Source: Polymyxa betae A26-41
Lineage: Eukaryota > Protista > Endomyxa: Phytomyxea
Length of the DNA: 64,000 nt
Direction of reading: 5' to 3'
Assembly: GCA_003693705.1 (NCBI GenBank)
Contig: RBZT01000323.1
Span: 15,625-79,624 of the forward strand
Shown: piece after piece, positions 1 through 64,000 of the stretch
Numbering within the stretch: the stretch's first letter is position 1
Layout of the letters: each line of letters opens with the position of its first letter
Position numbers and translations under genes: made by a program
The notes under the pieces: generated by a model
Databases searched by the model: none
Told to the model about the DNA's origin: nothing
What the model saw: only the letters and a program-made list of their open reading frames with translations

Positions 1-1408
1 CGGTCTGCTCAACAGAGCAATATGGGCACTTGAACGTCCTCATGGCAGAGCTCCTTCCAATACGAGGTATATTCTCCATAGAAGAGCGAGATATCACATG
101 ACCGCATAAGAGCATCATAGGCTGATCATCAACAGTTTTTGAAACTGGACAAACAAATGTCGAATGGTATTGAAACTTCTTCCCGAGGTCCAGTGCAATC
201 TAACAATGACAGAGTGTCAGATATTCAATCGTAGAACACAAATGACTTCAGGATTACTTCAGAAGCATTGCATGACACATTCAGGGCTGAACTCTGGGAT
301 TGCAAGGCATTAATCTTGACGAGCGGCGGCAAGGCGATCTGGCTGGCTGCCACGCTGAAAGAAATTCTGTACTATTGATAATCACTTATAAATAAAACCA
401 ACCAGACTGAAAGCGGGCTTTCTTTCGCCAGTCCCATGCCTTTACAGAAGACAGAAATGAAGATTTTCTCGAGGGCATCCCAATCTTCACTCGAAGTCCC
501 AACATATTTAAATTTCGAGAATACAAATATCAGCATTCCCATCAAATCCCCGATCTGTGCAGCTACGATTGCATAGTCAACGGGAACCTTTACAAATCCT
601 TTACAAATTACCGTATTCTGGAAATAATAAAGGGAAATTAGCTCGAGCGTACTTGACGGCAGCGCTAACATGCCCTTTCTCGAGCAATTGAAGATATTCC
701 ATTCGATGCAGGTGGAACAGCAAGAGATTATACTCCCTTCTATTGTCTTGACAACAGCACCAGCTAAATTCAGAAACATTAGCATTCTTTGGGTGCACAA
801 ACCGATCATCATCATTACTTCACGCATGGTGAGATCTCTTTTCGTCGTAACGACTGAAGAAGGATGTCAAGCGTAGCGAACCGTTCGTCAAACGAAAAGT
901 TCATTTGCGTCTCACTGATTAGAGATTGGGCGATACTGAACCGACCCGTTCGTAATAAATGGTTGACAATGATTCGGTCGAGAAGCTCATCATTCAGCAC
1001 AGTCGAATCTTTAACACCTTCAATCGAATCACAGACCTGCAGTAGGCGACTAAATCGCCAGATAAAACTATTGAAGGAATCATTTAGCGCATACTGCTTC
1101 CATCTTCTGAGATATAGTCGCGATTTCTACAGTCCCTGTTTTCAGTAGCCCAGCCAATCTGAGCAGCGAATCATTATAAAACAGATCCTCTAACAAAGCA
1201 TTATTTACTGCTTTCGAACTGGTTTTAGCAAATCCGCTGACGATTTACAATCTATTCTCCTTGTTGCCTCAAGCTCGTCAGCCAGGCTCCTGATATCGTT
1301 TGCAAACCGGGTTATGGCCGCTTCTGTCTGTTCTGATAATTGTCTCTGCTGATCTGCAAACACATCGAAAGACGCTTGTAGCCTGGGGACATCTGACCGC
1401 CTAAACAT
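1..1408 (-). CDS. RMND5: CTLH/GID complex E3 ligase RING subunit (RMND5/Gid2-like), multi-exon, 3' end runs off the window
   Basis: LisH-like LDRIIVNHLLRTGRFSIAQSL, CTLH-like LLFHLHRMEYLQLL..SAAVKYAR, and a manually translated C-terminus FQYHSTFVCPVSK..PMMLLCGHVIS..FKCPYC matching the degenerate Gid2 RING. Confidence 0.85.
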
Positions 1409-1734
1409 GATAGAAGACTAATGACGGACTAAGTGGAAAGGACATGACAGAACTTACACCAGTCAAGGCTGTAATGTTACAGCGATCGCTCGAACTCGCA
1501 TGGAACGATACCATTTCTACGACAGTCTGTACCAAAGCCACCTACAGTGGTCTGCCCCAAATCAAAATGGGGATATCAAGGCAAGGAAAGAGAGAGAGAT
1601 AAAGAGACGGGCGAAAAGACAGAGAATTAACAAGACTGAGTAATGTTACAAAGGTCAAAGAATGGCGATTTCTAGAGTGACCCTATCCATATGGCTTACA
1701 AGACGATGTTGGAGAGCGGAGAGCGAAAGCATAG

Positions 1735-3366
1735 TTATCTCTGTATTGCAGGAATGGACAAAGAGATCATGGAGGGATCCTGCGGCCTGGGCGGCTCTTT
1801 AAACCAGTCGTGTTCTAGAGCGTCTTTCGCAGAGATTCGTTGTTCGGGATCCAAAGCTAGAAGTCGCGATAGCAAATCGAATCCTTTTCCCGTTAGATAC
1901 GACGCGCTGGTTACCGATCGTCTCGGGAACAGATCCGACAGAGATCCTGATCAGAAAACTCAGATAAGAGAGGTAGAAGTTAGGCGAAATCGCACCTTTG
2001 GTAGGTTTCCAGGTCCAGTTTTGAGCATGAGGAAGTTTCATATAACCAGGCCAGTTTTCTTCGGTTGGAGATCCGACCAACGAGAATATTTTATGTAATT
2101 GGTCCAGCTCGCCCTGCGCCCCTTCGAAAAGCGGCGTCTTTGTTAGGAGCTCGGCGAAGATGCATCCTACAGACCACATATCGACAGCTGTGCTATAGGT
2201 CTTGGCTCCTGTCTTGCAATAAGCAATGCGCCAATACAGCATTGAATCTACAAACCTAAAAGAAGCTCTGGAGAGCGGTACCAAAGCGTGACAACCAGAG
2301 GCGAATATTCTTTGACGGGATCGCCGAATTTCCTTGCCAGACCTAAATCGCAGATCTTTAACATGCCATGGTTGTTGAGTAGTAAATTCGTGGTCTTCAA
2401 ATCTCGATGTATAATCCAGTGCGAATGCAGATATGCTACTCCCCGAAGAAGCTGCTGCATAAGACACTTCACCTCGCTCTGTGAGAAAGGCTCCTTTTTC
2501 GCCTTAATCAGCGATTTCACCTGAAAACAATTAATGTGTGTTTTCGGATAGCAAAGAATGCTGACTTCATGGGTCATATGTTCCATCACCATGAAGATTT
2601 GACCAGGACGGCGCCCAATCACGATCTCGCGCAGCTGGACCAGATTCGGATGACTAAGTGACATCAAAATATTGATTTCCCGAAGAGACGTCACTGGGAA
2701 TCCAGCAGCTTGCGAATCCATCTTGATTTTTTTTAAAGCGACCGCTGTGAAAATAAATTTGGAAAAGGGTATTAAGGCGATATAAAAGTACTTTGTTTTG
2801 TCGCTTTGTCAATAGCTTGATGAACAACACCATAGGCTCCTTCACTAATCGTCTTCACCCGTTCGAATTCATCCACGCTTCGGCATCCAAGACGGGCAAC
2901 AGAGGCGACAGTCGAGATGTAAGGCTGTGATCGTGATTGAACCTCGAGAGTGGCTTCACTATCACTATCCGAGTCGAGAGCACAAGAATCAGGTGGCGTT
3001 GGGAGTCGAACCTGAAAGGACACCATAAAAAACAGCCTCGTTAAAATGTGTTATGTGAAATATTTCCACCTGATCTTCATTTAGCTCTATTTTGTGTTCA
3101 TCGACGCTTTGACGTTCTGAGACAGGGCCGATTTCCGCCTCCTGCCTCTTAACTTCTTCAAGCAGATTCTGCTCCTCTTCTAGCAGTTTCTGCTTTTTCA
3201 GCTCTTCAGCAATGGCATCACGAAGCCATTGTGGCTGGCTGTGCAGCACTGGCTCGGGCGCCTTTTGATCACATACAGGGCGCTGATACGATCTCTGATT
3301 CGACGATCCTTGTCTATGCCCAGACCTGGGCGGGTCGTGACGGGGTCGTTTCGCCCAGGGATCCAT
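1735..3366 (-). CDS. CDK11: Cyclin-dependent kinase, CDK11/CDK10 (PITSLRE) class, multi-exon
   Basis: [70 protein letters not shown]; last exon translated by hand ends ...[14 protein letters not shown] at 1735. Confidence 0.9.
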
Positions 3367-3648
3367 TTGTTTTGAGAAGAAACCCGCAGTCCGAATCCGA
3401 TAATGCCTTCTTTCAACGACTTATTTCAAATGCTACCGATTTCTTGTTAAAAAGGAAACCAACATGCTTACCTAAAGATTTATGGCGATGATAGAACAAA
3501 AAAACACTGAGCGATACAAAACTTGAATCCAACAATATGGATAAGTTGATATTCTTAGCTTGTTTATTTCTGTTATAGATATTAGGCTATGCTAACAGGG
3601 ATTCTGATTGCCCATGTTTTAAGGATTCACCTTTAATTAAAACGCAGT

Positions 3649-4390
3649 ATGTCTGTAGAATCTAAACTCAGTGACTATGCGGTAAGTTTGTCTCTATCGG
3701 AATCCATAGTCGTTGCGATACCGTCAAATGACAGAGAGATTTTGTGCCAGCAACGATCAACATGCTGAGTCGTGCTCGAAACTGACAAGCGTATGGTTCA
3801 CCGACCTATACGACGATGGTAAACCGCAGATAGAGATGGAGCTGATCAGACCGGAATCCATTCCTGAGCCGTGTCGAACATTGCTTCATCACGACCACAA
3901 TATGACGCCCACGCTGGCAACATGGTGTCGATCTAAGGCGAATCTCAGCGTTCTTCAAAAAATTTTTGACATAAAGCAATCTGTTCTGAGCCGTATCATT
4001 ACGCTGGATTGCGAAGGTCATATCGTGGAGTTATCGTCTATCAGAATCTATTTGAGTTCGCTGCCGGAATATACACACCACAGGTGCCATTTCATGTCTT
4101 TGTTGTAACTTATGCACGTTGTTTATTGTTCGATAATTCTTAGAGTACTTTCTGGAGAGATACCTCTAGGCACCATGCTGATTGAGAATGGCATCTCCCA
4201 ACATTGTGTTCCAGATTGTTTTCTGAAAGTTTCCTGTGATTCTGTTCTAAAAAAGATTTTTGGCACGGACTCGGATGCGTTTCTTTTCGGCAGGAGAAAT
4301 CGATTGCTGTCAGATACAAAACAAGTCATTGCCGAGCTCATTGAAATAATTCCCGGCCCTAATCAGCTGGAGAAAATAAAAAAGCAGTAA
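3649..4390 (+). CDS. Chorismate-lyase (UbiC/UTRA)-fold-like protein resembling a bacterial hypothetical family
   Basis: Spliced via GT-AG intron 4084-4143: IPEPCRTLLHHDHNMTPTL..VLSRIITL..RVLSGEIPLGTMLIENGI..LFGRR..VIAELIEII. Start uncertain (3649 via a 28-nt intron, or 3728). Confidence 0.6.
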
Positions 4391-4497
4391 TCTGTTCTGA
4401 TCAACGTTAATTAATTTATTTGTAGATTTAAACCTAGATAAATACATATGGAGCAATCGGTGTTATTTAAACAGGTTTTCTAAGCCGTAATGCATCC

Positions 4498-5939
<1,442 letters not shown>

Positions 5940-6506
5940 AGAAGAGGCCTGGATTTGATGTCGACAACAACCTTGGGATGCTAGGCTGCGCTGGTTCGTC
6001 TTCCAGGCACCGTCTCAGTAGCACAGATCCGACAATAATTCCCTATGAGATGGCAAGCCACACGCCGACAAGGTCCATATGGACGCGCGTGCTCGAGCCC
6101 TTTCGGCACAAGCCAGATATTTGTAGGTTTGTACCGGGCAGGTCGGCGATCACCGTCGAACTCTCTATTGCCTGCCATATTAAACGAATGAAGAAGGCCC
6201 CGCCATGATTCTCTCCCTGTAATGACAGGAAACACGTTCTCTGTCAAAGAGATCTCTCTTTCACCGTGACGAAAATCATGACGCAGTCATTAGTAGAGCT
6301 ATTGAACGATTGCTTTATCTGCTACAAGCGTATCGTAGCTTCTCGTATCGCAATACGTAATCTTAAAAAACAGCAATTGGTCGAAATTTGTTTGGAAGCA
6401 TGCGTTTCGCGCGTACATTGAAATAAAAATTCATTAGATATTTCTTTCGTCCGTCAAATTCTAAGATAACAGAGCAGCAATAATCGATCATAAACAATAT
6501 TGTTAC

Positions 6507-6675
6507 GGTTAACGATGCCCGGGCGTCGGGCGGCGCCTTTCGATTTCTTCAAAGATCAGATTCTGATCCCGAGCTTAGTCCCAGCATGTTGCTCAAACTC
6601 AAAGGTATATTCTCTTGCGCATGTTGATTCCTCAGCCGGAAGTTGTTAAGCTTTCAGATACGGATGCTTAAGAGG
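6507..6675 (-). pseudogene. Degenerate copy of the last exon of the adjacent MAPK gene
   Basis: Collinear with 4508-4675 (ggttaacga.gccc; gatcccgag.ttagt.cc; gctcaaactcaaag; agctttcagata.ggatg) with indels. Confidence 0.8.
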
Positions 6676-8070
6676 TTTTTTATCAAACATGTTACATAAT
6701 GTTGTCAGGCATTCTATGCGACATGCATAATTGAGGAATCGCGTACTCCTCTTCTTTGCCAAACATCGTTGTCTCAGAGTATTCGATGAAAAAGACGCTG
6801 TTGACTTGGCGAAATCTTTCAGCTGCTGATTTTGATGATGTCGAAAGAAGGAAGGAATTGAGTGACAGCAGTCAACTGTATCGCTTTCTGTAATTCGTTT
6901 TCTGTCGAATTCGAAACGACGCTTAGAACCAATTTGGTATTTTGAATCGCAGTCCTATAGTAACCTTCGGGTGAGAGGGCAAGCAATGTGACATTATGAA
7001 GTGATCTGCCTTATACATACGTTTGTTCAAAACGATTCTAAGTTCCGACGTGGAGATAGTAGACCCTAGTTTTTCTATTACAAAGGAAACGCTTAATTAC
7101 GGAATGGAAACCTTCAGCACAAGGCGGTAAACGCTTAATTACTAGCAGAATAGCAATAATGCGACAGAGCTGATGTAGAGCAAAGGTGACAGCCATGTAT
7201 AAACTGCATCATTCTGGTTCTGATTTCGAAGCAAATCTAAGCTTGGATTCGGCCGACATTTTGCTGACGGTTAGTTTTATCATTCGCGTTCGATGGTGGT
7301 CGTTTGCTAATCTCAACAGAATCACAAGCTGGCTCGAGCGCAAATTGGCGATGCCGACTGATCTGGTTTTATTAATCGTGCGGTATGGAACAATAACGGA
7401 AAGAAATCGGTCGGCAAGCCCCATAATCATAGAATTATCATGAGTGGTTGAGCCACGGACTCCGGACGGAGTGCCGCCCACCTTGCTGAAGGGACGGTAA
7501 CTAGGTAAGAACAATCCAACCCAATCTAATCCAAGCCCATATAATCCTGCATAAAGCCTGAATATCGTTATGTAGCAAGAACGAAAGACTCACAAAAAGT
7601 GACAGAAAAATAACTCTACAAACAACGTAACAGCGATAGCAAATCTATTCTTCAGTATCATTCAGCCCTGGGTTTGTTGGCAGAATATAAGGACTGGAAT
7701 AATAATGTAGGCTTGAACTGATAACCAATGGATTCGCTGACCATACAAATCGGTGTCGGTTCGCAGCAGAAACGATTGTTGGCGTTGTTCCAGCAACCAC
7801 ATGAACATAGAGTCTGACCAGCGAGGCAGGATCCTCCTGAGAATTAAGGCAGTAGAGAAGCACAGCCAATCCGATATAAAACCTCAGGATACTGAGTGGA
7901 GATATTGCACTGATTTATTAGGAAGATGCACATATAGACGTTTGATACTTCAAGAATGGTTGACAAGGCAATACGCATCAAGCCTGTAGTGACACATGAT
8001 AGAGAAATCGCGTATGGATAATTTCTGGATAGAGACTACCTTGAATGCTGTAAGCATTATTAGCGCTGAT

Positions 8071-8654
8071 ATGGGTTATAAGCATTGCTGGGCTCCCAAA
8101 CGTCGATGGACTCAGGCCGAATGGGACAGCATCATCAAGTTCGTTCGCGCTTCAATCAACGCTGCCAGCTGGGTTAGGATTGGAGACGCGTCGGGCGCGG
8201 AAGAATCCCAGCCGGTTATTCATCAGGATCGCATCGAGCTGAATGGAATCGGTGGAGACGGCTGTACGCCATTCATTTTGCATCAAATCAGTTCTGATCC
8301 ATTGGTAACTGTTTGAAAGCGTTTCACACCAGCTTTCTGATTGTCTTCTTTTGATGAATAGTCAGACATTCCTATCGTCAATCCGTTCAGCAGCGAATTC
8401 CATATGTGTAAAACCCGCTTGCACAAGTACGACGATCTTGTCACCGCAATTTTAGCCGGGGTTGCATATCTGGCTCCTGATAGCATTATAATCGAATCAG
8501 ATGGTATGAATCTCACTCAAATCGACCCATAGAGTTTACGAGATGCTTTAAAGGTGCCGAACGTAACTGGGAACAGGGCCTGAAGTTGGCGTCCAAAATC
8601 CTGGGTGAAACAGTCCCATTCCCAATCAAAACTGGAGTCGAACGTCCAACATAA
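8071..8654 (+). CDS. Hypothetical protein resembling a phage/bacterial/fungal 'MGYxHxW...CKTxRxxYD...SDG' family; 3 exons
   Basis: Introns 8305-8361 and 8504-8553 give an open frame MGYKHCW..IELNGIGGDGCTPF..FHMCKTRLHKYDDLVTAIL..IESDGAERNWEQGLKLA..*. Confidence 0.7.
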
Positions 8655-8682
8655 TAATAGTACAGTTTCGAGTTTTAATTTT

Positions 8683-10442
8683 TTAAGAAAGCAGGTTCTC
8701 TACTAGATCATCAGCATCATCGATTTCTCTTAGATATGTCCTTTGCTTGGTGCAACTCACCCATACCATCGTGCATAGATATATCACCATGAACACAATG
8801 TTTGACAGGAACGTTAGACCTCCAATCAAAGGAATATTAGCAAACAAACTATTGTTGATCTGCCACAGCACTGATGTTGTGCAACCGTGTCCTACGTCCT
8901 CTAATTGGCAAGATCGTATGTTCCCTTCGAAATCGGCCGTTTGTTGGTTGCCAAACGTTGCATAATGAGGTGCAAGTACCAAGGTTTGAGAGTTGATGGC
9001 GAGTAAGAAAAAAATCATGAGCCAAACACCCATGAGCAAAGCGTTGTGCTTTGTTCTTCGGATCTTCATGCTATAAAGCTAGAGAGATCAATCAGTCGCC
9101 GATAACAATAGTTAGAGGCTTACCTTGATAAACAAGAATCGTACTCCTAAGTGAGAGAGACCGGTCAAGGTAGCAGCAAAGAGGTAGAACATCAACAAAG
9201 AAAAGAATATAAGATCAAGAGGAAAATTGTCAGAGGAAAAGAGCAATATCAGGCTAATGGGGTTGGCAAGTAGTTGATTGCTTTCAAAACCACATCGAAA
9301 TCCACATTCCGAGTTCATCACTTTGTCAACCATGCTTATGAGAAGAGAACAGATGATCAGAAAGGATAAACACCCTAGAAAGCATCCAGCCGCCCTGTTT
9401 AGAATTCTGCCAATCCATGAAACTCTTAGAGAACGTTGACGTGGAGTTGCTTGATCGCACACCAGCGCCAATTGTGACTGACGATCGCGAAGCTTCGCAA
9501 TCTCTAACAGCAGATTTTAGAATGCCATCAGTTCAAAGTGCTTGGTATGCCAAACCAAGTCTGTCTGATGGCGGCCAGAAACTCTCGGGGCGTGACATGT
9601 TTCTGGCTTGAAGTGTTTCGATTTCTGCGTTTATCTGTAGCAATTCACCGGTATGCCCAATGTATTCAATGCCAGTCCATGAAGGCTTGTTTCGTTGAAA
9701 TAAAACCAAAGGTAGCTCTGCCAAACCATATGCCTATTTCAAATTGTCAGCAAGGCCTTTTGAGGACATAGATCGTCTTACTGTATACGTCGTATATCCA
9801 ATCAGACCAACAGCCAGCATGAGGCCCATCAGAGTCGCAATCGCTGATTGTACACGTTCTGATCCAGTCTGACTGGCAAGTTTTTCAAAATTGGCGCATA
9901 AGATCACTAATGTCAGTGTCAAGGCAACTCCCAAAATGCCAAAACTGTATTTTCCAGCCCGCCAAGCTTGCGGAGCGATTTGGTTGCTTCCATCGTCTTC
10001 TTCATACAAGAAGTAGGCGAATGGCAAAAGAAAGAAAGCAAAGATTGCAAGCAGCAAATAAATTCCTGAACCAGCGTTATGTTAGATTCAATGAGACTTG
10101 TTTAAATACCATAGTAGAAAATTCTTATATCCCCCTGTGATTCGGTCATTGGCTGTTTTATAGTGAAAATATCAATAGGCAATAGAAACCTGCAAACAGA
10201 AAGATTAACTGGAAAGCAGCAGAATGCAAATCCCAAACGCACATTGCGCAGAATGCAATAAACATCGCCAACGAAGCTATCGCTTTCGTTAAGACACCCT
10301 TCTCTGAAGGATCGATATGAAGCTGCACAAAGCAGATACTTGCGCCCAACAGCACCTGCAGTTACCATTGAGAAGCTGTTATAGCACACAGTAAAGTCGA
10401 TACCGCAACAGCAGCGGTGCCGACGACCCAAACAAGCATCAT
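8683..10442 (-). CDS. LMBRD1: LMBR1-family membrane protein, lysosomal cobalamin transport escort LMBD1-like, multi-exon
   Basis: Multiple TM exons; LLPIDIF, LPFAYFLYEEDD, ECGFRCGF, NPISLIL..FPLDLI, LGVRFLFIK, APHYATFGNQ. Confidence 0.8.
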
Positions 10443-10907
10443 GTTTGTTTGGTAGCTGGCGACAATCTGGTCTGAAGAATCTGTCCAATGTCCTCGGGGA
10501 GATTACCCTTAAGATATGATGAGCACTGAAGGGGGCCACGCCCGTTTGACGTTACACCGCAGCCTGATCAGACAGGGAAATTCTCGAGCTACGTTGCGAT
10601 GGTCATGATCCAGCTAAAGGTAATAGTAGCAGTTGCTTCATTTGAGAGACAAAGCCAAGGGAATCCTGATTTCCTTGGATTTCTGGCGCATTTTCCAATT
10701 TTTGTTTGATGAACGTGTATGAAATCGACCGTTTTGAAGATTTTTGATCTGTACTAAGCGATTTTGTGAAATTCGTTGGAGTAGTATCTTTTGTTTCTGA
10801 TGAACATTGGGTTTCATGATGCAGCAGTTGAGGATTTCCAGCGGGCGCACTTGACAGGATTGCAACTTCGAAATTGGGCAGAGTCGTTTCGGAAATGGAT
10901 AGGCGAA

Positions 10908-11339
10908 ATGTCATTTGCTGCTGTAATCATTACAGTTGTCGCATTGTTGTCATTATCATCACCAGGAAATCCTGCTGATATCTTCTCATTGAAATGTTCC
11001 AAGACACATTCGTTCACAACTGTCTGTAAGCATCTTACGAAGGCGCCTGTAAATAAAGCTCAGCTTAGCGCGTTCGATTTGGAGAGATTGATTATCAGCA
11101 AAACCAACCTGGGCTCTGCTGAATGCCGTCACAACTATCGCTCGTTTCTATGTACTGCTTTATCGGAACCGTGTACTGAACTATTCGGGAATACAATCCC
11201 AATTTGCATGTCGATGTGCACAGACTATATCTCGTCATGCTACTATTTCAACTCGACAGAGGCTACAGATATCTGCAATGACAATCGCAAGGAACTCAAC
11301 CTAGCCCTTCCTGACCAGCACTGCTACTCATCAAGATAA
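10908..11339 (+). CDS. Small secreted cysteine-rich protein (143 aa, 10 Cys), frizzled-CRD-like
   Basis: Signal-peptide-like MSFAAVIITVVALLSLSS; pattern C..YRSFLC..EPC..PICMSMC..SSC..C..C; intronless. Confidence 0.7.
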   Translation: MSFAAVIITVVALLSLSSPGNPADIFSLKCSKTHSFTTVCKHLTKAPVNKAQLSAFDLERLIISKTNLGSAECRHNYRSFLCTALSEPCTELFGNTIPICMSMCTDYISSCYYFNSTEATDICNDNRKELNLALPDQHCYSSR

Positions 11340-11874
11340 GCAGCAACTACCTCTAACGTTAATAGATTCGTGATGAAAACATCCCTAACTGAATAATAAA
11401 GATTATTTGCAGATGCAGATGCCTCTTGGCAGACTGTCAGAAAGATCTCGATATTTGCTCGCCTGAAAGCGCCTCGGTTGCAGGCAACAGCCGCATCGAG
11501 TCGGATCTCATTCAATCCCAGCATTCTCACTGCTGGTCAATGTCGGTTCCACAAACACCGACTAACGCTGCATTTCACAGACAAAACCGAGATGTTTTAG
11601 TCAACAAAATCAGCGCAACTAAATAGATGACTGTTTAGCGGGGTGGGCCCGCCCGTTTCTGCTCTCACTGCCCGATACAGAAGCGATATTCTGGGAACCG
11701 CTACCATTAATCCCATTGATCAATCACAGTCTCGCATATTGCACCATTCCGTTCTTCAGCCTCACATCTTTCTATTGTCATGCGATTTGTATAGAGTGGC
11801 CCCGAAAGTAGACATTTTTTTAATTCGGCTGGCCGATATTAGATTATAGAGACCCGTCTAACTAGCTAGAAATT

Positions 11875-14713
11875 ATGGCTGGAGACAGTGGGCAGAAGCT
11901 CGATATGGGCATTGAAGCCAATCAGCTCGAGCTTATTGCCGTTATCACTATTATGGTCACGCTGCTCTTACACTATGCTTCAGTAAAGCTCGAACAGGTC
12001 TGAGAGTATACTGTTTTTATAAATAATGTATTGGCGTGCTTCTTTTTATTCTTTTCGGCTGATAGGTTTATCTCATATTGTTGTCAGGTTCTGAAAAGGC
12101 ATAAGCATTTATCAGAAATGCTACATCATTTATATCGAGAGCTGATGGTCCTTGGTCTAATCTCGTTCGGGCTGTTTGCTGTTGAAAAGCAAAAAGGATC
12201 GTCGTTCAGCCATGATACAAAGGAGATTTTCGAGAATATCCATATAATGGTGTTGAACTTTCAAACTTATCTCCATCACGTTTTCTAAGCCTGCGAACAG
12301 ATTTTTTTGATTGCATTTGCCTACACCGTTTTCACTGTGATATTAATGACGGTTTCCGTCCGAATATCAAAATTTTGGGATGGTGTTGAAGAACAAGACC
12401 ATGATTATTACTTCAGGCTAAAAGCCCAGTTTGAAGATATTCGCGAAAAGTTCAAAAACATGGGCATTATCTCCAAGATATTCAGCGTATGCCTGCTGTT
12501 TAAGTATGTTCTCCATTAGCAAGTTTCTGCCTTTCGATAATATCCCGTCAGGCATTTTAAATTAGTTGAGCAAGTCTCATTCCACGATCTCAAGCTTCAT
12601 TTTGTGCACTCAAACCATCTGCCCTCATCATTCTCCTTCGCCAGATACCTCCGTAAATGCAAGAGTCACGTCTTATTGCAATTTGGAGATATTCATCCAG
12701 CTTGCTGGATGACTTTGATCATTATTTTGATGTGCGATATGCTGCTAAGAAATTCCATCGCCATTCCTCATGGTAGTTTGTCAATTGAGCTCAAATTTGG
12801 AACATACTGAATTGCTCTCAGATATCATGATTCGAATATGGCAGGTGACTTTGGTAGTTCTCGGGTTTCTTCTCTGTATCGTTCCCATCGCTGTGCTTGT
12901 TAAGACTCGAGCTATTCTCTCAGAAATCATGCTGCATCCAGAAATGATCGATTTCGACCCAGTTGCTGCCAGGTGATGGTTTATCTCGTCGTGTTCGTCT
13001 CCCGGCTAAATTCTTTTTAGGTATTACATCGACCATTGGAGAGACTCGGAAGATGGGGCTCCAGAGCAATCGTTGTCGTACGCTTTTGCGGAGAATAGTG
13101 TCCAAGGAATTAACATCCATTTCACTGCCGAATCTGCTGCACGACAGGTTGCCAGAACCTTTCAAATAGACCATTGGGGCCAAAAAAGTGCACATTTGAA
13201 TGTATGAGAAGCAACATTAACTGATTTCTCATCTAGATTCCAGTGAGTCTACTGTCCCAGCATTTCTAGCGAATCTGGATCCTGCTTGTCATCTGGAGCA
13301 GGACAACGATGCTACTCTGGGTGTCGATGAGCAGCCTCGGCTTGGCAGGGTCCAATCCGTGCGAAATGTCATGTTCCATCAAATGAATCTATTCTGGTTC
13401 AATTCCCATATCTTCATGCTGCGGTAAAGTCAATCTAATCTGCTGTTTAAATTAGTTCGCTTATTGTCTGACAGGCTGATGCAAGTCTGCCAGTTCTTAG
13501 CGGTTTGGTATTTTGCCATTCTGTTCCAATATCACGCACAGTTGATTGGCAAATACTATTTCATGTATCCTTTGGCTGCAAGTACGTATTTTACAATCTT
13601 GGCTGATATGCTATGTTGATCGTCTTGTTATAGTCCCACTGATTGTGCTTCTGACCTGCTTCTCTTGGACATTACCGGTTTATACGATTATTATCCATGT
13701 CGGTCAATTAGTTGATCTTGACATCGTCCTTGAAGCTCGAATGAAAGCATCAAGGCCAGCTCAGGTAACAGCTTCTCAATCGTCTATTCGATCATTTTAA
13801 TTAGGGGCTTAGGACCTTACTACTGTGGTTGTTGCTCCAGCTCAATTAAGGCGAACATCGACGTTAATGCTCTTACCTAGACGTGAGCGATTGAGGCTTC
13901 AGGTATCATCAACTCGGTTGCCGTTTCCCAACATTGACCATGTAATGCAGCTGTCGGTCATTGTATTTGGTGGCAGATTCCAAATGGCATTATTCTGGGG
14001 CATCCTCATCCAGACCAGCCTGGTGCTCTTCTATTATTTCCCCTCGCTTTCTATTCATTCGTCGATTCCGTATCTGACGCTTGTGATCCCGTCATTGTTT
14101 TTATTTGAAATGTAATCTTATCTTGTTATGCCGTTTGGCAATTCTAATTGTTGGTCTGCAGGGGTGCAAAATTCTACGCTGCGGGTTACAAGTTCTTCAA
14201 GAAATCGCACATTGCGCTTTTCGACCTATTTATTGTCCTGTCTACGTTCGCTCTGTCAATTTTACAACTATGCATTGGTGTGGTGAGTCCTCCAGCTACA
14301 GCTATTGTGCTGTTGAGAGTATTCCAAATAATTCGTGCTTCTCGATATGGCAGAATTATGCGGCAGAACCAAGAAAGCATTTACGAAGGTAGTTACCGCT
14401 TGCAGACACTCATCCATCTATGTCGTTAAGAAATCTTTCTCTAGCTAAAATCGGACAAACCGAAATCGAAATGCAAATGAAGCGTACGCTGGAGAATTTG
14501 GCTTCAGAGCCAAGCCAGCACCGGAAATGGGTTTCGACGGGTTCGAACTCGGACGGCGTCATTGTACAAGACGATTTCCTTCTCAGGAGGGCTCGAACGT
14601 TACCGGCTAGTAGTTCGCCTCAGGCTACCAGGGTTAAGAATTTCAAATTCTCGGCAGGAAATGAGAAGTTTGAGATCCCGGTCCAGTCGTTCGTTGTTCG
14701 ACCTGAGTTATAA
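11875..14713 (+). CDS. MLO: MLO-family multipass membrane protein with a C-terminal voltage-sensor-like (S1-S4) domain, many exons
   Basis: MLO-like motifs RELMVLGLISFGL, FENIHIM.FLIA, FSFARYLRK..FGDIHPACW, LFWFNS, TLPVYTII; later exons give LFLFEMGAKFYAAGYKFF..LFDLFIV (S2-S3) and LLRVFQIIRASRYGRIMR (S4). Confidence 0.8.
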
Positions 14714-14738
14714 ACTTAATATTTGTATCTACCATAAA

Positions 14739-15159
14739 TTAATTGTTCAATTTGAATTTGTGCTTGCACTTGAGACATTCGTAGAAGACCGTCTGACCTT
14801 CATCAGCCGATCGCGTCTGCATCGTGTAGAATGACAGCTCGAGGTGACCGCACTCAGGGCAATCTTCTTTCACGATTGCCCTCGATTGAGATTCGTCAGC
14901 ATTAGACAATACAATAGTGTCGGCATTCTTGGAAACAGATTGAGAATCTATCTGTTTAGCAACAGATAACACTGAACAGATGCTCAATATCAACGACGAC
15001 TGAATTTGTGGAAATAAAATTACGTTCCGAGCGGCAGAGAAAACCGCAATCGTAGCACGAGACGTTATCGTCATCATCTGGTAACGACATAATCGAATGG
15101 CATGTTGGGCAAAATGAAGCAGTTGGAGAGAGTTGCTGGAAGGTCCACTTTAATGCCAT
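14739..15159 (-). CDS. RPA12: RNA polymerase I subunit RPA12
   Basis: N-terminal zinc ribbon FCPTC..CYDC and TFIIS-like C-terminus [27 protein letters not shown]; one intron. Confidence 0.9.
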
Positions 15160-16101
15160 CAGGATTTCAGCTGACGATTGCTCAGAATCGATTGAGATCG
15201 CCAGTCCAACGACTCCGTGACGCAAAAATGATCCTTTGATTTTGGTTCCAATAAAGTTTTGTTACCTTTGTTGACCGCGAGCATTGAGGAATGCTTGTGA
15301 TAGGTAGCTGTCTATCAGTATCTGAGATAAGTCTGACGTAAATATTCTGAATCGATTTCTGAGATTTAACGATATAATACCGAGTCTCGATCTATTTTAT
15401 GTCAGCGACGATTCGAGCGCGTCCATTCATAGCCATGGGCTCACGGCATCAAATTCGTCGCCATCTTGTAGCCGAAACCGAACTGACAGGACGAGCGATA
15501 AGCTCAGCAGCGAGTCGTGTCCATTGTTAAACAACAAATCAGTTGTTGTTTATCAAGCGAAGCCTGGTAGAATTCTAACGGCAATAAAAAACCCATCTTC
15601 TGGCGTTTTGTGGTTTTGATGGTGGACTTTCAGAGAGGTTTTGATGATAGCGAAAGATAGCTCTCGCTTTATACATTCAGTAATCTGCTCGCAACCGAGT
15701 TAAATCACGGAATTTTTTTCTAGTTTTCTGCTGATGGCGGAGGCTAGAAGAATCACGAAACGCGACCGATAATCCTCCAATGTTCCATACGTTTACGATC
15801 TCAAATTGGTAAATCTCAGCATTAACTAGATTGGTTTCATAGAAAGCGTCATTGCAAAACGAAACCTTCAACTTCATCGAAACAGCATTATCGGGATACG
15901 GCCGTGGACCAGCATGTTTTACTATGCATATGGGAGCCCAATATCAGTACAATGAAGAGAGAGAGACAGTAACAAGACTGAGGACGACAGCAGTCTGCTG
16001 GAGAGCTCCGCAGTAATCGCCTCCTTCAATCCGAGTGAGTGAAACATACTCACGCTTAACCATTCGCTCGGGGCGTCCTGCTGCCATTCCAGGCGGTCGC
16101 C

Positions 16102-17488
16102 ATGCTGTCCCGCTCCCTAATCCGGCCGCAGGCCCAAGTCGTCTACAACACGACGCTGCGCCTGCTGAGGACGTCGGCCACGATTAGGAGATCGCCGTTG
16201 GTCATGGCGTCCTACCATCATCCCTTACGATCGCATATCCTGTTCGCACAAGCAGCCAATCTGCATATCGTTCGGCGGTTTTCGTCCTCGTCCGATTCGT
16301 CGTCGGAAAAGCAAGGACGATGGGAGCAGGTTAAAGGCGTCTTGCGTCATTATTGGAATGGGTCCAAGCTGCTGGCTGCCAATGTATCGACGGCTGCAAA
16401 ACTTGTTCGGAAATCGACTCTTGGCAAAAGACTGACTAGAAGAGAGAGAAGGTTATTGACATTAACAGCTGCTGATGTCGCTCGTTTGGTCCCATTCGCC
16501 TTCTTTATAATCGTGCCTTTCATGTAAGCAATGTTGATAAGGTAATAGCTATTTTCCAAAAATAATTTTTTGTAGGGAACTTTTATTGCCCTTCGCCTTA
16601 ATGTTGTTCCCGAACATGCTTCCATCAACGTTCGAGGACAAGAACAAGAAGGAAGAGAAGATGAAGAAGCAACTGAAGTTACGAATGGAAATGGCCCAGT
16701 TTCTGCAAGAGACGACAGAAATGATGGCGAAAGATCTTGAAAAGCGATCGACCGATTCCGAAGGCGTGAAAGACAAGGCCGAACGTCTCGTTCGTCTGCT
16801 TCAGCGCGTTCGCGAAGGGAAGTACATCACTAATGACGACCTGCACGAGTTGGCGTCGCTCTTCCAGGACGATTTCACCTTGGAGCATCTCTCTCGAGAT
16901 CAGCTTCTGAGTCTGTGCCGATACATGGGCATACCAGCGTATGGGCGAAACTCGCGACTTCAGTACGAGCTGATAAAGCGATTGGAGGAGATTCGCGAGG
17001 ACGATCGCCTAATCATTGAAGAGGGCGGCATCAGTACTCTGACGCTGCCGGAATTACGAGCGGCTGCCCAGCATCGGGGAATGCAGGCCCTGGGTGTCGA
17101 AGAGCATGTTTTGAAGGAGAAATTACAGGGCTGGCTGGATCTGTCCTTGAATCAGGCTATCCCGCCTGCTTTGTTGATTCTGTCCCGAATATTCACTCTC
17201 AATCAGGGCGAGAACCCAGCCAACCTCGAGATGATCAAGGATACGCTTGCGAATCTGGACGACAAGATCGTGGAAGAAGCCCTGGACGACCTAATCGACG
17301 ACAACGCGCAGAAACTCGAGGACGTCAAATTCCAACTCGAACTACTGAAAGAAGAAGAAGCCGACGCACAGAGCAAAACACAGCAAGAGAAAGAACGGAA
17401 AGACGGCGACGATGACGACGACGACGAATGTGAACAAGTGGATGCCCAAGCTGATCAGAAATCAAGAGGAAAAACGAAAATCGAGTGA
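16102..17488 (+). CDS. LETM1: Mitochondrial LETM1/Mdm38 protein
   Basis: Presequence-like N-terminus; HYWNGSKLL, LTRRERR, RLVPFAFFIIVPFM/ELLLP, FPNMLPSTF, WLDLSL..IPPALLILSR. Confidence 0.92.
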
Positions 17489-18228
17489 GTCCCGAGTCCT
17501 ATTCTCCCTTTCGAAGGATTTTGGGATAGTGTCCAAGACAGAAAGGGAACATTGTAGAAGAATCTATTAGCAAGTAAAAGAGCTACGCTTTCCTATTGGA
17601 ATTTTGTCCGATCTCGCTGATTTTTTTAATTCGGTCGATCATCTTCAGCCGTGCTCGATTTCCACCCACGCCAGTGTCATAGAAACGCCTATCTGCTCTT
17701 CCTCTTGTTGTTGTCGACAGTCGCTCACATTGCGACATGTTTTGCAGCATAGCTCTTCTACGTCCAGTTTGCTATCGCTTGCCCGTCATCCCATCCTTGT
17801 AGGTAAAGAACTCTGCATGATAGTATTCATGCAGTACTCCCTTTCTATTGATCTTCACCTGGAGAAGCAAGCCTTTTGTAGCTAAGAACGAACTAAATGC
17901 TGGTTTTGCTCAACCTTCCCTTCCATCAAAAACTGTTTAGCAAGTTACTGGCTAAAGTGATCTATTGACGAAAGGTCGGTGTCATTTCATCTTGACGAAC
18001 CGAACTAATTATCACAGTCTATAGCCGGATATTTCACTGTGATTCAGGAATGCGAAGCGTTCTACGGTCTGAAAACCGTAAGCTATGATCTACGTCTGCA
18101 TAACAGGACTTCATTAGCACATTGGCAGCCACCAAATGGAACATTCTCGCCAGCTATTGTTTACTCAAAGATCTCTGAGTGGGATATAAGCAAGCTGCAT
18201 AATGGTTTATGCTTTACAATTAAACAAC

Positions 18229-18834
18229 TTATGCCCTTTTCTTCGGTGATTCCGCCCGCTGCGCTGAGAGCACAGCAAGCCCCAGCAGCGCCAACGACAT
18301 GACAGTCGAAACGGTCACTGAGATTACAATGCTATGGAATGTTGTTCGATTATGGAGAATGGGGCCCAGAACGAACATGGAAGATGATAGCAGAGACGTC
18401 ACCAAGCACATGACAGAATGAGAATGTCTTCGGTAGGAGGTCAAGCTGATGACGACCGCCAGAATGGTGAACAGATGAGGGCTGGCTAGAAATGCAGATT
18501 CGAAAGCTTCCGGGTCGAATTCATAAGCACGAATCAGACGATACTGCTTGAAGCAGCTGGCGGAGACCGAGTCCATTAAGGCCCAGAAGATGGCAAGCAA
18601 ACGCGGGTTACGAGGCGACAGAATCACCACGCTTAAGAACAAGCCGAGAAGATCACAAAGCCTTGTCGTGACAATCGACGACGTTGGTAGCAAGGCGATG
18701 CGAACCAGCTGGGTGGCGAAGAAGGCGATGGAGCCGGAGAAGGCCAACCTCGGCGTCGACGGTTCGAAATGCTGAAGCACCAGATGCGGACCGACCGACA
18801 GAGCGGCACAGTTTAGGAAATGGAAAAACGTCAT
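18229..18834 (-). CDS. TMEM147: TMEM147-like multipass membrane protein
   Basis: Begins MTFFHFLNCAAL (TMEM147 N-terminal signature), followed by several hydrophobic helices. Confidence 0.72.
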   Translation of the reverse strand: MTFFHFLNCAALSVGPHLVLQHFEPSTPRLAFSGSIAFFATQLVRIALLPTSSIVTTRLCDLLGLFLSVVILSPRNPRLLAIFWALMDSVSASCFKQYRLIRAYEFDPEAFESAFLASPHLFTILAVVISLTSYRRHSHSVMCLVTSLLSSSMFVLGPILHNRTTFHSIVISVTVSTVMSLALLGLAVLSAQRAESPKKRA

Positions 18835-19095
18835 TCGAATGTCGGGCTGTCTGGGAATGCTCTGAGAAGGTTTCAGAAGACAATCTGAGAAAACCGCCGA
18901 CTTCCGTCTTCCGCTACGGCTACGCAGCGCCCAATAACAGAAGGCGCATTTGTAAAAAACAAACAAAAAACAAAAAAAATCTGATTGGACGCAGCCTCCT
19001 CCCTGCTGTTGAGACATTGTCCTGTTTCATTCTGTATTCGATGTGAGAGACAACTTTGGTGTATTTAAGCGAAATTAAATCGAAGCCTTTGGCCG

Positions 19096-19866
19096 TCATG
19101 TGGCGGGTTCATGCGATCGTTTTTTAGCAGGCGTTGTTGCGCTATTGAGCCAGCTGTAAGCATCTTCGAGCTGGTCGTCGCCAGGCCCAGATTCAAAGCT
19201 GATGATGATGAACGCATTCAGGTCTTTGACGCCGGCCTTATTATCGGCCAGAATTCGGGTGGCGATTTCATTCTTGGCCCCGCCTGGTACGCTGCCATAA
19301 TAACTCTTTAATAGACGTTCTTTGACCATGATGACGATAGGCAGATCAGGATGTCTCTTATGGATGTTATCGAAGCATAACATGATAAATCGTAGCAAAG
19401 AGGCGAGATTTGGAGCGTCCATCACTGATATGATGGCGGCCTTGACGCTTTCTTTCTGGGTCCTGACGATCCATTCGGCAATGGTATGCTGTTCGGCGCC
19501 TTTGCAATTGCTGGAAACTCGGGCTATGAAGACACGATTGATTTCGGATTTTCTTGGCACTTTCCTGGGCAAAAGGCTTCGAAGAAGATCGCGAACTCGA
19601 ATGCAGGGCGATAATGTGAGCTTCGCCTCGGTCGTCGTCATGTATAGACCACCAATCGGGTCTGTTAGATCACCTTGCCTGAAATTCGTGCACAAGGCTG
19701 TTTGCATTTTGCCAAGATGATACAACGATCTGGAAGGTGAAAGCGTGTACTGCTCGAATACCAGCAGCTTCCCATCGTTTTGGTTCTGTATTTTCTGATT
19801 CAGATTCTTACGTAAACTGTGCCTTGCTCTACCAACGCTCTTGAACAGTTTCGTAAAACGCTCCAT
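19096..19866 (-). CDS. Hypothetical protein; C-terminal half resembles a degenerate Arf/Ras-like GTPase fold; may extend upstream by splicing to ~20670
   Basis: 256-aa ORF; AAIISVMD, PIVIMVK, IISFESGPG..LEDAYSWL echo Arf beta4/G4/G5/last helix, but no GxxxxGKT P-loop is seen. Confidence 0.5.
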   Translation of the reverse strand: MERFTKLFKSVGRARHSLRKNLNQKIQNQNDGKLLVFEQYTLSPSRSLYHLGKMQTALCTNFRQGDLTDPIGGLYMTTTEAKLTLSPCIRVRDLLRSLLPRKVPRKSEINRVFIARVSSNCKGAEQHTIAEWIVRTQKESVKAAIISVMDAPNLASLLRFIMLCFDNIHKRHPDLPIVIMVKERLLKSYYGSVPGGAKNEIATRILADNKAGVKDLNAFIIISFESGPGDDQLEDAYSWLNSATTPAKKRSHEPAT

Positions 19867-20736
19867 ACTCGCCGGCTACGAACTCGCTTGGTCGATATGC
19901 CTTGTTCGGCGTCTCGTCGTTTTGAAAGATGTGGTACTGGACTTGAGCGATGGTCCGATTGACTTTTCCGATTTCCGATTGGCCACAATTTTGGAAGAAA
20001 TGATCCTTAGAAATTCCGCATCATAGTCACTGTTCGGTAGCATTCGAAATTGACGATTGAAGCGAAGTTCTTTGTTGAAATGTTTAATTACAAGAATCGT
20101 CACGGTTTGCAAACGCTTTCCTGAAATTTGCCTGCGTTAGTATGGCTCTTCGCGAAATCCTCTCTCTTGAGGATTCTGCAATCTCTTCACGATAGACTGA
20201 ATCGACGGGGTTCGAACATTATCAAAACATAATCAACAGGAGTCTACTGTATGAGCACATACCTACTTCCATTGTTTCAGAGCTGGCAGTATCCCACCCT
20301 GTTAGGAAATGACACGGTTGCTCGGCCCTTTCTGTACGACCACGATGACCTTCGAGAAGCTAAGAGAGGCTTGATCAGGGACTCGACCCAGGACCTTATC
20401 GGTTCAAGTTCCCCTACTGATGAATTATATAACATCCAAATTCGTACGCTGTTGTTCAAAAATTGGCATCGCTCCTGTAATAGGGCTGTGTTGAAGTCAG
20501 TGATCCCCATCTCGGTGTAGTCTTCTCGAAGTTTTCTCGGGCGTTTCCTGTTGTTGTTTGCATCGCAATCGGAATCGGTGCGGTTTGGATCAGCTCAGAT
20601 GATAAGCAATGAAGTTGATAGAGAGAATCAATGAAGAATCAGAAACCAATCGGCTAACTGTCATGAAAAGTCATTCGATAGGGCGAATCGCATATTGAAT
20701 CTCGGAACAAAGCGGCCCCAGCGTTCACTATTGCCG

Positions 20737-21678
20737 ATGCATCTTCAAGAGTTAGTTGCACTGCTGCCGGATGACGCCAGCGTCCAGCGTCATTTCGACC
20801 AGCCGGGTCCCGGCCAGAAAGTGCCCCCCTTCGTGATCGCCCGTCGTGTCACCAGCTCGGAGTTCGGCGCATTGCTCGATCTGATCGCCACGAGAGAAGA
20901 GCCGCCGATCTACTTGAAAGATCTCGACCTGGATGCTGACGGCACGTTACAGGTCAGCTTGATGCAGCCGATCGCGATTCCTGAGATGGCGTCGATATGG
21001 CATGATTGTGTTAGTGAGGCGATCGTGGCACACATGAGAGAGGGACTTTGCCAGGCGGGTTTGTCACCCGATGCTCTCGTCCCGTTCGGCGGCGCCCGTT
21101 ACCCGAGCGCCATCTGCGGCGTCCGAATGGCAACTGGTGTCCAGATTGGACGGAAACCGAATGGCAACAGGTTTGATTGCATTTAGGTTCGTATCTATAC
21201 GCTGACCTCAATCAGATTTGCAGGGATTGGCCGGAAAGCAATCGTGATCGTCATTCGGGAACGTTTCTGGTGGAGGTCGCATTCAGCGAGGATCCTCCTC
21301 ATCTGAGACGGAAAATCGAGTCGACTTGGATGAATGCTAAAGGGGGCATCTTTCCGCTGCTGTTATTAAGCGTCGACTTCGTCTGCTGCGGATCTGAGCA
21401 ATCGTTGCTCGAAGAAGTGCCAATTTGCCTTCATGTCTGCCTCTACAGGCGCCGGATTCTAGACGGTGACGAAGGTCTCGAGATTCTTCAGAGCCTCCAT
21501 GTCGGGCCAGATTCCGGTTGCACCAGCGCCGGGCTTCCAAATCCGCCTCCCTTTAAGGGAGCTCCTGTTTGGCCTGACAAGCGCTCAACACGCCCAATGC
21601 ACCGCCGTCTGCATTGACCTGTATCACATTATCCACACTCTGGAGCAGAAACGCAACTTGTTAAGGCATCGAATGTAA
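20737..21678 (+). pseudogene. PD-(D/E)XK/Uma2-like restriction-endonuclease-fold gene with an apparent frameshift near the 3' end
   Basis: 50-nt intron 21137-21186 joins the ORFs; YADL...TFLVEVAFSEDPPHLRRKI..W motif; C-terminus FQIRLPLRELLFG lies in another frame from ~21535. Confidence 0.55.
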
Positions 21679-21950
21679 TTTCCGATTCCTTCTAAGATCC
21701 TCTATTCCATCTATATAATTTTTCCTAATCGCCATTTTTGATTGAAAACAGATTATTAATGGAGGCGATAACTTGGAGAAAAAGCGAGCGCGAGTTTGAT
21801 CGGAGCGACCCAGGACCAAAACTACAAGTTCTTGAGACAAATTGTCGAAGAACCAAAGGTAATTTCGGCAGCTGCATGACAAGAGTTGAAGCCTAACTGC
21901 ATAAAATATCGAATATGAATTGAAATATATATTTGGGTATGGTATTACAG

Positions 21951-23659
21951 TTAAGCTTTGGCAGCAGCACCGAAACGACCTCGTGAGAGCTCATATGCAT
22001 ACAATTTTAGAACATTTGCTGCCTGCTGCAAGGCCAAGCGCTGTTTGGCTTTCGATATCCAATCCGAAGCCAGCGAATACGCTAACCCATCATGGTCTAA
22101 CGACTCCATCTCCTTGATAGCGTTTCCTAATTCCGATTGCGAAAGGAAATATTGAGAGCGGTGAATCTTGGAAATATCGTCATTGCCATAGACGTACGAA
22201 TCCCTGTTGATTAGCAGCATTGAGACCATTCGACCTAAAACGCACAGATCGTCAGCAAGATGGCGGCGGTAATGATGCAAACTATCAGCCTGTACCAAGA
22301 GCATGACCAAATATTCCGGAATCTGGAGGAACAAGAGCCGCCTGTCGACAAGCCTTGGAAACCGTTTTGAAACGATTCTTGATTTGATCGAATGTCATCA
22401 CTGGAGCATCCGACTTTCTGCTTGGCAACTAACAAGTGCTTAATTGCAATATTCCGATTGAACATTCCAAGCCTTACTGAACTTAATAAAACATCAACAG
22501 TCGGATCATCAGAAAAACGTCTCAAAGGCGCTAAATCCCGCTGAAAACATGCAGAGGCCTCCAAGGCAGTCTCAAGACCGATGGCAGCAGTTGCTAGGGC
22601 ATGGGCCTGTACGCCGAGAGCTTTAACTAAACAAACTACATTTTAACAAACGTCGTACCTTTTCTGATTCCTGCAGGCTGACCTCACAGTTCTTGATGAT
22701 TCGATCTACTTGCTTCACCTGCGATTCGATAGCAGCCATCCTCTCCAGCCGGCTCTTCTTCTCAGCTTCGAATCTTTCTTCGAGCTCCTATTCAACGTTC
22801 AGCAACGTGATTTTTGAAAAAAACGTTCAAAACGACCTGTCGTTTGGCAATTAATTCGGCCTCGTATTTCGACTGAATCTCCTTTTGCTTGGATTCGAGT
22901 TGCTCTTCTAAACGCTTTTCGATGCGTTGGTCGAGATTGGCATTGAACTCTTCGCGAAGTTCGTCTTCTCTTTCCTGAGCCTGCAGAACGGTCACATCTT
23001 GAGAATATGTTCGACAGGAAAGTTCACCAACAATGACGTGCATAAGGGCTCGGAATTGATCGGATTTCAGCAGTTCCAGAGACACATTGGGCGTCCCGTT
23101 GAATTGGGGACTTTCCTCTAAATCTTCTAAAGGAACATCCGGCTGACGAGCGAGTCTACAAAATATCGTTATTTCTAGCAAAAAAAATCCAAAACCTTCA
23201 ACAGAACTCGAAATCGTCTTTCGCTTCGTTTTTGGCTTTCTGAGCGCCATCGCTGGGCATGACCAATGAATGGAAACGCGCTTTTAAATCCTGGTTTTAA
23301 CTCAGCATATTACGGTAATCAATTCTTATTTTGTAGACCTCAATAATTTCTGTGGGAATGTTGGAATGAACCAATTGACGAAAATCATCGTTGAAATGGT
23401 ACGCTGCGACAGCAGATCCGCTTGCAATCAAAGGCACACCTGTCACTACCAAAAACGTCCTTAAAAACGACCGCCTCTTGGTGCCTTCAGGTCGGATTAG
23501 CTAGCGATTACAAATAGCCTGCGATCCGCAACCTGTGGACGCCGCTTCCGGGACAGCCGTCTTGGGCGTCGACTCAGTTGGGGTTTTTGGGGTAGAGTTT
23601 GTCGTTGCCTTAGAAAAACGCCGGATTGGCTGAAGGCGACACCGACAACGAACCAACAT
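21951..23659 (-). CDS. MIC60: MICOS subunit Mic60/mitofilin, multi-exon
   Basis: Presequence MLVRCRCRLQPIRRFS, one TM (FLVVTGVPLIASGSAVAAY), long coiled coil, and mitofilin C-terminus AIKEMESL..SDWISKAKQRLALQQA. Confidence 0.8.
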
Positions 23660-23881
23660 ATTCGATACGAGAAATGAAGGTCGTTAAGGTAAGAATCACC
23701 TTCAAAACTGAATATTTTCATACGGTGTCGCACTTTTTTAAAATCTTACAATTAAGGCGCACTTTTTTTACTGTTTTTTTAAACAGCTACAGTACTTGTT
23801 TTGAAAAGCTCTTATTATAATCAAGCCTTCTTTGTAACCCCTATCGGCGATTGCTCAAAAGTTCTCGAATAGAATGTGTCG

Positions 23882-25585
23882 TTATTTCCATATTTTTATT
23901 GTGTTATCTGCGGAACACGACGCCAATATCAGCTTTTCTCGATGGAACGACACCGAATAGACCCGATCGCGATGCCCTTCCAGGTTTCTGCCAGCGATCT
24001 TCGACTGGGCCGTCAAACGAGTGGCACCAACATCGAAAAGGTAGACACCAGAATCCGCGCTTCCAGCAGCAACTAAAAAGCTATTTGATGAACGGCCACC
24101 CAGAAGCTGGTCGTCTTCAGGCTGGTAAAACAACAGAATAAGTTTAATACGGATTTGAACGTTGCTGAGTTTACGCTATCGTCTGATTGGTCAGTGTTGA
24201 TGTAAATCGAGCTCCGAATGGGCCAATTCCGAGTCTTATGCCCGATCAGCTCGTAGATAATGCCCATCGAAGGCCAATCGTACAGCCGAATAATATTATC
24301 GAAACTGTTCACAGACAGGACTTCGCCATTGGAGGCAATGTGAGAGACCGGCGAGTTCGAAACGGTAATTGTTGATGAGCATTGCCCTTTGGCCGTACTC
24401 CAGCACTTCAGATTGCCATTATGATCACCACTTAGAATCTGTTCACAAGCTAAAGAGAGCGTAGTAATGAATCAAACTAACAGAGAAGTGATGTCGGACC
24501 AGAAAATAATCGTTGAATGCAGAAAACTCGAATGTGTTTGCTAAAATGAACCTGTTTGTCATCAGGCAAGCAGACGATCGTGTTGACCATGACGTCGTTC
24601 ATGATTTGGCAGATCGGACTGGATCCAGAACGCGTATCGAATCCCGATATCGTTCCTTGAGAAGTGGCGACAAAGAACGTGGCGCCGCTCGAGCACGAAA
24701 CGGATTGAATGGCTCCTGGGACATTAACGACCAGAGAGACAGTCTTAGAAAAAGTATCCCATACATTAGCCTGCAATCTTGATTATACATTTACAGCTTA
24801 TTTCGCAGGGAAGAGCAATTAAAGTAAATGTTAAGCAAATCAAAAATCAATAAGCCTGCAAATGTCTGAAATCGATAGCTATAACGAAATAAAATGCAAA
24901 AATTATAGGCTATTAGCAAACTTGAAAGTTGCAGAATAAATTATTTACAGAGCCATCAAAGGAGCCAGTGACGATCTTGGAGTTATCGTTTCCCATCCAG
25001 CACAGACTCGACATATTCCGCTGTGCATCGGATAGAACGACGGGTTCATTAGGTCGGATCAGACGAGACGATTCCAGGTCCCAGAACCGACACGAACCAT
25101 CAAACGACCCGCTGGCAAGCACGCTTCCCGATGGACTAAAACACAGATTACAGAAGCGATGGCAAGAGAGGATCGACCGACCTCCATGCGATATCGTAGA
25201 CAGCACCGCCATGACCTTTCAGAGTCGATTTACAAGTTAATTGGGTAGCGGCGCCCTGCTTATGAAGGAACGATTCGTCGTTCATATTGCTGTCTCGATC
25301 CGAGTTTGCAGCCGACACAGCTGCCAGCGCCTGGCCGACATCGAAAGGCGCCAGCGGCTGCCTCATCGACGAAATCAATCGAGCTTGCTCGAAGTTCAAA
25401 TCATAGACGGTCTGGCATCAGATTGGGTGAGACACGAAGGTCGCCGGCGGAGGCATTACACGCTTCAGATCGCGGTTCTCTCTCTCGAGATTGTCGATCT
25501 GGGCCTTGAGCTTCTTGATGGTGGCCTGCGCCAGCTCCAGCGATCGACTAAGAGACGGCCCACATGCTGTTGTCGACGTTTGCAT
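23882..25585 (-). CDS. WD40-repeat protein with N-terminal coiled coil, multi-exon
   Basis: LKGHGGAVYDI, LASGSFDGSCRFWD, VTGSFDGSV, LEGHRDRVYSV..LASCSADNTIKIW. Confidence 0.82.
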
Positions 25586-25886
25586 AAGTGCGACCAAGAC
25601 AGAGACACAAAGCCCTATAAGAGACCGCCCTTACATTTTCTATCTGTCTGTTTAAAGGCAGCTTAAAACATCATATCACATCCCTCATGTAACATTACAT
25701 TTCGGGACCCAGTTCTAACAACCTGCGCCATTTTCAACAAAAAAAATCGCTATAACCGCATTATTCAAGGGAGACAATCTGCAGCGATGGGATAACGTTT
25801 TATAGATTTGCTAAAGCCAATTTGATCTGAGATTCTAGAGAGAAGAAAGCAGAGCGATTCTGGAGGAGATGGTGAGGTTTATATGA

Positions 25887-26429
<543 letters not shown>

Positions 26430-28741
26430 ATAAACCCATCCGGATTCCGCTTTTAATGAGATCTTGTCTGGTTTTTGTAGCAGGGCTGATATGCAATCGA
26501 GGATTCATTGGTTGCTCTTTGAGGAGATTGCTCTCGGCCTATTGTATCTTCTTTCTTGCCATATCCGTTATAATTGTCGCAATTTTTCGATGCCTGTTGA
26601 TTCTTCATGATGTCTCTGCGAATTGTATTTGCTTGAGCTATGAAACTGCTTTTCTTAGCATTAGTAGCCGATGATTGATCTCGGGTCTGCCTCCCTACTG
26701 ATTGTTGGGGTTGTTTCGCTTGTTCTCTATCGCTGTATATTACTTTATTTCAGAGAGCCACCGATTCAGTTCGGCTCTGTCGTTATGCTTATTCCAAACT
26801 GCTCATTATAAGCCTGATTTGATGGAATATCTGATTAGCTGATCAATGTCCGAACATTTGGGTTTCGTTGTCAGGATTGTAATTCTGGAATATCTTTTAG
26901 CTGGCGATATTTCTCTGCTGCATCTTGCTCTAGCTTCGATGCCCTCTTCTGGAACGCGTCTCGACTCTCGATGCTGTTCTCCTGTTATCCATTAAGTGAC
27001 TATATATTGTGCACGCGAATACGCATCGTGTAATTTTCACCATATTGTGGCATAATTTCAATTGAGTGCCTTGTTGAATCTTTCAAATCACCAATCCTGC
27101 TTCTTTCTGGAATCTGTTTCAGATAACTGCGGTTTAACTGATTCAACGTTGCAGTCTGGGTATCGAAGGTTTTCCACTTCCAAAGAATTCGATTATTTGT
27201 TCAGCTTATCGGGCAATTATTGCCCAAGGTTTTTTAGTTGGGTCATGAATGGGAACATCCAGAATTTCCTATCGTCGTACTGGATCACATTTCCTTGCCA
27301 TTAATCAACATCGGACTGCGTACGTTGATTTTCCAAATGGCTCTGAAATTTACATCAAAATGCAACTCTTTTGCATTGTGATTCGAGAAGCTGAGAATAT
27401 AGGCATGATACGACTGTGGCGCCTCGATGAATGCTGCATGGGATATTCTTGCCAAAACTATGCAGACTGTCAGGTCAGGCATTGTCCTTGTACATGTCTC
27501 TGCATTCGTAGTCTTTCTGGGTCATTGGCATCAGAACCTAAATTTCTGTCATCTCGTTTGCCTTATTCGTCTACGTCCTTGAATCCCGATTACTTGCTTA
27601 ATTTTCACGAGTGTCTGTTTTCTCTGCATCAATCTTTGCAAAGATATTCGCCCGATTCTTCTGAATCTAAATTTAAATAAAAAAGGACATGCCAATCGTT
27701 TTCCTTCTGATGATCTCTTTATCGCCCTGGATACCTCTTGTACCATGGGAGATCCGGCAGAATTTTCGGTCAGAGATTAACGAAATGATTGTCAGCAACG
27801 AGTAACGAACAATTCCAAATGAGAAGAGAGCAAAGAGTGCATTAATCCAGTTCCTTTGGCTACTTGGCCGGAAAGGCGGTTGTGGAATTTTGGCTATCCG
27901 CTGGCTATGGATCTCGATACAGCACCGAGCGTCGTAATATTTTCGCTTCCACACTTCTTAGATCTGGCTTCCTTACTACGATATGTGTGTAGACCATAGG
28001 CATCTTAATATCTTTGAGATGTCAATCCCTATTGCATGATAATCGAGAAAACACTAGAAAGCATGTTAATGCGTTTCGTCGACCCTTCCGACAGCTTCTT
28101 GATTTATGAGCGAATTCGTACTGTAACAACTCAGATTGCATCAACTCAACACCAAAAGCATTCCAGTTTCGTTCTAAAAAATGTTTGGCTACGATGCGGC
28201 GAAACGAGACGTTTCTGTTGCGGCGGCAGAAGCTCTAACGAGCCGCTTTTTTGGCACTTGAATCCAAAGTAATGATATGGACGAGATGTTTAACATCGGT
28301 GCTGCTATTTGGCAATAGCTCTATCGACCGCTTGCTCTCGCCTGACAACTGAACTCAATGCTTAACAAAATGGCGCTTAATGACACATCGTTACGAAAAT
28401 TAAGGGAGAGGCAGTGGGCTGCCCCAACGAAGGTCGATCGAGCCCAGGACGGCCCCATCGGCCCAAAGACCCCAAGTGATACTGACATGACAGCCAGTTA
28501 GGGGAGGTGAGGCACCCCTGCCTACAATGACCTGTTCCAGAGCAACTTCAACATTCGCCTAAATGGCTTGTAGATGAAGCTGCGGAGCTGCCGACACCGA
28601 TTGTCGCGATTGATCCGGGTTCCCTCGTACTTCATCTCGGCATCGCTCCCATCGCTGAAGAGCCGTGGTAGGCTCTTCAACTCAATGCTATCTGGTCCCC
28701 TGATTCCAAGCCAGAGCTCGGGCCTTCGTCATTGCTCTTCC

Positions 28742-30818
28742 ATGAATGGAATGTCATCGGATGAGAGAAGCAGCCTATGCGGGCTGCAAGTCGTTAGAGA
28801 GACTGCTGAGAATGCATTAAATGCTCTGTATCAGACGCAATCGAAAATCGAACTCTCACGGCGTAAATCCTCAAGAGTTATGCTGCATTCAGAAGTAGAA
28901 AAAGCAACCGAATCTCTTGAAAAATGCTATCAAAGAATTACCCAGGTCCAAGCACAAATGTTTGCAGAGAATCCGATTGCAACCCAGAAGATTAAATACG
29001 TTTATCATTGGACCTTATCACAGCACAATGAATTCGAGACAACTGTCGCAATGGACGATTTCAAATCCGTTGCTGTTTTTCACCAATTCATAACGGATCC
29101 TAAACCTGAGCGAAATTACAACGCTTTTGGATTTCTGCTCCCGCATATCAACCAAGGCTTCGCTGCGGTTCGAGCTATAATCAACGCAGGCGATAATCGC
29201 AGCCATATATGGACGTCGATGCGATTAAATCAGCTCCTTGTCGAATGCAACAAAATCGAAGTTCTCGTCGATCTAATTCCAGCTGCCCTTGCTACTCCTA
29301 CCAATAGCGTGGCTTCTCCAACACAATTTCTTCTAGATGCTGTCGAAACTCCAACCGATCCCGAAAGCTTATCACGAAACCTAGCTACATTTGCTTCACG
29401 ACTTGAAAAGGTCAAGTGCATGGCGAAGGATGCGATTCAGCATTCGAACGGCTTGCTGCAACAGATTAAATTAGCAACGAGCGGTATATATTATTGCGCT
29501 AATCCAGATCAAGCACGTCATGAGTATTGCTGTTTTTTTCTTAGAAAAAAAACAATTCTCACTAAATCTGATTGTTGCAGGGCGAACCTGGTGGGTGTTG
29601 ATCCTGATATTCGCATGATCAAGTTCATGTGGAACCTCACAGAACACGCAGCTGGCCGAGCACTGTACAAAGTGACTTTCCCCAAGATCGCCCAGCACGA
29701 AACCTTCTATATTTTACCATCAGACATTGAGGCTGATGAACAAGCTCCAAATCAGCCTCCTGTTAAAGTCAGATATTTATCGTCCAAGTAAGGCTTGCAA
29801 ATCGGCTCATCCAGTTCATTTAAACTCGATCAGGCGTTCAGATCGAGTGGTCAAGAATATTGAAGCTATACGCCTGCGCCAGCAGCCATCGGGATGCCAG
29901 GTTTTTCTTAGATCTCCAGGGTGTTTGCGCTTCCAGTCAACTGCTTCGCAGGAAGACGACTTTCATGGTCAATTGGAGCCATTAATTCTGCATTTTCATG
30001 GGGGCGGATTCGTCGCTCAATCGTCTTACTCGCATCAAACATATTCGAGGCAGTGGGTTAATGGAACCAATGTCGCCGTCCTTTCAGTCGATTATCGGCT
30101 GGCGCCTGAATCGCAGTATCCAGCCCCTATAGACGACGCTTGGCTCGTATACAGATGGTGCCTACAACATGGACCTCGCGTTCTGGGAATCGATCCAACG
30201 CGAATCGTCGTAGCGGGAGATTCTGCGGGAGGAAGTATCGCTGCCTCTCTGGTGATCAAAGCGCTAGCGAACGGAGTTCAGCCACCATCTGGGCTTTGTA
30301 TGGCCTATCCCTGTCTGTGTTTAAGCGCTGATGTATTTTATCCATCATCCCTATCCTGCCTGGAGGAAGTTATGATCCCATACGGTTTCCTCCTAGGTAG
30401 CAACTTGCATTGTAAGACTGAAAACAGACTCTTAATTGTTTTACAGCTTGTATGAAGGCGTATGTTCCTACTAACGGCGACCCTTTACACGACCCAGAAT
30501 TAAGCCCAGCAGTAGTCTCCGACGACATTCTCAAGCGATTTCCAGCCGTCAAAATTATGGTGGGTGCGCGAGATCCTCTGCTAGATCAAAGCCTGGAATT
30601 CGCTCAGCGTCTTTATCTATTGAGCAAAGACATTCAGCTGGTCATCTATTCCGGATTTGGACACGGATTCCTGTCGTTCGATAATCCCGGTGAGAATGGC
30701 AAACTTACCTGATAATTGAATGGTCTGACGTCATCATCCAGTGGTGGGCGTACCCGAATCGCATTCATGCGTTTTGAAATCGATCGAGTGGCTTCAGCAG
30801 CTGACCAGGATGCAGTAG
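28742..30818 (+). CDS. Hormone-sensitive-lipase family (GDXG) alpha/beta hydrolase with long N-terminal domain, multi-exon; start may be as early as 28574
   Basis: LHFHGGGFVAQSSYSH, SVDYRLAPE, GDSAGG, DPLLD, HGFLSF; last exon ends TAG at 30818. Confidence 0.9.
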
Positions 30819-30941
30819 GGGTGGCCCATTGACAATCAGTCCTTCGTTAATATAGTTTGATATTTATTGGTTCCGAATCGGAGTTTAACTAACTGTCGCG
30901 TATTCATCCGAATTCTGCTGAGCATCACTATAGTCGGCGCT

Positions 30942-32480
30942 ATGCCGCTAATGGGGAAACATTCCCGCTACTTCGACAATCATTATATTCAAGACACGAG
31001 TGACTTTCTTCGATTACGTACTCAGGTCTATAACCACCCGGAGAATCTGGTCGATACCTTCCTCAGCCGGGCTGTCACCCTGCTTCATGCCTGCTCGGAG
31101 AACTCCATGCGATTGTTATCGGTGGCGTCCGGGTCGCCCACTCGTAGTCGCGACCTGCGTCGTTTAGGCCTGAAACTCTACAATGGCGAACTCGCCGGCT
31201 TCGGCTACGCCTTACATCGCATCGCCCGGACCCTCTCCATTATTCGATCGGAGATCACGTTCAGTGAGATGCTGTCGTCAACGCTCAAATCGATCGGAGA
31301 GATCCATTGCGGATTTCACGTTAACGAACATGATCTCAAATCGAAACAGAATTGGGCCAGTCCGGACGTCGATACACCTGACCCGCTTGTCCAGCTAATG
31401 ACCATCAACCAAGCTGTGAATCACTGCGAGGCGTTGTCGAATAAGGTCATGAAGCTGTGTATTGGCGCTTGCAATCGCATCGCGCCCGAACATGACGAGC
31501 TCGCGTCGCTGCCGACGTTGAACACGTTTCTCGAGAGCGATCTCGGCTCGCGTTCGTTTCTGCATCGACTGATGCAGCCGGCTTACGAAGAGCATCCAAC
31601 CCAGATCGCCAACCATCCGTTCGAATCGGGATTTCGGTCGGCGATTGAGGCCACGATCAAAGTCGCCTCCGCTCCGGATCGAGACGCCAACAACGAGCTT
31701 CTTTACGGTCGAGCCGGCGTCCTCTACACGCTCCTGTTCCTCTACAAGCATTGTCACGATTACGATTACGATCACGCTGTCGCCGACCTCTGTCGATGTA
31801 TTCTCGCCTCCGGGGCGATTCTCGCTCGTCATAACGAGACCCGTTTCCCGGTCTATTACGAATGGCATGGGAGCGACTATCTGGGCGCCGCCCATGGCCT
31901 TGCCGGCATCCTGTACGTCCTGCTGCAGGTCGACACCAGAGACGACGACCTGAATCGCCAGATCGAATCGGTCACCGTACAATCGGTTCAGCTCATGCTG
32001 AGCTCGTTGCAGATGCGCTCCGGCAACTTCCCGACCAAGCTGAGGGCTTCCCGTCTCGGCGATAGCGACAGCCTCGTGCAATGGTGTCATGGTTCGCCGG
32101 GCGTCGTTGCCCTGCTCTGTCGTATTCGCAAGTCCGGCAGCGATCTGGAGCGGCCATTAACGGCCGCGATTAACCGCGCGCTCGACGATATCTGGTGTCG
32201 CGGGCTGTTGCGGAAGGGCGTTGGACTCTGCCATGGTATCGCCGGCAATGGGTACGCGTTCCTTCGCGATCCGGGCCCGAATATCGACCGGAAGCTGCTG
32301 CTGGTGAAGGCGGTAGCGTTCGCCGAGATCGGCTGGGCCAAGATGGACGACCTGTTCGCCGTTCCCGACAACCCGTTCTCGCTCTACGAAGGCATCGCCG
32401 GCTTCGTCTGCTACCTGCTCGATATTGTCCTCGCATTGCACGATAAACCGATTCTTGGTATCCCCGGATACGATCTCTAA
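30942..32480 (+). CDS. LANCL: LanC-like protein (eukaryotic LANCL/GCR2 type), intronless
   Basis: ELLYGRAGVLY, YLGAAHGLAGI, VQWCHGSPG, GLCHGIAGNGYAFL, PDNPFSLYEG; zinc-ligand Cys/Cys/His retained. Confidence 0.95.
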   Translation: MPLMGKHSRYFDNHYIQDTSDFLRLRTQVYNHPENLVDTFLSRAVTLLHACSENSMRLLSVASGSPTRSRDLRRLGLKLYNGELAGFGYALHRIARTLSIIRSEITFSEMLSSTLKSIGEIHCGFHVNEHDLKSKQNWASPDVDTPDPLVQLMTINQAVNHCEALSNKVMKLCIGACNRIAPEHDELASLPTLNTFLESDLGSRSFLHRLMQPAYEEHPTQIANHPFESGFRSAIEATIKVASAPDRDANNELLYGRAGVLYTLLFLYKHCHDYDYDHAVADLCRCILASGAILARHNETRFPVYYEWHGSDYLGAAHGLAGILYVLLQVDTRDDDLNRQIESVTVQSVQLMLSSLQMRSGNFPTKLRASRLGDSDSLVQWCHGSPGVVALLCRIRKSGSDLERPLTAAINRALDDIWCRGLLRKGVGLCHGIAGNGYAFLRDPGPNIDRKLLLVKAVAFAEIGWAKMDDLFAVPDNPFSLYEGIAGFVCYLLDIVLALHDKPILGIPGYDL

Positions 32481-32630
32481 ACCGGAAATCAACAGAAACT
32501 TTCAATACAAAACACAAACAATTGTCGCAAAAGTGTCTCAGAATATTGCCACCCGTTGCTGTGACTTTCAGCCTTCTTCTCATTGGACGGATTTCTATCT
32601 CCAACGTTGTATTACAGGTCCGCCCAAGTC

Positions 32631-34985
32631 ATGTCTGGCGAAGATCCCGAATTCGACGATTTCCTGGCCCGCGTCGAGAACGTCAGCCAGGCGGTGAACA
32701 AGCTGGTCCGAGGCGAGATCTCGCCGGACGAATGCGATGCGATCAAAGCGAAGATCGAGCGGCGACCATCGCCGCCCACGCAGCCCGACCCCGAACGCCA
32801 TCGCCAGGGGTCCGGCAGCGCGGACCAGTACGCCCTCTACTGCCGCCGATGCGGTATCGAGCACGATGACGACGTCGCGACCTGCGCTGTGTGTCACCGG
32901 TCCGATGTGCTTGAGACGCGCCAGCAGCGCCATCAGTACTTGAAGGGACGTGTTCAGGAGCTGATTGCCCAACGCGAACGTCGCACTCAGCGTCGTCAAC
33001 GCTGGCAGCGTTATCGGGAGAATCGTCTCGCCACGAATCGCGTCGAGACCGATTTCGAAGGCTGGCAGGTCTGGGAGCCCGACACCGATTCCGACGACGA
33101 GCCCGTCCCGGATCGCCACGATCCGCGATTCGTTGCCCTCGATGCCAATATTCGTCGTCGCGATGAGGAAGTCGCGCGGAAACGGCGCCAGGCCGACGAG
33201 TTCAAGACCGAAGGGAACGCGTGCTTCGCCCAACACCGATACGTTCAGGCCTGCGAGCTGTATACGAAGGCGATCGAGCTGAAGAAGGACCAGCCAGCGT
33301 ACTATACGAATAGGGCGCTGGCCTATCTCCGTACCGATCAGTATCAGTTAGCGTTGGCCGATTGCGATGCGATGCTCGACATGGCCGAATTCTTCGGCGG
33401 CGACCGGCGCCAGAAGCACGACGAGTTCGTTCGGAAGGCGTGGCTGCGTCGCGCCATGGCCCTACATGGTCTGCTACGATTCGACGACGCCATCGAATCA
33501 TTGAAAGATGGCGCCCTGATATCCGCGCCCGGCGACCCGGAAGCCGTCGCTCTGTTGAAACAATACGAGGACGATCGCGACGAATACGCCCAAGAGCGGC
33601 GCCTTCGTTCCGTCGCTGAATACGACGATTTCCGCAACGTTGTCAAGCGATTTCGAGCCGGTGAGGAGGCCGCCGGCACCGTATTGGATCAGATACGCGA
33701 GCTCGGCGCCATCGGGAGGATCTTATTCCGATCGCTGAAAGGACTGGCGTTCGCCTTGGATCTCTTACCGAAGCAGACGGTCGCGATCGTTCCGTTGCTG
33801 ATCGCCGCCTCCACCGACAATCATCGAAGCCTGCATCTGATCGCCAAGCCGCAGCATTTGGATTGGATTTCGGGAAAGCTGCAAGAACGCCAACTCGCCG
33901 ATGCGGACGTGCTGGCTTTGTGCCAGCTGCTCCTGCATCTCTGCCAGATGGAGTCTGTGCGGAAACATGTCACGGCTGGGTTCGAAGGCGATCGTCTCTG
34001 GCGCGTCATGAATGCCTTGTTGCAGCGGCCGGGCAACGATGAGTGCCGGATCGCGGCGCTCGGTGTCGTTGCAAATTGTGCGATGACGGCGACATTCCGT
34101 AGGGCGATTCGTGAGGGTCCCGGTGGCGATAGCCATCCTCAACGATTGATCGCGATCGCCTCATCGAAATCGGCTTGCGATCAGCTGAAAGAACGGGCGC
34201 TCCATGCTCTGAACAACGTCCTGCTTGATAACACCATTAGAGCCAGATTCGCCGCCTTTGACGATCCGCGCGTGTTCCAGGTTCTGGTTGGAACGCTGTC
34301 GGTGGTCTGGAAGCGCATTCGTCGGCAGAGCGTCATCTGGTACGGGCACGACTCCCTGCTCTATGCTCTAAACATCATCGTAAACCTGAGCAGCGAGCCG
34401 GTGGCATTGCAGAGTTTAATCGCATCTGACCTTTTAAATAAGGTGAACATGCTAATTGCTGAAGGGTCGGGCATCATTCGGCAACACTCGTTACAGATTG
34501 TGGCTTGCTGCGCTAAAACCGGTCCATCTTCAAAAGCGTTAGTGCAGACGGCTCTGCCTGTAATATTTGAAGCTCTAACAGACAATGGATGTCGGGAGCA
34601 TTCGGTTCGTGCTTTGGCTGCATTATCAAGGCAACCAGAGTTCGCTAAGCACCTGTATGAATGCCGACCTCAGAAGGACGTTCGGGAACGCCTCGTCGAG
34701 CTGGTTTGCTCAAGCAGTGATCATCAAGTGATCGGCAACGTTTGCTTATGCATCTCGAAATGCATCGAAGCTGATGCTGAAGACGATTCCGTCGTAGTCA
34801 GCTTCGAGAAAATTATCCCGCGCCTGGCAGAAATTCTGTTAGATAGCGATGTCGATCAAGCGATTCGGCGCAACGTGGCGATTACGATGGCGAAGATGAG
34901 CCGACTACCGCACATATTGAGCAAGCTTCGCGAGCTACGAGTGTTAGAATGTATGTTGTCAACAGCACAAAGTCTATTAAGATAA
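32631..34985 (+). CDS. TTC12: TPR + armadillo-repeat protein, TTC12-like (axonemal dynein assembly), intronless
   Basis: N-terminal EFDDFLARVENVSQAV, three TPRs (FKTEGNACF, YYTNRALAYL, KAWLRRAMAL), ARM repeats, C-terminal RRNVAITMAKM..LRELR. Confidence 0.78.
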   Translation: MSGEDPEFDDFLARVENVSQAVNKLVRGEISPDECDAIKAKIERRPSPPTQPDPERHRQGSGSADQYALYCRRCGIEHDDDVATCAVCHRSDVLETRQQRHQYLKGRVQELIAQRERRTQRRQRWQRYRENRLATNRVETDFEGWQVWEPDTDSDDEPVPDRHDPRFVALDANIRRRDEEVARKRRQADEFKTEGNACFAQHRYVQACELYTKAIELKKDQPAYYTNRALAYLRTDQYQLALADCDAMLDMAEFFGGDRRQKHDEFVRKAWLRRAMALHGLLRFDDAIESLKDGALISAPGDPEAVALLKQYEDDRDEYAQERRLRSVAEYDDFRNVVKRFRAGEEAAGTVLDQIRELGAIGRILFRSLKGLAFALDLLPKQTVAIVPLLIAASTDNHRSLHLIAKPQHLDWISGKLQERQLADADVLALCQLLLHLCQMESVRKHVTAGFEGDRLWRVMNALLQRPGNDECRIAALGVVANCAMTATFRRAIREGPGGDSHPQRLIAIASSKSACDQLKERALHALNNVLLDNTIRARFAAFDDPRVFQVLVGTLSVVWKRIRRQSVIWYGHDSLLYALNIIVNLSSEPVALQSLIASDLLNKVNMLIAEGSGIIRQHSLQIVACCAKTGPSSKALVQTALPVIFEALTDNGCREHSVRALAALSRQPEFAKHLYECRPQKDVRERLVELVCSSSDHQVIGNVCLCISKCIEADAEDDSVVVSFEKIIPRLAEILLDSDVDQAIRRNVAITMAKMSRLPHILSKLRELRVLECMLSTAQSLLR

Positions 34986-34987
34986 GG

Positions 34988-35507
34988 CTAGCCGCCGTGA
35001 AGCGTCGAAATAAAGACGATATTGTCACCGTCTTTAACTGTAGACTTGAGGCCGGCGTCTAATTCCCAATCGACATCGTTGATTAAGACCAGAATTCCAG
35101 GCCTCCTATAGATACAATATTACGACAAGTGCGATAAATAATGAAAAAATATCATTACAGAAAGTATCATCTGATCAACAATAATCTCACTAAAAAATAC
35201 TGAACTTGATGTGAAAGCAAAATTTTGAAATTGAATTAACAACAAACTTGAAAGTATTATGATTAAAAGGAATACTGACACGGTGCCGTCTTGAATAAAT
35301 AATTCCTTTCTCTCTTGAATGATATGATCCCTGACATATTCGATGATCGTGCTTATCTGGACTTGGTCGCGCTCGTCCAGCTGGATCCGATGCGTCTTTT
35401 GGTTACCCGTCAGAGCGTCCAAACCACCGCTACACAGCATCAACAATGAGACCAAGGTCGGGCATCGCTTTTCAATGACCATACCCTAGTTCAACGGTCA
35501 CCTTCAT
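34988..35507 (-). CDS. URM1: Ubiquitin-related modifier 1; 3 exons
   Basis: Spliced: [50 protein letters not shown]. Confidence 0.95.
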
Positions 35508-35906
35508 CGAATCGCCACAAGCGGAATCCAACGACCCGAATGACTGCGTGATAGACTCGGCCTGGCCGGGTCATGTCGCGCGGCTTCCCTTCTGGCTTGC
35601 CTGCCGCCCTGGCCATGATCACCACGACTATATAACAAGTATAATAGAGCAAATGAGCGCCTTTGTAAGCCATGACGTGGTGAAGCTGCAGAAAACCCTA
35701 GCTGGTGGGGGGCACGACGTACAACCACTTGTCACGTAACGTAATCACAGATGTGATAAGGTCGTTATGTCGCTCTGCCTCTCTTAACGTCTCTCATTGT
35801 GGCATTTGGATTTTGGCTCTTTCCAGCGCCGTCTGCGCTTTATATCACGGCGTCAGACGAGGCATATGGCTGAACGGCCTGGCAGGTTCCAACCGTGCTG
35901 ACTTGT

Positions 35907-38361
35907 ATGGATGCTCCAGATCTAGCATGCTGCACCGTTGAATATATCCATGGGTCGCAGCATGGTGCTCTATCCGACCGTTTTGCTATCGAAGAACGTC
36001 TAATATTGCATCGAGCGTATGCCAAAGCTGATAATCGACAGCTGATCAGCTTGTTCAGCAATCAGCTTGCCTATTTCTGCGCTTTGCAAGGCTCGAGTAG
36101 AGAACAAATGATCGAGATTGCAACACAACTTGTCAGCTGTCAAAATGGGACTGACCTTCAGCTCATTTTACGAAAGAGATTATTAGATCTTGTGTCGGAG
36201 GATTTTCGCGATTGCAGAGATGCCTTTTACTCGAACAAATCTGCTGCGTTTCTCACTCAGCTGACTGCCAGAACTATCAAAGCTATTTCTGAATCGGTTC
36301 AGCTATGGACAGAATCGTCGAACAATCAGCCTCTTTATGACCATATTCGCAAAGTGCTACATGAGAATGCAGACAGGTAATGGTCTGACTGTTTTGAAAT
36401 TCATTTTTTAAGCCTATTTGCCCTACAGGCTTAATCCACATCAAAGGCGTCAAGCTGTTATGGACGTTGAGAAATGGTTTTCCGATTCTCTGAAAGAATC
36501 TGTCGTGAAGTCGCCGTCTCTGACTTCTTCGAATTGGGATCGCATTATCTCTTTTGCCGGCTACCAGACTTCTATGAGAACAATTCGGTGTCTAAACAGA
36601 AGTCTATTTTTCGCCTGTCACCAACCCGCGGTTTGCAGTCTGTTTTTTGATCCATTTTTCACAACGTTTACCTGACGATATTAGGCCTGGAAACATGTCA
36701 AACATGTCGACATCGATTTACTCTGGATCCCTTCCACCCAAGAAGATATCAGTTTGCTTTTCAGAAGAACGTCTTCGCTACTGTCGTTGCGATGTAGACG
36801 CGATCCCGGGCGGTTAACTGCTGACACCATATCAGCAGTTGCTAAGTTTTGCCCATGTTTGGAGGAAGTTTGGTTTGAAGGCTGGACGTGTCTGACCGAT
36901 GAGCATGTCGAAACGCTGGCGAAAGCATGCACTTCTCTAAAACGCCTAACTTTGGATTCCTGTGATCTGTTAACTGATTGTGGATTGGCAGCTCTGGCAA
37001 AAAATTGCTCACAGATAGAGAGCTTATCCTTAAACTGGTGTCCAAGGATCACATTGTTTCCCATCCTGAGTCCGGGCATATTTAAGAATCTTCGATCATT
37101 GTCGGTTGCCAATGCAAATGATAGGAATCCCGATATGTTATCTGACGCTGCGTTTTCAAGAATCATTCGCCTATTTTCTAATCTGGACCGGCTTGTTTAT
37201 TCGGGCAGGACCCAACTCGACAACCGAGGATTAGCGACGCTGTCGATTTCCAAATTGGCATATCTTGATTGCTCTAATATCACATCTGTAACAGATTCTT
37301 GGGTCTCAAAAGTTTGCAAAATCTGTCCGAATCTCAAGTTTATTAACCTCTCGAAGTGCCCAGTTGCTAGACTTGACGCTGCCGAATTTGCCTTAAGCAA
37401 TGCTGATCAAGTTATTCTTGCAAACTGCAATAAGCTATGCAATGATGCTTTGCATAATCTCTCCAATTGCCAGAGGCTGTCAGTTCTGAACCTTTCTGGT
37501 TGTGCATCTTTATCAGATCCAGCATTTTCTAAACTACCCAAGGATTGGAGAAGCGTTCGGGTCCTCTGCCTTGATCGCTGCTCTTCTCTTACAGATCGAT
37601 CTATCTCTGCGATTTGCAAACGTATGCCTTCAATCGAGTCTCTCTCGCTTCAGAATCTTCGCCATTTAGGCAATAGCTCTGTCAGCACGATTGTATCGTC
37701 CCTAAACAGGTTGACGCATTTGAATATTTCTGGCTGCTACAAAATCACTGACGCTGGTATTGGTTTCTTGGGTTCGTCAAGATGCTCAATGCGATCGTTG
37801 AATATAAGCAACTTATCAAGCATCACCGATTTGGCAATGCAAAGTTTAGTTTCATTTGGGTTCCTGGAAAATTTGGATGTAAGCGGCTGTAGCGGCCTCT
37901 CATATGAAGGAATCTTGATTTTATGTGCTGCTGCATTCCGGAATACAGTGAGAACACTATCAATCGCACGGTGCTCTGGTGTTGAAAGTGACATCATGAA
38001 ACTGATTGGAATCTGTTTTCCGTTGTTGCAAGACTTGGATGTTTCTTCATGCGAGAATCTATCTGATGCTGGTATGAAGGGTTTGGTCTCTGAATTTTCC
38101 AATATTCGTTGTATCAGTTTCGGTGGATGTACCGAAGTAACGGAGATAGGCGTCAGAGATCTTTTGCAGAAGGCGCCGCTTTTGCGATTTATCAACATGT
38201 CTTGCTGCCCTAGAATATCTTCAGAAAGCACTCAAAAACTACGGCAGGACTTTGTTGGTGTGAACTTCGTCAGCAATCCTCTCGTTCTGGAAACATCAGT
38301 CTCAATGAAGCTTGACCCGCCATCAAAACCGTTTCCTCTTGATCGCGCATTGACCTGTTGA
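35907..38361 (+). CDS. F-box/LRR-type (cysteine-containing LRR) protein, multi-exon
   Basis: Many LxxLxLxxCxxITD repeats in the 535-aa ORF; F-box-like WDRIISFAG..IRCLNRSL in the 36418 exon. Confidence 0.8.
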
Positions 38362-38506
38362 TGCAAAATTGTAATATTTCTGCTATTTATTTAAGGAATT
38401 CAAGCTATTTATGTGGGACATGTTAATATTAATACAACTATGGAGTGATGTGGGCTTTATGAGTGCTGTAGGTCTGTCTCACATAACTTCTTCATTGACA
38501 TCTTTC

Positions 38507-39402
38507 ATGTCGGCAGATAGCAACGTCCCTGTTATCATCGTGAATGCTGCCCTGCACCCAGACATCGCTAAAGCGATTCAAGCATCCAATCTTTTCAGAA
38601 TTAGATCTGATAGCAGTATTGATGCAAGGTAGGCTTAATTCTTGACTGGTATGGGAAATCACGTTTTACCATGCAGTACAGTGTGATCTTACCGTCTTCT
38701 TTGACGGTTGGATTAATTATCGCAACTGAAAACGAATGGCTTTTTACGTAAGTGAATCGATGCTGTGTATGCCTATCAACAGATCTTTAGCCACCGATGG
38801 GAGCAGTTACAACAGAAAAGCACGAAACTGAAGAAGCTATTTCAGCAATCGTATCTGATAGCGATGGTTCAATCTCGCTATGGCCAACGGGTGATTACCG
38901 ACCGATTGATGTAAGAATAGTGGAAGAACGGTGATGTATCATCAACATGGCCCAAACAGTGATAACCTCGGCGAGATACCTCAGCTAATCCTTTGTGCAA
39001 ATTTGGAATTTCTTCCCAGAATTATCTTGTACTTGTCTCGATGTTTCCGTCCCGAGAATTCCTCAACAAAAGAACGAAGACTCAGCACTCACCATAAAAG
39101 GGCATCGGACCCCAACTTGGTTCCTGATCTTCTATCCAACATACCTGGATGCCCAAGCGCTAACGAACTGTAAATTGAATCGAAGGCCTGCAAAACAGTC
39201 TAACTCTTGGGCTGGCAATAGGTCAATACTGCAAGACTATTTTGGAAACATATCCAAGATCGCCAACGCAAGCTATGAAACGATTCTGGACACTACACCT
39301 TGCTCAAGCGAAGCAGCAATGCAAATATCTACGTTCTTCGGGAATAGTTTACAAATTCAACGTTCTTTATTACAAGAAGACAGTGAATACTTGAGCCCAT
39401 AA
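38507..39402 (+). CDS. ERCC4-like + (HhH)2 protein, SPO16/SCRE/PARTING DANCERS-like meiotic crossover factor (FAAP24/ERCC1-like is the alternative)
   Basis: VIIVNAALHPDIAKAI..FRIRSDSSIDASVILPSSLTVGLII and LSNIPG..YFGNISKIANASYETILDTTPCSSEAAMQISTFF. Confidence 0.62.
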
Positions 39403-39899
39403 CAATATATACCTAAACTACAGAATCAGTAAAAGGATCTCCAGAAGACTCTCAAACAAATAAATAAGAAATTTCAGCCCCGAAAGATGGTTAAGATGCG
39501 TGATCATATTTACGCTCAATGAAAAGTGTTTTTCATCAGAAAGTAGTATCAATAAGTATAAAATTATAAATGTCTTGCTAACCTTTACCACAGCCGAAGA
39601 CGAGGACGTTGAACATTAGTACATACTCAAACTACAGAGACCTCATGAGAATGAATGAGAATGGATGAACTCGGACTGCGAGGTTCGGACTTCTAGGCCT
39701 GCCGGAAAGCCGGAAGCCCAGGAGACTCAAATATATGATGTATGCGCTAAACTTGGTCAGGCTCTTCAGCAAAAGTATTGTAAGAAGATTGAAAAAGCTT
39801 GTACGTTTATGATATGCATAAAAATAAATTAAATAACGGTACGACAAAAATTTTTTATAGTCACAGCTATGTTCAATTCTGTTCTGATCAATTCTGGTC

Positions 39900-42800
39900 A
39901 TGGACGAGTTCGTCGTTTTCGCAGAAGCTCATGCTTCTTTGTTAACATTAACAGTCCAAACCTGCCAAGCGAACCCACAGCCCGATAACCTACCAGTACG
40001 GCTGTCCCTCATTGATAAGCTTCTTCTCACGATCGAGAACGCTTCTTCATCGGAGAACCCGGCCGGAACAATCTGCGATCGCATCTCGCGAATCGACATT
40101 CAACAGTAAGCGCTCTGTCTCTACAAGAAAGAAGCTCTGTCTAATCTTCGCAGGATCGCAGCCTCCTTTAAAAACGACGACTGGCAATGGCTGTTTATGA
40201 AGCCAGAAGAGGAAAGACGCGAACAGTCGATACGACTGGTGAACGCAGCCCGTGATTTTGTGGGGACCCGACATGACGACCTCGAATCGTTAACGTTTCT
40301 CTCCTCATTGCTGCTCCGATTCAGTCTCATTGGTTCAGGCTCATTAGACAATCTGATCCTTCAGTTTCTGTTGACGAATGTCCTGAGCTCGGCACCGTCG
40401 GCTGTGCTCAGCGCCTTCCATGAGACTCTGCCAGTCTTGATCACTCTCGTCGCTGATGATAATCTCCTTGGGCGGTTCGCTTCTGTCGTGATACGATTCG
40501 TATCGCATCATGCGTACTGCAACGAGGCGGCGACCATCTTACTACGACATTTGCCTCAGCTGATGATATTCTGGTCGGCCTCTGTCATCCACAAGGTAAC
40601 ATTCCTTTTTAAAACGGTTCTTGCCGGTTTCATGACAATCGCTTTAGGCAACACTAATGCAAATTCTCTCTGCATTAAGCATCAACAATTCGCTTTCTCA
40701 TGTTTTCCCTTCACAACCTGCTGTTAATTCGTTTATTGCCATTCCATCGACTGCATCAGTGCTGCTAGACTCGGTTATCGACAACTCCACCGGCCTTATC
40801 AAGAGCATTAGTAACTGCGATGATATCGCTCTTCGTAATTTGCTGGAATCACTTCGGCTTATCGGGAGGGTTTCGTCTCAGTCTGCTCCTATCGCAGATC
40901 AATTCGCAACAACGCTCTTTGACCATGAATTGTTTATTGGTGAACTAATTCGCACATTACGATCGGAGGTTACGAGGGCTCCTGGTCCCGGAATCGAATC
41001 AACACGACGTGTCTTGTTTTCATGCCGTCAATTGGAGGCGCTGGCTGGTGTGATTTTGGCAATGTCGCTTACTCCAAAGTCATTGTCAAAGGCTAGATCT
41101 CGTATTGAGCGACAAGTTATAGAGAGCGCCGCAAGCCACTGGGATTTATTCGTGGGCCCTTTCTCAAGAATTATGCTAGCCTTAGATAGATACCGTAATG
41201 ACGAGGAGCGATGCCAGATAGCATGGACTGGTCGGCTGTCACTTACCGATATCGTGAAACGGTATGGCGATTACATATTTGCGCTATCAAATGGTGCATT
41301 AATTCGTGTGACATAGCATTCCGCGACTGATTACTCGACTACAATTCGACGACGATTCACTGATATCACATAGTGAATATGAAACTTGCATTGATTTAGT
41401 GTCAATGATCAAGCTTGTCACTTTGTATGCCAAGACTACACCTGATCCATCATATCTTGGCCCTGATCAGGTTCATCGCGTTTATCATGTTCTTATCAAG
41501 CGCCTGTTCGAGATTATTTCGGCGGTTCCTTGCCAACCGGTCAGGTCGGCAGCTTTACAGGCTCTCAAGGAAATAAAGCTCCCGGACGACCAAGGACTGC
41601 TTATTACGGAAATGCTGTCGTCGTTCAATACTGTAATTAGGCATCACAAGATGGAGATGGCGCTGCATATGGTTTACGTTACCTTTCAAGCAATGGTTAC
41701 CTCCGACGATCAACTACAAATCAATTACCACGAAGTTGCCGAAGCTCTATTAAACTTCACTGAGATGTCCGATCATACTTCGATACTTTCCGATCCAATT
41801 CTTGACGATAAGATCAATCAAAATCGCGTTCTTGCTTCCTGCGTTAAAGTTTTCATGCTTGCCTGGCGGAATATTGCATTTGCGAAGGTTGAATTGTGTG
41901 TGTGTGTGTGCTCATAGTTCATTGACGTTCGAAAAGGCAGTCACGGTCATCCCCATACCTACTGTTAGGAAGATCCTTTGTCGAACGCTTGCGTTAGAAT
42001 TTCTGTCCTACATCGAACAATCCCAACGTGTTTCTGCGAAGAAAGACGAGGATGGCTTTTGGCTGCCGATAGGTGGAAGTCAAGACAGCGTATTCAATAA
42101 CAGGTGCTGCTTGGTTGTTGAAATATGGCCTCGGCTGAACGGTTTACAGTATATTGATTGAGCAAACGCTGTTGGGATTTAACTGCAACACTCTCCTGGG
42201 GGTCGTAGATGAACTTTCTGATATTGTCAGGAAGATAGAGACCACAGATGGCGAACAGCCGGAGCGTACATCAAACGAAGGGCTGAGGTCGCGGTTGCAA
42301 TTTCTAATCGTTCGCTGCGTACAACAAATTGCCGATGTTATTTCGGGTGATCGTAAAGACGATGTCCTGCAAAAATTGATTGGTGCTAAAACCTTCGACG
42401 AATGGGTCTCATTACCGAGCGGTCGTCCTGTTCCTGCTTGCATTGAGAGGGAAACTCAACCATTGTGTGAGTCATTTCTAGTATTGTTTATCTATCCCAA
42501 TCATGTATGAATTCAGCGAACTTTGAGAGGAGGCAATATTATTTGACAAAACCCACGAGTGATCACATTGATGGAATTGCGGCTTTGTTGAATCAGTGTG
42601 GATCTTCCGAAGGCGAATGTGACGTAGCTACAAAATGGAGAGACATTTGTCATAATGAAGTGGGTCTTACAAACTGGCTCTCACATGAGGATAAATGATT
42701 GTACATAGAAAAAATCAAATCATGACTCGTTTATAATGGTTCATAAAGCGACCAATAGTGTGGTAGGATTCTGTGGCTTTTCCGGGCCAAAGATCGAGTC

Positions 42801-45760
42801 ATTTATTATCGATTCTTCGTGCCATTATCAAGACCAGTATGACATTCAGCTATGTTTGCTGTCTTATTATGATAGGTGGTCTGGTCTCAACGGCCATGAG
42901 AAGCTCTTCATCGATTTATCACAGCATTCTTCTCAAGCTGCCTTTATGACACGGCACGATCATATTTTTAGGTCAACCACAACTTGCCCAATTCAATCAC
43001 AAAATTGATATAATTTCGTAGGATCCAACAAATAGATGAGAACTCGGTTAAATTTTATTGGAATGTTCTGCTAGAGTATCCATTAGAGGAGAGAATCGAT
43101 CATGATTTAAGCACGATTCAAGGGCAGATCAGGCATCTTCTAACAAAAAGAATACTTTCTGACAGCTCTGAAGAGCCATTGCTCAGTCCTCTGTCTCGTG
43201 TATATAATCTCATTGCTGGGTTCATCCCCATTCCTTCCAAGTCTTCAAATCCTGATTCAGGTCCTCATTCTTTCCGATCATCTCTTGAGTCGTACAGTCG
43301 CCAGATGTATGAGAGGGTTATGAGAAGCCATGCATCCAATGATGCGGTACAACCTCTCCAAGAATTTACATCCGAACCAGCACAGATAAATGATTTCATG
43401 CAGTCGCTAAAACTGGCCTTCATCAAAGAATCTGTAACGTCGTCAACGTCAAGCGTTTGGGAAGAGAAAGACAAATGGAACCCTGTCGCCATCGGCTCCT
43501 TTGAAGAAAACCTTATTGGGTTCACTACTCAATCCATTCAGCAACGATTATTTTGTGATCTGACTGATGCTACTGATTCATCGGCTCGATCCTCCTCTAT
43601 TCTCTCGCCAACTGCTCTAATCAAATGCGGTATGTAGTCGCTTGTAACAGAGTCCCAGTCTAAATTGCCTCACAGGTGACGCTAGACATCAGTTTGCAAC
43701 AGATGCACATCAGCTCTCTGAAAATGACTGCGTCATCGATCCGTCTACCGTTGTCCTCGCTGCCTTCGCTCGCATATTATACATCTGTGTTACAGACGGA
43801 ACCGAGTATAGCAAGCGAAAAGCACAGAAATATCTGCTGAAAAGGACTATGCTGTCGTCTTTGCAACATTGGATCATTGTTAAGGAATTCGGAACCACAC
43901 GTGGTCCAATCGATATCCGCTTACTTTTAGGGAGAACTGCAATTAATCGGTTCGGTATTGGTGCGAAGATATTGGCGACGCTTTCAAGGACTTTAAATTG
44001 GTCGGCTTGGGGACTGGAAGCATTTGTTGAAAGCTGCGAAGAACTGAACGAGCTGCTCTGCTTTGCATTTAACGTTAGCTCAAGATTGACAATGGCGGTT
44101 CAATCAAGGTAATATACAACCGACATGCCTTAGTAATATGCTGACCAATTTTAGGCGAGATTCGAATAGGAAATTGCCCACTTGCATGGAGTCTATGATG
44201 CTTTACCTTACTCAGATGGTCAAGGATATCTTGTTAACGATTCCTTTATTGCATTACATAGATCGTCTAGTGGATCCAGCGAATCCGAACTCCACCTCGA
44301 TTGACGACACCCCTCCTGATGTCCTCTGCCAATTTAATTTGCAGCTTCAGCTGCATGTTACCAATCTCTTGTTCGGAAACCGACGAGTTTTGAAGTACAT
44401 TCAGCATTTTATCTATTACGACCAAGAGCTGTCGGCGCAAACTTTCGTCTCCAAGACAGAAGGAGACGACTACTTTGATGACTATGAAGAGGGTTCGGGC
44501 ACCACCTTAGATCGCTTGAGGATTAATATCTTCAACATATTGGGCATCTTAATGCAAGCGAGTAAGGGCATTGCTGTGAGATTCCGCAGAACAATAACTT
44601 TCAAACAGGCTCAGACATTCGCAATGTCGTCCTATATCAGTATTCCTTAGCCGGTATAAAGTACGACATATCAGTTCGTCCATCGTTTTTGCAGTCCATT
44701 TTAACACAAGCGTCTATCGAATCGTTTTCTCTGTCGCTGCATCAATCTCTACTACATCGACGAATTTTTGCTGTCGATGAATCTATCGAGTACATTACTG
44801 TCATTGAAACAAACACGAAATCATTCTTAGGCTCGTCTACCATTCGAAACAAACTATTAATAATGTCATGTCATTATGTATACGTTAGCAATTTCGATGT
44901 AAGTTTGTAGCTTAACGCACCTCGATCTATGTAAACTTGTTTAACAGTTGCCCTCTGGCATTATAACTAATAACGACTATAAGCTAGATGTAACCAATTT
45001 CTGTCGAATCCACTATTCTGCTGTTTATGAAGTCAGAGTAGATATCACAGGGCAGATCCTGACATTGGGTCACACGACCTCGCCCACTTCAAGATCTCCC
45101 CTGAGATATGAAGTTTGGGCTGTTCGTCTGTTCGGATCCGTTCAAGCCATTGCCAATCTATTCCAAAGGAAATGCGGATTATTTACAACATTGTATTGGG
45201 TTCCGATCAAACTGCTGCCATTAGAAAACCGAAAGCAATACCCTTTTAAGACGGCAACCAATACCTCTTGCCATAGTGTTGAACCTGGATGTTCTGATAT
45301 TGTTCAGTTGCCCAAGATCAAGCTAGCGACACTAGTTGACATCTTGAAGCCGAATGGTCTGCTTGAGAGGAAAGTTCTGTTCTGGACTGAAATGAAGCAA
45401 AACAATAAGCCCAAACACATACTTTACATTGCTGCTGATGTTTCGGACATCATGCAACTAGCAAAACGTCCTCCCCAAGCGGATACCAATGCAGAAAACT
45501 GGAAATGGCCCGTTTCGTCTTGGTTCAACTCTTCATCAACCTATTCGTACCTGCTATCCGATTTGCAAGCAGTTGAAGTAACTGAGACGACAAAAGCAAT
45601 CATGACAATGAGTTTTGTCGGGGATCGGATGGTCAGCATATTTTTCGCATGTGACTCTGCTCGGGAAACATGGAAACGCGCATTGCGAAAGTATTTGGTC
45701 AATTCAAGCAAGAAGAACCCATGGGATATACTAATGATTCCATCAAGAGAGGTTATTTAA
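39900..45760 (+). CDS. Large multi-exon hypothetical protein (possibly more than one gene): helical/HEAT-like body, C-terminal PH-like domain
   Basis: Chain of + strand ORFs separated by ~50-nt GT-AG gaps; terminal VSIFFACDSARETWKRALRKYL resembles the PH-domain C-terminal helix. Confidence 0.6.
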
Positions 45761-45830
45761 TACAATATCTAACGTAGATGTTAAAGTTTTTGTTTGAGCA
45801 GTCATGAATTTGTTGAAAATGCTCTGGATT

Positions 45831-48614
45831 TTAATCAGATCCCGCAGAGAAGTTTGATCCAGGAAATCCTGATCGAGATCTTAGTATGGTTTCACTTGGT
45901 GTGAGAGGGCGACTCTCGTTGGATTCATTCATCGATGCAGGAAAAACGGGGGTTCCCCATTTCGACCGTCTTTTTGGTTGAGCTGAAGATAGAGCAGAAG
46001 GAAGCTGAGATTCACTTACGAATCGCTCCAGTATGTCGTCATCAGATAAACCCTGATAATTCAACCCCTGATAATTCTTCTCTGAAACAGAAGCGGGTAC
46101 GTCAACAAACTCAGATTTAACAGGCAACTGATGTTCAGAGTCCGACTCGACAGGAAGCCAGCTCGACACATTCGGCAACAACTGTTGGAAATCCTCCACG
46201 ATTCCTTCTGGTTCTACAATCCTCTTCTGTAGCCTTTGACGCTGCTCTGCAATATATTGACGCAGCTCCCCGGAATCAAGAGCTAATTTGTCTCGAATTT
46301 GACGAAGAGGTTGAATACATTCGGCTTCAGTCTGTTTCCAATCCAGATTATCTCTTACAGTGACGCTTGTTCTAACTGGAGAATGCTGTCGGGGAATGTC
46401 TTCAGATTTCTTTCTCGCGGGGGATTTCGATTGTGGGGAATTGTGATTTCTTGGATCGTTTGGCTCATCGTTCCTGCATTCTCCGGTTTTGCCTAGTTTT
46501 GACGGTTCATTCCTGACAGAGCTGTTCATCTCTTCAATCTGCTTTAAAAGCCGATTATCGTCTTCCAGATTTTCCTGCTGTTCTTTCAGTTTCCGCTGCT
46601 CTTCCCGTCTCCGTTGCTCTTCCATCTGCTTTTGTAGTTCTTCGCCAAGTTGCCTTCGTTGCACCTTTTGAGCAATCGCCGCTTTCAAAGGATCATGATT
46701 GAAAATGTCTCCAGTAGATCGGGTTCCAGTATCATCGAGACCATCTTCTGACGCCGATGCCAATAGGCCTTCAGAAACCCTCGAGCAGGGACGCCAAATT
46801 ATCCCTCTCTGGGACGGAGATGAACTCCTAATGGGATTTGCTTTGCTTCCGTCGCCTTCACTTTGTTCGCGCCTTCTGTCTTCTTCATCCTGCTTGGCTT
46901 TATCGAGCGATTCTCTCTGTTTGCGTTCCAACATCTGAAAATGCAGTGCTTCAGCGTATTCTCTTTGTCTTTGTCGAATGATCTCCGGCGATTCAATTTG
47001 CTCTCCAAGTGGAAAACCACTTCGATTGGGAGTTTTGACAAAACTAGCAGCAAGACGTGGGTATTGATTTCGTACACGATCAACTGTATGACTAGGACGC
47101 TCTTGCATTTGACGTTGCAGAGCCTCAGCGTAGTCTCGCTGTCTTTGACGAATAACTTCTGGCGTCTGTATCTTCTCTCCAATCGGAAGAGCACTCCGAA
47201 AAGGAGATTCAGAGGACCGAACAGGAAATGGAGATTTGCTGGCTTGCTCTGACCAATCGTCTTGCCCACTTTTCCGACGTTCCCTTATCTGACTCTCCAA
47301 AGCTTGAGCGTACTCTCTTTGCCTTTGACGGATGACCTCTGGCGTTTCTACCGTTTCTCCAGTTGGAAGAGCACTTCGATAAGGGGATTCAGAAGACCAA
47401 TGAGCAAGCCGAGAGCCCTGCTTACTTAAAGGATGAGGTGACGAGAGCTTGGAGCGCTCCCGCATTTGAAGTTTTAACGCTTCTGCATACTCACTTTGCC
47501 TTTGGCGAAGAGCTTCTGGCGTTTCAGAGTTCTCTCCAATGGGAATAGCGTTTCGATAAGGAAATTCAGAGGATCGGGAAACCAGAGGAGACCTGCTTCT
47601 TTGATCTGATGAGCAGTCTAATGAACGCCTAGAACGACGCTTTTCATTGTCAATCTCGTAAAACGGGGATCCCAAATCGGCTCCCCTGGAGAGAAGTTTA
47701 TCTGAAGATTTTCTTCTTTGATGCTCTTGAATCTGATGCCGTAGGGCGCTGTTCAAGTCAATCTGCGATTTCCTTCGACGGCTTATTTCCTTTTCTGGAT
47801 CCCGGTCTAAAGCTGTGATGGATACAGACGGCATGAAGGATGTTCCAGGTTCAGGTGAGCGCAAGCGCTGTGGCGTTCGACAAGAATGAAACGGAATGCT
47901 GGTCGAAGTGGAAGGATCCTGTGACATGGAAATTTGAGCCATCCTCTCTTGAATGGTCTTTTCACGCATCTGCTGCTGAAGAATGCTGCTCATCTCCAGC
48001 TGCATCTTCTTTCGGCGTTGTTTTTCAGCAACAGGATCAATCGATGGAAGTATGCTGCATGTAGAACAAGAAGACAACGCTGTCGACGATAGCGAATGGG
48101 GTCCGTTTTCAGCGGAATTTCGATTTTCGCTCATTGGGGGCCTCAGCTCGTTTCGCTGTCCTATCCGTTCTTGTTCGATTCTTCTCTGTTTTTCCAATAT
48201 TTGCTCTTCTAACAGTTTGCGTGTCGTTTGCTTCATTTGCCGACGACGAGAGGCCTCGCTAACTGGATCTTTGCCTATCATCAACGATTCTCCATGCTGC
48301 GTTTCATCAGCAGCATTACTTCTTGAGCAAGGCTGTTCATGCTTCTCTGTAGATGACGCACTAGAGCTCTGTAGAGATAAATCGTATCCGTGGTCGACAG
48401 GCGATTCAGCAGCTTCCTTAATCGAAGCATTATGTTTGGTGGGATTGGGAAGCATGTGATCACAATCGTCATCAGGAGGCAGATTTAAACGAGGATCATC
48501 CTCGGATATATAAATCCCCTTAGCGGCAAGACGACTGATAACTTGCTGTTTCTGCTGCTGCCAGATAGAATCCTTTGATGGATGCAGCAGCGTATTGCAA
48601 GGCATCGCCGTCAT
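45831..48614 (-). CDS. 927-aa coiled-coil protein, CSPP1/CCDC66-like centrosome/cilium protein, intronless
   Basis: Repeated YAEALxxQMxER helices and QRRQLGEELQKQMEEQRRREEQRKLKEQQENLEDDNRL. Confidence 0.6.
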   Translation of the reverse strand: MTAMPCNTLLHPSKDSIWQQQKQQVISRLAAKGIYISEDDPRLNLPPDDDCDHMLPNPTKHNASIKEAAESPVDHGYDLSLQSSSASSTEKHEQPCSRSNAADETQHGESLMIGKDPVSEASRRRQMKQTTRKLLEEQILEKQRRIEQERIGQRNELRPPMSENRNSAENGPHSLSSTALSSCSTCSILPSIDPVAEKQRRKKMQLEMSSILQQQMREKTIQERMAQISMSQDPSTSTSIPFHSCRTPQRLRSPEPGTSFMPSVSITALDRDPEKEISRRRKSQIDLNSALRHQIQEHQRRKSSDKLLSRGADLGSPFYEIDNEKRRSRRSLDCSSDQRSRSPLVSRSSEFPYRNAIPIGENSETPEALRQRQSEYAEALKLQMRERSKLSSPHPLSKQGSRLAHWSSESPYRSALPTGETVETPEVIRQRQREYAQALESQIRERRKSGQDDWSEQASKSPFPVRSSESPFRSALPIGEKIQTPEVIRQRQRDYAEALQRQMQERPSHTVDRVRNQYPRLAASFVKTPNRSGFPLGEQIESPEIIRQRQREYAEALHFQMLERKQRESLDKAKQDEEDRRREQSEGDGSKANPIRSSSPSQRGIIWRPCSRVSEGLLASASEDGLDDTGTRSTGDIFNHDPLKAAIAQKVQRRQLGEELQKQMEEQRRREEQRKLKEQQENLEDDNRLLKQIEEMNSSVRNEPSKLGKTGECRNDEPNDPRNHNSPQSKSPARKKSEDIPRQHSPVRTSVTVRDNLDWKQTEAECIQPLRQIRDKLALDSGELRQYIAEQRQRLQKRIVEPEGIVEDFQQLLPNVSSWLPVESDSEHQLPVKSEFVDVPASVSEKNYQGLNYQGLSDDDILERFVSESQLPSALSSAQPKRRSKWGTPVFPASMNESNESRPLTPSETILRSRSGFPGSNFSAGSD
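46920..47575 (-). repeat. Four intragenic ~40-aa repeats, ~175-180 nt period
   Basis: SSE(F/S)P(Y/F)RxA(I/L)PxGExxxTPExxRQRQx(E/D)YA(E/Q)ALxxQ(M/I)xER x4. Confidence 0.9.
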
Positions 48615-49451
48615 GCCCTAAACTGGTAAAAACCGTCAACTCAGCAAAGAATGCTCTGCACAGAAAACGAGAATAAGCAAATGGCAGTAAAGACCTTTTC
48701 GTCTTCAATTCGGCTCTACCACTGCATAGAAACATTAACGAGTTACGAAGTGGCGCGGCCACACGAGCGTCCTGGGCTCCAACGGTTTATTATTGCTGAC
48801 ACTGAAGATGGCCATTTGATATTGCTGGTTTTAGGACTCATAACAGATTAACAGTCCCATCCCGACTCTTTCCGAAGCCTTAACCGCTACATCACTGAGC
48901 GGAAGAGCACCAACAGCTCAGTCGAAGAGCTATGCAAACTGATATCGCACCGAGAGTAATTGCTACTTAGACTAAGTGCTGAACAAGCTAAAATCTTACC
49001 GCGCGCATCTACTGCTTAGACTACGAGATGTGATCTCACCAACCGCATTGCCAAGTTCCGAGCCACGACTGAGCCAGAATGACTGAGAGCAAAGGTTGAG
49101 AAGAGAGAAACAATCCGGAAAAGGCGCAAATGACGTCGATCGTCACCGATGGCGACCAAAAAGGATCGACCACAAGAAGAACGTCACCCATGTTGCGGAA
49201 GAAACCAAGGTTGTTACATAAGCCGAAACACAACCGAAGACTTGCCCAAGCGGAAACCAGCGACCATAGGTTCATCACCCGACCGCAGAAGAATGTCTGC
49301 CTTGGTGGGCGTGTTATGTATCGAGCGATTAGGCTGTAGTGTATTGAAATTGCAAACAGACTATGGGATCGTCGAATACACCAACCAAGCCTCGGTTCTA
49401 ATCCTGCGTTAATTAGGTGTGTTTGACGCATTGTAAGGCGATGGTTAGGAC

Positions 49452-64000: not shown

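What the first reader, a model, noticed from the sequence alone, without database searches (positions are those of the whole stretch)
11875..14713. MLO protein fused to a voltage-sensor-like domain: candidate voltage-regulated MLO Ca2+ channel
Seen: the 5' exons encode MLO hallmarks (RELMVLGLISF, IHIM.FLIA, FSFARYLRK, LFWF, TLPVY). Across ordinary GT-AG introns the frame continues without a stop into four hydrophobic segments (~13950-14360). These carry voltage-sensor signatures: S2 F-x-x-E-x-x-x-K (FLFEMGAK), S3 FD (LFDLFIV) and an Arg-periodic S4 (LRVFQIIRASRYGRIMR). No S5-pore-S6 follows. Known: plant MLOs are multipass Ca2+-permeable channels and mildew susceptibility factors regulated by a C-terminal calmodulin-binding tail; pore-less VSDs occur in Hv1 and voltage-sensing phosphatases. 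Inference: here the regulatory tail is a VSD, coupling membrane potential to an MLO pore in a non-plant eukaryote. I know of no characterised protein with this architecture.
Basis: partly seen in the sequence, partly recalled or inferred. Interest (0 to 1): 0.88.

Follow-up and report, generated by a model that had tools for sequence, protein, structure and literature searches.

The report
MLO protein with attached voltage sensor
A root-dwelling protist makes one membrane protein that joins an MLO domain (the plant family that forms calcium pores) to a voltage sensor of the kind found in nerve channels, a pairing we found described nowhere, which may be a new way to let voltage control calcium entry.

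Summary
One 13-exon gene (11875-14713, 732 aa, no internal stop) is covered by single spliced contigs in three runs of one study. It encodes a divergent seven-helix MLO domain followed by a complete, pore-less S1-S4 voltage-sensor domain (VSD). The genome matches Polymyxa betae. The architecture recurs in Spongospora, two further close relatives, Ancoracysta (both Pfam domains above cut-off) and intron-free environmental ORFs. The folded Spongospora VSD matches Ci-VSP, KCNQ2 and NaV/CaV sensors best. The S4 pattern R-Q-R-R-R-R is invariant in five species, and the inner F/E/D centre is intact in the four close relatives. It fails the Hv1 signature, and it lacks the plant MLO disulfides and calmodulin Trp. 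Voltage control of an MLO pore is inferred, not shown (about 0.4). Against it: outer counter-charges are missing, S4 is degenerate in three relatives, the pore positions carry Phe, and no S4-S5 link exists. Literature searches found no MLO-VSD description. This scan already reported the same architecture at a second locus of this genome (s1-690256), which I confirmed exon by exon.

The parts
11875..14713 (+). Whole gene, 13 exons, 732 aa: MLO-like domain fused to a pore-less voltage-sensor domain
   Evidence: Spliced contigs over all 12 introns; open frame; Spongospora orthologue matches colinearly over residues 16-716
11875..11997 (+). Exon 1: start codon and MLO TM1
   Evidence: 50% identical to the orthologue
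12088..12249 (+). Exon 2: MLO TM2, the pore-lining helix of plant trimers (E59, M61, G64, S67 kept; H54, F68, F71 differ), and a short cysteine-free outer loop
   Evidence: Pfam Mlo E 0.012; 74% to the orthologue; offsets against published pore residues
12301..12972 (+). Exons 3-5: TM3, cytosolic loop 2 with the FSFARYL motif, TM4, TM5
   Evidence: helices in the orthologue's model; orthologue Mlo 27.4 bits, cut-off 24
13021..13423 (+). Exons 6-7: disordered cytosolic loop ending in the LFWF motif (13389-13400)
   Evidence: pLDDT below 50 over orthologue residues 299-380
13475..13764 (+). Exons 8-9: TM6, TM7 (TLPVY at 13669-13683) and the following helix, which lacks the calmodulin-binding Trp
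   Evidence: exon 9 is 81% identical to the orthologue
13813..13902 (+). Exon 10: cytosolic linker between MLO TM7 and the VSD
   Evidence: Both flanking junctions are spliced in three runs
13951..14111 (+). Exon 11: VSD S0/S1 (about 13978-14040; Q535 at the Hv1 Asp position) and most of S2 (F564 at 14098, E567 at 14107)
14162..14388 (+). Exon 12: end of S2 (K571), S3 (D589 at 14223) and S4 (R620 at 14316 to R635 at 14361), running on as a cytosolic helix
   Evidence: Ion_trans E 5e-4; orthologue VSD 42.1 bits, cut-off 25; fold matches; conservation
14445..14713 (+). Exon 13: soluble tail, a helix continuing the S4 extension; no S5-pore-S6; stop codon

Best explanation
An 11-helix membrane protein: a divergent MLO domain (7 TM) plus a C-terminal S1-S4 voltage sensor. 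SHOWN: one spliced transcript, both domains, no S5-S6, conserved S4 charges. INFERRED from plant MLOs: three subunits form a central TM2-lined cation (Ca2+) pore, here closed by a Phe gate (F68/F71). INFERRED: each VSD sits at the rim; its S4 arginines move past the F564/E567/D589 centre with membrane potential; the long cytosolic helix that continues S4 passes this movement to the MLO cytosolic face, much as the peripheral VSD of SLC9C1 acts through cytosolic helices. The sensor would replace the calmodulin and disulfide-linked controls of plant MLOs. The direction of gating cannot be told from sequence.
For: Single spliced contigs. Same architecture in Spongospora A0A0H5R9K4, Ancoracysta twista (Mlo 30.3 and Ion_trans 45.7 bits, both above cut-off), an intron-matched syntenic locus L046 and intron-free ORFs P0002/P0018, P0006, P0010. 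Leave-one-out VSD profiles score these at 37-54 bits. Folded VSD: Ci-VSP Z 12.3, rmsd 2.8 A over 123 residues, and the top 13 rows are all VSD-bearing proteins. All 6 periodic S4 positions are invariant in four close relatives (other positions 3 of 10) and also in Ancoracysta (0 of 10). A neutral Gln in the series is also seen in working KCNQ sensors (PMC13095418). Topology fits: MLO ends in the cytosol (PMC4824068), where a VSD begins. S4 runs on as one helix, residues 605-640. TM2 keeps M, G, S and two Glu of the plant pore. Plant MLOs conduct Ca2+ (PMC9810639).
Against: There are no functional data. There is no acidic residue at the outer S1 or S2 counter-charge positions in the four close relatives, and S2 holds two prolines. 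P0002, P0006 and P0010 keep the VSD with only 2-3 of the five S4 charges. P0033, of the same MLO subfamily, shows no VSD. The AtMLO6 E56 and T73 positions are His and Phe, so the pore may not conduct Ca2+. The trimeric pore itself rests on two preprints using prediction and simulation, one with cross-linking data; no solved MLO structure was matched. The trimer could not be modelled here.
Confidence: 0.42

Rival explanations
1. The VSD is a structural or lipid/ligand-coupled module that barely senses voltage, like weak or immobile VSDs in some channels; the MLO pore is gated by other inputs.
For: Outer counter-charges missing, prolines in S2. S4 is degenerate in three relatives that still keep S1-S3 and the helix after S4. 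The second locus of this genome has Glu at the +3 position.
Against: All S4 charge positions are invariant between the close relatives and Ancoracysta while the residues between them change. The F/E/D centre is intact. Conserved arginines could, however, also bind anionic lipid.
Confidence: 0.28
2. The VSD senses voltage, but the MLO part is not a channel here; voltage controls a scaffolding or secretion role of MLO, as Ci-VSP controls an enzyme.
For: Phe at both narrow positions of TM2 in almost all family members, and His at the exit Glu position. MLOs also act in polarised secretion (abstract of 10.64898/2026.04.10.716904).
Against: The pore-lining TM2-TM3 stretch is among the best conserved parts (74%; invariant E, G, E). 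Hydrophobic gates are normal in closed channels (own knowledge).
Confidence: 0.17
3. The VSD conducts protons itself, like Hv1 or a gating-pore leak, and the fusion pairs a proton path with the MLO domain.
For: Pore-less VSD followed by a long helix, as in Hv1. Asp at the S1 filter position in Ancoracysta, P0010 and P0002. An R-x-W-R stretch in the second locus.
Against: The window protein has Gln at the S1 Asp position and R-V-F-Q instead of R-x-W-R; both defining Hv features fail.
Confidence: 0.09
4. Artefact: two neighbouring genes or a read-through transcript joined by mis-prediction.
For: The three supporting runs come from one study and are assembled contigs, not raw reads.
Against: In-frame spliced joins on both sides of exon 10; full-length orthologues in other species, including intron-free ORFs.
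Confidence: 0.01

Closest known systems
Plant MLO proteins (PF03094; HvMlo, AtMLO1/2/5/6/7) and the MLO-like proteins of protists (Kusch et al. 2016, PMC4824068)
   Same: Seven helices; RELM-type TM2 with M, G, S kept; FSF/YL loop motif, FWF and LPxY motifs; orthologue above the Pfam cut-off.
   Different: No extracellular cysteines near TM2-TM3, no calmodulin-binding Trp after TM7, Phe at the pore-narrowing positions, and four further helices forming a VSD. Kusch et al. list EF-hand and other fusions and 2-21 TM topologies, and name Plasmodiophora among MLO holders, but the word 'voltage' does not occur in the main text (supplements not held).
SLC9C1 (sperm voltage-gated Na+/H+ exchanger)
   Same: An unrelated transport domain followed by a C-terminal, peripheral S1-S4 VSD whose long S4 enters cytosolic helices (PMC13095418); its VSD is among the fold matches (Z 9.4). 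Best model for how coupling could work.
   Different: Different transport domain; no cyclic-nucleotide-binding domain here; SLC9C1 has an outer S1 Glu counter-charge that this protein lacks.
Voltage-sensing phosphatase (Ci-VSP, TPTE)
   Same: Pore-less VSD; best structural match (Z 12.3, rmsd 2.8 A).
   Different: In VSP the sensor is N-terminal and drives a soluble enzyme through the linker after S4; here it is C-terminal to a membrane domain and no phosphatase follows.
Hv1 and TMEM266
   Same: Pore-less VSD with a long helix after S4.
   Different: No S1 Asp and no RxWRxxR motif; fused to MLO.
CaV/NaV/KCNQ voltage-gated channels (PF00520)
   Same: The VSD sequence profile matches CaV and NaV sensors best; S4 with a Gln in the series resembles KCNQ.
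   Different: Only profile positions 4-111 of 241 are matched; no S5-pore-S6.

Membership tests
MLO family (broad, PF03094) | Pfam Mlo above the gathering score | tested here: met
   Met by the orthologue P0001 (27.4 vs 24 bits) and by Ancoracysta (30.3). The window's own exons score below cut-off alone; the joined protein was not searched.
MLO family (broad, PF03094) | Seven TM helices with a cytosolic C-terminal side | tested here: met
   Hydropathy and seven long helices before residue 457 in the orthologue's model, pLDDT 75-95; sidedness is inferred from plant MLO.
Land-plant MLO | Four invariant extracellular cysteines (HvMlo C86, C98, C114, C367) | tested here: not met
   No Cys in the 45 residues after the TM2 Gly in the window protein or in any VSD-bearing relative (feature).
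Land-plant MLO | Calmodulin-binding Leu/Trp after TM7 | tested here: not met
   No Trp between TM7 (453) and S1 (524) (feature). Calmodulin binding by another site is not excluded.
Land-plant MLO | TM2 pore residues (AtMLO6 E56, M63, L64, G66, S69, T73) | tested here: inconclusive
   By offset from the Gly: H54, M61, V62, G64, S67, F71; HvMlo E55 and E63 positions are Glu. Mapping assumes no gaps and used no plant sequence.
Land-plant MLO | Trimer with Ca2+ conductance | not testable with these tools
   Only monomers can be folded here; no electrophysiology.
Voltage-sensor domain (S1-S4) | Four-helix VSD fold | tested here: met
   Orthologue model pLDDT 78.6; Ci-VSP Z 12.3 and top 13 rows VSD proteins; Foldseek probability 1.00 but E only 0.06-0.12; Pfam Ion_trans 42.1 bits.
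Voltage-sensor domain (S1-S4) | S2 Phe and Glu with S3 Asp (charge-transfer centre) | tested here: met
   F564, E567, K571, D589.
Voltage-sensor domain (S1-S4) | Basic residues at every third S4 position | tested here: met
   R620, Q623, R626, R629, R632, R635; invariant in five species. The register against the Phe plug was not resolved.
Voltage-sensor domain (S1-S4) | Outer acidic counter-charge in S1 or S2 | tested here: not met
   Q535 and T557 in the window; Asp in S1 of Ancoracysta, P0010 and P0002.
Voltage-sensor domain (S1-S4) | Voltage-driven S4 movement | not testable with these tools
   Needs gating-current or fluorometry recordings.
Hv proton channels | S1 selectivity Asp | tested here: not met
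   Gln535; feature from PMC10377628.
Hv proton channels | RxWRxxR in S4 | tested here: not met
   R-V-F-Q-I-I-R.
6TM voltage-gated channels | S5-pore-S6 after S4 | tested here: not met
   No hydrophobic segment after S4 in the window or six relatives; Pfam match ends at position 111 of 241.
Voltage-sensing phosphatase | Phosphatase domain after S4 | tested here: not met
   97-residue tail; its last exon has no Pfam match.

The most novel reading that the evidence does not exclude
A new class of voltage-gated Ca2+ channel: a trimeric MLO pore, unrelated to the S5-S6 pore, gated by a C-terminal S1-S4 sensor through cytosolic helices, present in at least two distant eukaryote lineages and giving a direct handle on how MLO pores open.
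Probability: 0.35. Interest if true: 0.92.

Novelty: new variant of a known kind. Interest (0 to 1): 0.72.

Why it matters
Few proteins are known in which a voltage sensor works without the classical pore: Hv1, the voltage-sensing phosphatases, TMEM266 and SLC9C1 (PMC13095418). An MLO domain would be a new partner. How MLO pores open is an open question; a natural fusion with a sensor makes it directly testable by voltage clamp, and serves as a Rosetta-stone clue like the MLO-EF-hand fusions. Natural relatives with intact, degenerate or absent sensors form a ready comparison set. Ca2+ signalling is reported to matter for Spongospora zoospore motility (PMC8921600, abstract only), so the gene is a candidate for study in this group of root parasites. 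If the sensor is inert, it is still an undescribed architecture of moderate interest.

Tried and rejected
Joined step left out: the spliced 732-aa model was never sent to a search or folding tool. It was built in a script only to check the frame, hydropathy and residue numbers. Searches used single exons by reference, and the Spongospora orthologue P0001 stood in for folding.

Dead ends: Pfam Mlo search of the own genome found nothing, and its controls were silent too. Exon 12 alone found no PDB chain. Homologue searches were word-limited (4, 11 and 3 hits), so the family's range is a lower bound.

Weak members not counted: the C-terminal segments of P0022 (Cercozoa sp. M6MM), P0016 and P0012 look VSD-like by eye but score 7 bits or less out of profile and have no Ion_trans match.

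Trees: neither the MLO tree nor the VSD tree decides between one and several origins. In the VSD tree Ancoracysta fell among channel VSDs without support.

Rejected: two genes; truncated 6TM channel; Hv1 member; VSP member. Literature: three searches pairing MLO with voltage terms gave no relevant paper; a 623-organism channel survey and a voltage-sensor review do not mention MLO. Subscription papers and database architecture lists were not searchable.

Full report
VERDICT. The locus is one spliced gene for an 11-helix protein: a divergent MLO domain followed by a pore-less voltage-sensor domain (VSD). The architecture is conserved in other protists and I found no description of it. That the sensor gates an MLO calcium pore is plausible but unshown (about 0.4).

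1. THE OBSERVATION. Contigs of three public runs (X4, X5, X6; one study) skip twelve GT..AG introns of 48-90 nt, and in X5 and X6 a single contig runs from about 11740 to 14733. The runs carry no library label, but contigs that lack all twelve introns are most simply transcripts. The exons give 2199 nt, 732 codons and no internal stop. A fourth run (X1, another study, a related strain at 90-99% identity) shows 11 silent and 2 amino-acid changes among the listed coding differences.

2. THE ORGANISM. The assembly has 27,085,814 bases in 1001 contigs. The published Polymyxa betae draft has 27,085,946 bp in 1,001 contigs (PMC6328671). I take it as P. betae, a phytomyxid root parasite; this is inference from the match and from the nearest named relative.

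3. RELATIVES. Exon 2 found a 719-aa protein at 74% identity, Spongospora subterranea A0A0H5R9K4, colinear with the whole gene. Its N-terminal part passes the Pfam Mlo cut-off (27.4 vs 24) and residues 490-650 pass Ion_trans (42.1 vs 25), over profile positions 4-111 only. An Ancoracysta twista protein passes both cut-offs on one chain; Ancoracysta is not a rhizarian (own knowledge). An unnamed genomic contig (L046, 54% GC) holds the orthologue in matching exons, followed by the same converging RPA12-like gene, and P0026 is a further orthologue fragment. P0002/P0018, P0006 and P0010 encode both parts in one intron-free ORF; leave-one-out profiles confirm their VSDs at 37-54 bits. The genome has a second MLO-plus-VSD locus on contig C539, whose VSD exon passes Ion_trans (29 bits); I have no transcript evidence for it. 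This scan had reported the architecture on another piece of this genome before (s1-690256), most likely that locus. Close MLO relatives without a clear VSD also exist (P0033; P0022, P0016 and P0012 are unresolved). Trees do not tell one origin from several.

4. THE VSD. The orthologue's domain folds into four helices (pLDDT 78.6). Against 48,161 solved chains the best match is the Ci-VSP sensor (Z 12.3, rmsd 2.8 A, 123 residues), and the top 13 rows are VSD-bearing proteins; unrelated bundles start at Z 10.3, so the margin is modest. Sequence profiles agree independently, with CaV and NaV sensors at the top. The inner centre is intact: F564, E567, K571, D589. S4 reads R620, Q623, R626, R629, R632, R635. 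All six positions are invariant in four close relatives, against 3 of 10 of the positions between them, and stay so with Ancoracysta added, against 0 of 10. KCNQ sensors also have a Gln in the series (PMC13095418). There are deficits. The outer counter-charge positions are Q535 and T557, and S2 has two prolines. P0002, P0006 and P0010 keep only two or three S4 charges. Both Hv hallmarks fail. Nothing hydrophobic follows S4.

5. THE MLO PART. The full-length model (pLDDT 75.3, pTM 0.73) shows seven long helices before residue 457, a disordered loop, two short linker helices, the VSD, and S4 continuing as one helix to residue 640 followed by another. No solved structure matches the MLO part. Two 2026 preprints place the plant pore at the centre of a trimer, lined by TM2. 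By offset from the TM2 glycine, the protein keeps M, G, S and two glutamates, but has His at the AtMLO6 E56 position and Phe at both narrow positions. It lacks the four extracellular cysteines and the calmodulin-binding Trp of land-plant MLOs. It is thus an MLO-like protein in the broad sense, not a land-plant-type MLO.

6. MECHANISM. Most likely (0.42): a trimeric MLO pore with a tight Phe gate, modulated by three peripheral sensors. The sidedness works, since MLO ends in the cytosol where a VSD begins. The sensor follows the pore helices, so no S4-S5 linker exists; force would have to pass through the long helix after S4 or through the linker before S1. SLC9C1 is the precedent for a C-terminal, peripheral VSD acting through cytosolic helices. 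Shown: transcript, domains, fold, conserved charges. Inferred: trimer, conduction, S4 movement, coupling. Rivals: an inert or lipid-coupled VSD (0.28); a working sensor on a non-conducting MLO (0.17); a proton-conducting VSD (0.09); artefact (0.01).

7. NOVELTY. The family survey of Kusch et al. lists MLO fusions with EF-hands and others, and protist topologies of 2-21 helices, but never mentions voltage in its main text (supplements not held). Searches pairing MLO with voltage-sensor terms found nothing relevant, nor do a sensor review and a 623-organism channel survey mention MLO. The Spongospora entry is named only 'MLO-like protein'. Coverage is limited to open papers. Both modules are known, so I class it as a new variant of a known kind; it would be a new channel class if voltage gating of the MLO pore is shown (0.35). 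Interest 0.72.

Noticed in passing
window 13424-13923 (run X1): A contig of a related strain keeps the gene's + strand introns but skips 13823-13876 (CT..AC, a minus-strand GT..AG intron): a spliced antisense RNA over exons 8-10. One contig at depth 4.5; no minus-strand ORF of 50 aa or more lies there.
   Followed up: partly
L044 (G000:C539:48500-53500), about 1380-3530: Second MLO-plus-VSD locus of this genome; its S4 reads R-x-x-E-x-x-R-x-W-R, unlike the window's gene. Checked exon by exon only.
   Followed up: partly
L045 (G000:C592:69500-79000), 1590-4327 (-) and 4960-7071 (+): Head-to-head pair of very divergent MLO-like genes with long low-complexity loops; no VSD seen, no Pfam match; they group together on a long branch.
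   Followed up: partly
window 10908-11339 (+): Small stand-alone ORF with a weak Frizzled cysteine-rich domain match (PF01392, E 1.8e-5, below cut-off), just upstream of the gene and transcribed in the same runs. Also noted as s1-693337.
   Followed up: partly
window 14739-15150 (-): Converging RPA12-like gene (TFIIS zinc ribbon) with a spliced intron at 14972-15023; its contigs overlap the 3' end of the MLO-VSD transcript, and the gene order is kept in L046.
   Followed up: partly
window 14314 (run X1): A T>C difference changes L619, next to the first S4 arginine, to Ser in the related strain; single contig at depth 4.4, may be an error.
   Followed up: no
G000, loci L014-L043: The genome holds at least 32 Ion_trans matches on about 20 contigs, a sizeable set of voltage-gated-type channels for an obligate parasite.
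   Followed up: no
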